Shown piece after piece: positions 1-64,000 of a stretch of 64,000 nucleotides of DNA. Positions within the stretch are counted from its first letter, which is position 1. Each line of letters begins with the position of its first letter. Under the pieces are notes generated by a model. The model searched no databases and was not told where the DNA came from. It saw only the letters and a list, made by a program, of their open reading frames with translations. Source of the DNA: Methylocystaceae bacterium (GTDB lineage Bacteria; Bacillota; Syntrophomonadia; Syntrophomonadales; JBLNAA01); contig JBLNAA010000008.1 of assembly GCA_050259135.1 (NCBI GenBank), forward strand, positions 5,931 to 69,930. Reading direction: 5' to 3'. Made by a program: the position numbers and the translations under genes.

Positions 1-36
1 TAGGGAGCCACCAAGTTATTCCTCCCCATGGTTATC

Positions 37-648
37 TTACTCTGCGATTTTACCATCGGTGGTGTACACCCACTCCACCTTATCACCTGATTTTATCTTA
101 TATAAGCCACAGCCAACCCCCGGGGTTTCGCCATTAACTTGATAAAGCCATCCGCTCATCGGTCCCTGGTCAAACTCCTTCAGGCTGCCAATCCCAGTGA
201 TATAGGCCGCAGGTCCAAATCCACGATAATCCAGTGCAATACCCGATTGCGCAGCCGCCCGTTTGGTAACACTGAAAACACTTTCATCCTGGTTAATCGA
301 TAGTTCAGTAACAGAAAACAGCAGTTTCCCATCACCGCAAGCTGATACGGCAACCCCCTCAGCCTGCTTACCAGGAACCACCGGGGCAGCCTGAACAGTT
401 TTATCCTGCTCCTTTGGTTCTGTTTTTACCTCGACGGAGTCAGCTTTAACGTTCGGCTCAGTAACTGCCTCTTTAGTCTTGGCTACCGGATCTACCTCCG
501 TTTTCTGAGCCACAACAGCTGACTTTGATGGTAATTTAGCGATGTCCGGTTTGTTTGATTGACTGCATCCGATATTAAATGACAACAGAATCCCCAGCAT
601 TATAACGGTTATTAACCCGAGAATGGGTAACCTTAGTTTATACTTCAT
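37..648 (-). CDS. Secreted lipoprotein with C-terminal DUF4430 (transcobalamin beta-domain-like) domain
   Basis: N-terminal signal peptide with lipobox (LSFNIGC). Lys/Glu/Pro/Val-rich linker. C-terminal motif GPMSGWLYQVNGETPGVGCGLYKIKSGDKVEWVYT is typical of DUF4430. Starts 43 nt after the stop of the upstream gene, with RBS GGGAGG. Confidence 0.7.
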   Translation of the reverse strand: MKYKLRLPILGLITVIMLGILLSFNIGCSQSNKPDIAKLPSKSAVVAQKTEVDPVAKTKEAVTEPNVKADSVEVKTEPKEQDKTVQAAPVVPGKQAEGVAVSACGDGKLLFSVTELSINQDESVFSVTKRAAAQSGIALDYRGFGPAAYITGIGSLKEFDQGPMSGWLYQVNGETPGVGCGLYKIKSGDKVEWVYTTDGKIAE

Positions 649-691
649 ACAATTTTCGCCTCCCGTATCAGCGACCAGAGCAGTCCATTAC

Positions 692-2788
692 CTACTTTTT
701 GCTGAGTAAATCATACAGGCGGATCAAAATGGTAGCCGCCATTTCCCGGGTTACCTGCCCCCGGGGGTCAAATCGGTTGTCAGCACCCGTCATTAAACCG
801 CTGGCTGCTGCCTGTGAAATGGCCTGCCGGGCCTCAGGGTAGGCCAGGCTTATATCAAGAAAATCCTTTTGTCCGCTTTGCTGCTGGGGGTAAACTTTGG
901 CTAGAACCAAGGCTATTTCCTGCCGGCTTATAGCCCGGTCCGGTTCAAAGCTATCCCTGGAAGTACCGGTGATCCATCCTCGGTTGGCCGCTTCTGTGAC
1001 AGAATCATAATACCAATTTTTAGGCCTGACATCCTGGAACTGAATTACCCTGGGATTGGCTGCTGCCGGCAGATCCATTCTCATAAGCATGGCCATCAGC
1101 TCAGCCCGGGTTACAACCCGGTCGGGGGCAAAACACAGTGGCTGCAGAGTAACCCCTTTGATAATTCCCAGATCATATGCCTTTTTAACAGACATTTTAG
1201 CCCAGTCAGATATCCGGCCGGCATCAGCAAATTGCCCGGCAGTTGTTACAATGTGAGTATAAATTGGCGGCAGATGCTGTTGAAAACGCTGCCAGGCAAC
1301 CAAAGCCAGCAATGCTTGTTCTGAAGCGGTGGGATCAGAGGATCCGCCAGCAATATGAGCAAAACCGCCGTCAGGCTGCAGATATTGCAGCCAGCACCCA
1401 GTCAGGCTGCCCTTCGCTTTGGTAAATTGCGTATCCTCCGGTGAGATTCCCAGACTGCAAAGCGCCAGAATTACCTGGGACGAGCTTTCGCTGTTTTCAA
1501 TTCCGCTATTGGCATAACCGCCATCGGCAAGCTGTATCCCGGCTAACCATTTCAAGGCTTTTGCGGTTGCATTTTTTACTGTTTCCTGTTTTTGATAGGG
1601 TGCCAGGGCGGTCAAAGTCATAGCTGTAACATCAACATCACCAGCCATACCGTTGGCTAATCCCCAGGCCCCGTCAGAACGCTGTTCATTAAGCAGCCAG
1701 GTTATGATTTTATCACGATTCCAGAGTGAATTTTGCGGAGTATCAGCTCCACAGCTATCGAGCGCAATAAGTGCAAAAGCTACTCCGTTGGTTCCCTGCA
1801 TGGTTAAACGTTTATGACTGTAAATCTCGGCAATCAGGTTTCTTCCTTCGATAGACGCCGTATCGATCCCCAGCAGTCCGGCTATTATGGCCTGCCGTTC
1901 CAAATCAGTGACCCTTGGTGAACCGGGCCCGGCATTTTTAATAGCGGTTACTAAAGTTTTACCATACTGATCTACTGCCAGCTCATTGCAATACCACAGG
2001 CCCATCGCCCCCCAGTCAGTCAGGGGCTGAATGCTTTTGATATACTTTACAACACCCTCAACCTGGGCTGCCTTTAATTCCGTCTGGTTTATATTGACAA
2101 TCGGCGGCAAGAGCACAGCCTGGTCATCCTGCTCCACATAAAACCATTGTATTTCATCACCATCGGCCACTACTTTACTGCCGGCACCGGCACCGGGAAC
2201 CGAACCATTCAGCCGGTACTTCCAACCGCTGGTAGGGCCGTGGGCAAATTCTTCTTGGCCCCCGATGGCTGCCACATAGCCATTCCTAATTTCAAGAGAT
2301 ATTCCGTAGGTTGATGCCGCCTTCTGCAAAAGACTGAGAACGGTTGCTGTTCCCTGCCAGGTAATCGTTGTGGGCGGAAGTATTGATCCATCATAGCCGG
2401 TAATACTGATTTGAGCCTGTTTGGTTACCACCGGAGGTGCCCCCGGATTGGCTGGTTCGCTGCCGGTTATCGTCACTGGTATAGCTGCCGGGTTTAAATC
2501 TTGACTGTTGACCTGAATCTGATAACTTCCGGGAATTACTGGTATTACAAAACTGAACGAACCATCCTCATCGCTGACTCCCTGATTAATGTATACCCGC
2601 TGACTGGCACTGGTAACCTGTACACTGATCTGACTGTAGGGCTGGGCGGTTCCTGTTACCTGGATGTTTGACCCGGCAGCAGCAGCATTAACATCCGCTC
2701 CATAAACCGGAGACGTAACTGCCAATAATGTCCCAACCACCACTACAGCCAGCAGACAGATACCAAGTTTATAATGAATTCGGCACAT
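692..2788 (-). CDS. S-layer-anchored surface protein: signal peptide, Ig-like domain, DUF4430 domain, alpha/alpha-toroid (prenyltransferase/terpene-cyclase-like) repeats, three C-terminal SLH domains
   Basis: Signal peptide ends VYGADV. DUF4430 motif GPTSGWKYRLNGSVPGAGAGSKVVADGDEIQWFYV. Repeated SDGAWG / ADGGYA / PDGGFA motifs. Three SLH-like repeats (FADAGRISDWAKMSVKKAYDLGIIKG, FQDVRPKNWYYDSVTEAANRGWITG, FLDISLAYPEARQAISQAAASGLMTG). Confidence 0.75.
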   Translation of the reverse strand: MCRIHYKLGICLLAVVVVGTLLAVTSPVYGADVNAAAAGSNIQVTGTAQPYSQISVQVTSASQRVYINQGVSDEDGSFSFVIPVIPGSYQIQVNSQDLNPAAIPVTITGSEPANPGAPPVVTKQAQISITGYDGSILPPTTITWQGTATVLSLLQKAASTYGISLEIRNGYVAAIGGQEEFAHGPTSGWKYRLNGSVPGAGAGSKVVADGDEIQWFYVEQDDQAVLLPPIVNINQTELKAAQVEGVVKYIKSIQPLTDWGAMGLWYCNELAVDQYGKTLVTAIKNAGPGSPRVTDLERQAIIAGLLGIDTASIEGRNLIAEIYSHKRLTMQGTNGVAFALIALDSCGADTPQNSLWNRDKIITWLLNEQRSDGAWGLANGMAGDVDVTAMTLTALAPYQKQETVKNATAKALKWLAGIQLADGGYANSGIENSESSSQVILALCSLGISPEDTQFTKAKGSLTGCWLQYLQPDGGFAHIAGGSSDPTASEQALLALVAWQRFQQHLPPIYTHIVTTAGQFADAGRISDWAKMSVKKAYDLGIIKGVTLQPLCFAPDRVVTRAELMAMLMRMDLPAAANPRVIQFQDVRPKNWYYDSVTEAANRGWITGTSRDSFEPDRAISRQEIALVLAKVYPQQQSGQKDFLDISLAYPEARQAISQAAASGLMTGADNRFDPRGQVTREMAATILIRLYDLLSKK

Positions 2789-2802
2789 TCCAAGCTACCT
2801 CT

Positions 2803-4068
2803 CTAGTGGACTGGAATAACAGCTGGCGCACACAAGGGTGTCCGCTGCTGCCAGTTATCCCACACCATCACCTTTACCAGTGAACCTGCTGCAGCATTCA
2901 CCCCAAAACCCAGACCTACGTTATGATCTTCCCCGGCTGCCAGATTATATTGGCTGTAGCTGTAGGTTAGCATTTTCCCCTGGGGGTCATAGAGCGCTGC
3001 AATTACCAGATTATCCTGAGCAGCGGCAGTGGGGTTACAAATGGTTATGGTCAAATCACAATCCTGACCGCTGCTTAGCACCATTGGCGCATTTATTCTG
3101 ATCCAGGCTTGCGGGAGTTTACTGCGGTATTTAGAATAACCGGCAGTTAAATCAGCCAGGGCACAAAGTGCTGAACCGGTACTATTTAATCCCTGTTCAA
3201 TAAAACTGCCATCAGACTGCTGATGGGATAACAGGCCATCTACCAAAGATTTACCTGCTTTAGTCCAGTCGGCACTCTGGGGCGAGATGCCCCAGGCAGT
3301 TAGAGCCTCAATCACGGCAGCTGTGCTGTCCGGGCTGTCAGATCCCCAGCTCAGCAGAGCACCGGTTGCTGACTGCAGGTCGTCCTTTTTTAAAAAGGCC
3401 AGCGCTCGTTGTACAACATCACTCTCGATAGGTGTATGTCCTGCCAGCGCCAGTAAAGCGTGGGCAGTTGAATCAATATCATCGGCCGCCCCCGGGGAGT
3501 TTGGATCATTTACCCATTCGCAATAGGCACCGCTGGCGCGCTGCTTAGCCTTGATATATTCAATCGCGGCCGTGACATTGTAATTGGCTGGTGCGGCCGC
3601 ATAGTTGCAGTTGTACATGTCAAGGGCGATAACAGACCAAATGGTGTTGTTTAAAGAATCGGCACTGGTTGTAAAACAACCGCTGTTCACATCCTGTTTG
3701 CTTACCAGCAGTGCAACCAAATTGGTATCGCTCCCGTTTATCTGCACCTGGGTCGGATTTTCCCCCTTGGCCATTAAACCAATCATACTGTTAGCAATAC
3801 TGGCCGGCTGGGCGGTATCTGGTTCGGTCAGATTGACACTGCCGGCCAGGGGGTCGGCCTGGGAGCCCAGTGCAACCGCACACATCCAGGGGGAATAAAA
3901 GCTGTTTATACTTTCGGGATGCCCGCTGCAAAAGGCACGGGCTTTAACCCAGGCTTGATCAGTATCACTGGCTGTAGCTGCGTCTACAGTTCGCGGGCTG
4001 ATGGTAAGCAGAACTAATATAACCATCAGAAATACCCGGGTAATACTCGATTTACAGCAGATTAACAA
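2803..4068 (-). CDS. Secreted alpha/alpha-toroid (prenyltransferase/squalene-cyclase-like repeat) protein with C-terminal beta-rich domain
   Basis: TTG start preceded by AAAGGAGGA. Signal peptide. ASGAYC / SDGSF repeat motifs with LLAL/IEAL helices. First gene downstream of the cobalamin riboswitch. Confidence 0.65.
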   Translation of the reverse strand: MLICCKSSITRVFLMVILVLLTISPRTVDAATASDTDQAWVKARAFCSGHPESINSFYSPWMCAVALGSQADPLAGSVNLTEPDTAQPASIANSMIGLMAKGENPTQVQINGSDTNLVALLVSKQDVNSGCFTTSADSLNNTIWSVIALDMYNCNYAAAPANYNVTAAIEYIKAKQRASGAYCEWVNDPNSPGAADDIDSTAHALLALAGHTPIESDVVQRALAFLKKDDLQSATGALLSWGSDSPDSTAAVIEALTAWGISPQSADWTKAGKSLVDGLLSHQQSDGSFIEQGLNSTGSALCALADLTAGYSKYRSKLPQAWIRINAPMVLSSGQDCDLTITICNPTAAAQDNLVIAALYDPQGKMLTYSYSQYNLAAGEDHNVGLGFGVNAAAGSLVKVMVWDNWQQRTPLCAPAVIPVH

Positions 4069-4104
4069 TGAATATCCTCCTTTACCCTGGCACCCTCATT
4101 TCAT

Positions 4105-4138
4105 AGCAAAACCGCCTGCCCCATTGGGGGCAGGCGGT
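4105..4138 (-). terminator. Intrinsic terminator forming the expression platform of the cobalamin riboswitch
   Basis: Minus strand reads ACCGCCTGCCCCC-AAT-GGGGCAGGCGGT followed by TTTGCT. Lies between the B12 aptamer and the RBS of 2803..4068. Confidence 0.8.
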
Positions 4139-4189
4139 ATCAAGACAACCTTAATTGCCTCCCCTCCTCATCCCGGAAGCTGAGTAATC

Positions 4190-4348
4190 TTATTCGGCAG
4201 CAGGCAGGTCTCCTGGCTCTCGTTCATTCTACAACCGCACCTTCCCGGACAGCTGTCCAGTGGTTTTAGGCGGATTCGTCCCGATTACAGTAGGGGATAA
4301 ACTGCAACGGCCTCTCACCGTTTTCCCTTTTACCCTGACCATTGTTAT
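4190..4348 (-). promoter_or_regulatory. Cobalamin (B12) riboswitch aptamer
   Basis: Minus strand contains GGTCAGGGTAAAAGGGAAAACGGTGAGAGGCC...CCCCTACTGTAA...ACCACTGG...GGGAAGG and the B12 box AGCCAGGAGACCTGCC (plus coordinates 4203-4218). These match the conserved core of the cobalamin riboswitch family. Confidence 0.9.
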
Positions 4349-4452
4349 ATGGGCAGGGATACCTGATACCGACTATGAAATTGCAGGTGCTGTGACTTTA
4401 TTAAAACTATACACCATTATGGCAATTATTACCACGATAGTTCCCAACCGGA

Positions 4453-5166
4453 TCAATTATAAAATTCTTCACCTGGCATCCGTGAATTATTAATCCGCAG
4501 GTAAACCCGATTAATTACCAGATAAAACGGTTTACCCAGCAGGAGACTGAATACGATGTTTCCGGCTGCGTGTAAAAGATCAAAAGGCAAACTGGTTAGG
4601 TAAGTGGCAGCAAAGGTTTTCCAGGAGTGAGGTTCAATAAAAGCCAGCCAGTGCCAGATGTTCATAACCCACCCAAATAAGATGCCAGCTGCTCCGGCCA
4701 AAATCACAAATGGCCACATTTTGAAGTCATCATTACGCCTGCCCATAACCCCTGCCAAAATCCCACATAATCCCCAGCAGGCCATCTGCCAGGGAGTCCA
4801 TGGTCCCTGCCCTAAGAAAAAGTTGGAAGCAAAACCATTTAAGGCACCAACCGCAAATCCTATAGCCGGCCCACCAACATAGCCGGTAATCATTACGATA
4901 AAAGTAGTCGGTTTAAACCCGGCTATGGGAGCAAATGCTACCCGGGTCATTGCTGCCATTGCCGCCATAGTGGCAACCAGGGCAATTATTCGGGCATCTA
5001 CGGTTCTTTTATTAGCAATCCGCAGCACTACCAGCCAGGCGCCAATGGCGCCCCCGGTAACCAACAGTCCCAGGCTGCTGTTAGTATTGTGAGAGCCAAA
5101 GATGAGACCGATGGCCAGCAAACCCAAGGTAACCGCTATAAGTGCTGCGTCACCTATTTTCGTCAT
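4453..5166 (-). CDS. ECF transporter substrate-specific (S) component, specificity unknown
   Basis: 237-aa polytopic membrane protein, Gly/Ala/Trp-rich. Starts 3 nt downstream of the ECF ATPase gene. The cobalamin link is contextual only. Confidence 0.6.
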   Translation of the reverse strand: MTKIGDAALIAVTLGLLAIGLIFGSHNTNSSLGLLVTGGAIGAWLVVLRIANKRTVDARIIALVATMAAMAAMTRVAFAPIAGFKPTTFIVMITGYVGGPAIGFAVGALNGFASNFFLGQGPWTPWQMACWGLCGILAGVMGRRNDDFKMWPFVILAGAAGILFGWVMNIWHWLAFIEPHSWKTFAATYLTSLPFDLLHAAGNIVFSLLLGKPFYLVINRVYLRINNSRMPGEEFYN

Positions 5167-5168
5167 AG

Positions 5169-6842
5169 CTAACTCCGTTCCAGATTTATTAATTTAGGTT
5201 GAGAACCCATTTCCCCTGCTAAGGCCGTTTGGGCCTCCCTGACCGTAATAATCCTTCCTCCCAACAGGCGGTTCACCTGAGGTGAATAAAAGGTGTGCCC
5301 GCTTATCATATGGCGGGTGATTCCCGGTCCAATTAACTCTCCCTGCTGGAGAAAAGCTGCCCGGTCGGCATACTCAGCAACAAACTCCAGGTCATGAGTA
5401 ATGAGTAAAATGGTGGTCCCCTCTCGCCGTATCGAACTGAGTATCGTACCCAGCTGTTCCTTAAACAATGGGTCAAGCCCCTGTGTAGGTTCGTCCAGAA
5501 TCAATACCCCTGGTTTGGATAGCAGCACACAAGTCAGTGCTGCCTTTTGCTGTTCGCCCCGGCTTAAATCACGGGGATACCTATCCTCAATGGATGTCAG
5601 GGAAAACCAATCGGATAACTGTTTAAGCCATTTTGAATCCGGGCTTCCCAGGTTTTTGATATTAAACTCTATCTCCTCTTTTACCGTGGCTAAAAAGAAG
5701 TACTGTCCCGTCTCCTGGGGTAAATAGCCGATTTGGTGGGCCAGTGATGATGCCTTTTGTCCCCTGATTGACCGCCCATCCAAGCAGATATCACCCTGGC
5801 TGGGTTTTAGCAATCCGGCAATATTTTTACCCAGGGTGCTCTTGCCGGAACCATTTGCTCCCATCAACGCAGTAATACTGCCAGACGGCAGGTTCAGGCT
5901 TACACCTCTTAAAACCGACGGACCTCCTGGATAGGCAAAGCCGAGTTTGTTTACCACCAGCCGGTTATTTAAGGTACTGGGGGATGGATCAATTGGATTC
6001 CTGTCCGGTAAGGGCATCGATACCCCTAACAATGGTCGGGCCTGCTTGACGGTCAAGGGGATTTTAGGACTACCCATTTGGGCAAACAAACGGGGTATTG
6101 GCGGAGCAAACGGACGTCCCTGCTGCACTGTCCATTGAACTGCTTCAATGGGAGCAGCATTATGGCTAATCCTCCCCTGATCTAAAAACACAACCCTATC
6201 CGCTAAATGATAGCATTGTTCCAATCGGTGCTCTGCAATTACAATCGTTATTCCATTTTCTTCATTCAGCCGACGCAAAAAATTAAATAGTTCCTCACTA
6301 GCCACCGGGTTAAGCCGGGAGGTAGGTTCATCAAGCAGCAGCAACTTTGGCTGCAGGGCCATTACCGCTGCTAATGCTGTTTTTTGCTTCTGCCCTCCTG
6401 ATAATTTGGCTGTGGACTGATCCAGCCAGGGAGTAAGCCCTAACATCTCGGCGGTTTCTGCCAGACGATTAAGGCCAATAGATGATGGTATACCCAGGTT
6501 CTCCAGGCCAAAGGCCAGCTCCTGTTGTACAGTGGTCATCACCAACTGACTTTCAGGATTTTCATATACCATTCCTACCATCTGCAGCAGCTCTTGACGG
6601 CTGATGGCTGCCAGCGACTTACCTGCCGCCTGTATAGCCCCACTCATTATTCCGCCATAGAAATCCGGTATCAAACGGCATAATGCCCGCAGAAGAGTAG
6701 TTTTGCCGCTTCCTGACCCTCCCACCAGCAGTACAATTTCACCTTCATTAATCTGCAGATTAATATTATTCAAGGCCAGGCGGCTGCTTTGCGGGTAGGT
6801 ATAGCTTAAATTGTCGATTTCCAGGAATGCCATAACCGCCAT
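5169..6842 (-). CDS. ECF transporter energy-coupling ATPase, fused double ABC domain (A-A')
   Basis: Two Walker A motifs (GGSGSGKTT, GANGSGKST). Two ABC signatures (LSGGQKQ, LSRGEQQ). Two Walker B motifs (LLLDEPT, LILDEPT). Confidence 0.9.
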   Translation of the reverse strand: MAVMAFLEIDNLSYTYPQSSRLALNNINLQINEGEIVLLVGGSGSGKTTLLRALCRLIPDFYGGIMSGAIQAAGKSLAAISRQELLQMVGMVYENPESQLVMTTVQQELAFGLENLGIPSSIGLNRLAETAEMLGLTPWLDQSTAKLSGGQKQKTALAAVMALQPKLLLLDEPTSRLNPVASEELFNFLRRLNEENGITIVIAEHRLEQCYHLADRVVFLDQGRISHNAAPIEAVQWTVQQGRPFAPPIPRLFAQMGSPKIPLTVKQARPLLGVSMPLPDRNPIDPSPSTLNNRLVVNKLGFAYPGGPSVLRGVSLNLPSGSITALMGANGSGKSTLGKNIAGLLKPSQGDICLDGRSIRGQKASSLAHQIGYLPQETGQYFFLATVKEEIEFNIKNLGSPDSKWLKQLSDWFSLTSIEDRYPRDLSRGEQQKAALTCVLLSKPGVLILDEPTQGLDPLFKEQLGTILSSIRREGTTILLITHDLEFVAEYADRAAFLQQGELIGPGITRHMISGHTFYSPQVNRLLGGRIITVREAQTALAGEMGSQPKLINLERS

Positions 6843-7720
6843 CCTTCACTTAATAGTGCCGGGTAACTGAACAGCAGGAAAAGTCCTGCACTGAACAAAA
6901 TTATTTCCGGAGATATGATCGGCCCTACTACCGGATAAAAGGCAAAGCCGCTTTCGCCGCGGATCACAAAAATAACACCCAACAGAAGGCCGATAACAGT
7001 AACCCCCGTGAATAGATAATCCTTAAAGGTCCAAAAGCCCTGGTAGTAGATGGTCCGCACACCTGCTCCAAACCCGCGTGTCTGCATTGATTCCGCCACC
7101 TGCATGGAATCCTCCAGGCTGTCTTGTAATAAAGCCATGACCAGGGGCCGACTATGCTGTAGCCGTTTGATTACACCATTCTCTTCCCAATCTAACCCCC
7201 GACAGCTTTGAATCTCTTTAATTTCTGCCAACTTCTTAATCATCAGTGGTAATTGATGTAACGTAAGAGCCAGCACCAACGCCGTATTGCCTCCCCAGCG
7301 GGCCAGGTACTTTACTATTTGATCGGGGTTCACCAGATATGTAAAGAGGCAGAAAGCCTCTAAAATTATGAGCAGCCGGGCTGACATAACCAATGCGAAA
7401 ACCAAAACTTCCAGGGTGAATATTATGTCTTGGTCCCCGAGTGTCGGGACGCCGAAAATTATCGTACTGCCATTATGATTAAAAAACAGGTTGATCAGGA
7501 TGATAAAAGCACCCATAGTCAACCCAATACTCAGGTAGCCACGGGCAGGCCTTTCTAAACCAGCCAGGTGTAAATCGGCATAAGCAGCCAGTAATAGTGC
7601 TCCCAGCAGCATCGGCTGGGTCAGCATAAATGACAGTGCTACTAATACCAAAGTCATCAGGGTGAGGCTGAAAGGATGTAAGTGGTATAATACCTGATCA
7701 TGATGTTGATATAAATACAC
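6806..7720 (-). CDS. ECF transporter transmembrane (T) component, CbiQ/EcfT family
   Basis: GTG start after RBS AAAGAGGAAA. Polytopic membrane protein with the coupling-helix motif ESMQTRGFG. Overlaps the ATPase gene. Confidence 0.8.
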   Translation of the reverse strand: MYLYQHHDQVLYHLHPFSLTLMTLVLVALSFMLTQPMLLGALLLAAYADLHLAGLERPARGYLSIGLTMGAFIILINLFFNHNGSTIIFGVPTLGDQDIIFTLEVLVFALVMSARLLIILEAFCLFTYLVNPDQIVKYLARWGGNTALVLALTLHQLPLMIKKLAEIKEIQSCRGLDWEENGVIKRLQHSRPLVMALLQDSLEDSMQVAESMQTRGFGAGVRTIYYQGFWTFKDYLFTGVTVIGLLLGVIFVIRGESGFAFYPVVGPIISPEIILFSAGLFLLFSYPALLSEGWRLWHSWKSTI

Positions 7721-7740
7721 TTCTCGTTTCCTCTTTGGTT

Positions 7741-7760
7741 GATCGGCTTTATAGCCGATC
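7741..7760. promoter_or_regulatory. Perfect 8-4-8 palindrome in the leader of the ECF operon
   Basis: GATCGGCT-TTAT-AGCCGATC, about 20 nt upstream of the T-component start. Function unknown (operator or 5'UTR hairpin). Confidence 0.3.
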
Positions 7761-7802
7761 TCTTCGTATTATAAATCATAGATCGAATTACTTGATAACA
7801 AA

Positions 7803-7846
7803 CAAAAACCAAAAGGACCACCTGGTAATACACCGGCAGTCCTTTA
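7803..7846 (-). terminator. Intrinsic terminator after ftsZ
   Basis: Minus strand reads AAAGGACTGCCGG...CCAGGTGGTCCTTTT followed by GGTTTTTGTTTG. Confidence 0.6.
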
Positions 7847-7868
7847 TGATCTTATTTTAAATTTAAAC

Positions 7869-8930
7869 CTATTTTCCCCTTCTTAAAAAAGCAGGGATCT
7901 CTAAATCCTGGGTATTTAAGAAGGAATTAGTCCGCTCTAAAGAAGGAAGTCCCCGTGAATCACCAAGGTCACGGTCAAAACCGGTTGCAATCACCGTAAC
8001 CCTTACCTCACTATCCAGGGTAGTATCAATAACTGCACCAAAAATAATATTGGCATCGGGATCAGCTGCCTGAGCAATTATCTCAGCTGCTTCATTGACC
8101 TCAAATAGTGTCAGGTTAGCATCACCAGTAATATTAAACAATACTCCGCGGGCACCTTCAATTGAAGTTTCCAGCAGTGGACTGGAAATGGCGCCCCGGG
8201 CTGCTTCTGCCGCCCGGTTTTCACCGCCGGCTACCCCAATACCCATAAGAGCAGAACCTGTTTCCTGCATAATGGTTTTAACATCAGCGAAGTCACAGTT
8301 GATCAGGCCGGGAACGGAGATAAGATCTGAGATACCCTGTACCCCCTGGCGCAGGACATCATCAGCAGTACGAAAAGCCTCATTGATGGAAGTGTTTTTA
8401 TCTACTACCTGCAGCAGGCGATCATTGGGAATAGTAATCAGGCTGTCAACCTTAGCCTTTAGGTCACCGATACCTTTACCCGCCTGATCTCTGCGTTTTT
8501 TACCTTCAAACAGGAATGGCCGGGTAACAACTCCCACCGTAAGGGCACCCATTTCTTTGGCTACCTCAGCAATAACCGGGGCAGCGCCAGTTCCGGTGCC
8601 ACCGCCCATACCGGCAGTTACGAAAACCATATCAGCCCCTTGCAGAGCCTTTTTAATGTCATCACGGCTCTCTTCGGCTGCCTTTTTCCCTACCTCAGGG
8701 TTAGCACCCGCGCCCAACCCCTTGGTCAGTTTCTCCCCGATCTGGATTTTGCGGTCCGCCCGCGAAATGTATAATGCCTGGGCGTCAGTGTTTACCGCAA
8801 TAAACTCGACCCCTTTTAGTCCAGCGTCGATCATGCGGTTAATGGCATTATTACCGCCGCCACCCACGCCAATAACCTTTATGTCCGCCAATTGATGCAT
8901 TTCCATATCAAACTCCAACACGCGGCCCAA
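7869..8930 (-). CDS. ftsZ: Cell division GTPase FtsZ
   Basis: [13 protein letters not shown] and [13 protein letters not shown] tubulin signature motifs. The start may be the in-frame GTG at 8921, which is better spaced from GGAGGG. Confidence 0.97.
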
Positions 8931-8937
8931 ACCCTCC

Positions 8938-10170
8938 TTATTTTAAGAAATACATAAACTTATCAACAACTTTTTCCAGGTACTTGCTGAAGTGGGTAAC
9001 CTCACGATTGTCATGAGCTACCATCTCCCGGGCCTGGTTACCAAACAGCAATGCCCCGATCAAGGATGAATACTCAGGATTTTTAAGGTGGTCAAAATCA
9101 CCCCAGATATTCTCTGGATAGCCAATACGGGTATTCATCATTAGATATTCTTCACCGACCTGTAGGATTCCTTTTAATTTTGCACTGCCGCCAGTAAAAA
9201 CAGCCCCCCCGGGCAAACGTCCGGTAAGTCCTGCTTTATCCAGCTCATCAGCGATAAATTGCATTAATTCCTGGACGCGGGGTTCGATTATTGACGCCAA
9301 AGTTTTTTCAGATATAACCCGACTTTCTTTTCCATAAATACTGGTGACATTAAATAATACTTCTTCATCAGCCAAAACGGTAGAACAACAGCCATAATTT
9401 TCTTTAAGTGATCGGGCTTCGGAAGCCATAGTACGCAGTCCGATGGCCAGATCATTAGTAATATGTTCGCCGCCCAGCGGGAGTACCGCTGACAGTAAAG
9501 GGGCTCCCCTGGTGTAAACAGCCAGATCAGTCGTACCTCCTCCAATATCAATGAGCACTACTCCCATATCCTTTTCCGAGGCGGCTAAAACAGCTTCTGC
9601 CGATAAAAAAGATGATATCGCCAAATCCCTGACTTTTACCCCAGCCCGCCCCAGGGTATTAACCAGATTTTGCAGAAAACTGGTGGCTACAGCAATAATC
9701 AATACTTCAGCCTCCAGGCGGTGACCGATCATGCCGGACGGTTCCCGTACGCCTTCCATACCATCAATGGTATAATGGCGCGGCACCAGGTGAACCATGG
9801 AGTGGGTAGGCGGTATATTAACCATCCTAGCTGATTTGAGAAGCCGTTCCAAATCGGGAGAAGTAATTTCACCGCTCGGATTAGAGACGGCTACCGCGGC
9901 TCGGTTAACAAATGAAAATAGGCTGGGGGCTGAAAAACAGACTCGAGTTTCATTAATCGGAACTCCAGTCAAATGCTCCAATTCGTTCAATACTGAATCA
10001 ATAGCTTCCGCGGTTGCCGGAGCATCAATCACCGTCCCCCGGCGAATTCCTGTCGATGGTGCCGAACTGATGCCCAGGACATTAATGCGTTCCCCCGGTA
10101 GTACTTCACCAGCGGCAGCCTTAATCCGTGAACTGCCTACATCAACCGCACAAATAAAATTTCTCGCCAT
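8938..10170 (-). CDS. ftsA: Cell division protein FtsA
   Basis: Actin-like ATPase ([20 protein letters not shown]). Start refined to the ATG at 10170, preceded by GGAGGAAACT. The track ORF extends upstream to 10245. Confidence 0.95.
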
Positions 10171-10245
10171 AGTTTCCTCCCTTAAAAAAGGAATACTGCT
10201 TAGTTTGACCAACCAGCAGCATTTTCCTTTATTTGGAAGAAACAA

Positions 10246-10590
10246 TTATTGCCATTTTTTTAGCAAATATCGACGGATTATAGCCAAGTTTTCAAAGATC
10301 CTGACCCCAAAAGCAACCACTGCTGCCATATATAAGTCTACCGCCAGCCGATCACCCAAATAGGCAAGTCCGGCAGCCAACAAAGCGTTAGTAAAAAAAC
10401 CGGTCAGAAATACGTTATTGTCGAAAACATCATCCATATACGACCTGATTCCGCCAAAGACTGAATCCATGGCAGCTAAGATGGCTACAGAAACATATTT
10501 GGTGAAAACCACCGGTATGGCAATTGGCAGTTGAAAGCCAATAAAGACACCAAACACCAAACAAAAGACAGCTAATACCCACATATGCAT
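10246..10590 (-). CDS. sbp: Small basic protein Sbp (DUF1290)
   Basis: Collinear similarity to B. subtilis Sbp (…AILAAMDSVFGGIR…GVRIFENLAIIRRYLLKKW). Start taken as the ATG at 10590 after GAGGGG. Confidence 0.8.
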   Translation of the reverse strand: MHMWVLAVFCLVFGVFIGFQLPIAIPVVFTKYVSVAILAAMDSVFGGIRSYMDDVFDNNVFLTGFFTNALLAAGLAYLGDRLAVDLYMAAVVAFGVRIFENLAIIRRYLLKKWQ

Positions 10591-10591
10591 C

Positions 10592-11290
10592 TCACCCCTC
10601 GGTAACTTTGGTCGGTTTGGCATACTCGTACTTTATGCTTCCCCGGTAAGCGGGAATCTTGACATCATTAGATTTTTCTATTTGCGCTTTTATGCCCCAA
10701 ATTTCTAAGGTCTCTAACCATCCTCCCTTGATCCGCAGCGATCTTTCCAGCGTTTCCGGATCACCTATTGCCTCAATTACAAAGGGAGGAGCAATTTTGG
10801 TTACATTGACCAGAATGGTGGTCCCTGCACATCTGATTTCCGAGGTAGCAGTTAAACGTTCACCGTTAACCGAAATAGCCTCGGCCCCGGCTGCCCGCAG
10901 CTCATTAACCATTTTGAGCAGATCCTCGTCATGGATAAGGTAAAGGTTAGGATCTTCGCCTGGCTGCAGGACATGGGTACTGTCATTTAAGGTAAGTGTA
11001 ACTCCCGGGCCATGAACCGGAAGCATGCCTGCGGCCATATTGGCCCGTTCTAATTCATCCCCTAATCCACTGCCACCGCTCTGGTTAACTTTTTCTCTTA
11101 ATTTAACTACTTCTTCGGTCAGAGCATCTCTTTCCTTGGACACTTTGTCTAATTCTACAGTCAAATCCTGAGCCCGTCTTAAAGTAACATTATTGAGATT
11201 ACTCTGGTTGCCCCGAAACTGCATGGCAATCATAATACCCAGGAGCAAACAGACTATAGCCATTGAATAAATTATTGGTTTGGGTTTCAT
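10592..11290 (-). CDS. DUF881 family division-cluster protein (YlxW/YlxX-like)
   Basis: N-terminal TM segment, coiled coil, and a C-terminal domain typical of DUF881. Sits between ftsQ and sbp as in Bacilli. Confidence 0.75.
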   Translation of the reverse strand: MKPKPIIYSMAIVCLLLGIMIAMQFRGNQSNLNNVTLRRAQDLTVELDKVSKERDALTEEVVKLREKVNQSGGSGLGDELERANMAAGMLPVHGPGVTLTLNDSTHVLQPGEDPNLYLIHDEDLLKMVNELRAAGAEAISVNGERLTATSEIRCAGTTILVNVTKIAPPFVIEAIGDPETLERSLRIKGGWLETLEIWGIKAQIEKSNDVKIPAYRGSIKYEYAKPTKVTEG

Positions 11291-11302
11291 CCTTGTTCAC
11301 CT

Positions 11303-12034
11303 CTATAAACTGCCTTTATACCTGATAACAGGATGGCCTTTAAATCTAAGATCAACATAAGCAACGGGCTGGCGGGGATTATTGAGAAGTCTTACTACTT
11401 CTGGCCAGGCCTCCAGTTTTTCCTTAAGATTACTGGCATCACCAACTCGAATTTCTGTCCCTGATAAGGTATAAATCAAGACCTCATTGGTGGCTGCATC
11501 ATAATGATATTCCGATATGGTTACATTATTGATCGGCAAAGCTTTGGCAATGCGGTAGACCGTGGGAATACCCTTTATCCGCTGCCCGAGCCTCACGGTT
11601 TTGGACTCTAAATCAGCAGTCACAACCGGAACTTGCTGTGGCGGCCAATCGGTTAATTTCTCCATAACCACACCCTGTTCATCCACCAAAAGAAATTCAT
11701 TTTCAATCGGTATTACGGCCCAGGGTACTCGCTCAACCACTTTTATCTCCAAACGGGCGGGCAGATGGCGTACCACTTCACAGGTTTTGACTCGAGGGTG
11801 CTTCATAACTTTTTGGGCACTCTGTTCTGTATCAACTTCAAAAATATTTACCCCGGTAGTCAGTCCTGACAAAGCAGTAATTCCGTCACCGGATAAGGTC
11901 TTCTGACCGCTGGTTTCAATACTGGTTATGTTAAAGATGGAACTGTGCAGAAAAAAGTATAAAGCGACTAAGGCTATAAAAAGCGCCACCGGCAAACCCA
12001 GCCGCCTCGGTTTTTTGGTCACAGCTTCACCCAT
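11303..12034 (-). CDS. ftsQ: Cell division protein FtsQ/DivIB (POTRA domain)
   Basis: Single TM segment followed by a POTRA-like domain. Position in the dcw cluster. Start taken as the ATG at 12034 after AGAGG; the track ORF extends to 12070. Confidence 0.8.
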   Translation of the reverse strand: MGEAVTKKPRRLGLPVALFIALVALYFFLHSSIFNITSIETSGQKTLSGDGITALSGLTTGVNIFEVDTEQSAQKVMKHPRVKTCEVVRHLPARLEIKVVERVPWAVIPIENEFLLVDEQGVVMEKLTDWPPQQVPVVTADLESKTVRLGQRIKGIPTVYRIAKALPINNVTISEYHYDAATNEVLIYTLSGTEIRVGDASNLKEKLEAWPEVVRLLNNPRQPVAYVDLRFKGHPVIRYKGSL

Positions 12035-12110
12035 AAAACTGCCTCTTTCTCCATGCACATACATATGCATAATAGCATTATACCGAATTTACACATTTAG
12101 TCTATAACCA

Positions 12111-12146
12111 GAAAATTTTAAGGGCGGTGACTTTTTTTCACCGCCC
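12111..12146 (-). terminator. Intrinsic terminator after murA, internal to the dcw cluster
   Basis: Minus strand reads GGGCGGTGA-AAAAAAG-TCACCGCCC followed by TTAAAATTTT. Confidence 0.7.
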
Positions 12147-12153
12147 CGGTTAA

Positions 12154-13407
12154 TCAGTTTTCAATTCTCGATATTAGCGCCCCTAATTGGCTTAGCTTCT
12201 GTTCAATTCGTTCATAACCTCGGTCTAAATGGTAAATATTTTCTACTCGGGTTTCTCCATCTGCTGCTAATCCAGCCAAAATCAATGCTGCCCCCGCCCG
12301 TAGATCACTGGCAGCTACTACCGCTCCCTGGAGGGCGGGCTTACCCCTGATAATAGCCACCCTCCCTTCTATCCGAATATCCGCTCCCATACGCCGAAGC
12401 TCGCTAACATGCATGAAGCGGTTTTCAAATATGGTTTCCACCAACAGGCTGCTGCCGGAAGCCAGAGATAAAAGTGCCATGATCTGCGGCTGCATATCGG
12501 TTGGAAAGCCCGGATAGGGCATGGTCTTAATATCTACTGCATCAGGTCTGCTGTTAGCACGCACTCGGATGGCACCGGGGTAAGGTAAAACCTCAATCCC
12601 CGCCTCGCTTAATTTGGCGCTTAATGGTTCCAGATGTTCAATGATTACATTTTCAATAAATATATCCCCGCCGGTTATAGCAGCAGCTACCATCATAGTG
12701 CCGGCTTCAATACGATCGGGAATTACTTCATGGCGGGTACCGTCAAGGTACCTGACTCCTTCTATTCGAATGGTGTCCAGTCCGGCTCCGCGTATTCTGG
12801 CTCCCATTCGGTTCAAAAAGTTCTGCAAATCCAGGATTTCCGGTTCGCGGGCAGCATTTCGTATGATCGTAGTACCTTCTGCCATGCAGGCAGCCATCAT
12901 TAAATTTTCAGTAGCACCGACACTGGGAAAGTCAAGCAATAATTCCCGCCCCTCCAGCTTTTCTGCCTGTGCCAACAGGCTCCCGTGCTTTTCATTGACC
13001 ATACACCCCAGATTCTTAAAACCCTTGATGTGCAAATCCATCGGCCGAGAGCCAATTGCACACCCCCCGGGCTGTGCTACCCTGGCCTCGCCAAATCGTG
13101 CTATCAGAGCACCCATAACCAAATTGGATGCCCGCATTTTTCGAGTTAAGTTTTCAGGAACTTCTACAGAATTGACATGTGAGGTATCAATAATTAAGGC
13201 ACTATCCTGTCTTTTTAACTTGGCTCCTAATTGCTCCAGCACTTCACCCATGACCCGGACATCCTCCAGATCGGGTATGTTCTCAATAACACACTGGGAT
13301 CGGCTCATTAAAGATGCAGCCATAAGTGGCAAAGCTGCATTTTTAGCCCCGCTTACCCTTACCCGACCGGCAAGACGGGCCCCTCCCCGAAGCAGGAATT
13401 GTTCCAA
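12154..13407 (-). CDS. murA: UDP-N-acetylglucosamine 1-carboxyvinyltransferase
   Basis: N-terminus LRGGARLAGRVRVSGAKNAALPLMAASL. Length 417 aa. TTG start. Confidence 0.95.
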   Translation of the reverse strand: MEQFLLRGGARLAGRVRVSGAKNAALPLMAASLMSRSQCVIENIPDLEDVRVMGEVLEQLGAKLKRQDSALIIDTSHVNSVEVPENLTRKMRASNLVMGALIARFGEARVAQPGGCAIGSRPMDLHIKGFKNLGCMVNEKHGSLLAQAEKLEGRELLLDFPSVGATENLMMAACMAEGTTIIRNAAREPEILDLQNFLNRMGARIRGAGLDTIRIEGVRYLDGTRHEVIPDRIEAGTMMVAAAITGGDIFIENVIIEHLEPLSAKLSEAGIEVLPYPGAIRVRANSRPDAVDIKTMPYPGFPTDMQPQIMALLSLASGSSLLVETIFENRFMHVSELRRMGADIRIEGRVAIIRGKPALQGAVVAASDLRAGAALILAGLAADGETRVENIYHLDRGYERIEQKLSQLGALISRIEN

Positions 13408-13426
13408 ATTGGCACCCCCACAAAAA

Positions 13427-14827
13427 CTAGACCTGGTTCAAATCAGTTCTCTTTAACTGGTTACACAAATCAACGCCGATTTCCCACACATTTCCGGCGC
13501 CCATTGTTACCACCAGATCATTAACCTGTATCTGACCCAGGAGAAACGGAACAAGGCTTTTTTTATCCGGAATATACACCGTATTAACTCCGGCTGCTCC
13601 GGCGCTGCGGCTGATTATTTCACCGCTGATACCGTCAATCGGTTTTTCGCCGGCTGCATAAATATCAGTTACCACCAGGAGGTCAGCCTCTCTAAATGCC
13701 GGGCCAAATCTCTCTCCCAGGCTTTGTGTTCGGGTATAGCGGTGCGGTTGAAAAACTACAATTAACCTCCCCTGATGAAATTGCCGTATGGCCATTAAAG
13801 TGGCTTCAGCTTCTGTCGGGTGGTGAGCATAGTCATCAATGACCATTACCCCTCTATATTGTCCGGTAACCTCCATTCTTCTTCTGGCGCCTTTAAATCT
13901 CCTCAAGGCTTCGGCTATCTGTTCCCAGGCAAGACCTAATTGATGACCTACCGCTATAACCGCCAAAGCATTAAGTACATTATGGATACCTGGCAGGATT
14001 AATTGGAGGTGGCCCAGCCAATCCCCTCGAAAATATACCTCACAGGTCGTTATTGGCCCATTGGTTAACAATTTCTCATAATAATAATCGGCTTCCTCAG
14101 GGGACGCTCCATAATATAAGACCTGCACACTTTCATTAGTCTTTATTTGGCTCAGGTAAGGATCTCCTGCCCACAGCACAGCTAACCCACCTGGCTTGAT
14201 ACCATCGATAAAGGTTTGAAAAGCGGTCTCCAGCGCATGTCGATTACCGTAATGGTCAAGATGATCTTCCTCAACATTGGTAACCACCGCAATCTCTGGA
14301 TTTAACGCTAAAAAAGAGCCATCACTTTCATCTGCTTCGCAGACAAAAAAGCTGCCCTGCCCAAAGCCGGAATTAGTATGGGTACCTTTCAGCTCCCCGC
14401 CAATAGCAAAACTGGGGTCAAGGCCAGACTCAGACAGCAATACCGCAAGCATCGAACTGGTGGTAGTCTTCCCGTGAGCTCCCGCTACTGCAATACCACG
14501 GGCGCGGTTATGCATGCGCGCCAGCATCTCCCCCCTTTTGATAACATCGATTTTCATTTCTTTAGCTCTTTGTACCTCAGGATTGTTGCCTTTGATAGCT
14601 GAAGATATCACTATTAGGTCCATTTCACTGTCAATATGGTCAGCATTATGGCCTTCCCACAACTGGATACCAAGAGATGACAGGCTCTCAGCACTTCCGT
14701 TTAGATGCAAATCCGAACCAGATATCCGATGCCCCTGATTCCGTAATATTTTAGCGATGCCACTCATCCCTGAGCCACATATACCTACCATATGAATCCA
14801 TTGCTCTGATGTGACCAAATCCTTCAT
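13427..14827 (-). CDS. murC: UDP-N-acetylmuramate--L-alanine ligase
   Basis: GICGSGMSGIA and GAHGKTTTSSM motifs. Mur ligase architecture. Confidence 0.95.
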   Translation of the reverse strand: MKDLVTSEQWIHMVGICGSGMSGIAKILRNQGHRISGSDLHLNGSAESLSSLGIQLWEGHNADHIDSEMDLIVISSAIKGNNPEVQRAKEMKIDVIKRGEMLARMHNRARGIAVAGAHGKTTTSSMLAVLLSESGLDPSFAIGGELKGTHTNSGFGQGSFFVCEADESDGSFLALNPEIAVVTNVEEDHLDHYGNRHALETAFQTFIDGIKPGGLAVLWAGDPYLSQIKTNESVQVLYYGASPEEADYYYEKLLTNGPITTCEVYFRGDWLGHLQLILPGIHNVLNALAVIAVGHQLGLAWEQIAEALRRFKGARRRMEVTGQYRGVMVIDDYAHHPTEAEATLMAIRQFHQGRLIVVFQPHRYTRTQSLGERFGPAFREADLLVVTDIYAAGEKPIDGISGEIISRSAGAAGVNTVYIPDKKSLVPFLLGQIQVNDLVVTMGAGNVWEIGVDLCNQLKRTDLNQV

Positions 14828-15047
14828 CTCCTATATCAAGGCCTTCCTGTGGTTTGGCTTAAATTGTTTTATTACTGCAATGATGTTTGGCTGCCAGTAA
14901 AAGATACCGCCAATAAATACTATGCCATGGTAATAAAAGTGGTTACACTGCTGATTGGCGCATATTATAGGCCTTCGTTACCTCCGGGTAGCTTGTCCCT
15001 GTATACAAATCATTCCAACAACCACTTGAGTTTAATCATAAATCTGA

Positions 15048-16133
15048 TTAATGTTGGCTCAATTCTCTAACCAGTTTCACCATAATATCACGAGCCTCGG
15101 GTGCTGATTGCCCCTGCATAGCATTTGACATCATCGGTAAATGAGCTTGTATCGATTCGACCTCCGCCATCAACCGATGACCGTCTAATTCGCTGTTCAT
15201 TATAACCCGAGCCCCGCCAGCAGCTTCCAGGGAGCGGGCATTCTTTTCCTGATGATTCTCAGCGGCCAGCGGAAAAGGAATCAAGATAGCCGGCAGTCCC
15301 ATAATAGTTAGCTCAGCCAGGGTTGAAGCTCCGGCCCGGCAGACCGCCAAATCGCTGACCGTCATGGCCTGTTCAATATTATCCAGGTAGGGATGCATCT
15401 CTACTGTGGACTTAGTACCCGGTTTCTGCTTTAGTTTGTCCTGCCAATGGTGATAGCTTTGGCGGCCGGTCACCCAGATAATTCTCCACTCATTGGGTAC
15501 CCAAGTGGTCATTTCCCATATCGCTTGATTAATAACCTGAGCACCCTGAGAACCTCCAAAAGCCAGCAGAGTTAATTCATTCTTTTTCTCCGATTTGTGA
15601 AAAGCGGACTTGTTTTTAGCTGCCTGTAAAACTGCCTCCCGTACGGGTAATCCGGTTACTACCACCCGTTTAGCTTTTAAACGATCTCTAGCCTCGGTAA
15701 AAGTTATCATCACCAAATCAACCCGCGAAGCCAGAATCCGATTGGCAATGCCCGGGTAAGCGTTTTGCTCATGAATAGCGGTTGGTACCCCCTGGCGGGC
15801 AGCAGCATAAACCACCGGGAAAGAGGCATATCCTCCCGTACCTACCACTACATCAGGCTGAAACTCTCGTACCAGACGCCGGGCATCACGAAGCGCACCG
15901 GGAACTCTTAACAAAGAGGCCAGGGCTTTTCGAGGGGAACTGCGATCAATGCCTGATATAGACAGAGTTTTAAGTTCGTAACCAGCAGTCGGTACAATCT
16001 TTTCTTCCATACCGCCCTGGGCACCAACAAATCTGATCTGGCAGTTGGGAAGCTCCTGCTTTATTCCCTCAGCCAGAGCCAAAGCGGGATAGATATGGCC
16101 TCCGGTACCACCGCCGGACAACAACAGTTTCAT
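15048..16133 (-). CDS. murG: Undecaprenyldiphospho-muramoylpentapeptide beta-N-acetylglucosaminyltransferase
   Basis: N-terminus SGGGTGGHIYPALA. Length 361 aa. Confidence 0.95.
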   Translation of the reverse strand: MKLLLSGGGTGGHIYPALALAEGIKQELPNCQIRFVGAQGGMEEKIVPTAGYELKTLSISGIDRSSPRKALASLLRVPGALRDARRLVREFQPDVVVGTGGYASFPVVYAAARQGVPTAIHEQNAYPGIANRILASRVDLVMITFTEARDRLKAKRVVVTGLPVREAVLQAAKNKSAFHKSEKKNELTLLAFGGSQGAQVINQAIWEMTTWVPNEWRIIWVTGRQSYHHWQDKLKQKPGTKSTVEMHPYLDNIEQAMTVSDLAVCRAGASTLAELTIMGLPAILIPFPLAAENHQEKNARSLEAAGGARVIMNSELDGHRLMAEVESIQAHLPMMSNAMQGQSAPEARDIMVKLVRELSQH

Positions 16134-16156
16134 GATTAGTTCACCTGCTCAATTCC

Positions 16157-17269
16157 TCATTTTAGTGAGGCATACCGCGAGATATTCAATAGGATTCCTA
16201 CCGAGATCATATTAAGTAAAAGCGAAGAACCGCCATAACTTATAAAAGGCAATGGTACACCGGTTACCGGAAGACTCCCGGAAACCACACCCATGTTCAG
16301 CAACGCTTGAAATAAGATCATCGTGGTTAACCCGGTAGCTAACAAGCTGGTAAAGGTATCCGGCGCTTTTAAGGCAATCCGAAATCCCCGCCAGGCAAAC
16401 ATAAAAAACAGGGTCAGGAGTAATGCCACTCCGACAAAGCCCAGTTCTTCACCGAGGATCGCAAAGATAAAATCGGTATACTGTTCCGGAAGCCAAAAAA
16501 ACTTTTGCCGGCTGCGTCCCAGGCCGACTCCAAACAAGCCACCGGAACCTAGAGCATAAAGGGATTGAATGATCTGAAACCCAGTAGTATCCGCATATTT
16601 CATCGGATCCCAAAAAGCCATAATGCGTTTAAAACGGAAAGGCTCAAGTACAATCGCCGCCACCAGGGCACTGACAGCAGCAGTTCCAGATAAAATCAAA
16701 TGCTTCATTTGCCCGCCAGCAGCAAACAGCAGCATGCCTACCGTAACGGCTATTACCATAGTAGTGCCCAGGTCTCGTCCCAGCATTACCAACCCACATA
16801 ATCCACCCGCGATCAGCAGTGGTGGAATAAACCCGGACCACCATTCTTGAATCTCATTGATATGGTCAGCCAAATAACGAGCCAGAAATATCACCAAACA
16901 CAGCTTGCTTAGTTCCGACGGCATAAAATTTATGAAACCACCCAGGCTTATCTGCCGGGTAGCCCCTTTAGCATCAATGCCCAGTCCGGGAACAAAAACG
17001 ATTAACAAGAAAAAGACCGATATTCCTAAAATGGCTGGTGCCCAACGGCGAATCAATGCCAAATCAATTTTCATAGTTATTAACATTATCACAAATCCAG
17101 CCAGAGCCCAAATAAACTGCCGTTTAATAAAATGGTAAGCCCCGTCATCAAACTTCTGGCTGGCTGTGACTGCACTGGAGCTGAATATCATTACCAAACC
17201 AATACAGATTAAGGCCATAACTACAAACATAAGCGCTGCATCTGGTGGCCCTTTGGCACGCGAATTCAA
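16157..17269 (-). CDS. ftsW: SEDS family peptidoglycan polymerase FtsW/SpoVE
   Basis: Polytopic SEDS protein ending GGSSLLLNMISVGILLNISR. Start refined to the TTG at 17269 after GGGAGGG. The track ORF runs into murD. Confidence 0.9.
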   Translation of the reverse strand: MNSRAKGPPDAALMFVVMALICIGLVMIFSSSAVTASQKFDDGAYHFIKRQFIWALAGFVIMLITMKIDLALIRRWAPAILGISVFFLLIVFVPGLGIDAKGATRQISLGGFINFMPSELSKLCLVIFLARYLADHINEIQEWWSGFIPPLLIAGGLCGLVMLGRDLGTTMVIAVTVGMLLFAAGGQMKHLILSGTAAVSALVAAIVLEPFRFKRIMAFWDPMKYADTTGFQIIQSLYALGSGGLFGVGLGRSRQKFFWLPEQYTDFIFAILGEELGFVGVALLLTLFFMFAWRGFRIALKAPDTFTSLLATGLTTMILFQALLNMGVVSGSLPVTGVPLPFISYGGSSLLLNMISVGILLNISRYASLK

Positions 17270-17291
17270 CTCAGATTCACCCTCCCTTGGC

Positions 17292-18641
17292 CTAATCCGG
17301 GATTTTCCGGACCAGGGAACAAAATAGGTCTCCGCGTTGTTCATAGTTCTCAAACATATCCCAGCTCGCACAGGCCGGCGATAATAGTACCACATCACCA
17401 GCCCGGCTGGCCTGGCTGGCTGCTTTCACTGCCTCCTCCAGGGTCTCGGTTTCAATAATGGCGTTATAACCACAACTATGCATCTTTTCCTTGATTATAT
17501 TCCTGGCTTCACCGAGTAAGACCAGCGCCCGTACCCGTTCTTTGATCAGCTCAGCCAGAGCGGTTAAATCACCGCCCTTATGCCGGCCACCCGCGATCAG
17601 GATTATGGGTTGGTCAAATGATTGAATGGCCTTGATGGTTGAATCCGGGTTAGTTCCCTTGGAATCGTTTATATATAAGACACCGGTCTTTACTGCCACT
17701 TCTTCTAAACGATGACGCACCCCGGCAAAACTGCTAAGAGCACTGCGCAGTACATCAACCTCAATGCCTACCGCGAGGGCCATTGCGGTGGCTACCAGCA
17801 GATTCTCCAGATTATGTTGGCCCCGTAAACGGGTGGCATCAAAGCGGATAATATCCCCTATATTCTGATACTCGGAATAGATAACGCCCTTCTTAAAGTA
17901 TACTCCACCCGGCACTCTATCCTTCCGCGAACAGAAAACCACCTGGCAGGCGGCTTTTTCTGCCAGATTACGCACCTCTTCATCATCATAATTCAATACC
18001 AAAACGTCTTCCGGCTGCATACGCGAAAAAATTCGGGCTTTAGCCTGAATATATTCAGTGATAGTATGGTGCCGGTCCAGGTGATCAGGGGTTATATTGA
18101 TGATTCCGGCAACCCGGGGTCTGAATTCGTAAGTAGTCTCCAGCTGAAAACTGGAAACCTCACAGGCTATCCAACCGGCTGACATTTCTTCCACTACTGA
18201 AGCCAGGGGAACCCCAATATTCCCGGCTGTAGCTGAAGGTAAACCCTGGGCAGCAAAGATTTCCCCTAAAAGGGCAGTAGTAGTAGTTTTGCCGTTGGTG
18301 CCGGTAACCGCAGCAATCATTACTTCCGGTGCCTTCAAACGATAGGCCAGTTCCAACTCACCCCAGACTGGCCTGCCATTAGCTAACGCCCAGGTCACAG
18401 GTTCCACAGTTAATGGCACCCCCGGACTGACCACCACCAAATCCCAATCACCCTGCGGATACCCCCCGCCGTATAGTACGGCACCATCTGCGGCCAGGGA
18501 CTTAAACCCACTTTCATTAATATCTATTGACCGGCGGTCACATACAGTAACCCGCGCTCCCCGTTTGAGCAAGGCAGCAGCGGCTGCAATTCCACTTTTG
18601 CCGATACCTACCACTAAGACTTTCTGATTGCCAAAATTCAT
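17292..18641 (-). CDS. murD: UDP-N-acetylmuramoylalanine--D-glutamate ligase
   Basis: VVGIGKSG and GTNGKTTTT motifs. Confidence 0.95.
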   Translation of the reverse strand: MNFGNQKVLVVGIGKSGIAAAAALLKRGARVTVCDRRSIDINESGFKSLAADGAVLYGGGYPQGDWDLVVVSPGVPLTVEPVTWALANGRPVWGELELAYRLKAPEVMIAAVTGTNGKTTTTALLGEIFAAQGLPSATAGNIGVPLASVVEEMSAGWIACEVSSFQLETTYEFRPRVAGIINITPDHLDRHHTITEYIQAKARIFSRMQPEDVLVLNYDDEEVRNLAEKAACQVVFCSRKDRVPGGVYFKKGVIYSEYQNIGDIIRFDATRLRGQHNLENLLVATAMALAVGIEVDVLRSALSSFAGVRHRLEEVAVKTGVLYINDSKGTNPDSTIKAIQSFDQPIILIAGGRHKGGDLTALAELIKERVRALVLLGEARNIIKEKMHSCGYNAIIETETLEEAVKAASQASRAGDVVLLSPACASWDMFENYEQRGDLFCSLVRKIPD

Positions 18642-18675
18642 TTTGCACCTCGCTGTATTTTAAAAGTATTCAAAT

Positions 18676-19662
18676 CTAACCAATATGATAAAGACTGAGT
18701 AATCCGATTAACACCATAACTGTTGAAGCCAGCCAAAATCTTCTGACCACCTGCACCTCAGAATAGCCTTTTAATTCAAAATGGTGGTGCAGCGGGGCCA
18801 TCAAAAAGACCCGTTTTCCCCTGCTTTTAAATGAAGCCACCTGAATGATATCACTAAGTACCTCAGCTACATAAACACCGCCGATGAGCAGCAGTGCCAG
18901 CTCAGTTTTGGTACTAATAGCCAGGGCTGCTACTGCACCTCCCAGTGCCATGGATCCGGTATCTCCCATAAAGACTCGGGCCGGATGCCGGTTATAAGCC
19001 AAGAAACCCAGGCAGCCCCCGACCATAGCCGCGGCCATGGGTGCCACCTCATAGCTTCTGGTCATGATGGCAACCAGCCAGTAACCTATTCCTACTGTGA
19101 CAGTTACTCCAGCGGCTAGTCCATCCAGGCCATCAGTTAAATTAACAGCATTTGAGGTTGCTACCAATACCCCCATTGCCAGCAAAAAATACAACCATAC
19201 CGGCAGTGTCAGCTGCCAGTCGGTAAAAGGTATGACAATCGAGGTCGGTTCCGGCAGACCCAACTGATAGACAATAATGTATGTAAAAAAGGCACTGGCC
19301 ACCACCTGCCAGATTAATTTAGCGCGAGCCCGGAGGCCCAGGTTGCGCTTGAGCACCACCTTAATATAGTCATCCATAAAACCAATTGCACCATAAGCTG
19401 TCATAACCAGAAGAGCATTAAGCAGTGAGGTTTTAAGCCCTCCCGCTATCAATGAAGCCAGGATAATGGCCGTAATAAAAATAATTCCTCCCATAGTTGG
19501 GGTACCGGCTTTGCTTCGATGACGCTCAGGAGCATCTTCGCGGATTGATTGTCCGGCTTTTAAACGTCGGAGCACCGGGATAAATAGCGGTCCCAAAACT
19601 ATACTAATTACGAGACCCAAGCCCAGAGCCAGCATAGAGGCTTTAACAACTGCTGCATCCAT
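18676..19662 (-). CDS. mraY: Phospho-N-acetylmuramoyl-pentapeptide transferase
   Basis: Polytopic membrane protein with NAVNLTDGLDGLA and HHHFE motifs. Confidence 0.95.
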   Translation of the reverse strand: MDAAVVKASMLALGLGLVISIVLGPLFIPVLRRLKAGQSIREDAPERHRSKAGTPTMGGIIFITAIILASLIAGGLKTSLLNALLVMTAYGAIGFMDDYIKVVLKRNLGLRARAKLIWQVVASAFFTYIIVYQLGLPEPTSIVIPFTDWQLTLPVWLYFLLAMGVLVATSNAVNLTDGLDGLAAGVTVTVGIGYWLVAIMTRSYEVAPMAAAMVGGCLGFLAYNRHPARVFMGDTGSMALGGAVAALAISTKTELALLLIGGVYVAEVLSDIIQVASFKSRGKRVFLMAPLHHHFELKGYSEVQVVRRFWLASTVMVLIGLLSLYHIG

Positions 19663-21032
19663 CAGATTTTCCTCCCGATCAGGGCGGCTACTATTTCCTC
19701 CATTTGCATGGATCGCGAACCCTTAATTAATATAGCGGCATCTGCATTTACATACTGTTTAATAAATGAAATTGCCTGCCCATTACTTTCAAACATATCA
19801 ATCCGATGCGGCGGCATGTCTGCCTGGATGGCACCCTCTGCATACCAGCGGGCCCTGCTGCCTACGGTTATCAGCCGATCAGCCAAACGGGCTGCTTCAC
19901 GCCCCACCTGAAGATGGGCTTCCTTTTCCAAACTTCCCAGTTCCATCATGTCACCCAGTACCGACACCGCCTGACGTCCCCGTTTTTGCCTGGCTAACAC
20001 CTGAAGCCCGGCCACCATGGAAAGAGGATTGGCATTGTAACAATCATCAATCACCGTAACATTTCCACCTATCTCCACGTTACGCAAGCGGTGTCCTCCT
20101 GGTGCAAACCGATTCAGCACATCAGCCATGGTTGTCCAGGGTACCCCTAATTGCCGGCCGACAGCTGCCGCCGCCAGTACGTTAAGGGCGAGATTCTCCG
20201 ATAATAAGGGAATAAATAATTCTTCTTCTTCTTCAAATATCCGGCAGCGCAAAACCAAACCTTCTGGAACCTCACTGGTTTGGACCAGTCTGATATCATT
20301 TTCTTCACCCCGTCCAAAAGTATAAACTAATGCATCGTGGCGGATGGCCTCTTCTTTAAGCAGGGCAATGTCGCCATTAATCAGTGCGAATCCGCGTGGA
20401 TTGAGATAATCAAGCACTTCGCATTTGGCCTGGGCAATTTTCTCCACACTGCCCAACAATTCCAGGTGGACGGGTGCAATATTAGTAATAACAGCGATGT
20501 CGGGAGCAGCAATATGAGCTAATTGAGCGATTTGCCCTCTGCCCCGCATCCCCATTTCTACTACCGCCATCCGATGTTCGTCCTGAAGCGCCAGCAGAGT
20601 CAGGGGAAGCCCCAATTCATTGTTGTAATTACCTTCACTTTTTAAGCATTCATGGCTGCTGCTCAAAATGGCAGCTATCATATCCTTGGTGGTTGTCTTA
20701 CCTACACTGCCGGTAACTGCTATGACTTTGACTTCACTGGCCAGCCGATGATAACGGGCCAGATTCTGCAAAGCAGCCGCCACTTCAGGTACCACCAGCA
20801 ATCTTGAGGTATCAACATCAGGTACCAGATGATTTACAACTGCTGCTCCCCCTTTTTCCAAAACCTCGGGGACGAATTCGTGACCATCATAACGGGTTCC
20901 CGGTAAGGCAAAAAACAAGGTGCCCGGTCCAGATTGACGTGAGTCAATACTGACCCGGTTTATCGTATAACTGCCCCTGCCAGAACGCTGAGCACTAATA
21001 ATATCTGCTATTTCATCGATCTGCCTGTTCAT
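19662..21032 (-). CDS. murF: UDP-N-acetylmuramoyl-tripeptide--D-alanyl-D-alanine ligase
   Basis: Mur ligase motif GSVGKTTTKDM. Start taken as the ATG at 21032, overlapping the murE end. The track ORF extends to 21077. Confidence 0.93.
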   Translation of the reverse strand: MNRQIDEIADIISAQRSGRGSYTINRVSIDSRQSGPGTLFFALPGTRYDGHEFVPEVLEKGGAAVVNHLVPDVDTSRLLVVPEVAAALQNLARYHRLASEVKVIAVTGSVGKTTTKDMIAAILSSSHECLKSEGNYNNELGLPLTLLALQDEHRMAVVEMGMRGRGQIAQLAHIAAPDIAVITNIAPVHLELLGSVEKIAQAKCEVLDYLNPRGFALINGDIALLKEEAIRHDALVYTFGRGEENDIRLVQTSEVPEGLVLRCRIFEEEEELFIPLLSENLALNVLAAAAVGRQLGVPWTTMADVLNRFAPGGHRLRNVEIGGNVTVIDDCYNANPLSMVAGLQVLARQKRGRQAVSVLGDMMELGSLEKEAHLQVGREAARLADRLITVGSRARWYAEGAIQADMPPHRIDMFESNGQAISFIKQYVNADAAILIKGSRSMQMEEIVAALIGRKI

Positions 21033-22488
21033 CGTTTCGTATTTCCTCCAGAATTTCTCGGGCAACCTCCCGATCATCGAAGTGAAGCACCTGGGTGCCG
21101 ACTAACTGGTAATCCTCATGGCCCTTACCGGCTATCATCACCAGATCCCCCGATTCTGCCATAGTTAATGCCTTATAAATAGCAGCGCGGCGGTCAGGTT
21201 CAACCAGATAAGCGGCATTGGCTACCTTTATTACACCCGGTATGATCTCTTCGATAATGGCCAGTGGTTCCTCAGTACGGGGGTTATCAGAGGTGACCAC
21301 CGTAAAATCACTGTAACGGGCAGATATCTCTCCCATAATCGGCCGTTTGGTGCGGTCACGGTCACCGCCGCAGCCAAACACCGTAATTAAACGATTAGTT
21401 TTAATATTAACCGAAGTTTTTAAGACATTTTCCAGGCCATCAGGGGTATGAGCATAATCTACCACTACCGCGAATGACTGCCCGGCATCAACCGTTTCAT
21501 AACGTCCGGCCACTCCGGTCACCTGTTCTAATGCTTTTTTTACCACTGATATTTCTATTCCGCTGGCCAGAGCATATCCAGCTGCCGCCAGGGCGTTGTA
21601 AACTGAAAACATACCCACCAGTTTCAGGTTGAGCAATACCTTTTTGGGTCCATACACCAGAATAAACCTGGTTCCGGTTAGGGAAATCTGTATTTGTTCT
21701 GCCCGGACATCAGCCTTTGGATTAAGGCCATAGGTGATTATCGGCCCCGGAGCAGCCTCGATAAAGAAATTGGCACTGGGATCATCACGATTGATTATTG
21801 CTGGTTTATCGGCGGTAAGTTCCCGAAATAGTTTAAGCTTGGCTGTCCGGTATTCATCGATGGTATGATGGTAATCCAGATGATCCTGAGTCAAGTTAGT
21901 AAAAATTGCTGCTGCAAATGAGATTGATGCTACTCTGTCCAAATCGAGCGCATGGGAGGAAACCTCCATTACCAAATGACTGGCTCCATCGTCAGCCGCG
22001 CGACGGAAAAAGCGCAAAATATCCATGGCTTCGGGAGTAGTGTGATGCAGATTTTCTCGATAATTTCCAACCAGGCCATAAAGGGTACCCATTAATGCTG
22101 TCGGCTGACCATTAGCCTCTAATATCGCCTTGATCAGGTGGGTAGTAGTTGTTTTCCCGTTGGTACCGGTTACACCGATTACATTCAGTCTATTTTGCGG
22201 CTGGCCGTAAAAGTTGGATGCCAGGAAAGACATAACGCGGCGGGTATTTTCCACTGTCACCTGAGGAATGTCAAGTTCTAATTCACGTTCGGTTACCAGC
22301 GCCGCGGCTCCCTTTTCCCAGGCCTGGGCCGCAAAATCATGCCCGTCCACTTTAAACCCAGGGACACATACAAAAAGATCTCCCGGCTTGACTTCCCGTG
22401 AATCATAAGTTATACCTTTTATCTCCACCTCCAGGTCGCCCCGGTGGCTGTTCACCTTAATCCCGTTAAGACATGCAGTTAGTTTCAT
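21013..22488 (-). CDS. murE: UDP-N-acetylmuramoyl-L-alanyl-D-glutamate--2,6-diaminopimelate ligase
   Basis: GTNGKTTTTHL motif and the DNPR motif (VVTSDNPRTE). Confidence 0.93.
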   Translation of the reverse strand: MKLTACLNGIKVNSHRGDLEVEIKGITYDSREVKPGDLFVCVPGFKVDGHDFAAQAWEKGAAALVTERELELDIPQVTVENTRRVMSFLASNFYGQPQNRLNVIGVTGTNGKTTTTHLIKAILEANGQPTALMGTLYGLVGNYRENLHHTTPEAMDILRFFRRAADDGASHLVMEVSSHALDLDRVASISFAAAIFTNLTQDHLDYHHTIDEYRTAKLKLFRELTADKPAIINRDDPSANFFIEAAPGPIITYGLNPKADVRAEQIQISLTGTRFILVYGPKKVLLNLKLVGMFSVYNALAAAGYALASGIEISVVKKALEQVTGVAGRYETVDAGQSFAVVVDYAHTPDGLENVLKTSVNIKTNRLITVFGCGGDRDRTKRPIMGEISARYSDFTVVTSDNPRTEEPLAIIEEIIPGVIKVANAAYLVEPDRRAAIYKALTMAESGDLVMIAGKGHEDYQLVGTQVLHFDDREVAREILEEIRNDEQADR

Positions 22489-22511
22489 TTTATGGGCCTC
22501 CCTTTTTTTGG

Positions 22512-24626
22512 TCAGTAAGCAGGCTTAAACCAGACTTTTACCATACTACCCGACTTGATGGCAGTACCAGCCTCCGGCTCTTGTTTTTCAGCAATGCCAT
22601 AGCCATCGCTTTCTAGTATAAGTCCTACCTGGGAAAGTAAGCGAGCTACTTCTTTCATTGATTTACCTGATAAATCAGGTACGGTAACTTTATAAGCATG
22701 TAAACGTTCAGCAGGTGCAGGAGACATACGCAAATTAACCCGGCTACCAGGGTCAACTTTGGTATCCGCCTGCGGATTCTGCTCCCGAACCAAACTGCCC
22801 TCGCCGTCAACCTTAGCATTTAAACCCAACAGCCTTAATTCGTCAAGAGCCTCAGACAAAGGTAAATTTATCAAATTGGGCATGGTGATTTTTTCAGCCG
22901 GTGCTTCATTCCTGCTGTTTTCACTCTGTCGTGGTACTCCCAGGTACGCCAGTGAATCTTCTAAAATTGCTTTGATCAGCGGGGCTGCTACTGTACCCCC
23001 ATAGTAAGGATAGCCCTTGGGGTCATCAACAACAACTAAAGCAGCCAGACGGGCTTCATTGGCCGGTGCAAATGCTATAAAAGAAGCTACGTGTTGGTCA
23101 GACATATAGCCGCCTCCCGGGGCAATTTTCTGGGCGGTCCCGGTTTTTCCGGCTACCCGATATCCTTCAACATAAGCATTTTGCCCGGTTCCATTCTTAA
23201 CTACTCCTTCCAGTATGGTGCATAACTCCTGAGATGCTTTCGGGCTTAACACCTGACGAATTTTCTCGGGTTTTATTTCTTTCACTGGCCGTCCTTGATC
23301 GTTAATTACCTCTTTCAGCAGATGAGGACGGTAGAGAACACCGCCATTAGCTACGGTACAAACCGCATTTAACAATTGGATAGCGGTGACGGCATTGGCC
23401 TGACCAAAGGACATGGTGGCCAGGTCAACCTGAGTAGCCCGTTTTTCAGGTACCAAAATACCACGGGCTTCACCCGGCAAATCAATTCCGGTTTTCTGTC
23501 CAAGGCCGAAGGCTCTTACATATTTAAAGTAAGCCGGTAACCCCAGGCGCATGCCTACCTGAACAAACCCGACGTTACACGAATTCTCGACCACCCGGGT
23601 AAAGGTCTGGGATCCATGGGCCCGCCCCTGGGCTTCATGGATCGTGTGTTTCCCAACCTTAATGAATCCGGGACAATAAAAATCATCGTTGGGTTTAACT
23701 ACCTTTTCATTTAAGGCGGCGGCAGCCGTAATTATTTTTCCGGTCGAGCCAGGTTCCAGGGCGTTATTTACGGCATAGTTACGGCGAACCGACCCGGGAA
23801 ACTCTTTATAACGGTTAGGATCAAAGGCGGGCCGGTTAGCCAGAGCTAATATTTCACCAGTTTGAGGATCCATGACTACCGCGTAGGCAGCTTTGGGCTG
23901 ACGGCTGGCCATAACTTTATCCAGTTCCCGCTCTACTATATATTGAATCGTTTCATCAATGGTTAAAACCAGGCTGTTACCCGTTATTGGACGAATATAT
24001 TTATGGGTGGCATCAGGTATGGGCCGGCCAGCCGCATCCTGCTCCACCACAAAACGGCCTGGAGTTCCAGCCAAGTAATTATTATAATACAGATCGATAC
24101 CTTCAAGCCCCACATTATCAATCCCGGATATGCCTAAAACATGGCACGCCAGTACGGTTTTCGGGTAGTAACGGCGGGACTCTTCAACCATGTGAATGCC
24201 TGGCAAATCCAGCTGTCTGAGCTCCTGAGCGGTTTTTAAGTCAACCTGCCGCTTTACCCATTCTAATGCTACTGGCCGGGTAATCAAGTTTTTTATCCGA
24301 ACTTCATCAACTCCGAGTATGGCTGACAGCTGACGGGCGATTTCATCGGCACGCCCTGATTTACGAACCTCCGGGGGACTGGCATAGACTGATTCCGTAC
24401 TGACCGATACGGCTAACTCGTGGCCATTACGATCATAAATTGTCCCCCGCTTGGCTTCTACTCGAATATCCTGCATCCGGTTTTCCAGCGCCCGGGAGGA
24501 CAAATCCTCGCTTCTAATCACCTGCAACCAAAAAAGACGCACCAGCAACATTAAGATGAGTGCGCCTCCCAGCATGAAAAGCGCAGTTACGCGCCTTTTA
24601 ACCGAATAGTCAGTTGTTCGCTTCAA
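22512..24626 (-). CDS. Class B penicillin-binding protein (FtsI/PBP2B/SpoVD family) with two C-terminal PASTA domains
   Basis: Catalytic motifs STGK, SCN and KTGT. Two PASTA-like repeats at the C-terminus. TTG start after GAGGTGAGGGG. Confidence 0.93.
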   Translation of the reverse strand: MKRTTDYSVKRRVTALFMLGGALILMLLVRLFWLQVIRSEDLSSRALENRMQDIRVEAKRGTIYDRNGHELAVSVSTESVYASPPEVRKSGRADEIARQLSAILGVDEVRIKNLITRPVALEWVKRQVDLKTAQELRQLDLPGIHMVEESRRYYPKTVLACHVLGISGIDNVGLEGIDLYYNNYLAGTPGRFVVEQDAAGRPIPDATHKYIRPITGNSLVLTIDETIQYIVERELDKVMASRQPKAAYAVVMDPQTGEILALANRPAFDPNRYKEFPGSVRRNYAVNNALEPGSTGKIITAAAALNEKVVKPNDDFYCPGFIKVGKHTIHEAQGRAHGSQTFTRVVENSCNVGFVQVGMRLGLPAYFKYVRAFGLGQKTGIDLPGEARGILVPEKRATQVDLATMSFGQANAVTAIQLLNAVCTVANGGVLYRPHLLKEVINDQGRPVKEIKPEKIRQVLSPKASQELCTILEGVVKNGTGQNAYVEGYRVAGKTGTAQKIAPGGGYMSDQHVASFIAFAPANEARLAALVVVDDPKGYPYYGGTVAAPLIKAILEDSLAYLGVPRQSENSRNEAPAEKITMPNLINLPLSEALDELRLLGLNAKVDGEGSLVREQNPQADTKVDPGSRVNLRMSPAPAERLHAYKVTVPDLSGKSMKEVARLLSQVGLILESDGYGIAEKQEPEAGTAIKSGSMVKVWFKPAY

Positions 24627-24643
24627 ATCCCCTCACCTCGGGC

Positions 24644-25156
24644 TTAGTTATTCACCCCCACTTTCTGTTGGCCCGAAAAGAGGGTGGCCAGAGAGTTAAA
24701 GAAGTTATGCGACCAAATACCAGCATGAGCACTGCTCTCGGAATGGCGCAAACTAACCACCTGTACATCATTAACCATCGGAGCAACTGCTACCATCATC
24801 TCTTCAGAGGGACGTACCATCCCCAGCTGAGTCCGAGCCAGGCCTTCCACCCGCTCCGGAGATGCTAATTCAGCCGCCTGCAGCTTTAAAGTCTTATTAT
24901 CAATTTCCAGAGCCGCGATGTTTTGTTTAAGATCATTAACCTGGTAAGTCATTAATGCACCCTGGATATAGCAAAATACCGTACCGAAACAAAACAGGAG
25001 GGCAAGCGCCATAGTTTTGACTGCGAGCACATAATGATGATGCTGTCCGGTTTCATTGGCCGCTGTTGACCTTTTTGAGCTGGTTGCTTTATCCTCAGTC
25101 CTTACCGGCTCAGCAACTTGATAGCCCATAACATATTTGTACTCGGCTGCTGTCAA
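24644..25156 (-). CDS. ftsL: Cell division protein FtsL-like (septum formation initiator family)
   Basis: Single TM segment followed by a coiled coil (NIAALEIDNKTLKLQAAEL). Sits between rsmH and the PBP gene. TTG start after GGAGGGAG. Confidence 0.7.
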   Translation of the reverse strand: MTAAEYKYVMGYQVAEPVRTEDKATSSKRSTAANETGQHHHYVLAVKTMALALLFCFGTVFCYIQGALMTYQVNDLKQNIAALEIDNKTLKLQAAELASPERVEGLARTQLGMVRPSEEMMVAVAPMVNDVQVVSLRHSESSAHAGIWSHNFFNSLATLFSGQQKVGVNN

Positions 25157-25189
25157 AATATTCTCCCTCCGTTTCGGTCCTTACTATAA

Positions 25190-26116
25190 TTAACTTAGTT
25201 TTTCCACGACCCGCAGACGTGCGCTGCGCGCCCGGGGATTATCGTTAACTTCATCATCAGAAGGTGCTATCGGCTTACGGGTAACTAATCGTGCTGCCGG
25301 CTGACGATGACAGGTACATACCGGCTGTTTGGGCGGGCAGATACAGCCGGTACAGCGTTCTGCCATAAACCTTTTTACCAGTCGATCCTCCAGGGAGTGA
25401 AAAGTAATTATCGCCAGGCGTCCTCCTGGTTTCAACAGATTAAAAGCCTGCGGCAAGGCCTGTTCTATGGCCTCAAGTTCCTGGTTAACGGCTATACGCA
25501 AGGCCTGAAATGTTCGCCGGGCTGGATGCTTTGCCCGTCGGTATGCGGCTGGAACTGATCTTTTAATTACATCTACCAGCTGCCCGGTGGTAGTGATCTG
25601 AGTTTCCAAGCGTTCCTTCACGATGGCGGCCGCAATCTGCGGGGCATATCTTTCTTCACCGTAATCCCATAAAATCTGCCTTATGTCTTTCTGCTCCCAG
25701 GTATTTACTATCTGGGCGGCATCAATTTCCTGGCGGCGATCCATACGCATATCGAGAGGTACATCAAATTGGTAGGAAAAACCCCTTTCCTCCTCATCAA
25801 TTTGAAAGGACGAGACTCCCAGATCCATCATAATACCATCAACTGCGCTGAAACCTGTTGCCTTAACCACTGCATCCAGTTCCGCAAAGTTAGCATTTTT
25901 TAAATGAAGCTCCAGGTTAAGATCGGTTAAATCAGCGGCGGTTCGCTTAAGAATATCACCATCCCGATCCAGTCCAATGATTACTGCTGGCGGCTTTAAT
26001 CTAGCAGCAAGGGCTCTTAAATGTCCGCCCCCGCCTACGGTACCGTCCACATAGACTCCTTGCGGATCGGTTAACAGCTGTTCGATTGTCTGATCTAGCA
26101 AAACTGGTTTATGCAT
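25190..26116 (-). CDS. rsmH: 16S rRNA (cytosine1402-N4)-methyltransferase
   Basis: MHKPVLL…DGTVGGGGH N-terminus. Position after mraZ. Confidence 0.95.
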   Translation of the reverse strand: MHKPVLLDQTIEQLLTDPQGVYVDGTVGGGGHLRALAARLKPPAVIIGLDRDGDILKRTAADLTDLNLELHLKNANFAELDAVVKATGFSAVDGIMMDLGVSSFQIDEEERGFSYQFDVPLDMRMDRRQEIDAAQIVNTWEQKDIRQILWDYGEERYAPQIAAAIVKERLETQITTTGQLVDVIKRSVPAAYRRAKHPARRTFQALRIAVNQELEAIEQALPQAFNLLKPGGRLAIITFHSLEDRLVKRFMAERCTGCICPPKQPVCTCHRQPAARLVTRKPIAPSDDEVNDNPRARSARLRVVEKLS

Positions 26117-26196
26117 GTAGCACTCCCGGTTGGTTTCTAATTTTTGTTAATAACTATTTTCTATTTTTATAGCAGTTATTATCCGGGAGGTGGTGC

Positions 26197-26628
26197 CTAA
26201 AATCCCAAATCAACCAGTTTTTCAGCTAATTCTTCATATGATGTTGAAGATTTCTCTGAATAGCTGGCCCAGGCATCAGCCGCCCATACTTCAACCCGAT
26301 TGCCGACACCGATAATGACTAAATCCCGGTCAATATGAGCATAATCACGAAGGCTGACCGGCAGTACTACCCTTCCCTGCTTATCAGGTTCACATTCACT
26401 GGCACCGGCAAAAAACAGGCGGGCAAACCCACGCACTTCTGGTCTGGTGAACGGCAGGTGCTGCAGCTTTTCTTCTAACTGCTTGAAGACTTCCAGGGGA
26501 TAGAGAAAGAGGCAGTTATCGAGTCCCTTGGTAGCAACAAAACAGTCCCCCAATTCCTCCCGCATACGGGACGGAACCGTGAGGCGGCCTTTGTTATCCA
26601 AACTGTGTTGGTATTCACCGAGGAACAT
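26197..26628 (-). CDS. mraZ: Transcriptional regulator MraZ
   Basis: MFLGEYQHSLDNKGRLTVP with a second repeat QGRVVLP. Length 143 aa. Confidence 0.95.
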   Translation of the reverse strand: MFLGEYQHSLDNKGRLTVPSRMREELGDCFVATKGLDNCLFLYPLEVFKQLEEKLQHLPFTRPEVRGFARLFFAGASECEPDKQGRVVLPVSLRDYAHIDRDLVIIGVGNRVEVWAADAWASYSEKSSTSYEELAEKLVDLGF

Positions 26629-26664
26629 AATTGCATCCTTTCGGGTTAAATGTTAGGGACTCTA

Positions 26665-26683
26665 AACCACTTTCAACCACTTC
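26665..26683 (-). promoter_or_regulatory. Candidate MraZ operator: direct AAGTGGTT repeats with 10-nt periodicity
   Basis: Minus strand reads GAAGTGGTTGAAAGTGGTTTAGAGTCC, about 35 nt upstream of the mraZ start. A third degenerate unit GAGTCC follows in phase. Confidence 0.45.
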
Positions 26684-26873
26684 ATGCCATCGTATTCTAT
26701 TTTAGTCCTTTACTTTCCTGCTTACATTCATAAAAAATACCAAAATATTTTTCGCCTTAACCTTAAACAGTCCGTCAAATATCGCATTATATCGGCATGT
26801 ACCTTTAAGTCCTGGGACTATTTACTTGCTGTCATGACCAGGTGAGGTGGAAGGAAATAACTCTGGGCATGCT

Positions 26874-26907
26874 AAAAGGGCTCCGGTTAAAAACCGAAGC
26901 CCTTTTT
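26874..26907 (-). terminator. Hairpin terminator (bidirectional shape) after the ACT-domain gene
   Basis: AAAAGGGCTCCGG-TTAAAAA-CCGAAGCCCTTTTT. U/A tracts on both sides. Confidence 0.65.
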
Positions 26908-26925
26908 ATTTATTATCTTATTAAA

Positions 26926-27354
26926 TTATAGGGAATAGACCTGTTCAGCAGTCAGGAATACCACCTTATGTTCCTGGCAATAAGCCAGGGCCTGAACGGG
27001 ATCAGCTACCTTGAACATAACCAGGGCATCTTTTGAAGTGGTACCAATAAAAGCATATAAGTATTCAATATTAATATTACCTTCACCCATAATCGTCAGT
27101 ACTTCCGCTAAACCACCAGGAGTGTCGGGTACCTGTACTGCCAAAACCTCAGTGGAGCTCACCGTAAAGCCGTTAGATTTCAGTACCTGATAAGCCCGGT
27201 CAGGGTCATTGACGATAAGCCGCAGAATACCAAAGTCTGAAGTATCAGCAATAGACAGGGCACGAATATTAATCTTGTTTTCACCCAAAACCTGAGTTAC
27301 TTTTCCAAGGCGACCAGCTTTATTTTCTAGGAAAACGGATATCTGTTTTACCAT
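26926..27354 (-). CDS. ACT domain-containing protein (tandem ACT)
   Basis: 142 aa with two ACT-like beta-alpha-beta-beta-alpha-beta units (ISVFLENKAGRL…; LAVQVPDTPGGLAEV…). Confidence 0.7.
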   Translation of the reverse strand: MVKQISVFLENKAGRLGKVTQVLGENKINIRALSIADTSDFGILRLIVNDPDRAYQVLKSNGFTVSSTEVLAVQVPDTPGGLAEVLTIMGEGNINIEYLYAFIGTTSKDALVMFKVADPVQALAYCQEHKVVFLTAEQVYSL

Positions 27355-27412
27355 CTTTGCTCCCTCCTTGCCACCTGCTGTTGTTTTGATTCTATAGTAT
27401 CTGATTCTATTA

Positions 27413-28075
27413 TTATGCTATTATTTCCTGCTTCCCTAAATTGCATTTGTTATTAAGCGGGCATAGCTGACAGCGCGGTTTCTTATTCCGGCAGTAATCA
27501 GCTCCCACTCTCACCAACAGGGCATGCATTTCATTGTAAACCTTTACGTCTCGCGGCAGACAAATGGTTAACAAATCCTGCAATTCATCATAACTGGCAT
27601 CTTCCGGAGTCAGCCCCAGCCGGTAAAAGATACGTCTGGTATAGGCATCTATTACTATTACCGGCAGTTCACCGGCATAACAGAGAATTGAATCCACCGT
27701 TTCTTTACCCATACCCCAGAGTGACAGCATCTGCGGCCGTAATTCCATAGCCGGACGTGAAAACAATTGGTCGTAATCGAACTGGCACTGCTCATTTAAC
27801 CAATTAAATAAGACTTTAAGTTTCCGGGCCTTCTGCCGATAGTACAAGGTGGAACGGATATAATCCCCCAATTCTTCAGTGGAGCAGCTTAATATAAATT
27901 CTTCATTAAGGACATCAGCAGCCTTCATTTTAGTAATGGCTTTTTCAACATTACTCCAGTTTACCGACTGGGTTAAAACGGCACCGATTATAATTTCCAG
28001 GGTATTATCCCCTGGCCACCACCCCTGTGGACCCAAATCCTTGATAAGCTGCTCATAGATTTGATTAATCAGCAT
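27413..28075 (-). CDS. Endonuclease III-related HhH-GPD family protein with C-terminal Cys cluster
   Basis: HhH motif region (LWGMGKETVDSIL), conserved Asp, and C-terminal CRNKKPRCQLCPLNNKC. Confidence 0.7.
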   Translation of the reverse strand: MLINQIYEQLIKDLGPQGWWPGDNTLEIIIGAVLTQSVNWSNVEKAITKMKAADVLNEEFILSCSTEELGDYIRSTLYYRQKARKLKVLFNWLNEQCQFDYDQLFSRPAMELRPQMLSLWGMGKETVDSILCYAGELPVIVIDAYTRRIFYRLGLTPEDASYDELQDLLTICLPRDVKVYNEMHALLVRVGADYCRNKKPRCQLCPLNNKCNLGKQEIIA

Positions 28076-28173
28076 CTTAACCCCTCAAATATAAAGCCAG
28101 GCAACGATTACTTATAAGCAGGCATCCAGATAGTCATACAACCGGTGCCAACCTCCTAGAATCGACCCTGGCC

Positions 28174-28370
28174 AAAAATAAAACCCCCACCGGACCGTGC
28201 CAACCGATTGTTTTGAACCTGCTCGCTTGCAGGTGGGTGCCTTCCTGAGTGCTTTTAGCTTCCCCTTCCCAAGAGGGGCCTGCTAGCCACACCCAGAGAA
28301 TCAGGCTCCCGATGTTTTGGTGTTGGGCCAAAACGTAATCGGCATATCACGTGTTCAGCAGGGATATTTA
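28174..28370 (-). ncRNA. ssrS: 6S RNA candidate (about 190 nt)
   Basis: Non-coding region immediately downstream of aspS. From memory, bsrA occupies this position in B. subtilis.
- Rod-like fold with a 24-bp interrupted closing stem: CCCUGCUG/CGGUGGGG, CGUG/CACG, GCCGAUU/AAUCGGU, GUUUU/AAAAC.
- Large central bubble: a 19-nt 5' strand, and a 3' strand carrying the small hairpin ACCUGC-AAGCGA-GCAGGU followed by UC.
- Inner stem GGGAGCC-UGA / UCA-GGAA-GGCACCC and an apical hairpin CCCCU…AGGGG.
- U-tract at the 3' end. Confidence 0.65.
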
Positions 28371-28409
28371 CTACCAAATATATGCGCTGGACTCTCTATT
28401 TGTATTATT

Positions 28410-28439
28410 ATCATAACACTTGCCGAAAATCCGTTTCAA
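28410..28439 (-). promoter_or_regulatory. Sigma-A-type promoter candidate upstream of the 6S RNA
   Basis: Minus strand reads TTGAAA-N18-TATGAT. The predicted transcription start is about 35-40 nt upstream of the closing stem. Confidence 0.4.
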
Positions 28440-28472
28440 CCATTGGCAGGTGTTTCCTCTACGGGACAAAAC

Positions 28473-30245
28473 CTACTTTTTCTCCCCAGTTTTCAGCCCT
28501 AACTCCCGCAATTGTTTACTGGCAACTTTGGAGGGAGCATTAGTCATGGGGCAGGACGCACTCTGGGTCTTTGGGAATGCCATTACATCACGAATGGAAC
28601 TCCGTCCAGCCATCAGCATAACCACCCGATCGATACCGAAAGCTACTCCACCGTGCGGAGGCGGACCAAATTCAAAGGCATCCAGCATGTATCCGAATTT
28701 CCCACGGGCTTCTTCGGGAGTAAATCCGATTACTTCAAACACTTTCTCCTGTATCTCCCGCCGATGAATCCGAATACTCCCACCGCCGATTTCCACACCA
28801 TTCAGCACCAGATCATAGGCACGGGCTCGTGTCCGGCCGGGATTATCACTATCTAATAGCGGTAAATCCTCGATTTTAGGGCTGGTAAACATATGATGCA
28901 TAGCTGCCCAGCGTTTTTCTTCTTCATCAAATTCCAGCAGCGGGAAATCAACTACCCAGACGAAGTTTAGCTGTTCCGGGTCAATAAGGTCTAATTTTTT
29001 CCCCAGATCAAGTCGCAGTGCCCCTAATACCTTGGCTACCATGGCTGCCGAATCAGCCGCAAATAGAATCAGGTCTCCGGTTTCGGCACCCACTGCCTGC
29101 AGCAGTTCATTCGTTTTATTTTCACCCAGAAACTTGATAATCGGAGAACGCAGGCCATCTTCAGCCACATTAATCCAGGCCAGGCCCTTGGCGCCCAGGC
29201 TCTGAGCATAAACTCCCAAATCGTCAATTTCCTTGCGGGAGAAAGCACCACAACCTTTGGCATTCAAAGCTCGAACCACACCGCCATTTTTAATAGCGCT
29301 GGCAAAGACCTTAAAATCTACATCTTTAACTAACTCGGTCAGATCGATGATCTCCAGACCAAAGCGGGTATCCGGTTTGTCGGAACCATAACGGAGCATG
29401 GCGGTGTCATAGGTCAAGCGGGGAAAAGGCAGGGACAGTTCTTTACCAACCGCCGCTTTGAAAATATGGGCGATCATTCCCTCGACTAGGTACTGGATAT
29501 CTTCCTCATCAATAAATGACATTTCCATATCCAACTGGGTAAATTCCGGCTGCCGATCAGCCCGCAGGTCTTCATCCCGGAAGCAGCGGGCAATTTGGAA
29601 ATACTTTTCCATACCCGCCACCATAAGAATCTGCTTATAAGTCTGCGGTGACTGCGGCAAGGCATAAAACTCACCCTGATGAACCCGGCTGGGTACCAGG
29701 TAATCGCGAGCCCCTTCGGGAGTGCTGTTGCATAAGATCGGGGTTTCGATTTCCAAAAAATCCTGATCATTCAGATACTGTCTGATCGCATTGACCACCC
29801 GGTGGCGCAGGATAATATTATCCTTCATTTCCGGTCTTCTTAAATCCAGATAACGATATTTCAGCCGCAGCGTTTCATCAACATCAATTCCATCTTCAAT
29901 ATAAAACGGTGGTGTCTTGGAGGGACTCAATATCTCCATTCGATCAGCATATACTTCAATTTCACCGGTCATCATATTCGGGTTGATGGTACCTTCCGGG
30001 CGAGCTCTTACTACCCCGGTTACCGACAGACAATACTCACTGCGTACCGCTTCCGCCAGGTGAAAGGCATCAAGATCAACTTCCGGGCTGAACACTGTCT
30101 GAATCAGACCAGAACGATCCCTTAAATCAATAAAAATAAGTCCTCCGTGATCGCGGCGGGTATTTACCCAACCGTTAAGTACTACTTTTTCTCCTAAATT
30201 TTGCAGCGATAACTCACTGGCACTATGGCTGCGCTTCCAACTCAT
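28473..30245 (-). CDS. aspS: Aspartate--tRNA ligase
   Basis: Class IIb aaRS, 590 aa (FRDEDLRADRQPEFTQLD, GGGSIRIH). Confidence 0.97.
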   Translation of the reverse strand: MSWKRSHSASELSLQNLGEKVVLNGWVNTRRDHGGLIFIDLRDRSGLIQTVFSPEVDLDAFHLAEAVRSEYCLSVTGVVRARPEGTINPNMMTGEIEVYADRMEILSPSKTPPFYIEDGIDVDETLRLKYRYLDLRRPEMKDNIILRHRVVNAIRQYLNDQDFLEIETPILCNSTPEGARDYLVPSRVHQGEFYALPQSPQTYKQILMVAGMEKYFQIARCFRDEDLRADRQPEFTQLDMEMSFIDEEDIQYLVEGMIAHIFKAAVGKELSLPFPRLTYDTAMLRYGSDKPDTRFGLEIIDLTELVKDVDFKVFASAIKNGGVVRALNAKGCGAFSRKEIDDLGVYAQSLGAKGLAWINVAEDGLRSPIIKFLGENKTNELLQAVGAETGDLILFAADSAAMVAKVLGALRLDLGKKLDLIDPEQLNFVWVVDFPLLEFDEEEKRWAAMHHMFTSPKIEDLPLLDSDNPGRTRARAYDLVLNGVEIGGGSIRIHRREIQEKVFEVIGFTPEEARGKFGYMLDAFEFGPPPHGGVAFGIDRVVMLMAGRSSIRDVMAFPKTQSASCPMTNAPSKVASKQLRELGLKTGEKK

Positions 30246-30266
30246 TAATGTTTCCTCCTCACCTGG

Positions 30267-31532
30267 TTAAGACCGCTTTTGCAGGTAATCCAAAACCTGT
30301 ATGCGGGGTATGGTTTCCTGAGTTTTATTCTGCATGTCCCTGATCGAGCAGGTTCCTTCCCTGATTTCATCTTCACCTAACATGATAACTTGGCGGGCAC
30401 CTCGTTTATCAGCAAAACGCATTTGTGCCTTCAGTCCGCGCTGATTATAATCCTGATCACATCTGAACCCGGCATCACGCAACTCTTTCAGCAGGGCGAA
30501 GCCCTGACCAGCATACTGCGGGTCAAGAACACAAATAAAGGCATCCAATCCCTGATCAAGCTGCCGGTCAATCCCGGACAGCTCCTGGGCAATCAGTAAT
30601 CTTTCCAGTCCCATAGCAAAGCCTATCCCTGGCATCGGCGGACCTCCCAATTCTGAGATAAGGCCATTATATCGTCCGCCTCCTCCAACTGCACTTTGGG
30701 CACCGATCCCCTTGATATGAATTTCAAAGGCAGTCTGGGTATAATAATCGAGTCCCCGTACCAGGCCCGGGTCCAGGGTATAATTAACACCTACAGCGTC
30801 TAATAAGGCCTGTACCTGACTGAAATGTTGATTACAGTAGGGACACAGATAGTCATAAATGGGCGGGTAGCCGCTCACCAGCTTCTGACATTCCTCTTCC
30901 TTGCAGTCCAGTACCCGCAGGGGATTAATATCTACCCGGCGCTGGCAGTCAGCACATAATTTTTCCCGGGAGGGCTCCAGGTAATTTATCAAAGCCTGGC
31001 GATAAGCAACCCGACATTCCGGGCATCCCACTGAATTTAGATGCAACTCATAATCACCCAGCCCAAGATCTCTCAGTATGTCAATCAACAAACAGATAAC
31101 CTCGGCATCAACTTCCGGTCCTTCACTGCCGAAAACCTCAACCCCGAACTGGTGAAACTGTCTTAAACGTCCGGCCTGTGGTTTATCGTAACGAAACATC
31201 GGGCCGTGGTAGTACCATTTAGTAGGTTGGGCCTGTGCCTGGACCTGATTTTCCAAGAAGGCCCGAACCGCGGAAGCAGTGTTTTCTGGTCGCAAGGTGA
31301 CACTGCGCCCTTTCTTGTCATTAAATGTATACATTTCCTTTTGCACAATATCGGTGGCTTCGCCGACCGAGCGGGTAAAAAGCTCGGTGTGCTCAAAGAT
31401 CGGAGTAATTACTTCATCATAGCCATACATTTCAGCCCGATTGACGATCGTATCAATTAGCTGCCGAAGTCCGGCCGAACGGCCTGGCAGCCAGTCTTCT
31501 GTCCCCCTGGGAGCTTTAATACTCATTGCCAT
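30267..31532 (-). CDS. hisS: Histidine--tRNA ligase
   Basis: Class IIa aaRS (MFRYDKPQAGRLRQFHQFGVE, GGGRYNGL). Confidence 0.97.
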   Translation of the reverse strand: MAMSIKAPRGTEDWLPGRSAGLRQLIDTIVNRAEMYGYDEVITPIFEHTELFTRSVGEATDIVQKEMYTFNDKKGRSVTLRPENTASAVRAFLENQVQAQAQPTKWYYHGPMFRYDKPQAGRLRQFHQFGVEVFGSEGPEVDAEVICLLIDILRDLGLGDYELHLNSVGCPECRVAYRQALINYLEPSREKLCADCQRRVDINPLRVLDCKEEECQKLVSGYPPIYDYLCPYCNQHFSQVQALLDAVGVNYTLDPGLVRGLDYYTQTAFEIHIKGIGAQSAVGGGGRYNGLISELGGPPMPGIGFAMGLERLLIAQELSGIDRQLDQGLDAFICVLDPQYAGQGFALLKELRDAGFRCDQDYNQRGLKAQMRFADKRGARQVIMLGEDEIREGTCSIRDMQNKTQETIPRIQVLDYLQKRS

Positions 31533-31579
31533 CCCCTTCTAGTCCACGAAAATGGCGTTATTACGCCAAAACACTAGGT

Positions 31580-33055
31580 TTATTCTATGTTAAGGGCTCT
31601 TAGCTTGTCAACTTTGGCTGTTACCAGCCGGTCAACACTTTTGAGGTAAACCTCTGGGTTTTTCGGATTGTAAGTCGAGGTTAGAGTCCAATCTTTAACT
31701 CGAACAAATTTGCTGCCGGCTCCCCCGCCCAAACCAATAATACTCTGGCGTTCCTCAATAACCTGAATATTATAACGACAGGCTGATCCGGGTAAAGTAA
31801 ATCCAATATTTTCTTCATCTGACCGCATATTTTTCTGCCGATAAAGATAATACGGTTCATATCCGTTATTGGCAAGAGCCTCAGCGAAAAATGATACTCC
31901 TGATTTTACTGTTTGTTCTCTCTTGCCCAGCCCTTCCACTTCCGTCCAGGCCGAGCCCTTTTTGGCTGCCAGGGTATGAACAGTTATGTTTTCCGGATGC
32001 AGATTCAATAAATCCCCCAGCGTCTGTTCCCATTCCACGGTGCCTTCCCCCGGCAGCCCGACGATTATATCCATATTAAGTACAGGTATCCCAGCTGCCC
32101 TGACTAATTCCACCGCTTCAATAACCTGTCTGCGATTGTGCATCCGGCCTACCCGCTGCAGAGTAGCATCATTCATGGATTGAGGATTGACACAGACACG
32201 GTTTACCCCCGTTCTTTGCAGGGTAACAACTAAATCTTTATCCATGGTGTCCGGCCGCCCGGCCTCCACGGTAAATTCCAGGTCAGAACTGACCGGCATT
32301 TGTGTTTTCAATGTTTCTATCAGCTGCTCCATCCGGGCAGCACCCAATATGCTGGGGGTACCCCCGCCTATATAAAGATTTTCCACCTGTAGGCCTAACT
32401 CTTTAATGCCTGATGCCACCCCGATAATTTCCTGCTGTAATGCGGCAAGAAAACTCGTTAGTTCATCTTCAGGACGTGTCAGCTGAGTAGCCGGAAAAGA
32501 ACAGTAAAAACACCGAGACGGGCAATAGGGTATGCCGACATAGATACTGATCAACTGTGAAGCCGCCTCCGGTGCATGCAGATAAGGCCGCTCTCGACAG
32601 GCAATATCATATAAAAGCTCTGCTTTTTTAAGGTCAATACGGTAAGCCTGGTTCAGTTTGGTGATAATCTGCTGTTTAGTCCTGCCGATGTCCAGCATCC
32701 GGTGTACCAATTTGGTTGGGCGAATGCCGGTTAGGATACCATATGGGGCATGAATCGGCCCCAAAAAGTTAGACAGTACTTCCAGGGTAAAGACTCTTGC
32801 TAACCTTCGTTGATCATTCTCATTACTGCTGAGGTAAGCAACCTGCCATTCCCTGGTCCGCTCCCCGTCATCAAAGCTGGCAGTAAATAACACACTATGC
32901 TTACGGTTTACCCGGGAAACCGTGAGTACCGGCAGTCCCGTAATTTCCCTGACCAGAGCAGCCCCTGGGAAGAAAAGACGGATAATTTCGTGGATATGGA
33001 AATATAGTTCCTCTGGCTCGGCTTGCACATATACCGTACTATTCACCGTTATCAC
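31580..33055 (-). CDS. Radical SAM protein, coproporphyrinogen dehydrogenase HemZ-like
   Basis: CxxxCxxC motif in GIPYCPSRCFYCSF. HemN-like core with an about 170-aa N-terminal extension. Length 491 aa. Confidence 0.65.
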   Translation of the reverse strand: MITVNSTVYVQAEPEELYFHIHEIIRLFFPGAALVREITGLPVLTVSRVNRKHSVLFTASFDDGERTREWQVAYLSSNENDQRRLARVFTLEVLSNFLGPIHAPYGILTGIRPTKLVHRMLDIGRTKQQIITKLNQAYRIDLKKAELLYDIACRERPYLHAPEAASQLISIYVGIPYCPSRCFYCSFPATQLTRPEDELTSFLAALQQEIIGVASGIKELGLQVENLYIGGGTPSILGAARMEQLIETLKTQMPVSSDLEFTVEAGRPDTMDKDLVVTLQRTGVNRVCVNPQSMNDATLQRVGRMHNRRQVIEAVELVRAAGIPVLNMDIIVGLPGEGTVEWEQTLGDLLNLHPENITVHTLAAKKGSAWTEVEGLGKREQTVKSGVSFFAEALANNGYEPYYLYRQKNMRSDEENIGFTLPGSACRYNIQVIEERQSIIGLGGGAGSKFVRVKDWTLTSTYNPKNPEVYLKSVDRLVTAKVDKLRALNIE

Positions 33056-33088
33056 CCATCTTCACGCCACATTGTTATCTTCTGTCAC

Positions 33089-33121
33089 AATAAACGCCCG
33101 GGCCGATATATCCCCGGGCGC
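33089..33121 (-). terminator. Intrinsic terminator after the MBL hydrolase gene
   Basis: Minus strand reads CGCCCGGGG-ATATATCGG-CCCGGGCG followed by TTTATT. Confidence 0.7.
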
Positions 33122-33163
33122 CTTTTTGACCAAGAAAAATGGTGTTAATCATTATTTCCCATT

Positions 33164-33781
33164 TTAGAGGAACGGATTGTACTGACGCTCAAAGCCAATG
33201 CTGGTGGCGGGTCCGTGTCCCGGGTAAACAACAGTATCGTCACTGTAAACCATCAGCTTGTCCTTGATGCTGCGGATCAAAGTCTCATAGGAACCACCTG
33301 GAAAATCGGTGCGCCCAATGGAGCCATAAAATAAAGTATCGCCGGAAAAAATCACATTGTCAGCTACCAGACATATGCCTCCGGGAGTATGTCCGGGGGT
33401 ATGCAGTACTTTAAGTTCCAGGTTTCCGGCTTTAACCACATCGCCCTCATCCAGTAATTCATCGGCAGCACCGCTGGTTACCGGCCTGCCCATAAACATT
33501 GAAAAGTTAGCTGCCGAAGAAGTTAACATTTTGGCATCCAACCGATGAATCACGATTTTGGCTCCGGTAAATTTTTTAACCTCATCATTGGCACCAATAT
33601 GATCGACATGGCCATGAGTGTTAACAATTGTCTCCACGGTATAACCACTGCCTTTAATCATATTAATGATGGCATTAGGAGCGGCACCCGGATCAATTAT
33701 TATTGCCTTCTTGGTTTCTTCGCACCCCACTAAATAACAATTGCTGGCAATAGCGCCGACTTCCATTCCCTTGATAAACAT
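33164..33781 (-). CDS. MBL-fold metallo-hydrolase (glyoxalase II-like)
   Basis: THGHVDH motif, HTPGHTPG, and C-terminal GHG. Confidence 0.8.
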   Translation of the reverse strand: MFIKGMEVGAIASNCYLVGCEETKKAIIIDPGAAPNAIINMIKGSGYTVETIVNTHGHVDHIGANDEVKKFTGAKIVIHRLDAKMLTSSAANFSMFMGRPVTSGAADELLDEGDVVKAGNLELKVLHTPGHTPGGICLVADNVIFSGDTLFYGSIGRTDFPGGSYETLIRSIKDKLMVYSDDTVVYPGHGPATSIGFERQYNPFL

Positions 33782-33801
33782 ATTTCCAACCTCCTATCAG
33801 G

Positions 33802-34251
33802 TTAAAAAAGCTTACTGCTATCCAGTAATATGGTTACCGGTCCGTCGTTAACCAGACTAACCTGCATATGCGCCCCAAAACTGCCAGTTCCTACCCTGAT
33901 ACCTATACTTTTTAATTGATTTACCATATCTTCAATTATTGCTTGTGCGGCTTCTGGTTCCTTGGCATGTGAAAAGCCGGGGCGTCTTCCTTTGCGGGCA
34001 TCACCGGCTAAAGTAAATTGAGATACCAGTAAGATTTCTCCCTCCACATCTAACAATGAGCGATTCATCTTTTCTTCATCATCTTCAAAGATTCTCAGAT
34101 TGACAATTTTATCTACTATATAAGATGCATCAGCTGGACGATCATCCTCCATCACTGCCAGCAGCACCATCAAGCCATGGTTAATCTTACCTATTGATAT
34201 TCCATCCACCTTAACCTCTGCCTGCGTTACCCTTTGAACCACGGCTCTCAT
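33802..34251 (-). CDS. dtd: D-aminoacyl-tRNA deacylase
   Basis: MRAVVQRV…SQFTL…GRRP…NDGPVT motifs. Length 149 aa. Confidence 0.95.
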   Translation of the reverse strand: MRAVVQRVTQAEVKVDGISIGKINHGLMVLLAVMEDDRPADASYIVDKIVNLRIFEDDEEKMNRSLLDVEGEILLVSQFTLAGDARKGRRPGFSHAKEPEAAQAIIEDMVNQLKSIGIRVGTGSFGAHMQVSLVNDGPVTILLDSSKLF

Positions 34252-36419
34252 CGGGGCACCACCCTCCGGACCTCCGTTACATCCTTTACCTTGGTTATGC
34301 GCTGCATCACTGCCTGCAGCTGGCTCAAGTCCTTGATCTCCAGCTTAAGATTGATCAAAGCCTGGTTTGTCTTTGAGGCACGGGAGAATACGGAATTAAT
34401 ATTAATGTGCGCATCAGCTACTGTATTCATAATATCGGTAGTCAGCCGGGCCCGATTATAAGCAACTATTTCAAGTTCTACCAGGTAACTGCCATTTTGC
34501 TGGTCTGCCCACTCAACTTCGACAATGCGTTCTACTTCATGGCTTAGATGTCCGACAAAATTGGGGCAATCCAACCGGTGTACACTCACCCCTTTACCTC
34601 GGGTAATATATCCGGTAATAGCATCTCCCGGCAGCGGGTTACAGCAGCGGGATAAGCGTACCACCACATTATCTACTCCTTTTACCCTGATGGTAGTACC
34701 GCCTACCAGCTGACTTGACTTTTTGCGCTGCTCCAGCAGAATCTGCCCTTCAATAAGTTCATCAACCTTGGTCTGGCGGAAAAATTCTTCTTTCAGTCGA
34801 TTGGTAACCTGCAGCGCGGTAACCGTCCCATCACCAATTGCCGAAAAAACATCATCTACCTGCTTCAGATTCAAGCGCTGGGCTACCTTGAGCAGATTCT
34901 CTTCTTTCATTAATTCCTTGACATCAAGGTTATTGCGTTTGAGTTCCGCTTCGAGCAAGTCACGGCCGCGAATAATAAAATCCTGCCGCTTCTCCCGCTT
35001 GAAATACTGCTTGATCCGGCTCTTCGCCTGTGAAGTACGCACAAAATTGAGCCAATCACGGCTGGGGCCTGGTGACTGCTTGGAAGTCATTATCTCAACA
35101 ATATCAGAATTGTTCAGGGTATAATCCAGAGGTACAATTCGCCCATTGACCCGGGCTCCTACACAGCGATGACCGACTTCGGTGTGCACCCGGTAAGCAA
35201 AATCAAGCGGGCAGGCACCCTTGGGCAATTCCACCACGTCACCTTTTGGGGTAAAAACGAAAACTGTATCGGCAAAGAGATCTATACGCAGGGTATCCAT
35301 GAATTCGTGGGTATCTTTAACGTCTTGCTGCCATTCTAAAATTCGTCTGAGCCAGACCAGTTTTTCTTCAAATTCGCGGTCGCCCTGTACCCCTTCTTTG
35401 TACTTCCAGTGGGCAGCAATACCATACTCAGCAGTACGATGCATTTCCCAGGTTCGGATCTGTACCTCGAATGGTTCCCCCCCTTTGCCAATCAGGGTGG
35501 TGTGAAGTGACTGATACATATTCGGTTTGGGCATCGCGATATAATCCTTAAAGCGCCCCGGCAATGGTGTCCACAGAGTATGAATAGTTCCCAAGACAGC
35601 ATAGCAATCACGTACATTATCCACGATAACCCGAATGGCAATTTTATCATAGATCTCGTCAAGATCTTTATTCTGCTTGATCATTTTTTTATATATAGAA
35701 TACAGGTTTTTAGGGCGTCCTTCGATATCAGCCACAATATCTGTGCCCACTAATGCTTCTTTTATTTGTTCCACCAAATGAGTAACATAATCTTCCCGTT
35801 CCGTACGTTTAACTTTCAGCCGCGAAGCAATCGCAAAATACATTTCCGGTTCCAGATAACGAAATGACAGGTCTTCCAATTCCCACTTGAACCTGAAGAT
35901 TCCCAACCGATGGGCCAGGGGAGCAAATATCTCCAGGGTTTCACGGGCGATTTCCTTTTGCTTATCCGGAGGTTGGTGGGATAAGGTGCGCATATTATGC
36001 AGACGGTCGGCCAGCTTAATTAAAACTACGCGAATATCCTGAGCCATAGCAAAGAACATCTTTCGCAGATTCTCAGCCTGAGCTTCCTCTTTAGTCTTAA
36101 ATTCCAGGCGTGACAATTTGGTTACCCCATCAACCAGAAAGGCAACTTCTTCACCAAATTCCGCGATTAAATCCTCAAGCGTGGCGTCAGTATCCTCAAC
36201 CACATCGTGGAGCAGAGCAGCCGATATAGTAATGGCATCAAGCTCCAGCTCAGTCAGTATATGTGCCACCGCCAGGGGATGAATTATGTAAGGCTCCCCG
36301 GAATTGCGGAGTTGGAGATGATGAGCTTCCCGGGCGAAAATAAAGGCCCGGCTAACCAGCAGTATATCTCCGTGCGGGTTATATTCAGCTATGGCGCTAA
36401 TTAGTTCATCTGGTTCCAT
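34248..36419 (-). CDS. relA: Bifunctional (p)ppGpp synthetase/hydrolase RelA/SpoT (Rel)
   Basis: HD hydrolase domain, synthetase (YQSLHTT), TGS and C-terminal ACT regions. Length 723 aa. Confidence 0.95.
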   Translation of the reverse strand: MEPDELISAIAEYNPHGDILLVSRAFIFAREAHHLQLRNSGEPYIIHPLAVAHILTELELDAITISAALLHDVVEDTDATLEDLIAEFGEEVAFLVDGVTKLSRLEFKTKEEAQAENLRKMFFAMAQDIRVVLIKLADRLHNMRTLSHQPPDKQKEIARETLEIFAPLAHRLGIFRFKWELEDLSFRYLEPEMYFAIASRLKVKRTEREDYVTHLVEQIKEALVGTDIVADIEGRPKNLYSIYKKMIKQNKDLDEIYDKIAIRVIVDNVRDCYAVLGTIHTLWTPLPGRFKDYIAMPKPNMYQSLHTTLIGKGGEPFEVQIRTWEMHRTAEYGIAAHWKYKEGVQGDREFEEKLVWLRRILEWQQDVKDTHEFMDTLRIDLFADTVFVFTPKGDVVELPKGACPLDFAYRVHTEVGHRCVGARVNGRIVPLDYTLNNSDIVEIMTSKQSPGPSRDWLNFVRTSQAKSRIKQYFKREKRQDFIIRGRDLLEAELKRNNLDVKELMKEENLLKVAQRLNLKQVDDVFSAIGDGTVTALQVTNRLKEEFFRQTKVDELIEGQILLEQRKKSSQLVGGTTIRVKGVDNVVVRLSRCCNPLPGDAITGYITRGKGVSVHRLDCPNFVGHLSHEVERIVEVEWADQQNGSYLVELEIVAYNRARLTTDIMNTVADAHININSVFSRASKTNQALINLKLEIKDLSQLQAVMQRITKVKDVTEVRRVVPR

Positions 36420-39193
36420 CTCTTATCACCACCCGTGTTTGCCAACTGCCGCAGATCACTTTCCCAGTGCAGCCACTCCTGTAATTCCCACTTACCTTCC
36501 AGGTATAACAGGGAGTCGGTCAGCCGAACCTGGCCGCTGCGGTTAATTAGATTAATTGATAGGTTCTCCGGGCCGATATTGGCTTGTAAAACTCCAGTTT
36601 GATGAAGTATCGCCAATGCTGCTGCCAGCAGTTTACTATTGATGGTTCTTCCCAGGGCTGAGCTAATTTCATCAGCCAGCTGCTCCCGGTTATATAGATG
36701 CTTACCGTTAACCCGAGCGGCCAGGTATTTCAAAACCGACTCGATGATGGCTGCGTCAGGATAGCGACTATTATAATAACTAAAATTATGCTCCACTTCA
36801 GGTGGGGAGAAAACAGTTAAGGTTTGAGCCGGTTGAAAATAATTGTTCAGTAATGTCCATTCTCCCCTGGATACCGGTGCGTCTGCCAGCACCAACCGTG
36901 CCAAACCAAATGGCTGGGTATTTAATATATCCCCGGAGGTAATTAAGGTACCGCCATTTTCTATCCACTGCTGTCTTAATTCCATTCTTTCAGCCCGGGA
37001 AGCAACCCGGTTTTCATTAATAATATCCCTACTATTATCGAAGGTCATCAGCAGTTGGCCGCTGCTGTAAACTGCTTCCCGCTCCCGTGCGGTATCGGTA
37101 TTAACCCAATCATCAGCCTCAACGGTTTGGGCCTTAAGCAGATGTGCTGTTAATAACCCAAAAAAGGCATCCTGGTAAGCATCCCGGCTGACCGGAAGCC
37201 ATACTGCCCACCGTTTCGGTGAACCAAACTTTTTTATATGATATGGGAAGTAAACCGGGGTTGTCAAAAATATTCTATTCTCACCCCGAATTAACATCTC
37301 CTGTGCCCGGGTACCGTTCAGGGCCCGACCGCAAAGCGCCACCGCTCTTGCCCCATAAATTTCCCGATAATAGGGCCAAAGGCGCTCTAAAACCCGTTGG
37401 TCGGGACAAGTTATCAACACCGGCCTATCATCTGGTGCTCCGCCTACAAACCTGGGCTTCCAACTTACTGTCGGCCGTCTGATAACCTGAGGGCGAATGT
37501 CCAACAGTTTCAATGACAGGGTACGCCGACCATTAAACTCATTTATTTCCGGGGTATAAGCTATATCATATCGACTCTGAAGGTCAATCTCATCGGCTAA
37601 CATTCCTTCACGGAAAAAGATTACCTCCACCTGGTCAGCATTACTAACCCAGCCTTTAAAGTGCTCACTGCTCTTTCCGATTCGGGTTACTCGATCAAAG
37701 CGCACGTTAGTTTGAAAAACTGGTGCCGGGTTGCCTTCTCCAAAGGGACGGAGGCGGCCTCCCAGTTCACCTAACTCCAAAGTCAAACTGCTGGCTGGCA
37801 ATGGGCAGTCAATAAATAAGGTGGCGGCTGCGGATGGATCAAAATAACAATCGGCCGCCGCTTGATTGATTTGCTGACAAAAGGAAACATAATTATCCCG
37901 GCTTACCTCGACACCGGCTGCTCCCTGATGCCCCCCAAAATGCTCTAGAGTTGCCGCTGATTGCCGCAGTGCCTCCATAATATCGAATCCCGCAATACTG
38001 CGGGCTGATCCCTTGCCTAATTTTTCGCCCCAGCTGATCAGTATAGCCGGGCGTTGATATCGCTGAGCCACCCGGGAAGCAACAATCCCAACCACTCCCT
38101 GGTGCCAGCCATCATTAGCCAGCACCAAGACCTCTGGCAGTTGATCGCCGCAGGCATCTACCATGCGGATAGCATCCTGGAATATCTGCTCTTCCACCCC
38201 TTGGCGCTGTGAATTCAAATCATTTAATTCCTGTGCCAGGGTTTCGGCCTCATCTTCATCTTCAGTCAACAAAAGCCTAAGCGCTGGCTCGGCATTATCA
38301 AGACGTCCGGCTGCATTTAAGCGGGGGGCAATGATAAATCCAATGTGATAGGTGCTTAACTCCCTGTCACCCATCCGTGCGGCAGCCAGCAGCTTTTTCA
38401 AGCCAATTCGTCCCGGTATCTGCTGCAGCCCTTCTTTTACCCATTGACGGTTGTATCCAGTAAGGGGTACAATATCTGCCACGACCGCCAGAGCCAGAAG
38501 ATCAAGCCAGCGCTGGCTGTAGGCTGCCTCTCCCTGACTTCTGAGCAGCGCCATGGCCAGGCAAAATGCTACCCCGGCCCCGCAGAGCTCTTGGCCTGAC
38601 ATCTGGGGATTAATCCGGGGGTTAATAACCACCTCAGCCGGCGGCAGATGTTCACCGGGCTGATGATGATCAGTGATAATGGTTTTCATACCCAACCGAT
38701 GCGCCGCTTCTACCTCATGGTCAGCTGAGATCCCACAATCCACCGTCAATAATATTTTATAACCCTCACGGGCCATATCGGTTACTACTTCTTCGGTCAA
38801 GCCATAGCCTTCAATAAAACGATTTGGTAATCGGTAAGCCACCTGAAAGCCCATATACTTTAGGCATTCATACATAATTGCTGTGCTGCAGATTCCATCC
38901 ACATCATAATCGCCATATACTATTACCGCTTGCTTCAGATCATAAGCTTCTAACAATAAGCGAACCGCCTCATCACATCCGTCTAAGGCAGGGGTTTCCC
39001 CATTCCAGCGTTCGACTAGATACTGTCTGGCCGCTTCCAACTGGTTAATGCGTCGGTTAACCAACAGGGTGGCTACTATTGGGTTAATCGCCAGTTCGGC
39101 TGCCAATTTATTTACCTTGTCCTTATCAGGGGATGCTAACACCCAGTTCTGATATTTTTGCAAACCTTTATTACTCCCGTTCAATGGATCCAA
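36401..39193 (-). CDS. recJ: Single-stranded-DNA-specific exonuclease RecJ with long C-terminal extension
   Basis: DHH motifs (DYDVDG, DCG, DHH) and DHHA1 (GGHQGAAG) in the first about 570 aa, followed by about 360 aa of extra sequence. TTG start. Overlaps the relA start by 19 nt. Confidence 0.9.
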   Translation of the reverse strand: MDPLNGSNKGLQKYQNWVLASPDKDKVNKLAAELAINPIVATLLVNRRINQLEAARQYLVERWNGETPALDGCDEAVRLLLEAYDLKQAVIVYGDYDVDGICSTAIMYECLKYMGFQVAYRLPNRFIEGYGLTEEVVTDMAREGYKILLTVDCGISADHEVEAAHRLGMKTIITDHHQPGEHLPPAEVVINPRINPQMSGQELCGAGVAFCLAMALLRSQGEAAYSQRWLDLLALAVVADIVPLTGYNRQWVKEGLQQIPGRIGLKKLLAAARMGDRELSTYHIGFIIAPRLNAAGRLDNAEPALRLLLTEDEDEAETLAQELNDLNSQRQGVEEQIFQDAIRMVDACGDQLPEVLVLANDGWHQGVVGIVASRVAQRYQRPAILISWGEKLGKGSARSIAGFDIMEALRQSAATLEHFGGHQGAAGVEVSRDNYVSFCQQINQAAADCYFDPSAAATLFIDCPLPASSLTLELGELGGRLRPFGEGNPAPVFQTNVRFDRVTRIGKSSEHFKGWVSNADQVEVIFFREGMLADEIDLQSRYDIAYTPEINEFNGRRTLSLKLLDIRPQVIRRPTVSWKPRFVGGAPDDRPVLITCPDQRVLERLWPYYREIYGARAVALCGRALNGTRAQEMLIRGENRIFLTTPVYFPYHIKKFGSPKRWAVWLPVSRDAYQDAFFGLLTAHLLKAQTVEADDWVNTDTAREREAVYSSGQLLMTFDNSRDIINENRVASRAERMELRQQWIENGGTLITSGDILNTQPFGLARLVLADAPVSRGEWTLLNNYFQPAQTLTVFSPPEVEHNFSYYNSRYPDAAIIESVLKYLAARVNGKHLYNREQLADEISSALGRTINSKLLAAALAILHQTGVLQANIGPENLSINLINRSGQVRLTDSLLYLEGKWELQEWLHWESDLRQLANTGGDKRWNQMN

Positions 39194-39238
39194 TCATTTA
39201 ATTATAGCATTATGGGAGCCGCCTTTCGGACAAGGGGC

Positions 39239-39270
39239 AAAATAACAAAGGAGGTGAATATTTCACCTCC
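39239..39270 (-). terminator. Intrinsic terminator after the LapA-like gene
   Basis: Minus strand reads GGAGGTGAA-ATA-TTCACCTCC followed by TTTGTTATTTT. Confidence 0.75.
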
Positions 39271-39282
39271 CTGGTAGTCAAT

Positions 39283-39618
39283 TTATTGATCTGAGTTTTT
39301 CTCAGCAGCGGCAGCTGGCTGGCTGCCTTCCTGAATGGTAATCTGTTTTTGCAGCTGTTTTTCCAGCTTACGATTTTTAGTCTGTAAACCTCGCACCGTT
39401 TTACCCATTTTCAAATAGCGAGCTCCGTTTACCAGGTAAGTAAGAGCGGCTCCAGTCAGCATAGCTAACAGTGCCACCACTGCAATACTTACCCTGGGTG
39501 ACTGCCAGGTGATAAATTTCACCGCTACCATCGCTGTATTCTGGAGAACAAAAATCCCAATCGCTGCCCCAAAAATAATGATCCCGAGCAAATAACCCTG
39601 CACTGCACCTTCCCCCAT
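39283..39618 (-). CDS. LapA-domain (DUF1049) small membrane protein
   Basis: Two TM helices, then a coiled-coil tail (NRKLEKQLQKQ). Confidence 0.5.
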   Translation of the reverse strand: MGEGAVQGYLLGIIIFGAAIGIFVLQNTAMVAVKFITWQSPRVSIAVVALLAMLTGAALTYLVNGARYLKMGKTVRGLQTKNRKLEKQLQKQITIQEGSQPAAAAEKNSDQ

Positions 39619-39669
39619 TACTGCATACTATAAGCCCACTAATTCTCTCTTTAAGCAGGAAATCCTGCC

Positions 39670-40563
39670 CTAATCCTGTGGCTGCAGTTTATGGTCGCAG
39701 GAGACTTCCTCTCCTGGTTCCACATGAATTAATACCTGACTGTAAGGAAGACTAGCCGTGATTTGATCTTCTATGGCATCACATAAATCGTGTACTTGTT
39801 TGACACTCATGTTAGGGCAGGTAACCAAATGTAAATCCAGATAACTATCCCGCCCCGCCTGCCGGGATCGCAGGTCATGATAATCCAGGTAATCATCCCC
39901 ATACTCTTCCAAAATAGCTTTTACCACGTCCAGGTCTTGACTGCACATTGCGGTGTCCAGTAATGGATGAAAGGCTTCTTTGGTTAAGTCCCAGGCGGCT
40001 TTGATAATTAGCAGTGCGACCAGAATTGCCGCAATCGGGTCAACTAAGGTTATTTTCGTAAAATGAATTATAATTAATGCTACGGTTACTCCTAACGAGG
40101 TAAGAACATCAGTCCGCAAATGCATGGCATCAGCTTCCAGAGCTATTGAGGAAGATGCCCGGGCTACCTTGAATAGGTAGGTTGATATAATCAGGTTGAT
40201 TACAGTTGAGGTTCCCATTATCAGAATACCCCAGCCCACCGGCAGCATTTCTCCTCCGCGCTGCAGTTTATCTGCTGCTTCCCAGATGATCCAGAGCGCT
40301 GCTACAAAAATAAGCAGGGCTTCAATGGTACCTGAAACATTTTCCATCTTACCGTGTCCATAAGGGTGCTGTTCATCCGGGGGCTGACTCGATTTTTTTA
40401 CCGCAAACAATGCGATAAAAGAGGCCAGCAGGTCATTAGCTGAATGAATGCCTTCAGCTATTACACTTACTGATCCGATCATCAGCCCGATAATCAGTTT
40501 GAAAGTAACCAGAATAGTATTACTGGCAACTGACACCCAGGCCGCTTTCACACGCATATCCAT
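39670..40563 (-). CDS. Cation diffusion facilitator (CDF) family metal efflux transporter
   Basis: SVIAEGIHSANDL and HLRTDVLTS metal-site motifs. C-terminal cytoplasmic domain. Start refined to the ATG at 40563 after GGGGG; the track ORF extends upstream through the leader. Confidence 0.85.
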   Translation of the reverse strand: MDMRVKAAWVSVASNTILVTFKLIIGLMIGSVSVIAEGIHSANDLLASFIALFAVKKSSQPPDEQHPYGHGKMENVSGTIEALLIFVAALWIIWEAADKLQRGGEMLPVGWGILIMGTSTVINLIISTYLFKVARASSSIALEADAMHLRTDVLTSLGVTVALIIIHFTKITLVDPIAAILVALLIIKAAWDLTKEAFHPLLDTAMCSQDLDVVKAILEEYGDDYLDYHDLRSRQAGRDSYLDLHLVTCPNMSVKQVHDLCDAIEDQITASLPYSQVLIHVEPGEEVSCDHKLQPQD

Positions 40564-40582
40564 GTTATTACCCCCTAGAATA

Positions 40583-40615
40583 GAGAAAACGCGGGACCTT
40601 ATACAAAGTCCCGCG
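40583..40615 (-). terminator. Intrinsic terminator between secF and the CDF gene (secDF terminator and/or attenuator)
   Basis: Minus strand reads CGCGGGAC-TTTGTATAAG-GTCCCGCG followed by TTTTCTC. Ends only about 20 nt before the CDF start codon. Confidence 0.75.
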
Positions 40616-40688
40616 GTGGTTCCGCTGCTCTCATCGAGCCCAGCTAATCGAGCCTGACCTAAACCTTGGTTTCTTACAGTTAAAAACG

Positions 40689-40718
40689 ATTTTAACATAG
40701 TCCAGGCTTAATTTTCAA
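40689..40718 (-). promoter_or_regulatory. Sigma-A-type promoter candidate with extended -10, upstream of the CDF leader
   Basis: Minus strand reads TTGAAA-N16-TGTTAAAAT (TTGAAA to TAAAAT spacer 18 nt), immediately after the secF stop. Confidence 0.4.
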
Positions 40719-40722
40719 GAGC

Positions 40723-41580
40723 TTATTTACTTGCTGCCAAACGGTTCAGGTCATACCAGATCGGACTGGCAACAAAGATAGAGGAATAACAACCTACACT
40801 AAACCCGATTAACAGGGCCATTACAAAGAACTTCAAAGTGGCACCGCCAAAGACCAGCAGACCAATAAGAACGAAAACAACCGTAAGCACTGTATTTATT
40901 GACCGGGTTAAGGTCTGCCAGATGCTGGTGTCGGCCAGAACTGCCAGATTCTTTTCTTTGCGCATGAGGACCCGCTGATTCTCCCTTATCCGGTCAAAGA
41001 TAACGATGGTATCGTTGATCGAATAACCGAGTATGGTGAGGATAGCCGCAATGAATGAACTGTCTACCTCCCACTGGAAGATGGAAAACACTCCGATAAC
41101 AAACAGAGCATCATGCAGCAGTGATGCAATTGCTGCCACCCCATATTTAAACTCAAAGCGAATGCTGATATAGATCAGCATCATAATACAAGCCACCAGC
41201 AGCGATAATAAAGCCTTGGTACGCAGCTCACTGCCGATAACCGGTCCTACCTTTTCCGCCCGCAGCAGTTCCATGCTGCCGAGGTCTTGCTTTAAATTAC
41301 TCACCAGTTTATCACTCTGTTTTTGATTGAGCTCAACAGTCCGGATCAAAAATTCATTATTGCCGGCTTTTTGAATAGTCGGCTCTTTATCTAATCCCAT
41401 TTTATCAACCGAAGCCCGTACCTGAGCCACCGTAACCGATGCTTCGGTACGAATGCTGTACAGAGAGCCGCCCGTAAAGTCGATCCCCAGGTTGAGTCCC
41501 CGGGTAAAGAGGGAAATGATCCCTGGAACAATTATAATTAAAGATATTATATACCAGTATTTGCGTTTCTCAATAAACAC
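40723..41580 (-). CDS. secF: Protein translocase subunit SecF
   Basis: GIDFTGG motif. Start refined to the GTG at 41580 after AAAGGAGGG, 2 nt after the secD stop. Confidence 0.93.
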   Translation of the reverse strand: MFIEKRKYWYIISLIIIVPGIISLFTRGLNLGIDFTGGSLYSIRTEASVTVAQVRASVDKMGLDKEPTIQKAGNNEFLIRTVELNQKQSDKLVSNLKQDLGSMELLRAEKVGPVIGSELRTKALLSLLVACIMMLIYISIRFEFKYGVAAIASLLHDALFVIGVFSIFQWEVDSSFIAAILTILGYSINDTIVIFDRIRENQRVLMRKEKNLAVLADTSIWQTLTRSINTVLTVVFVLIGLLVFGGATLKFFVMALLIGFSVGCYSSIFVASPIWYDLNRLAASK

Positions 41581-41582
41581 GG

Positions 41583-42794
41583 TTAGCCCTCCTTTACCCC
41601 GTATAACGAAGTCTTCTTCCAGACGTCCGCACACCACCTGAGCAGCCAATGGGTAAAGGTGATCGCTGTAAACATACTGGCCAGAATACCGATGGACAGC
41701 GTAACTGCAAAACCCTTAATTGAACCGGTACCGAAGTACAAGAGTACTACGGCGGCAATCAGGGTAGTGACATTGGAGTCAACGATGGCTACAAAGGCTC
41801 GTTTGAAACCGGCGTCAATTGCTGCCTGCAGGGTCTTGCCATGGCGCAGCTCGTCCTTTATTCGTTCATAGATAATAATATTCGCATCAACCGCCATACC
41901 GATTGATAGCAGGAAACCTGCAATTCCCGGCAGGGTCAGGGTCTGACCAATCAACGCGGTAATACCTAGTACCAGCACGCTGTAGAAAACCAGTGATACA
42001 TCAGCAACCGCACCCGGTAAACGATAGAAGCCTAACATAAAGATGAAGATCATGATCAGGCCGATGATACCGGCGTGAATACTCTTCTTTAGCGAGTCAG
42101 ATCCGAGAGTCGGACCCACAGTACGTTTTTCGGCCTGCACCAGATCAACCGGCAGTGCACCTGAACGTAGCTGAATAGCTAAGTTACTTGCCTCTTCCAG
42201 GTTTTGAAATCCGCCATGGATCATGGCCTTGCCCCCGGTAATAGCTTCATCAACCCGCGGAGCGCTGATAACCTTATCATCAAGTACAATCGAGAGTGTT
42301 TTGCCCACATTGGCAGCGGTGGCCTGGGCAAACTTCTCAGATCCCGTCTTATCGAACTCAATATCAACTACCGGTTGGTTATCCTGTCCGATATTGGCCG
42401 TAGCATCTTTCAGGTTGTTACCGGTGACTACCACCTTACCGCTTTCATCCACAAATTTGAGCTGAGCTGTCTGCCCCAGAATACGGGCAGCTTCTTCCGG
42501 ATCCTTAACCCCGGCCAGCTCAATAATTACCCGCTTGTTGCCCTGGGTCTGAATAATCGGTTCCTTAACCCCCATGGCATCAATACGATTTCTCATAACC
42601 GCTACGGTTTTCTTAATGGTATCATCACTTATAGTCTGGCCAGGTTTTTCCTTGGCCTCCATTACTACATGCAGTCCGCCCTGGAGGTCAAGCCCCAGGT
42701 TAATGTGGTTTTTGATCGGTGTAAAAGCCAGGCCAGCCAGCAGAGCTATACCGATAACCACTGCTGTTAACTTGGCAATACTTTGACCCCTCAC
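41583..42794 (-). CDS. secD: Protein translocase subunit SecD
   Basis: GLDLQGG motif and a C-terminal 6-TM domain. Length 403 aa. Confidence 0.93.
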   Translation of the reverse strand: MRGQSIAKLTAVVIGIALLAGLAFTPIKNHINLGLDLQGGLHVVMEAKEKPGQTISDDTIKKTVAVMRNRIDAMGVKEPIIQTQGNKRVIIELAGVKDPEEAARILGQTAQLKFVDESGKVVVTGNNLKDATANIGQDNQPVVDIEFDKTGSEKFAQATAANVGKTLSIVLDDKVISAPRVDEAITGGKAMIHGGFQNLEEASNLAIQLRSGALPVDLVQAEKRTVGPTLGSDSLKKSIHAGIIGLIMIFIFMLGFYRLPGAVADVSLVFYSVLVLGITALIGQTLTLPGIAGFLLSIGMAVDANIIIYERIKDELRHGKTLQAAIDAGFKRAFVAIVDSNVTTLIAAVVLLYFGTGSIKGFAVTLSIGILASMFTAITFTHWLLRWCADVWKKTSLYGVKEG

Positions 42795-42816
42795 TCAACT
42801 TCCTCCTTTCACCCAG

Positions 42817-43479
42817 TTACAATAGTTTAGCCCCGTTGATGATTAACTCAAACTCGCAGCCCAGATACGCAGCTGCGCGCCGACACATCAGCATCCGGGT
42901 CAGGAAAATTTCAAAATACTCCATTACCGGGCAAATATTATTATCAATGGTCAGTCGCATAGTCAGACGGCGATTCTGATCATCGATCAGCAGTTCCGAA
43001 TCATTAACCGCATAATTAACCCGGTCATGTATGTCAAAGGTGGCTACATCATGGTTGCGTACCCGATTGCGGTGCACATGGGATTTATCCGCCAGGATAA
43101 GGGCAGCTGCCACTCTGCTAACGGGATGTCCGCTGCCTTCATCATGATTGCCAATGGCACCTGCTACCAGAGCCACCTCAACAGTTGGCATTCCTATGTT
43201 ATTCAAAATACCGATAGCCATAGCAGCGCCCGCCTGACTGTGACCCTCGCGATTGATAACATTGCCGATATCATGCATATAACCGGCAATTGCCGCCAGC
43301 TCTGCCTCCCGGTCATCTCCTCCGAGGCGGGCGATTAACTCCTGAGACAAACTGGAAACCAATCCTACGTGCGAAGGTCCATGGTCAGTGTAGCCCATAG
43401 CTTCTAGATGAGCATTACCTCCTTCGATAAATGTATTTATCAAAGGATTAGCCTTAATCTCCTGCAGAGTTACTATCAC
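42817..43479 (-). CDS. HD domain-containing phosphohydrolase
   Basis: HxxxH…YMHDIGN motif. Overlaps the yajC stop by 4 nt. Confidence 0.65.
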   Translation of the reverse strand: MIVTLQEIKANPLINTFIEGGNAHLEAMGYTDHGPSHVGLVSSLSQELIARLGGDDREAELAAIAGYMHDIGNVINREGHSQAGAAMAIGILNNIGMPTVEVALVAGAIGNHDEGSGHPVSRVAAALILADKSHVHRNRVRNHDVATFDIHDRVNYAVNDSELLIDDQNRRLTMRLTIDNNICPVMEYFEIFLTRMLMCRRAAAYLGCEFELIINGAKLL

Positions 43480-43766
43480 TGCTGATCCAGCCGCCGTGCT
43501 ATTGCATCCTTTGCCATCTCGAGTTCAGTATTCTCTGCGGTACGAATGATAACACTGTTATCCTTGATCTTCTTAATCTCACCGATAATACCGCCGATAG
43601 TTGCCACCCGATCACGAACTGCCAGGTTGGCAATCAGTTCCTTATGCTGCTTTTCCTGTTTCTTACGGGGCATAAACACCATAAGATAAAAAAGGAGCAC
43701 AATTGCAACTAAGTAGAGGACCCAAATCATTGTTTGATTGGTTGGTGCAGCACCAAACGCCAACAT
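43476..43766 (-). CDS. yajC: Preprotein translocase subunit YajC
   Basis: Single TM segment plus the FMPRKKQEKQHKEL motif. Length 96 aa. Confidence 0.9.
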   Translation of the reverse strand: MLAFGAAPTNQTMIWVLYLVAIVLLFYLMVFMPRKKQEKQHKELIANLAVRDRVATIGGIIGEIKKIKDNSVIIRTAENTELEMAKDAIARRLDQQ

Positions 43767-43857
43767 GTTATACCTCCTATGCTCTGCTTCTTAATCTATA
43801 CCTAATCTCGGTTACAATCCTATTTAGTATAACAGGTTAATTAAATATTTGTACATT

Positions 43858-44994
<1,137 letters not shown>

Positions 44995-44998
44995 TTAG

Positions 44999-46045
44999 TT
45001 AAATTATAAGCATGGCATCGCCGTAACTGAAAAACCGATAACGGTTATTCACTGCCCAACGATAAGCATCAAGGGTATGGCCGAGGCCGGTAAAGGCTGT
45101 CACCAGCATCAGCAATGATGACTTGGGCAGGTGAAAATTGGTTATCATGGCATCCATTGCCCGGAATTCATAGCCAGGGTAGATAAACAAGCGGGTATCC
45201 TTGCGGCCCGACTGGTAACCTTCCCCAGCCTGGTACATGCTCTCCAGGGTACGTACCACCGTGGTTCCCACCGCTAACACTTTTTTCCCCATCCGGCGGG
45301 CCTGATTTAACTGCGCGGCTGCTTCAATACTGATTTCACAGAACTCGCTGTGTATTTCATGCTGGCGTATATCAGCCGCCTCCACCGGTCTGAAAGTACC
45401 CAAACCCACATGCAGCAGCACTTCAATAATCTGAACACCCCGAGCTGTCATCTTTTCCAGAATCTCTGGTGTAAAGTGCAGTCCTGCGGTGGGGGCTGCC
45501 GCCGACCCTGGTGTACGTGCAAATACTGTCTGATAACGCTCCTGGTCTTCCTGTCCGGCCGGGCGGTTGATATAAGGGGGAAGGGGTACCTCACCCACCT
45601 GATCCAGGAATGCCAGTACATCTGGGCAATTCTCAAAGGCTACCAGCCGGCCGCCGCCAAAGGAGAGCTCCCCTTTTATAATGGCAGTTACCTTGGTACC
45701 GGAAAAAGTGACTCGAGTACCAATGGGCAAACGTTTGGCTGGCCTCACTAATGCCTCATAGCCACCCGGCGATGGTTTTAACAATAGTATTTCCACCCGG
45801 GCTCCGGTTTTTTCCTTGATGCCGTGCAACCGTGCCGGCACCACCCGGGTACGGTTTAAGACCACTACCCACTCTGGCCCCAGTAACTCAGGAAGATCTC
45901 GAAAGATTCGCTCCCTGATCTCTCCGGTTTGACGGTCTAATACGAGGAGCCGCGAGGCATCCCGCGGCTCCACCGGATACTGGGCAATCAATTCCGGGGG
46001 CAGATGATAGTTGTAAGTCTCCAGACTGAATATATCCACGTCCAA
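44999..46045 (-). CDS. queA: S-adenosylmethionine:tRNA ribosyltransferase-isomerase
   Basis: YHLPPELIAQYP, PLPPYI and GLHFT motifs. Probable start is the TTG at 46045 after AAAGGA; the track ORF extends to 46081. Confidence 0.93.
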   Translation of the reverse strand: MDVDIFSLETYNYHLPPELIAQYPVEPRDASRLLVLDRQTGEIRERIFRDLPELLGPEWVVVLNRTRVVPARLHGIKEKTGARVEILLLKPSPGGYEALVRPAKRLPIGTRVTFSGTKVTAIIKGELSFGGGRLVAFENCPDVLAFLDQVGEVPLPPYINRPAGQEDQERYQTVFARTPGSAAAPTAGLHFTPEILEKMTARGVQIIEVLLHVGLGTFRPVEAADIRQHEIHSEFCEISIEAAAQLNQARRMGKKVLAVGTTVVRTLESMYQAGEGYQSGRKDTRLFIYPGYEFRAMDAMITNFHLPKSSLLMLVTAFTGLGHTLDAYRWAVNNRYRFFSYGDAMLII

Positions 46046-46204
46046 GTTTAATCCTTTCCCACTCCGTACAGATCTTATCACCTATCTGCCCTATAATATA
46101 CCAATTTCCTGCTATAATCAATTTTCACCCGTAAAGTCAGAAAAAGGTACGTTCCAAATGCAATGCCTTTGCTGCACTCCGGGCGCCGATCACCCTTTCC
46201 CACA

Positions 46205-46238
46205 CATAATAAACACCTCCGTCAAGGGAGGTGTTTTT
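46205..46238 (-). terminator. Hairpin terminator (bidirectional shape) after the ruv-queH-DUF2905 operon
   Basis: AAACACCTCC-GTCAAG-GGAGGTGTTTTT. On the minus strand it is followed by TTTATTAT. Confidence 0.75.
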
Positions 46239-46276
46239 AAAGCCAATTTTAACGATTTTAGTTCAGATTTTCTAAA

Positions 46277-46486
46277 TCAGCGGCGGAATATCCAGCCAAC
46301 TGCGGTTAAAAGCAGGCTGAGCAGAATGCACCACCCCAGCGGGAAATAGAAGGTAAAACCTTCGCGCCGATAGTAAATATCACCCGGCAAGCGGGGAAAA
46401 CCGGCTGGCTTCATCACCAACAGAATTACTCCCACCACCACCAGTATTATTCCTAAGGTTATAAATAACCTGCCTAATCCGTTCAC
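46277..46486 (-). CDS. DUF2905 family small membrane protein
   Basis: 69 aa, two TM helices, motif LPGDIYYRREGFTFYFPL. Confidence 0.7.
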   Translation of the reverse strand: MNGLGRLFITLGIILVVVGVILLVMKPAGFPRLPGDIYYRREGFTFYFPLGWCILLSLLLTAVGWIFRR

Positions 46487-47049
46487 TTAGAATTCCTTCT
46501 GGCTGCCCCCGGCCATTGATTTTTGGGGGCATAACGTTCCACTTCACTATAAAGACAGCCGCAATACTGCTGGCGGTAGAGATTAAGGCCGCGTGCCTTT
46601 TGCTGCCCGCTTTTAAACCCGGGCCGAAAATCGCGGTAAACAAACTCCACCCCATAACGTTCAGCAGCCAACAACCCCACTTCTTTAATCAGTTCATGTT
46701 TTTGGTAGGGGCTTACTAAAAGGGTAGTAGTAAACCCATCAAATTTACCCTTTTGGGCAATATGGGCGGCTTGGTTCAGTCGCAGTTGATAACACATGAA
46801 ACAGCGCCTTTCTTCCCGGTAGGCAATATCATGGAAGTATTTCTCGATATCGTAATTCTGATCAAATATAACCGGCAACTCAGTACTTGCTGCCAGTTCC
46901 TCAACTCCCTGGCGGCGCCGCTGCCATTCCTGATAAGGGTGAATATTGGGGTTATAAAAATAGCCAGTTATTTCGTGACCCTCCGCTCGTAACACTTCAA
47001 TCGGATAACAGGCACAGGGGCCACAGCAAATATGCAGGAGCAATTTCAT
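46483..47049 (-). CDS. queH: Epoxyqueuosine reductase QueH (DUF208)
   Basis: N-terminal HICCGPCA motif and C-terminal QQYCGC. Length 188 aa. 4-nt overlaps with ruvB and with the DUF2905 gene. Confidence 0.85.
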
Positions 47050-48083
47050 GCTCCACTCGCCTCCTCAGAATTAAACAACCCTTCATCGTTACCGACATAG
47101 TTTAAACCTAAATGCTGGTAAGCCAGGCGGGTCGCAATCCGCCCTCGCGGTGTACGCTGCAAGAAGCCAATCTTTAATAAATAAGGCTCATAAACGTCCA
47201 ACAGCGTGTCTGGTTCTTCCGAAACTGCTGCACATAATGTGTCAAGTCCTACCGGTCCGCCGGAGAATTTCACGATAACCGCCTCCAGTAATCGACGGTC
47301 AAGTAAATCCAGTCCGGCTTCATCAACTTCAAATTTGGTTAATGCTTCACGGGCAATTTGATGATTAATAGAATTAAATCCTTTTACCGTAGCGTAATCA
47401 CGAACCCTTTTTAAAAGCCGATTGGCAATCCGAGGAGTACCTCGCGACCGGCGGGCTATTTCCAGGGCACCTGGTTTATCAATATCGATCCCCAGAATAA
47501 CCGCAGCCCGGCTGATAATGACAGCCAAATCCTCTTGTTCATAAAAGTCCAGCCGACAGGCTATACCAAAGCGATCGCGCAAAGGTGCCGATAACATTCC
47601 CGGGCGGGTCGTCGCCCCCACCAGAGTAAAAGGCGGCAAATCCAGGCGCAGGGTTCGGGCTGAAGGTCCCTTTCCGATGACGATATCCAGACAGGAATCC
47701 TCCATCGCCGGATACAAAATCTCTTCTACGGTCCGATTCATGCGGTGAATCTCATCAATAAACAATACCTCACCTGGTTCCAGGTTGGTAAGAATCGCCG
47801 CCAGGTCACCAGGACGCTCAATAGCCGGCCCCGAAGTTTTTCGGATGGGCCGGTCCATTTCATGGGCAATTATGGCTGCCAGCGTAGTCTTACCGAGACC
47901 CGGCGGACCTGAGAGTAAAACATGATCCAGCGACTCTCCCCGAATTTTGGCAGCCTGGATAAAGATTTCCACGTTTTCTTTAACCTTATCCTGACCAATA
48001 TAATCAGCCAGCCTAACCGGGCGCAGATTTCCTTCGACCAGAGTATCCTCCAGGCTTACTTCCGCCGCCACCAGGCGTTCCAT
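47046..48083 (-). CDS. ruvB: Holliday junction branch migration helicase RuvB
   Basis: GPPGLGKTT Walker A, DEIHR Walker B. Confidence 0.97.
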
Positions 48084-48704
48084 TTAAATCCTCTCCCTTT
48101 TACTGCTGTCCAATGAACTTAAAAAAAGCTTTAAATCTTGGGCAATAACTCCGCTTAACTTGCCTTCTTTTTGCATCAGATTAAGCCGTGGCAGTACTTC
48201 ACGCTGGGAGTAACCCAGAGCCATCAGGGCTGACACAATTTCATCCACGACTGGTTCATGACGGGGTATTTCGATTTCCGGGGTATTGCCGGCTGGTATT
48301 ACCCGCCCTACCTTATCAGCTAACTCAAAGATAATTCGTTGGGCCACCTTTTTACCGATACCAGGCACCCGGGTCAGGGTCTTTTCATCGCTGCTGATTA
48401 CCGACTGATAAAATTCTGCTACCGAGAGGGTCGACAGCACATTTAAAGCGGTACGCGATCCCAATCCCGATACGGTTAACAAGAGCACAAACAGCTCCTG
48501 TTCTACCTGGGAAGCAAAAGCAAAAAGCCTTAATTCATTTTCCAGAACCTGCATTTGGGTATAGGCGGATATTTTCTCGCCTACTTGGCCGAAACTGACC
48601 GCGCTTCCTGGCGGAATATAGGCTTTAATACCCAAACCCATGATTTCCATGACAATCGAATCAGAAGCAGCTTGTACCAGGACACCGCTCATGTAGTCGA
48701 GCAT
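48084..48704 (-). CDS. ruvA: Holliday junction DNA helicase subunit RuvA
   Basis: HhH motifs (LTRVPGIGKKVAQRI). Length 206 aa. Confidence 0.93.
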   Translation of the reverse strand: MLDYMSGVLVQAASDSIVMEIMGLGIKAYIPPGSAVSFGQVGEKISAYTQMQVLENELRLFAFASQVEQELFVLLLTVSGLGSRTALNVLSTLSVAEFYQSVISSDEKTLTRVPGIGKKVAQRIIFELADKVGRVIPAGNTPEIEIPRHEPVVDEIVSALMALGYSQREVLPRLNLMQKEGKLSGVIAQDLKLFLSSLDSSKRERI

Positions 48705-48705
48705 T

Positions 48706-49206
48706 TTAACCTATCACCCCTTTTCCTTTATCCCCGTAAGTAGATGAGTTGATGTGACAAATGGCGATGGCCAGTGCATCAGCCGCATCATCCGGTTTGG
48801 GAATCGCGGACAGGTTTAAAACCCGTTTAACCATCTCCTGCACCTGACGTTTATCAGCATTTCCGTACCCTACTACAGCCATCTTAACCTGCAGCGGGGT
48901 ATATTCGAACAGAGGCAGCCCCTGCTGGGCAGCTGTCAATAAAACCACCCCCCGCGCCTGACTGACGGGAATTACAGTGGTAGCGTTGCGAAAATGAAAG
49001 AGCTGCTCTACAGCCATTACCTTAGGACGATACTGATCAATAATCTGGGTGAGTTCGGTATATATGGTCAGCAGACGGTCAGGCATGGGAGTATGGGCCG
49101 GGGTACGAATTACGCCCCCATCAATTAGGCGGCAGCGTCCGCTCACAACTTCTACAATTCCCACCCCGGTTATCGCTGTACCTGGATCAATACCGAGCAC
49201 CAGCAT
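48706..49206 (-). CDS. ruvC: Crossover junction endodeoxyribonuclease RuvC
   Basis: VLGIDPGTAITG N-terminus. Start refined to the ATG at 49206 after GGAGG. Confidence 0.93.
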   Translation of the reverse strand: MLVLGIDPGTAITGVGIVEVVSGRCRLIDGGVIRTPAHTPMPDRLLTIYTELTQIIDQYRPKVMAVEQLFHFRNATTVIPVSQARGVVLLTAAQQGLPLFEYTPLQVKMAVVGYGNADKRQVQEMVKRVLNLSAIPKPDDAADALAIAICHINSSTYGDKGKGVIG

Positions 49207-49315
49207 CGTGTGACCTCCATGGCTTACACTCATTTGTTTACCATTTTATTATAAAGTAAACATACGTTCTAGTCCCGGCCCCAATTGAGTTCTGATCAGG
49301 AAATCTTGTTTCACC

Positions 49316-50218
49316 TTAAAAGTCGGGTCTGCTATCCTTAAACCCCTTGCCGTAGACCTCGATAGTTTCATTAATAGTAATAAAAGCATGGGGATCTAAT
49401 TGCAGAACTAATTCCTTTAAACGTGGCATCTGCGTAATGCCAACAGTTACCATAATAATATCCCGGGTCTCTCCTGTGTACGCTCCGACCCCTGACAGCA
49501 GCGTGCATCCGCGATGTAAGTTCTGCATAATTTCCTTGGCAATATCATCAGCTACCCCGGTAATTATCAGTGCCGTTTTACTTACATTGGTACCATTCTG
49601 TACCCAATCAACCATCTGCCCGTTAACGAAGATAGCAATAGCCGAATAAAGGGTCAGTTCAATATTCGAGGTCAGGAGCATTACCCCCAGAATAACCAGG
49701 TTAACCATTACCGAGACCGTACCAAAGTTATAACCCCAGAAACGCCGGACAATAATCGCAACAATATCCAAACCACCGGTGGAACCTTTACTGCGCAGGC
49801 AAATACCCGATCCCAGTCCAATTACTACTCCGCCCATAATAGCAGCCAATAATGTATCATGAACCCCTAAATTGACCTGCCAATTGCGAGTGATACCGAG
49901 AAAGAAGGATAAGGATAGCGTACCGAGCAGGCTGTAAAAGGCAAACCGACGACTGACAAATCTATAACCAGCGATAAAGATAGGGATATTAATAGCGAGC
50001 ACCCAAATCCATACTTCTATCCCGGTCAGAAAATTTATCATGATCGCAATACCGGTCACCCCTCCGGTCAGCAGATGGACTGGCATTATTACCAGAGTAA
50101 TACCGCTGGCCAGAATAAATGCCCCCAGGATGATTCCCAGTATGTCCTTTAGTGATATGGTTTCGGTAAACTGACGCAGATTGGTGGTGACAGCGGTCAT
50201 TGATTTGGCTAATTGCAT
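49316..50218 (-). CDS. YitT family membrane protein (with C-terminal DUF2179 domain)
   Basis: Five TM helices plus a soluble C-terminal domain (RGCTLLSGVGAYTG…). Confidence 0.75.
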   Translation of the reverse strand: MQLAKSMTAVTTNLRQFTETISLKDILGIILGAFILASGITLVIMPVHLLTGGVTGIAIMINFLTGIEVWIWVLAINIPIFIAGYRFVSRRFAFYSLLGTLSLSFFLGITRNWQVNLGVHDTLLAAIMGGVVIGLGSGICLRSKGSTGGLDIVAIIVRRFWGYNFGTVSVMVNLVILGVMLLTSNIELTLYSAIAIFVNGQMVDWVQNGTNVSKTALIITGVADDIAKEIMQNLHRGCTLLSGVGAYTGETRDIIMVTVGITQMPRLKELVLQLDPHAFITINETIEVYGKGFKDSRPDF

Positions 50219-50319
50219 AATTTATTTACTCCTAAACGTTTATTTGCCGGGATAATAGTTCTATTATAATAACAAACTCAGGAGATAACTAATCAATAAA
50301 TCTGCCGCTTCGTTCCCGG

Positions 50320-50346
50320 CAAAAAAGCCCCCGATAAGGGGGGCTT
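50320..50346 (-). terminator. Intrinsic terminator after the BofC-like gene
   Basis: Minus strand reads AGCCCCCC-TTAT-CGGGGGCT followed by TTTTTT. Confidence 0.8.
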
Positions 50347-50356
50347 TCCGCTATGG

Positions 50357-50932
50357 TTACTGTTCGTACTCTTCCAGGCTCTCTAACCCGAAATTAAGTT
50401 CATCCTGGCTCTTAAATTCAAGTTTACCTTGCTCAATATCTTTCTGTACCTGTGCTGGCAATCGAGCAAACTGGATATTGGTTACATTCAGCAGTTCCCG
50501 TTCATAACCGGCTGGTCCTTTATAAACCACCAATATGCCATCCTTGACCGCTAGATGCCTTTTTACTTCACATTCGGAACATAAGGCATCTAGGCGTTCA
50601 GTCACCACTACTGAATTATCACTGCCCACCGATATTAAATACCCGTGGGTATGTGCATATTCGCCACTTAAATCTTTGAGCGTCTTACCTACTAACTGAT
50701 CTTTATCTTTAAATTCGCTTATTACCCGGTGTGAACAGCGGAAAAAAACCTTTTCTAGTACCACCGGGGTTTCGGGGTTAACCCGCAATAGCTGTTGACG
50801 ACTGGTTTCTACTGGTGTTACCGGCTTGGTATCCGGTTGTCCAATCATTGTTATTCCCCTGGCCAGAGCTAAGCCAAGAACAAAGCTGGCCAGCAGTAAT
50901 AAAATTAACCGCTTCCCTCTGCGGCTTTTCAC
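50357..50932 (-). CDS. Secreted/membrane-anchored BofC-like protein
   Basis: N-terminal signal anchor. The C-terminal half is collinear with B. subtilis BofC as recalled (GY..V..D..V…G.P…L…GI.F). Neighbours ruv genes as bofC does in Bacillus. Confidence 0.5.
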   Translation of the reverse strand: MKSRRGKRLILLLLASFVLGLALARGITMIGQPDTKPVTPVETSRQQLLRVNPETPVVLEKVFFRCSHRVISEFKDKDQLVGKTLKDLSGEYAHTHGYLISVGSDNSVVVTERLDALCSECEVKRHLAVKDGILVVYKGPAGYERELLNVTNIQFARLPAQVQKDIEQGKLEFKSQDELNFGLESLEEYEQ

Positions 50933-51000
50933 GACATATCACCTCACCCGGATTATTCCACCAGATAAGGTATCCTATTCCATATTGTTGTTATATGTTA

Positions 51001-51027
51001 TAAAAAGGCTGCCCTCCGGGGCAGCCC
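51001..51027 (-). terminator. Intrinsic terminator after yebC
   Basis: Minus strand reads GGCTGCCC-CGGA-GGGCAGCC followed by TTTTTAT. Confidence 0.8.
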
Positions 51028-51033
51028 TGCTCA

Positions 51034-51795
51034 CTATTGGATTTTGTCCAGAATATCGTCGGGTATGGTAAAGTTGCCATAAACCTCCTGTATATCCTCA
51101 TAGTCCTCTAACATTCCTACCAGCTTAAGAATTCTGGCAGCTTGATCAGCATCAGTAATTTCTACGGTATTTTCCGGTACCATGGCAATCTGAAATTCAT
51201 CAACCGAAATCTTTTGACTTTCCAGAGCCTCTACCACTTCCATCAGGCTATCCGGGGTAGTCAAAACCTCAAAAACATCTTCATCTTCGCGTACATCTTC
51301 TGCTCCTGCTTCCAATGCCGCCAGCAGAAATTCTTCGCCATCCAACTTCAATTCTTCACGATCAACCACGATCATCCCCATGCGCTTAAACATCCAGCCC
51401 ACACAGCCAGTCTCGCCCAGGTTACCGCCATATTTGGAAAAAAGGTGTCTGACGTCAGCAGCAGTGCGGTTGCGGTTATCGGTTTCGATCTCTAACATAA
51501 TAGCCACCCCGCCAGGCCCATATCCTTCATAAATAATTTCATCAATATTACTGCCTTCACCAGCATCGCCGGTACCCCGTTTAATGGCACGGGCAATATT
51601 TTCATTAGACATATTGGCAGCTTTAGCCTTCTGCACCAGGGCTTTCAATCGCGGGTTGTTGTTAGGATCGCCGCCACCACCTGAACGAACCGCGATGATT
51701 ATTTCTTTCGATATGCGGGTAAATTCTTTACCCCGCCTCTCGTCCTGACGACCCTTTTTATGCTTGATGTTTGCCCATTTGGAATGACCGGACAT
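51034..51795 (-). CDS. yebC: YebC/PmpR family DNA-binding transcriptional regulator
   Basis: MSGHSKWANIKHKKG N-terminus. Length 253 aa. Confidence 0.95.
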   Translation of the reverse strand: MSGHSKWANIKHKKGRQDERRGKEFTRISKEIIIAVRSGGGGDPNNNPRLKALVQKAKAANMSNENIARAIKRGTGDAGEGSNIDEIIYEGYGPGGVAIMLEIETDNRNRTAADVRHLFSKYGGNLGETGCVGWMFKRMGMIVVDREELKLDGEEFLLAALEAGAEDVREDEDVFEVLTTPDSLMEVVEALESQKISVDEFQIAMVPENTVEITDADQAARILKLVGMLEDYEDIQEVYGNFTIPDDILDKIQ

Positions 51796-51864
51796 GGTAA
51801 ACCTCCCTATAACAACACATTTTATCTATTTAACAACCGTTAATGATTTTACCATATCTTTATA

Positions 51865-52602
51865 TTATCGCTCAACCCGCCGGAATGCCGGTACCGGCTG
51901 CCGCTTGTGCTCACTCACCTGTTCCATTTTTTGAATCTTGGTTTTGATCGCCGGGTCTGCCTTTCCAGTCAGAATGTAATTATCCAACTGTTCATAGGTA
52001 AAGCCCATTTCTTTTTCATCAGTCTGCCCCTGCCAGAGACCAGCTGAAGGATGTTTCTCGATGATAACCGGTGGTATTTGCAAATAGGCCGCCAATTCTC
52101 GAACTTCCGTTTTGACCAAATCCGCCAAAGGCAATATATCTACCCCGGCATCGCCATATTTGGTAAAATACCCAACCGTAAGTTCACTTTTATTACCGGT
52201 ACCAGCCACTAAATACCCTCTGCTCTGGGCAAAATAGTAAAGGGTTGTCATCCGCAGCCTGGGCTTAATATTGGCTCTGGCTAGCTGTTCCCGTTCCCCG
52301 GTTAGCTGCAGGCCGGTCATTTGAGCTATCAAGGAATCATAGGCCGGAGTGAGATCCACCTCGTGATGTTCCATATTTAAGTGCCGGGCCAGTAAATAAG
52401 CGTGTTCAAGATCTTCCCGTATACTATGACAGGGCATCATTATTCCAGCCACTGCCGAGCCTACGGCTCGCTGAGCCAGTGCTGCCACTACTGCTGAATC
52501 TATTCCGCCGGATAGGCCAACCACCAGTCCTTTAGCACCAGCGGCCTGTATCCTCTCTTGCATCCACTTTATCATCTGTTCTGCCAGGGCTGCGCTATTC
52601 AT
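51865..52602 (-). CDS. nadE: Ammonia-dependent NAD(+) synthetase
   Basis: PP-loop GLSGGIDSAV. Length 245 aa. Confidence 0.9.
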   Translation of the reverse strand: MNSAALAEQMIKWMQERIQAAGAKGLVVGLSGGIDSAVVAALAQRAVGSAVAGIMMPCHSIREDLEHAYLLARHLNMEHHEVDLTPAYDSLIAQMTGLQLTGEREQLARANIKPRLRMTTLYYFAQSRGYLVAGTGNKSELTVGYFTKYGDAGVDILPLADLVKTEVRELAAYLQIPPVIIEKHPSAGLWQGQTDEKEMGFTYEQLDNYILTGKADPAIKTKIQKMEQVSEHKRQPVPAFRRVER

Positions 52603-52782
52603 AATGCCTTCCTCCTGTTATTTACTGGAAATAGTTATCGGACAAGCGCCGCCGCCTTTGCCGCCGCCAGACTCCTAACTCCCAAATTTCCACAAGCAAT
52701 TGCTGATTCCTGCCTTAAAATTGTAGAACATTGGTTTTAGCATGCCCAAATCCCCTGTCATTTTTCGCTGGCGTCAACTAGC

Positions 52783-52808
52783 AAAAAAGGCTGGCCAAAA
52801 TTCCAGCC
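52783..52808 (-). terminator. Intrinsic terminator ending the S-box/metH operon
   Basis: Minus strand reads GGCTGG-AATTTTGG-CCAGCC followed by TTTTTT. Confidence 0.75.
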
Positions 52809-52832
52809 AGCGTTCCAAACCAATCTATGATT

Positions 52833-53579
52833 CTATAGTCCCACTAATTCCACACTTCCGCGGGCTGCCATCTTATCGCCCAGAATCATCAAAGCACCCC
52901 TTACCCCCGGAATACTGCAGGCAAAGTTCACTGCTGTTTCCAACCGTGATACATCTTTAACCAAATTGCCGGCTGCTGTCGCCGCCGCATCAGCCAGGGC
53001 CGCAGTCTCAGCAATAATAATCGAGGCATCGGCCTGGCCAAAACTTAAGGATGGGCCGACCGTACCTGATGAAGTACAGACCCCCAGCGGGAAACCCCCC
53101 CTGATTATGATTCCAACCTTGCCAGTAAAGGGGGAACTCCCGGCAAACACTGCCACGGTCCGCTCAGTTTCACTGGCCAGAAAGAGATCGCCACCATTTT
53201 CGATAATCACATTTCTAAATCCCTGATTTATGAGATCTTCTCCCACCATTTCAGCTACGGTACCAGCCACCGCCGCCATTGGTCCTACCCCGGCCTGCTG
53301 TCCGGCTAAGAGCATGCGTTTCACTATCTCTGGTGCGTGATTGGTTAAGGGTAAGGGTGAAAGTGCAGCAATAAATTCCGGTACCAGTTCAGCATAGGTC
53401 TCAATATCCGCCCGTAATCTGATCAGCTGCTTTTCCACCTGCTTAAGATCCAGCCTAGCTTCTTTGATCTTATCAACCGCTATCGCCAAATCACTTTCCT
53501 TAACCCTCGCCACGAAATAAGCGAGTTCGGCTGACCGCTGCCAGCTCCGATAAAGAGCGCGATGGCCGCCGGTTTCCAT
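52833..53579 (-). CDS. UPF0280 / COG2122 ApbE-like protein
   Basis: 248 aa, Gly/Ala-rich ApbE-like core. Starts 2 nt downstream of the NIL-ferredoxin gene. Confidence 0.6.
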   Translation of the reverse strand: METGGHRALYRSWQRSAELAYFVARVKESDLAIAVDKIKEARLDLKQVEKQLIRLRADIETYAELVPEFIAALSPLPLTNHAPEIVKRMLLAGQQAGVGPMAAVAGTVAEMVGEDLINQGFRNVIIENGGDLFLASETERTVAVFAGSSPFTGKVGIIIRGGFPLGVCTSSGTVGPSLSFGQADASIIIAETAALADAAATAAGNLVKDVSRLETAVNFACSIPGVRGALMILGDKMAARGSVELVGL

Positions 53580-53580
53580 C

Positions 53581-54009
53581 CTAGCTTACCAGGCTGCGGG
53601 AAAGATGGAAGTATAATTCAACTGCCCGGGTCGGACAACAATCTAAACACATCCCGCAGACCACACATTTATCATTATCAAAGATGATATCCAGGGTTTC
53701 ACGATCTACTGCCAGTGAACCAGTCGGGCAAAAGGAAGCACAGGCTCCGCACTGGGTACAGTTTTCCTCATGCCAGATGACAGTTTGGCTTAGCGGTTCC
53801 ACCGTTATACCCAATTCCCGCAGGTAATTGATCCCCGCCTCAAAATCAACCTTCTCCCCGCTGAGTTCCATAACCAGATAGCCCTCTTTTTGAGGATTAA
53901 TATCAGCTTTCAAAATATTAACCGTCAGGTCATATTGACGCACCATAGTAGATATTACCGGCTGTTCTACCTGGGATGCGGAAAAATAGCAAACTACCCT
54001 CTGCTTCAT
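53581..54009 (-). CDS. NIL domain + 2x[4Fe-4S] ferredoxin protein
   Basis: N-terminal NIL-like domain (PVISTMVRQYDLTVNILKADI). Two Cys clusters: CTQCGACASFCP and CVVCGMCLDCCP. Confidence 0.75.
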   Translation of the reverse strand: MKQRVVCYFSASQVEQPVISTMVRQYDLTVNILKADINPQKEGYLVMELSGEKVDFEAGINYLRELGITVEPLSQTVIWHEENCTQCGACASFCPTGSLAVDRETLDIIFDNDKCVVCGMCLDCCPTRAVELYFHLSRSLVS

Positions 54010-54028
54010 AATCTAATCCCCCTCTCCC

Positions 54029-55246
54029 TTATTTCCCATTGCCGTTGACTGGATGAATCGGCAGAGACTTGAAGTCTATCGGTGCATCGGCTCCCGGCAG
54101 AGGCAGAACCGGAACCGTAAGTTCAAATTTACCGGCGGCGATCCATGATTTCAGGATTTCTGCAACTTTCCGCGCCCGCGGGTAACTGGACATCGGGGTA
54201 GTAGGTATTTCTTTACCCTGAATAGTAACTTTCCCGGATTTGAGGTCACGGTAATTGACATGGCCCAAATCCATCTTTTTATTATAGGGATATTGTTCAC
54301 TGTAATCAGTTACCGGGGCCATAATATCTTCATCCTTTACCGCCGTGTAAAGCAGCATTTCTTCATCGAGTATGGGAATAGGAACACCAATTCCCACTAT
54401 CATAGATACCCCATATCCCAGGAAACTTCCACCGACCAGCCATTCCGGGCTCATCTGTTTCAGATCGCCGATTAATGACAAGGTTCCGGAACCGGATTTG
54501 GGGACCCCATTTTCACTGCGCTCCACATTAGGATGGTGTTGGGTTCCATGCCAGGCTACATAGCCTACGCCGCCGCCCAGGAAGATACGGGTCCCCACAC
54601 CAATAGTCCGATAATGAGGGTCGTTCAGCAGCGGTGACAATTGACCGGACGTTGAGTAGCCGGCGTTTCCCAACCGGGGTTTTAATATACCCATATAGGT
54701 GTAAAGCGTTTTATCCCCCAGATTAACGGCACAGGCATAATTTTGATAGGCATTACGCGGATTGAACAATATAGCTTCGTTGATTTCCTCCAGGGTTATG
54801 GTTGTTTCAATATGCTTGCGCGGATAGCAGTCAGTTCCGTAACCTTCGGCTTCGAAACGGATAGTTTTGCCTGCTACCAGGTCATGGATGACATGGGCGC
54901 CGCCATAGGCGAAACGGCCAGGATGCACTTTATTCTCCGGATCATTTTCCGGAAGCGCAGTGGCACCCAGGTAGGCATCAACCGCAGCAATGCCGCCATA
55001 GGCTTCGACCCCGTTCAGCCAAACCTTACCCATCCGCATCCGCGGCGTGGTATGGCCAAAATTAAGAAAAACACCGGAAGAACACATGGGGCCAAAGGTA
55101 CCCGTGGTTACTACATCGATATCATGGGCTGCCTGGGCAACGCCCTTTTCTTCCACAATTTTAATAACTTCTTCAGCAGTAACAACTACTGCTCTCCCAG
55201 TCCTGATTTTTTCGTTGATTTCTTCGTAAGTCTTGGTGACTGCCAT
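54029..55246 (-). CDS. COG1900 (DUF39) homocysteine biosynthesis protein
   Basis: 405 aa. The call rests on family recognition from the overall sequence character and on the conserved partnership with NIL-ferredoxin and COG2122 genes. No search was run. Confidence 0.6.
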   Translation of the reverse strand: MAVTKTYEEINEKIRTGRAVVVTAEEVIKIVEEKGVAQAAHDIDVVTTGTFGPMCSSGVFLNFGHTTPRMRMGKVWLNGVEAYGGIAAVDAYLGATALPENDPENKVHPGRFAYGGAHVIHDLVAGKTIRFEAEGYGTDCYPRKHIETTITLEEINEAILFNPRNAYQNYACAVNLGDKTLYTYMGILKPRLGNAGYSTSGQLSPLLNDPHYRTIGVGTRIFLGGGVGYVAWHGTQHHPNVERSENGVPKSGSGTLSLIGDLKQMSPEWLVGGSFLGYGVSMIVGIGVPIPILDEEMLLYTAVKDEDIMAPVTDYSEQYPYNKKMDLGHVNYRDLKSGKVTIQGKEIPTTPMSSYPRARKVAEILKSWIAAGKFELTVPVLPLPGADAPIDFKSLPIHPVNGNGK

Positions 55247-55261
55247 ATTCTTTCTCCCCTT

Positions 55262-57757
55262 TTACTGGTTACCCATCAAATTGCGGGCTTTTACCGCGGC
55301 ATCCCGTGCATCACGCGAATAAGCATCGGCACCGATTTCAGCGGCATATTCGTCAGTGAGTACGGCACCACCTACCATTATTTTGACTCGCAGGTCCTGC
55401 TCACGAACCAGCGCAATTATTTCTGCCATTCGCGGCATGGTGGTGGTCATTAACGCTGAAAGACCGATAATATCTGCCTTTTCCTTCCGGGCAGTTTCCA
55501 CAATGGCAGCTGCCGGTACATCCTTACCCAGGTCGATCACCCGAAAACCGTAATTCTCCATCATGACTGCAACAATATTTTTACCTATATCATGAATGTC
55601 GCCCTGGACAGTGGCTAATATCACAGTTCCGATGTAAGTTTGTCCTCCTTCAGCTAACCGGGGCCGCAGGTGGTTAAAAGCAGTTTTCATGGTCTCGGCG
55701 CTGCGCATCAATTGCGGCAGGAAATATTCTTTCCGATCATAGCGCCGACCCACCTCCTCAATAGCTGGTATCAGATGCCGGTTAACCAAATCAATCGCAC
55801 TTGTTCCCTTATTTAGCTCCTGATCCAGTAATTCCGTTACCTTATTTTGATCACCGGTTACCACGGCCTGATATACACCACTAATTTCTGCTGTTTCCGG
55901 TTTCTCTGCCAATGCAGGTTTAGCTGCTGGGGCTTTCACCGGGCTGCCAGCTACCAGGTCCGGAATATTGCAGTGCTGGCATATGGGTGAACGGGAAACC
56001 GCTTTTTCGGTTAACTTTAACCCATCTCGATAACAATCAATATAGCCGGCTGCATAAGCATCCCGGTTTAACAAAACCCCAGCGGCTCTGGTTACCTCCT
56101 GCATCCGCTCATCGAAAGGATTCATGATCGGCAGATCCAACCCGGAAGACCAGGCCATAGCCAGGTAAGCTGAGTTTAATATTTCCCGGGCTGGTAACCC
56201 GTGTGATACATTGGATACTCCCAGGACCGTACCTACTCCCAGTTCCGCTTTTATAGCAGTGATGGTCTTTAACGTCTCCATCACCTGGTCCTGTTCAGCG
56301 CTGGCCGTTTTAACCAGGCCATCCAGGTAGATGTCAACATCCCGCAGGCCATAATGCCTGGCCCGCTGGTAAATCTTACGGGCAACCTGCATTCTGCCCT
56401 CAGTATCATTGGGAATACCGTTTTCATCCAGGCACAGACCAAGGACGGCAGCACCATATTTCTTGGCCAACGGCAAAATGGTATCAAGTGCCTTGGTTTC
56501 ACCAGTTGTCGAGTTAATCAAAGCCCGGCCGACAAACCCCTTAAGACCTGCCTCCAGTGCTGCCGGGTTGGTGGTATCCAAAGATAAAGGTACTGTCACC
56601 GTACTCTGCAGCATTTCTACCGCCTGCTGCATAGCCGCGGGTTCGTCAATACCCGGGACCCCCATATTCACATCCAATACGGGGGCTCCTGCTGCCACCT
56701 GTTTGCGAGCTTCTTCCAGCACCATCCCCATCTGACCGGCTTTAATTTCTGCCGCCAGCTTCTTCCGGGCAGTGGGATTGATCCTTTCACCAATATATTT
56801 AAGATTTCCCTGATCAATAAAGATCGAACTCGTTCTTGAGGCTAAAGCGCGATGATTTTTAACCTGCCGTTTAACCGGCGGCAATCCTTTAAGCATTTGT
56901 GCAATTGCCTTAATATGCTGAGGGGTACTGCCGCAGCAGCCGCCAATAATATTGGCCCCCGCTTCCCGTAAACGCAGCGCCCATTCCGCCATAAAGTCAG
57001 GACTGTCAGGGAAAACCGTCTGGCCATCCACTAAGCGGGGAAGCCCGGCATTAGGTTCTACAGAAATATAACAATTGGTATACTGGCCCATTTGCTCAAT
57101 TAACGGGCATAATTCGGCAGCCCCTCCGGAACAGTTAGCTCCAATAGCTAATGGTGACAATGCCTCCAGGATCACTGCCGCCGTTACCGGATCGGTGCCC
57201 ATCATGGTTCTCCCGCCTTCTTCAAAGGTCAAATGAGCCAGTATAGGAAGCTGACAGCTGTCATGCGCTGCAATCACTGCTGCTCTCAGTTCACCAATAT
57301 CAGTCATGGTTTCAATGGAAATAATATCGGCGCCCGCCTCAGCGGCGGCACTGATTTGTTCTTTAAATGCCAGGTACAAATCATCAAAATCTACCTGCCC
57401 CATCGGCTTAAGCAACTGGCCAGTAGGCCCAATTGAAACCGCCACCCAACCCTGGCTCCCGACTGCACGGCGGGCAATCCTAACTGCTTCGGCATTGATT
57501 TCCCTGACCCGCTCAGCCAGACCGTACTCACTTAATTTAAAGCGGTTTCCGCCAAAAGTATTGGTTTGAATAATATCAGAGCCGGCTTCCACATACTGCC
57601 GATGAATATCCTCCAATACCTCCGGGTGCTCCATACCAAAGAGTTCCGGACATTCCCCCGGCATCAGCCCGTTTTGCTGCAGCATGGTCCCCATAGCCCC
57701 ATCGAGTATCAGAATTCTTTCCTCTAAAGCCGCCAGCAGTGTCTGCACCTGTAACAC
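55262..57757 (-). CDS. metH: Cobalamin-dependent methionine synthase, short form lacking the AdoMet reactivation domain
   Basis: Homocysteine S-methyltransferase domain (GGCCGSTP), pterin-binding domain, B12-binding domain (DIHDIGKN = DxHxxG; SALMTT). 831 aa, ending right after the B12 domain. GTG start. Confidence 0.9.
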   Translation of the reverse strand: MLQVQTLLAALEERILILDGAMGTMLQQNGLMPGECPELFGMEHPEVLEDIHRQYVEAGSDIIQTNTFGGNRFKLSEYGLAERVREINAEAVRIARRAVGSQGWVAVSIGPTGQLLKPMGQVDFDDLYLAFKEQISAAAEAGADIISIETMTDIGELRAAVIAAHDSCQLPILAHLTFEEGGRTMMGTDPVTAAVILEALSPLAIGANCSGGAAELCPLIEQMGQYTNCYISVEPNAGLPRLVDGQTVFPDSPDFMAEWALRLREAGANIIGGCCGSTPQHIKAIAQMLKGLPPVKRQVKNHRALASRTSSIFIDQGNLKYIGERINPTARKKLAAEIKAGQMGMVLEEARKQVAAGAPVLDVNMGVPGIDEPAAMQQAVEMLQSTVTVPLSLDTTNPAALEAGLKGFVGRALINSTTGETKALDTILPLAKKYGAAVLGLCLDENGIPNDTEGRMQVARKIYQRARHYGLRDVDIYLDGLVKTASAEQDQVMETLKTITAIKAELGVGTVLGVSNVSHGLPAREILNSAYLAMAWSSGLDLPIMNPFDERMQEVTRAAGVLLNRDAYAAGYIDCYRDGLKLTEKAVSRSPICQHCNIPDLVAGSPVKAPAAKPALAEKPETAEISGVYQAVVTGDQNKVTELLDQELNKGTSAIDLVNRHLIPAIEEVGRRYDRKEYFLPQLMRSAETMKTAFNHLRPRLAEGGQTYIGTVILATVQGDIHDIGKNIVAVMMENYGFRVIDLGKDVPAAAIVETARKEKADIIGLSALMTTTMPRMAEIIALVREQDLRVKIMVGGAVLTDEYAAEIGADAYSRDARDAAVKARNLMGNQ

Positions 57758-57775
57758 CTCAATTCCTAACTAATG

Positions 57776-57802
57776 AAAAAGCCTCTTCCCAGAAGAAGAG
57801 GC
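57776..57802 (-). terminator. Terminator (expression platform) of the SAM-I riboswitch
   Basis: Minus strand reads GCCTCTTC-TTCTGG-GAAGAGGC followed by TTTTT. Confidence 0.85.
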
Positions 57803-57827
57803 CAGATATCCGTATCAGGTCATCCCC

Positions 57828-57926
57828 CTTATCTCCCAGGATAAATCCCGCAGGAATTGGCACCATTCCCAGATTTGGGCGGTTGCCGGGCTTCATCGGG
57901 CCAGTCCCTCCACCACTCTAGATAAG
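57828..57926 (-). promoter_or_regulatory. SAM-I (S-box) riboswitch aptamer
   Basis: Minus strand reads CTTATCTAGAGTGGTGGAGGGACTGGCCCGATGAAGCCCGGCAACC…GGTGCCAATTCCTGC…GAGATAAG. This matches the S-box consensus almost position for position. Confidence 0.93.
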
Positions 57927-57996
57927 ATAGTAATACCGTATTTAGTTATATTAATGAAAAAGATATCATTAGGTTCTAATTAATGTCAACTGGCAA

Positions 57997-58209
57997 TTAC
58001 AGCTTTTTGGTCAAATCGTTCAATTCATCGAGGCCAACTGCATCCTGGACATCCTTTTTTACATCAGTGGTTGCTTTTTTGAACTCAGTAATAGCTCGTC
58101 CGATTGATTGACCGACCTGTGGTAATTTGCCCGGTCCCACCACGATTAGAGCTATGGCCAGGATCAGTATTAATTCCCAGGGTCCGATATTTCCAAGAAT
58201 ACCGAACAT
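57997..58209 (-). CDS. tatA: Twin-arginine translocase subunit TatA/E
   Basis: 70 aa. N-terminal TM helix followed by the GPGKLP hinge and an amphipathic helix. Confidence 0.9.
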   Translation of the reverse strand: MFGILGNIGPWELILILAIALIVVGPGKLPQVGQSIGRAITEFKKATTDVKKDVQDAVGLDELNDLTKKL

Positions 58210-58333
58210 TTATATCCCTCCCTAATATAGGTTTCTCTCTATACCCCTAATTCTACGCCGATAAGACCCTAATAAGCAATTAACTTCCAGGACTCTCGTG
58301 AGATTTTTAACCAAAGTTTTTTACTTTTTTACT

Positions 58334-58360
58334 TAAGGAAATTAAAAATGTTTTCGATAT
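58334..58360 (+). promoter_or_regulatory. Weak sigma-D (sigma-28)-like promoter candidate upstream of flgG
   Basis: TAAG-N15-TTCGATAT against the consensus TAAA-N15-GCCGATAT. A second -10-like box GCCGATAA lies at 58257-58264 but has no -35. Confidence 0.25.
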
Positions 58361-58455
58361 TAATTTAGGGCTGGTCTCGCTTAGGAGAAGCCCTCGGAAA
58401 TGCTGACCGACTGAGGCATTTCCACCCAAGTTAATTATTACTGGGGGATGAAAAA

Positions 58456-59247
58456 ATGATAAGGTCTCTCTATACAGCGAGCACAGGTATGTATGCCCAA
58501 CAGCTTAATGTGGACAATATTGCTCATAATATGTCCAATGTAAACACCAATGGTTTTAAGAAATCCCGCGTCGAGTTTCAGGATTTGCTTTACCAGACTG
58601 TACGCCAGCCAGCTCAGGCTGCTAACACGGATACAGTTCCACCCACCGGCATTGTTGTCGGCCTGGGGGTAAAACCAGCCGCTATTTATTCCCTTTATAC
58701 CCAGGGTAACATGCTGAATACCAGTATTCCTACTGATGTAGCTATCGCCGGTGAGGGCTTCTTCCAGATTGAAGTACCTGGGTATTCTGAGCCTTTATAC
58801 AGCCGGGATGGTGCCATTAAAATTGATGCTCAGGGAAATATGGTAACAGCTGACGGCTACAAGTATGTAGGAGCTGAACAGCTGCCAGAGGGTGCCTATG
58901 ATGTCGCCATTCATAAAGATGGCAAAATTACCTATCGCCTGCCTGACAGCAATGATACATTGGAAGCCGGGCAGCTAAAGCTATCTAAATTCATGAACCC
59001 GGCTGGCCTTGAAAAACTGGGAACTAACCTTTATAACCGTTCAGCTAATTCGGGTGAACCAATAGATTGGGACCCCGAAAGTGACAGCAGTACGCACCTT
59101 GAATCTGGATATCTGGAAGGTTCCAATGTTCAAATTGTCGAGGAAATGGTCAATCTGATAACCGCTCAGCGGGCCTATGATACTAACTCCAAGGTAATTC
59201 AGGCCTCTGATGAAATGCTTCAGACCGCAGTCGGTCTCCGCCGATAA
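58456..59247 (+). CDS. flgG: Flagellar basal-body rod protein FlgG family
   Basis: N-terminal MIRSLYTASTGM…NIAHNMSNVNTNGFK and C-terminal GYLEGSNV…LITAQRAYD motifs. Confidence 0.9.
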   Translation: MIRSLYTASTGMYAQQLNVDNIAHNMSNVNTNGFKKSRVEFQDLLYQTVRQPAQAANTDTVPPTGIVVGLGVKPAAIYSLYTQGNMLNTSIPTDVAIAGEGFFQIEVPGYSEPLYSRDGAIKIDAQGNMVTADGYKYVGAEQLPEGAYDVAIHKDGKITYRLPDSNDTLEAGQLKLSKFMNPAGLEKLGTNLYNRSANSGEPIDWDPESDSSTHLESGYLEGSNVQIVEEMVNLITAQRAYDTNSKVIQASDEMLQTAVGLRR

Positions 59248-59262
59248 TCAGGAGGTAGGTAA

Positions 59263-59664
59263 GTGATTAAGCCGATCGGTTCCAACAGCAACCTGATTGC
59301 TACGCAGCAAAAAGCCGAAGCAGAACTTGAACAGAATAATTTTGACCAAGTTTTAAAGAAAGCTGGGCAAGCCCAAGACGATAAAAAACTTAAAGAAGCC
59401 TGTCAGGAATTGGAGAGTGTATTTCTCTATCAGATGTTAAGTGCCATGCGCTCTACACTTTCACCCAACCCCCTGCTGGGCCGCAGTCAGGCTGAAGAAA
59501 TATTTCAGGGTATGCTGGATCAGGAAGTAACCAAGAATGCTTCCAAAACTGGAACTGTTGGATTAGCTGATATCCTTTACAACCAACTCAAGCAAACTAT
59601 GACCCAACAAAAGAATCCCGGACCAGCACAGACCCAGACTACTGATACCACAACTGATAAATAA
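59263..59664 (+). CDS. Rod-binding protein (FlgJ N-terminal domain only)
   Basis: ACQELESVFLYQMLSAMR motif of the rod-binding domain. No muramidase domain. GTG start after AGGAGG. Confidence 0.75.
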   Translation: MIKPIGSNSNLIATQQKAEAELEQNNFDQVLKKAGQAQDDKKLKEACQELESVFLYQMLSAMRSTLSPNPLLGRSQAEEIFQGMLDQEVTKNASKTGTVGLADILYNQLKQTMTQQKNPGPAQTQTTDTTTDK

Positions 59665-59697
59665 AAAGAAGGGGCTGATCAAACCCCTTCTTTTATT
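59664..59697. terminator. Bidirectional terminator between convergent flgJ-like and HD-GYP genes
   Basis: AAAAAGAAGGGG-CTGATCAAA-CCCCTTCTTTT. Confidence 0.85.
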
Positions 59698-59716
59698 CAA
59701 TTTTTAATTTATCAGT

Positions 59717-60688
59717 TTACTCGTTTTGCGCAGCTATTTCCACCGCTCCCCGTACCACACCTTCTTTTTCCTTAAGATAACGCCACACTGTCTGCCGGCT
59801 TATGGTCACACCCTTTTCCTGCTCAATTAACCTGGCAATACGCGAAGCAGAGTAATTAGGATGTCGGCTCTTTAATTCATCAATATAATTTTCCAACTCA
59901 CGATCAATTTTGGAGGGCCGCCCCCGGCGGTTGACCATCATTTCATCTTTCAGGTACTTGCTTATATACCGGTAGATGGTGCGGGTGGAAACCCCCATTT
60001 CCCGACTGACCTTATCTACGGAGACACTCATGGCGCTTTCCGCTAAAACATGCCGCCGATATTCCTCACTGAATTCGTCACTTACTGACTGCATTACTCC
60101 CATCATGAATAATAGCCGCACTTCGTACATATTACGCATCAATTCGAGAACCAGGTTTTCATCGTAACGGCTGCCGGCTCCCCGCAGCAATTCATCCAGC
60201 AGTTCTTCAAATGACAATAATCGTCCCGACGTATGAGCACAGGTAAACATTACATCAATGGTGTCAGCGATGGCAATTATTCTGGCCCCTAGAGGAATAC
60301 TCTCGCCTTTAACCCCCCGCGGATAACCGGTACCATCGATAGATTCGTGATGGTTATAAATAAGAGGCAGAAGTGGTGCCAGAATCTCACCATCACCATT
60401 TTCCTGAATCAACTGCACCCCTCTTTGAGGATGCTCCGCCAGTATTCCTCCCGGCATTGGCACCTGTCGATAAGCTAGTTCGGAAGGAAGTCCTACCTTG
60501 CCCACATCATGTAAAAAGGCTCCACAGGTGATCAGAACCTTTTCTTCCGGGCTCAGGCCAATCTTTTCCGCAATATAAAAGGAAAAGAGACCAACTTTTT
60601 GGCAGTGGTTGTAAAGAGTAGCATCATAATCTGCCAGCAACTGTCGGTATAAGAGCACCCTGAGCAGTAACTCCTGACTGAGTTGCAT
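59717..60688 (-). CDS. HD-GYP domain protein fused to a C-terminal double helix-turn-helix module
   Basis: HD (AFLHDVGK) and HHESIDGTGYP motifs in the N-terminal about 200 aa. The C-terminal about 110 aa carries two HTH-like segments (VSREMGVSTRTIYRYISKY; ASRIARLIEQEKGVTISRQTVWRYLKE) joined by RRGRPSKI. Confidence 0.8.
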   Translation of the reverse strand: MQLSQELLLRVLLYRQLLADYDATLYNHCQKVGLFSFYIAEKIGLSPEEKVLITCGAFLHDVGKVGLPSELAYRQVPMPGGILAEHPQRGVQLIQENGDGEILAPLLPLIYNHHESIDGTGYPRGVKGESIPLGARIIAIADTIDVMFTCAHTSGRLLSFEELLDELLRGAGSRYDENLVLELMRNMYEVRLLFMMGVMQSVSDEFSEEYRRHVLAESAMSVSVDKVSREMGVSTRTIYRYISKYLKDEMMVNRRGRPSKIDRELENYIDELKSRHPNYSASRIARLIEQEKGVTISRQTVWRYLKEKEGVVRGAVEIAAQNE

Positions 60689-61142
60689 AATTCATCCCCC
60701 ACCGCAGGAAATACCAATACTAACTAATTATTGGTTAAATTATCCTTCGCCACAGATTGCAATAATTCCTTGTTTTTAAACTAAATTTTTCTAATATTAA
60801 ACTATTTCAGATTGAAAAACTGTTATTAATTGACTTGTATTACACAGCTATCCTATAGACACCAGGAAGATTTTCGATTGCTAATTATCGAGTCTGCCTA
60901 TTAACCGGGTCGGTAGTCACAAAGAGTGCTGTTCAAACAAGCAGTAACTCATCTATTAGATCCTAAGTTAACCGCAAAAATTGTCGGCCTTCATTATACT
61001 TGGTTTTTATGAAACCAATTGCTTACAGATAGTAAATATAGGAGGCGCACTCAAATTGGCCAGCGCATACGGTCCTTGATTAAACTAATAAGCTAAATTT
61101 TGGCTGTCATACCTAAGATAATATACTGCGGCCAGAATGTGA

Positions 61143-61172
61143 AATCAGCCGCTCCTGATGAAACGGCTGATT
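61143..61172 (-). terminator. Hairpin downstream of the helicase gene (weak terminator, poor U-tract)
   Basis: Minus strand reads AATCAGCCG-N12-CGGCTGATT followed by TCACATTC. Confidence 0.4.
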
Positions 61173-61199
61173 GAATGCATTATTTCCTTCTTGATTGGA

Positions 61200-62573
61200 T
61201 TAACGTTTGCGAGGACTACGCGGTCGCCGAGCAGGTTGATTAGCGGTTTTTTTGGTTCTTAAGGGGGCTTCTTCAGTCAAATATACTGGTGTATTGTCCG
61301 GTTCCTTGGTTAACATTTTCAATGCTGCACAAACCAGGGTCATTGAATCATGCTCTTCCAGTAACTCCTCAGCAATACTTCGATAGTTCTGATAACCGCC
61401 AGCTTCCAACACCTGCAGTAACTTGTCGGCGGTAATTCGCTGCTGCCCTTCCATGGCCTCGCCCAGAGTAGGTATCGGCTTGCGAATAATCTTCCGTTTG
61501 GTTACCTGCTCTATCATCCGCAAATGCCCCAGTTCCCTGGGAGTAACCAAAGTATAAGCCTGCCCGGGTTTTCCGGCTCGTCCAGTCCGGCCAATACGAT
61601 GAACATATCCTTCCGGATCCTGCGGAATATCAAAATTATAGACATGGGTTACCCCAGTGATATCCAAACCCCTGGCGGCAACATCAGTAGCTACCAAAAC
61701 ATCGATGGTTCCCTCGCGGAATTGGCGCATAACACTATCCCGTTTAGCCTGAGTCAGGTCTCCATGTATCCCCTCCGCCATGTATCCCCGCTTATGCAGA
61801 GCTTCATTAAGTTCATCAACCCGCCGCTTGGTCCGCCCAAAAATTATAGCCAATTCCGGCGAGTGCATGTCGAGCAGCCGGCACATAACGTCAAATTTGA
61901 TGCGCTCTGAAACCTCAATATAATACTGTTCGGTCAAGGGAACCGTCATCTCACTGCGGGTCGGCATTACCGATTCCGGTTCCTTCATATACTTAAACGC
62001 CAGCATTTTTATCTGCGGAGACATGGTAGCAGAAAAGAGCATTGTCTGCCGGTCATCGGGAACTTCCTTTAAAATGGTCTCAATATCCTCTATAAATCCC
62101 ATATCCAGCATTTCATCTGCTTCGTCCAGCACAATGGTGTGTATTTTTTGCAGCCGAATGGTACGCCGCCGCATATGATCCATCAGTCGTCCCGGAGTTG
62201 CCACAATTATGTGCGGCCTTTTTTTCAAAGCCCGAATTTGACGCTCAATATCCTGGCCGCCATATATTGGTAAAGCAGCGATACTCTTGAACTGGCCGAT
62301 CCGGTTCAATTCCTCAGCTACCTGTACTGCCAACTCACGGGTTGGGGTCAGAACCAGCGCTTGAATGTATTCCTCATCATAACGGATCTTTTCAATCATA
62401 GGTATACCAAAAGCTGCTGTTTTGCCGGTGCCCGTCTGAGCCTGGCCAATTATATCCCGGCCTTCCAAAGCCATCGGAATAGCACGCTCCTGAATCTTGG
62501 TGGTTTCTTCATATCCCATTTCAGCAATTGCCTTGAGCAGTGGGCTGCTTAATTGCAGTTCCCTAAAATCCAA
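61200..62573 (-). CDS. DEAD-box ATP-dependent RNA helicase (CshA-like) with basic C-terminal tail
   Basis: [15 protein letters not shown] and [10 protein letters not shown] motifs. RRPRSPRKR tail. TTG start. Confidence 0.93.
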
Positions 62574-62609
62574 TATCTATCCAACTCCTTAACTTAATCA
62601 CATTGCTCT

Positions 62610-62618
62610 ATTGTACCA
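62610..62618 (-). promoter_or_regulatory. Extended -10 promoter element upstream of the helicase gene
   Basis: Minus strand reads TGGTACAAT, about 37 nt upstream of the start. TTGACA lies 21 nt further upstream, which is non-optimal spacing. Confidence 0.35.
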
Positions 62619-62679
62619 GAGTATTTCTTAAGTTTTTGTCAACTCTTCTGCTATTTTTTTGCCGGGAAATGAAATTTAT

Positions 62680-63369
62680 TTATCTATCTCTCCGTGCATA
62701 CTGATTTAAGTACCCCTGGATAAATGCTGTTACCTGGTTTCGCCCTCTGATAATACCGAAATGCCCCTCACACAGGATATCAGCTTCCCTATCCAGCAGA
62801 TGATACATTGAATGTTTCCAGTCTCCCAGGTTAGACCCCCAAATGGAACTGAAAGGGCCGTGGATGTCCTGTCCAAATAATATTTTATCTTCTCCAGTAC
62901 GGGTTAATATACTCATACTGCCTGGTGTATGACCAGGAGTAAACAGGCATTCAAATTCTTTATCCGCGAATATTATTTTTTGTTCACCAATAATAACATT
63001 CTCGACTTCCACCGGCTGGTAATCAACTCCGTAATAAGCGGCCGCCGTCAATTGGGGTTTTCCTTCCTGAATGGCAGGCAGCTCAAGTTGGTGAGCGGTC
63101 ACTCGGGCAGCCAGACGATCCTTCATCCAGGCCAGATTACCGATGTGATCAATATGGCCATGAGTAATTATAATATTCCTGACCAGTTGGGGATTGATAC
63201 CGGTACTGATAATGTTTTTATAAATCAGATCTCCTGCCGGACCGGTTCCGGTGTCCACCAATACTGCCTCTTCCCCGCATGAGACCAAATAAACACAGCA
63301 ATCATCCGGTTCAGACAGCCCATTGCCCCCCACCTGATATACTCCGGATGCAACCTCAATAAATGCCAT
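62680..63369 (-). CDS. MBL-fold metallo-hydrolase
   Basis: THGHIDH motif and TPGHTPGS. Length 229 aa. RBS GGGGGGAAT. Confidence 0.8.
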   Translation of the reverse strand: MAFIEVASGVYQVGGNGLSEPDDCCVYLVSCGEEAVLVDTGTGPAGDLIYKNIISTGINPQLVRNIIITHGHIDHIGNLAWMKDRLAARVTAHQLELPAIQEGKPQLTAAAYYGVDYQPVEVENVIIGEQKIIFADKEFECLFTPGHTPGSMSILTRTGEDKILFGQDIHGPFSSIWGSNLGDWKHSMYHLLDREADILCEGHFGIIRGRNQVTAFIQGYLNQYARRDR

Positions 63370-63621
63370 GTTAGATTCCCCCCTGGAATTATCGCTATCA
63401 TAAATAATAATACAAATTTAAGCTTATTAAATAAATTTCGTCCTAACTGCACCTGCAAAAGGGCAAACTAATATACTGACAGCATGGTGATTCATATTAT
63501 CGATATAGCTCCGAAAAATTAGCCCAAATATTTTGATCTTCAGGTACCAGGCGGAGTAAACATTTGAAGCGTTATTTTGGCGAACGCTCATAATAATCCC
63601 GGCGTCCGCAATATCACACTC

Positions 63622-63905
63622 TAACCACAAAGCAATTAGGTGGTTCAGAAACCGCCAGATGCTAGGCACACTGAACATCATTAGTAGCAGTGTACTCAGT
63701 TGTATTTGCCGAAAAAGACAGTGAGTGAATAAGAAGCCGCCAGATGCAGCGACGCTTGAGCAAAACCACAAAAACAATTAGGCGGTTCAGAAGCCGCCAG
63801 ATGCGAGGCGCAGTAAGTGTTAGCAGCGACGGCGTACTTATTGGTACGTCGAGCAATAACACGAACTGCAACAAAGCAGATGGTGGTTTATCAACCGCCC
63901 AACAA
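63622..63905. repeat. Degenerate tandem repeat array built around a conserved about 45-nt core with a 7-bp hairpin
   Basis: Core AACCACAAA(G/A)…AATTAGG(T/C)GGTTCAGAA(A/G)CCGCCAGATGC occurs at 63622-63662 and 63766-63804. A truncated copy AGAAGCCGCCAGATGC lies at 63732-63747. A permuted copy CAGATGGTGGTTTATCAACCGCC lies at 63877-63899. Confidence 0.6.
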
Positions 63906-63914
63906 AAATAAAAA

Positions 63915-64000
63915 TCCTGGCAACGGCCTACTCTCCCACAAATGCAGTACCATCGGCGCTGGAGAGCTTAACTGCCGTGTTCGGTATGGGAACGGGTGTG
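63915..64000 (-). rRNA. rrf: 5S ribosomal RNA, 3' portion (truncated by the window end)
   Basis: Minus strand reads CACACCCGTTCCCATACCGAACACGGCAGTTAAGCTCTCCAGCGCCGATGGTACTGCATTTGTGGGAGAGTAGGCCGTTGCCAGG. This matches bacterial 5S rRNA closely. Confidence 0.95.

Follow-up and report, generated by a model that had tools for sequence, protein, structure and literature searches.

Surface-exposed, high-affinity capture of corrinoids and their delivery to a transporter are known from Bacteroides BtuG and BtuH, whose loci are under the control of a B12 riboswitch; BtuG is a beta-propeller lipoprotein that caps BtuB, an outer-membrane TonB-dependent transporter. For Gram-positive bacteria, surface scavenging of B12 or its precursors has been a computational prediction since 2007, when Burroughs, Balaji, Iyer and Aravind (Biol Direct 2:4, PMC1796856) gave examples from Desulfotomaculum, Moorella and Bacillus, and thus the idea of B12 capture at the surface is not new. 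A literature search found no biochemical follow-up on B12 to this prediction. An earlier note on the DNA studied here knew of no experimentally characterised SLH-anchored system, but the kind of system itself had already been predicted. The only relative studied by experiment, Lsa1836-1840 of Lactobacillus sakei, was assigned to heme uptake by means of a deletion mutant and docking (Verplaetse et al., bioRxiv 10.1101/864751), and ECF-CbrT transports both cobalamin and cobinamide (Santos et al. 2018, PMC5997447). The alpha and beta domains of transcobalamin (TC) assemble on cobalamin when they are expressed apart, which gives a precedent for split-domain binding, and the isolated beta domain binds CNCbl and Cbi (PMC5599065).

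The locus compared with these systems here lies in a window of 64,000 nucleotides, the whole stretch of DNA that was analysed, and consists of three minus-strand genes, with products called P1, P2 and P3, which follow a cobalamin riboswitch and neighbor the genes of an ECF transporter (Table 1). We believe, with a probability of roughly 0.7, that P1-P3 form the accessory half, repressed by B12, of a system devoted to corrinoid uptake in a monoderm organism of the Bacillota type that bears an S-layer, and the surface corrinoid-capture interpretation put forward in the earlier note is supported by the present analysis.

Table 1. Annotated features of the three-gene locus, its leader and the adjacent ECF genes, in order along the minus strand.
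Feature	Position	Strand	Basis
ECF T component, CbiQ family	6806-7720	(-)	Pfam CbiQ 56.4 bits, cut-off 25
Fused ECF A-A' ATPase, 557 aa, two ABC domains	5169-6842	(-)	NCBIfam ECF_ATPase_1 and ECF_ATPase_2, each 343 bits (cut-offs 315 and 330)
ECF S component, CbrT-like	4453-5166	(-)	Pfam ECF_trnsprt and DUF6580; PDB sequence match
Cobalamin riboswitch aptamer RF00174, B12 box included	4186-4381	(-)	Rfam cmscan
Candidate anti-terminator segment GGGGAGGC	4157-4164	(-)	Fold of nascent RNA
Intrinsic terminator of expression platform	4103-4138	(-)	Pattern scan and minimum-free-energy fold
Ribosome-binding site AAAGGAGG	4076-4083	(-)	Read from sequence
P1, 421 aa: signal peptide, alpha/alpha toroid, C-terminal beta-sandwich	2803-4068	(-)	ORF, Pfam, AlphaFold2, Foldseek
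P2, 698 aa: signal peptide, Ig-like, DUF4430/SLBB, toroid, three SLH	692-2788	(-)	Pfam, AlphaFold2
P3, 203 aa: signal/lipoprotein-like N-terminus, linker, DUF4430/SLBB	37-648	(-)	Pfam

The riboswitch matched the RF00174 Cobalamin model over its full length (model positions 1-189) with 105 bits, the gathering score being 31.5 (E 3e-25, cmscan), and AGCCAGGAGACCUGCC of the window riboswitch aligned with the model consensus. It is followed by a hairpin at 4111-4138 (-), with a stem of 12 pairs, 10 of them G-C, a 4-nt loop and the U-tract TTTTGCTAT, which was the top terminator-like site found within positions 1-8000 by the pattern scan. Among 26 loci with a riboswitch, the window included, 22 have a comparable hairpin and U-run between the aptamer and the first gene. 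In a fold of the nascent RNA taken at a stage when the 3' half of the terminator has yet to be transcribed, GGGGAGGC may base-pair with the 5' side of the terminator stem, at about 4126-4135, which makes it a candidate anti-terminator. The ribosome-binding site stands 7 nt ahead of the TTG start of P1 at 4068, and the three genes are separated by gaps of 14 and 43 nt. The canonical minus-strand B12 riboswitch, the GC hairpin with its U-tract before the first gene, the ribosome-binding site with the TTG start and the tight packing of the genes had all been described in the earlier note and were confirmed, but the end given there, 4348, truncates the aptamer at its 5' end by about 33 nt.

At the N-terminus of all three products, a basic stretch precedes a hydrophobic core of 12 residues (hydropathy 2.8-3.4), in agreement with the signal peptides previously proposed for them, and no further membrane segment was found in the sequences past the N-terminus. 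Confident AlphaFold2 models were obtained for P1 and P2, and Foldseek was run with these whole-chain models. P1, one of a conserved family of about 20 proteins, has a toroid at about residues 33-309 and an Ig/CBM-like beta-sandwich at 323-420 (pLDDT 89, pTM 0.86), and has no anchor of its own. It exceeded the Pfam cut-off of SQHop_cyclase_C slightly (27.9 against 26.1 bits), and its Foldseek matches were squalene-hopene cyclase, drimenyl-diphosphate synthase, complement TED domains and Ig-like sandwich domains. P2 (pLDDT 87) comprises an Ig-like sandwich (33-107), a DUF4430/SLBB beta-grasp domain modelled as a beta/alpha domain (122-218), an alpha/alpha toroid (240-503) and three SLH repeats (about 528-697). 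Pfam scored its DUF4430 domain with 53.6 bits (cut-off 23.8), the three SLH repeats with 72.6 bits and the toroid families barely over their cut-offs, while Foldseek matched the SLH part to that of B. anthracis Sap (3pyw, TM 0.79) and the toroid to prenyltransferase beta subunits. P3 carries Cys28 in its N-terminus, then some 80 residues of linker rich in Lys, Pro and Glu and, at 115-198, a DUF4430/SLBB domain (67.7 bits in Pfam). The domain composition noted earlier for P2 was reproduced in full, that of P1 held for the toroid but was incomplete with respect to the C-terminal sandwich of about 100 residues, and the description of P3 as a lipoprotein applied to its linker, its DUF4430 domain and a lipoprotein-like N-terminus, but its lipobox, LSFNIG-C28, is non-canonical with Asn at -3. 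Small DUF4430 proteins of related loci carry canonical lipoboxes.

The three proteins had been thought to rebuild a transcobalamin-like architecture, of which the beta-domain part was supported, and the toroid part as to its class of fold. Alignment of the DUF4430 profile with that of transcobalamin, intrinsic factor and haptocorrin by hhalign gave a probability of 95.5% (E 1.3e-8, TC residues 329-407), a precomputed PF14478 match is present on some TCN2 orthologues, and we conclude from this profile similarity that DUF4430 and the beta domain of transcobalamin are homologous. In comparison, hhalign of the toroid with the TC alpha domain reached a probability of 7.9% (P 0.0044), so that the toroid was not specifically tied to that domain, and the tie between them is one of fold class only. 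Transcobalamin was absent from the top 50 Foldseek matches for either whole-chain model, a toroid profile search of the PDB returned squalene-hopene cyclase (E 4e-11) and no TC, and a Pfam search found no match to the transcobalamin family PF01122 in the window proteins. The toroids thus bear a greater resemblance to terpene cyclases and prenyltransferases than to transcobalamin.

Of the four outcomes set down in the earlier note as refutations of the corrinoid interpretation, two were checked computationally, namely a lack of similarity to cobalamin carriers and a general lack of association of homologous operons with B12 riboswitches or B12 genes, and both checks spoke for the interpretation. 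Among the P1-family loci, surveyed in 22 species-representative genomes, one had lost its 5' end, and all 21 assessable loci had RF00174 directly upstream on the same strand (94-116 bits). Of 8 loci of the P2 type that are more distant, 4 also have the riboswitch and 4 lack it (L024, L025, L026 and L031), giving 25 of 29 assessable loci in total. Because riboswitch-positive loci come mostly from one family, Syntrophomonadaceae, the 21 cases are not independent, and the 4 distant loci with no riboswitch indicate that the wider family is not necessarily B12-specific. In the relatives, the gene after the P1-like gene encodes Ig, DUF4430 and SLH domains, followed in L005 and L011 by a lipoprotein DUF4430 gene and then by ECF T and A genes. 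A single chain with toroid, DUF4430 and SLH domains, in the alpha-then-beta order of transcobalamin, is encoded in L012, L013, L016, L017, L021, L022 and L023, although SLH was not seen in L023, where the ORF ends at the locus edge. In L028, the fusion protein P0003 unites a toroid like that of P1 (43% identity), DUF4430, a toroid like that of P2 and SLH, and the next gene encodes a small DUF4430 protein that is 53% identical to P3.

Clusters of the relatives usually contain ECF T and A-A' genes and often the S gene as well, a linkage that is conserved in many loci and that often falls within one operon under the riboswitch, as in L005, L011, L012, L022 and L029. More distant toroid/DUF4430 genes, from Ruminococcus, Bacillus, Ruminiclostridium and metagenomes, also adjoin genes for CbiQ-type T, fused A-A' and S components. 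The only PDB sequence match of the S component in the window was L. delbrueckii CbrT (6FNP chain A, E 1.4e-12, residues 59-220). The neighboring ECF transporter pointed out earlier is indeed present, with a CbrT-like S component. However, its genes (4453-7720) lie on the same strand as the riboswitch and upstream of it, outside its control, as they also do in L002, and therefore co-regulation of binder and transporter is not enforced by this switch. The presence of MetH with two B12-binding domains at 55262-57757 indicates that the organism is a B12 user.

We propose that, at high intracellular cobalamin, the bound aptamer would allow the 4111-4138 terminator to form and transcription would end ahead of P1, and that scarcity of B12 would result in read-through and expression of P1, P2 and P3, all of which are predicted to be exported. 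Through its three SLH repeats P2 would bind to the secondary cell-wall polymer, P3 is probably a membrane-tethered lipoprotein on a long flexible linker, and P1, which has no anchor, is probably retained through its C-terminal beta-sandwich or its partners. In the manner of transcobalamin, an alpha/alpha toroid and a beta-grasp domain of the DUF4430/SLBB kind may clamp the corrinoid between them, with the two halves of each clamp on different polypeptides that would assemble around the ligand. Fusion proteins in the relatives suggest the pairing of the P1 toroid with the P2 DUF4430 domain and of the P2 toroid with the P3 DUF4430 domain. The adjacent transporter (T, fused A-A' and S) would then receive the ligand at its CbrT-like S component for ATP-driven import.

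The same apparatus might instead serve another tetrapyrrole, either heme or a corrinoid that is incomplete (cobinamide or cobyric acid, for instance), with the riboswitch merely reporting B12 status, which we consider unlikely. The parts of L. sakei Lsa1836-1840, as described in that preprint, are the same and are assigned to heme (bioRxiv 10.1101/864751), and half of the 8 distant loci have no riboswitch; its occurrence in 25 of 29 assessable loci nevertheless speaks for a corrinoid in this clade at least, as does the likeness of the S component to CbrT, since hemin is no competitor for transport by ECF-CbrT (PMC5997447). In L025, the single riboswitch-less locus that was checked, there was no Fur-box-like site above chance. 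Because cobinamide is bound by haptocorrin and by the isolated TC beta domain, corrinoid precursors are plausible ligands, but the version with precursors belongs to the main explanation as a special case and is no true rival to it. Corrinoids could also be bound for purposes other than uptake, namely sequestration or storage at the surface against competitors, reception, or supply of cofactor to an extracellular enzyme. The position of the riboswitch between binder and ECF genes makes independent regulation possible in the window, SLBB domains are fused to extracellular enzymes in Syntrophomonas (Burroughs et al., PMC1796856), and P1, being anchorless, could leave the cell. This explanation appears improbable in view of the linkage to ECF T, A-A' and S genes that is kept in many loci, often in one riboswitch-controlled operon, and induction at low B12, as would follow from the OFF logic of the riboswitch and its terminator, fits scavenging for the organism's own use.

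It is very improbable that the toroids are not carriers at all but extracellular enzymes similar to terpene cyclases or prenyltransferases, protease traps similar to alpha2-macroglobulin/TED, or B12-regulated binders of wall glycans. In sequence and fold the toroids match squalene-hopene cyclase, drimenyl-diphosphate synthase, prenyltransferase beta subunits and complement thioester domains best, which points in this direction, but enzyme equivalog models scored 22-27 bits against cut-offs of 322-851, and the DxDD motif of class II cyclases is degenerate (DIDS in P1 and DVDV in P2). In addition, no CxEQ thioester motif was found in the P1 or P2 sequence, each toroid is single where cyclases have a second barrel, and the constant pairing or fusion with DUF4430, the B12 riboswitch and the linkage to a CbrT-type ECF transporter would be left unexplained. 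Uptake of corrinoids by P1-P3 together with the ECF transporter is thus our preferred explanation, and Burroughs et al. (PMC1796856) had arrived at this function independently by prediction.

Among the known systems, the proteins of Burroughs et al. (PMC1796856) share with the window proteins a predicted surface or exported location, SLBB (now Pfam DUF4430) and alpha/alpha toroid domains that can stand in both orders, additional Ig-like domains, another SLBB paralogue encoded in the operon and CbiO/CbiQ-type transporter genes. In contrast, that paper mentions neither riboswitches (the word is absent from its text) nor SLH anchoring, and describes neither two toroids and two SLBB domains split over three genes nor a P1-type toroid with a C-terminal beta-sandwich. 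The L. sakei operon, likened here by the description of its parts in the accessible part of the preprint (bioRxiv 10.1101/864751), is similar in having a split alpha/beta carrier beside a dedicated ECF transporter, with S, fused A-A', T and exported beta-like and alpha-like proteins, but it is assigned to heme, has one alpha and one beta protein instead of three proteins with two of each domain, and an N-terminal export signal is the sole localisation feature given there for its proteins. ECF-CbrT (PMC5997447, 6FNP) has a sequence relative of the window S component together with T and A components; however, L. delbrueckii uses a shared ECF module for which no extracellular binding protein is described, and the window module is dedicated, with a fused A-A' ATPase and attached genes for exported binders.

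The role proposed for P1-P3 would be like that of BtuG/BtuH by analogy alone, since the fold of BtuG is unrelated and the window has neither a propeller nor a TonB-dependent transporter. Transcobalamin, intrinsic factor and haptocorrin (PF01122; 2BB5, 2PMV, 4KKI) likewise combine an alpha/alpha toroid with a small beta-grasp domain, in an alpha-then-beta order that is kept in the fused relatives. In the window, by contrast, these parts are on separate chains or, in P2, in beta-then-alpha order, the toroid is not detectably nearer to the TC alpha domain than to terpene cyclases, and the proteins are predicted to be anchored to wall or membrane, where they would feed a prokaryotic ECF importer instead of receptor-mediated endocytosis.

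The cobalamin riboswitch proposed for the minus strand ahead of the genes P1, P2 and P3 was recovered with Rfam as a complete aptamer, the RF00174 match spanning model positions 1-189 and including a B12 box, GAGCCAGGAGACCUGCC, that fits the consensus. The upper coordinate of 4348 given to this element in the earlier note was too low and left out about 33 nt of the aptamer, since the Rfam aptamer reaches 4381. A hairpin with a U-tract had also been placed 3′ of the riboswitch, and we found it as a G-C-rich terminator stem 43 nt ahead of the start codon, giving the leader an expression platform that is also the strongest terminator-like site of the first 8 kb. The RBS and TTG start of the first gene follow as described, and the three genes are tightly packed, with intergenic gaps of 14 and 43 nt exactly as had been stated. 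Folding of the nascent leader points to a candidate anti-terminator, GGGGAGGC (4157-4164), whose pairing partner would be the 5′ half of the terminator and which is presumed to be coupled to the aptamer. The switching logic, in which the B12-bound aptamer would lead to termination, is taken from the usual behaviour of the riboswitch class. Among the riboswitch-bearing loci compared here, 22 of 26 (the window counted) have a terminator-like hairpin between the aptamer and the first gene.

Positions of the riboswitch leader, the three downstream genes and the ECF transporter genes in the window
Feature	Position	Strand	Description
ECF T component, CbiQ	6806-7720	minus	Pfam CbiQ, 56.4 bits
Fused A-A′ ATPase	5169-6842	minus	557 aa; two ABC domains
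ECF S component	4453-5166	minus	237 aa; Pfam ECF_trnsprt and DUF6580
Cobalamin riboswitch aptamer, RF00174	4186-4381	minus	Rfam 105 bits (gathering score 31.5), E 3e-25
Terminator hairpin (stem)	4111-4138	minus	12 pairs, 10 of them G-C; 4-nt loop, then U-tract
RBS	4076-4083	minus	AAAGGAGG
TTG start of P1	4068	minus	
P1	2803-4068	minus	421 aa ORF
P2	692-2788	minus	698 aa ORF
P3	37-648	minus	203 aa ORF

In all three products the N-terminus is basic and then runs into a strongly hydrophobic core, with no membrane segment further along, which agrees with the signal peptides previously assigned to them. P1 matched Pfam SQHop_cyclase_C with 27.9 bits against a cut-off of 26.1, and its AlphaFold2 model, like that of P2 confident and built from homologue alignments (pLDDT 89, pTM 0.86), places a toroid at residues 33-309 and, C-terminal to it, a beta-sandwich at 323-420. 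P1 is thus the alpha/alpha-toroid protein that had been described, with an additional domain that had been missed, and Foldseek matched this domain to Ig/CBM-like sandwiches in the PDB. Two homologues in the P1-family alignment, P0110 and P0111, carry SLH repeats in place of the sandwich; we suggest that the sandwich of P1 is an alternative docking module. For P2, Pfam and AlphaFold2 agree on the proposed series of an Ig-like domain, DUF4430, a toroid and three SLH repeats: DUF4430 (PF14478) scored 53.6 bits (cut-off 23.8) and SLH 72.6 bits in three stretches, Prenyltrans, SQHop_cyclase_N and SQHop_cyclase_C were barely over their cut-offs, and the N-terminus gave weak matches to Ig-like families, while the model (pLDDT 87) assigns residues 33-107 to a beta-sandwich, 122-218 to a small beta/alpha domain, 240-503 to a helical toroid and 528-697 to SLH helices. 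The SLH part also matched the B. anthracis Sap SLH domain in sequence (E 1e-10) and 3pyw by Foldseek (TM 0.79).

P3 contains DUF4430 as claimed (67.7 bits, cut-off 23.8), but its assignment as a lipoprotein holds less firmly, the lipobox being non-canonical with Cys28 in LSFNIG-C and an Asn at -3 that is unusual at this position. Lipid tethering of P3 is nevertheless likely, because small DUF4430 proteins of related loci carry the canonical lipoboxes LLTITGC, LFSLGGC, LLSVAGC and GLLAGC. The exact P1-P3 proteins are recorded from one metagenome-assembled genome only, and their closest homologues are 57% (P1) and 46% (P2) identical. A Logan contig overlapping the window start (L001 2895-3050, covering window 1-36 and beyond) has a long-range inverted repeat just past the P3 stop codon, ATGGGGAGGAATAAC ... 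GTTATTCCTCCCCAT, whose arms are separated by about 125 nt. It lacks a U-tract, was not matched by Rfam, and may represent a repeat element or a structured RNA. A 76-aa ORF after P3 in the same contig (L001 2915-3142) was rejected as it looks non-coding, and Rfam was blank there.

The ECF transporter noted next to these genes is present, and its S component is CbrT-like: the only PDB chain it matched in sequence was 6FNP_A (E 1.4e-12, residues 59-220), the S component CbrT through which Lactobacillus delbrueckii takes up vitamin B12 (PMC5997447). ECF-CbrT carries cobalamin and cobinamide, and hemin does not compete (PMC5997447). The A-A′ protein scored 343 bits with both NCBIfam ECF_ATPase_1 and ECF_ATPase_2 (cut-offs 315 and 330), and ftsZ and ftsA lie upstream of the ECF genes. 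The T, A-A′ and S genes are not under the control of the riboswitch, however, since they lie upstream of it on the same strand, and Rfam detected no second cobalamin riboswitch in the 64,000-nt window. From the S stop codon (4453) up to the aptamer, a pattern scan found no terminator-like site, and the sole promoter-like match in this interval is weak and was picked by eye. The binder genes may be transcribed from this weak promoter of their own, or from ECF transcripts that read through into them, in which case the riboswitch could serve as an internal attenuator that uncouples binder from transporter expression. In many other relatives the ECF genes are downstream of the binders, inside the riboswitch-controlled operon.

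The organism uses B12, as the window encodes a cobalamin-dependent methionine synthase of 831 aa (55262-57757) with S-methyl_trans, Pterin_bind and two B12-binding domains. A SAM riboswitch (57826-57928, 91 bits) lies ahead of this gene and an HcyBio homocysteine-biosynthesis protein (54029-55246) comes after it. Ordinary housekeeping RNAs are also present, namely a 6S RNA (28180-28367, minus strand, 103.9 bits) and the 3′ part of a 5S rRNA at the window edge (63915-64000). NCBI labels the source of the window's proteins as a 'Methylocystaceae bacterium' MAG, and L002 and L007, loci of BioProject PRJNA951521, bear the labels Methylocystaceae and Deltaproteobacteria, respectively. The content is Bacillota-like, with SLH proteins, a SAM-I riboswitch, FtsQ/DivIB, DUF881 and Syntrophomonadaceae relatives; the labels look wrong, and the source organism looks like a member of the Bacillota near Syntrophomonadaceae.

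When the P1-family alignment was scanned against one genome per GTDB species, 22 loci were obtained, mostly from Syntrophomonadaceae, Thermosyntropha and Gelria. In 21 of the 22, Rfam placed RF00174 directly ahead of the gene and on its strand (94-116 bits). These 21 cases are not independent events because the loci cluster phylogenetically; the remaining locus, L016, is truncated at the 5′ end of the gene and was left out of the riboswitch count. The linkage is nonetheless old, since P1-family proteins are only 30-44% identical. Eight more loci (L024-L031) were reached via P2 homologues, four of which have the riboswitch (L027, L028, L029 and L030), while it is absent from L024 (Ruminococcus), L025 (Bacillus luti), L026 (Ruminiclostridium) and L031 (a metagenome contig). 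The anticipated association of toroid and DUF4430 genes with B12 riboswitches therefore holds in all 21 assessable P1-family loci and in 25 of 29 assessable loci overall. Substrate or regulation may differ in the riboswitch-less branch. The upstream gap of the Bacillus locus is 685 nt long and contains no recognised element; the purine riboswitch of this locus goes with the neighbouring PNP gene. In six of the eight P2-type loci the toroid/DUF4430 genes adjoin genes for a CbiQ-type T, a fused A-A′ and an S component, the exceptions being L030 and L028, whose contig stops just past the binder genes.

The usual order is the riboswitch, a P1-like toroid with C-terminal sandwich, and an Ig, DUF4430 and SLH protein, followed in most P1-family loci by a further DUF4430 protein and, in L005 and L011, by ECF T and A genes. 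Seven loci combine toroid, DUF4430 and SLH in one chain, in alpha-then-beta order (L012, L013, L016, L017, L021, L022 and L023; no SLH was detected in the last, whose ORF runs off the locus end). In L028, a single protein of 1116 aa, P0003, contains a P1-like toroid (43% identity over P1 residues 25-319), DUF4430, a P2-like toroid and SLH, and a P3-like gene (53% identity) comes after it. Such fusions serve as Rosetta-stone evidence for a joint function of P1, P2 and P3, and they suggest that the P1 toroid may pair with the DUF4430 domain of P2, leaving the P2 toroid for P3.

Third genes in L003-L022 form a second DUF4430 subfamily (for example L005 5705-6904, L012 3293-4414 and L013 7691-9145), about 320-480 aa long in these examples and 207 aa in L020, with a canonical lipobox in several examined members and the motif DWF.YVNG...GD.IWWDYH where P2 and P3 have SGW.Y.VNG...GD.VEW.YT. 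The 150-200 residues past its DUF4430 domain gave no Pfam match, and the window has no member of this subfamily. Toroid copy number varies among loci, as an extra downstream toroid gene is present in L006 (8856-10433), L010 (8925-10415) and L030 (5001-6545), where it has SLH repeats, and in L003 (4851-6314), where it has none.

A locus from a related species, L002, has the same order as the window (ftsZ, ECF T-A-S, riboswitch, toroid; 1195-4800), so the position of the riboswitch between transporter and binders is conserved in this lineage. Between the two, ftsZ is 98% identical in protein and 82% in DNA, the ECF T, A and S components are 58%, 66% and 68% identical and P1 44%, the surface protein evolving fastest. 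Replacement of the cassette at L002, considered because of the contrast between ftsZ (98%) and P1 (44%), was rejected: with ftsZ DNA only 82% identical, these are different species with unequal constraint on their genes.

The earlier note had read a transcobalamin-like architecture into the three proteins, with DUF4430 considered related to the beta domain of the transcobalamin, intrinsic factor and haptocorrin family (TC/IF/HC), and for this domain homology is supported. A profile of 39 bacterial DUF4430 domains from the loci aligned with a TC/IF/HC profile at 95.5% hhalign probability (E 1.3e-8, mature TC residues 329-407) and with TCN2 orthologues alone at 78.6%, and the P2 domain aligned to TC 336-425 (E 3.5e-4). 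Across its entire mature chain (residues 19-427) the human TCN2 query shows no difference from 7QBF, the intrinsic factor query differs from 2PMV by one residue, and haptocorrin residues 57-433 came from a printed alignment. Precomputed PF14478 matches also exist on some TCN2 orthologues, and the DUF4430 profile search of the PDB was weak (3u7z, E 0.028; 4kki beta domain, E 0.83). The tie between the toroids and the TC alpha domain did not stand to the same degree; we place them in the same fold class only, the link being weaker than that of the beta domain. With hhalign, P1 204-304 aligned on TC 142-235 with P 0.0044 (7.9% probability). The P1-family profile found terpene cyclases, SLH proteins and thioester proteins in the PDB and not TC; phmmer searches of the PDB with P1, P2 and P3 gave SLH proteins and squalene-hopene cyclase and no TC, IF or HC; and TC was absent from the top 50 PDB Foldseek matches of the whole-chain P1 and P2 models, lists dominated by multidomain complement proteins, cyclases and prenyltransferases. 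P1-P3 fall outside the eukaryotic carrier family, since none matched PF01122 in Pfam at E <= 0.01.

TC, IF and HC have the toroid and then the beta domain in a single chain, whereas in the window these are split (P1, P3) or reversed (P2); the TC order recurs in the seven fused relatives and in P0003. When expressed separately, the alpha and beta domains of TC come together on cobalamin, and TC-beta by itself can bind CNCbl and cobinamide (PMC5599065), which is a precedent for the split arrangement of the window. The same paper does not list the residues by which a corrinoid-contacting Trp of TC could be set beside the invariant Trp of DUF4430.

Taking these results together, we predict from sequence comparison, with a probability of roughly 0.7, that P1-P3 capture corrinoids at the cell surface and hand them over to the ECF importer, as the earlier note had proposed; riboswitch linkage, the CbrT-like S component and DUF4430 homology support this function. 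The toroids could instead be extracellular enzymes or protease traps, given Foldseek matches in the PDB to squalene-hopene cyclase, drimenyl-diphosphate synthase, prenyltransferase beta subunits and complement thioester domains. Several observations argue against this: NCBIfam equivalog scores are 19-27 bits against cut-offs of 322-851, the DxDD position of cyclases is degenerate (DIDS in P1, DVDV in P2), P1 and P2 are exported proteins with a single toroid each and not the two barrels of a cyclase, no CxEQ motif occurs in P1 or P2, the matches to C3, C4 and C5 have a TM of only 0.12-0.35, and the toroids are constantly partnered with DUF4430, ECF genes and the B12 riboswitch.

Heme is a rival substrate suggested by the Lactobacillus sakei Lsa1836-1840 operon, which has the same parts, namely S, fused A-A′ and T components with exported beta-like and alpha-like proteins (bioRxiv 10.1101/864751). 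It is possible for the riboswitch-less branch of the family, where, as a heme/iron test, Fur-box matches in the Bacillus locus were no better than chance; in the window's clade, corrinoids are indicated by the riboswitch and by the CbrT-like S component, and the preferred ligands may be complete cobamides or precursors such as cobinamide. Sequestration of B12 rather than its import is a possible role, but it fits less well with the conserved ECF linkage. 

Within the corrinoid-capture reading, we consider it possible, though rather unlikely, that P1-P3 form a relay across the Gram-positive envelope comparable to the Isd system, in which NEAT-domain proteins relay heme. Two transcobalamin-like units would assemble in trans, one from the P1 toroid and the DUF4430 domain of S-layer-anchored P2, the other from the P2 toroid and the DUF4430 domain of the membrane-tethered lipoprotein P3, and cobamides would travel from the outer wall to the CbrT-like S component. 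The riboswitch between transporter and binder genes would act as an internal attenuator, so that the core ECF importer would be expressed throughout and only B12 starvation would bring in the costly high-affinity capture layer. If so, split bacterial systems would be living examples of a modular ancestor from which animal transcobalamin arose via fusion and horizontal transfer.

In the usual description, ECF transporters operate without soluble binding proteins, and we know of no established mechanism for the capture of picomolar B12 through a thick Gram-positive wall. The window locus and its roughly 30 relatives provide clonable candidates for such a corrinoid-capture layer, comprising exported toroid and DUF4430 proteins, natural fusions that indicate which parts cooperate, and a B12 riboswitch as a regulatory signature pointing to the substrate. 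They bear on the heme-versus-B12 question raised by the L. sakei homologue and, because most relatives are Syntrophomonadaceae living beside cobamide-producing methanogens and acetogens, on cobamide sharing in syntrophic communities. We regard the locus as a well-supported experimental lead on substrate acquisition by ECF-type B12 transport and not as a new principle; a B12 specialist is unlikely to be surprised by a capture system. Our literature search found no published B12-binding measurement for any bacterial DUF4430 member, no near-universal riboswitch linkage of the P1-family clade, no SLH anchoring in toroid/SLBB-type B12 systems, no three-gene split layout with two toroids and two DUF4430 domains, and no riboswitch placed between transporter and binder genes; no paper was found that links SLH with riboswitch and cobalamin, or transcobalamin with ECF and riboswitch.

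BtuG and BtuH are well-studied surface binders of Bacteroides with a fold unrelated to that of the window proteins. The analogy drawn with them holds as a functional resemblance only: BtuG is a beta-propeller lipoprotein acting with outer-membrane BtuB, whereas the window proteins have only toroid, beta-grasp, Ig-like and SLH domains, and no TonB-dependent transporter gene adjoins the locus. The importer is predicted to be of the ECF-CbrT type, with a CbrT-related S component, a T component and two ATPase domains. The observation of the earlier note is confirmed and its functional inference supported, and the idea itself goes back to Burroughs, Balaji, Iyer and Aravind (2007), who predicted secreted or surface toroid and SLBB proteins to be Gram-positive B12 scavengers, in a system that includes a second paralogous SLBB protein and CbiO/CbiQ genes, and who had already published the homology of DUF4430 to the TC beta domain (PMC1796856). 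They also proposed the bacterial system as the source of animal transcobalamin (PMC1796856), a proposal on which the present loci bear, and the window locus is a variant of this computationally predicted B12-scavenging kind.
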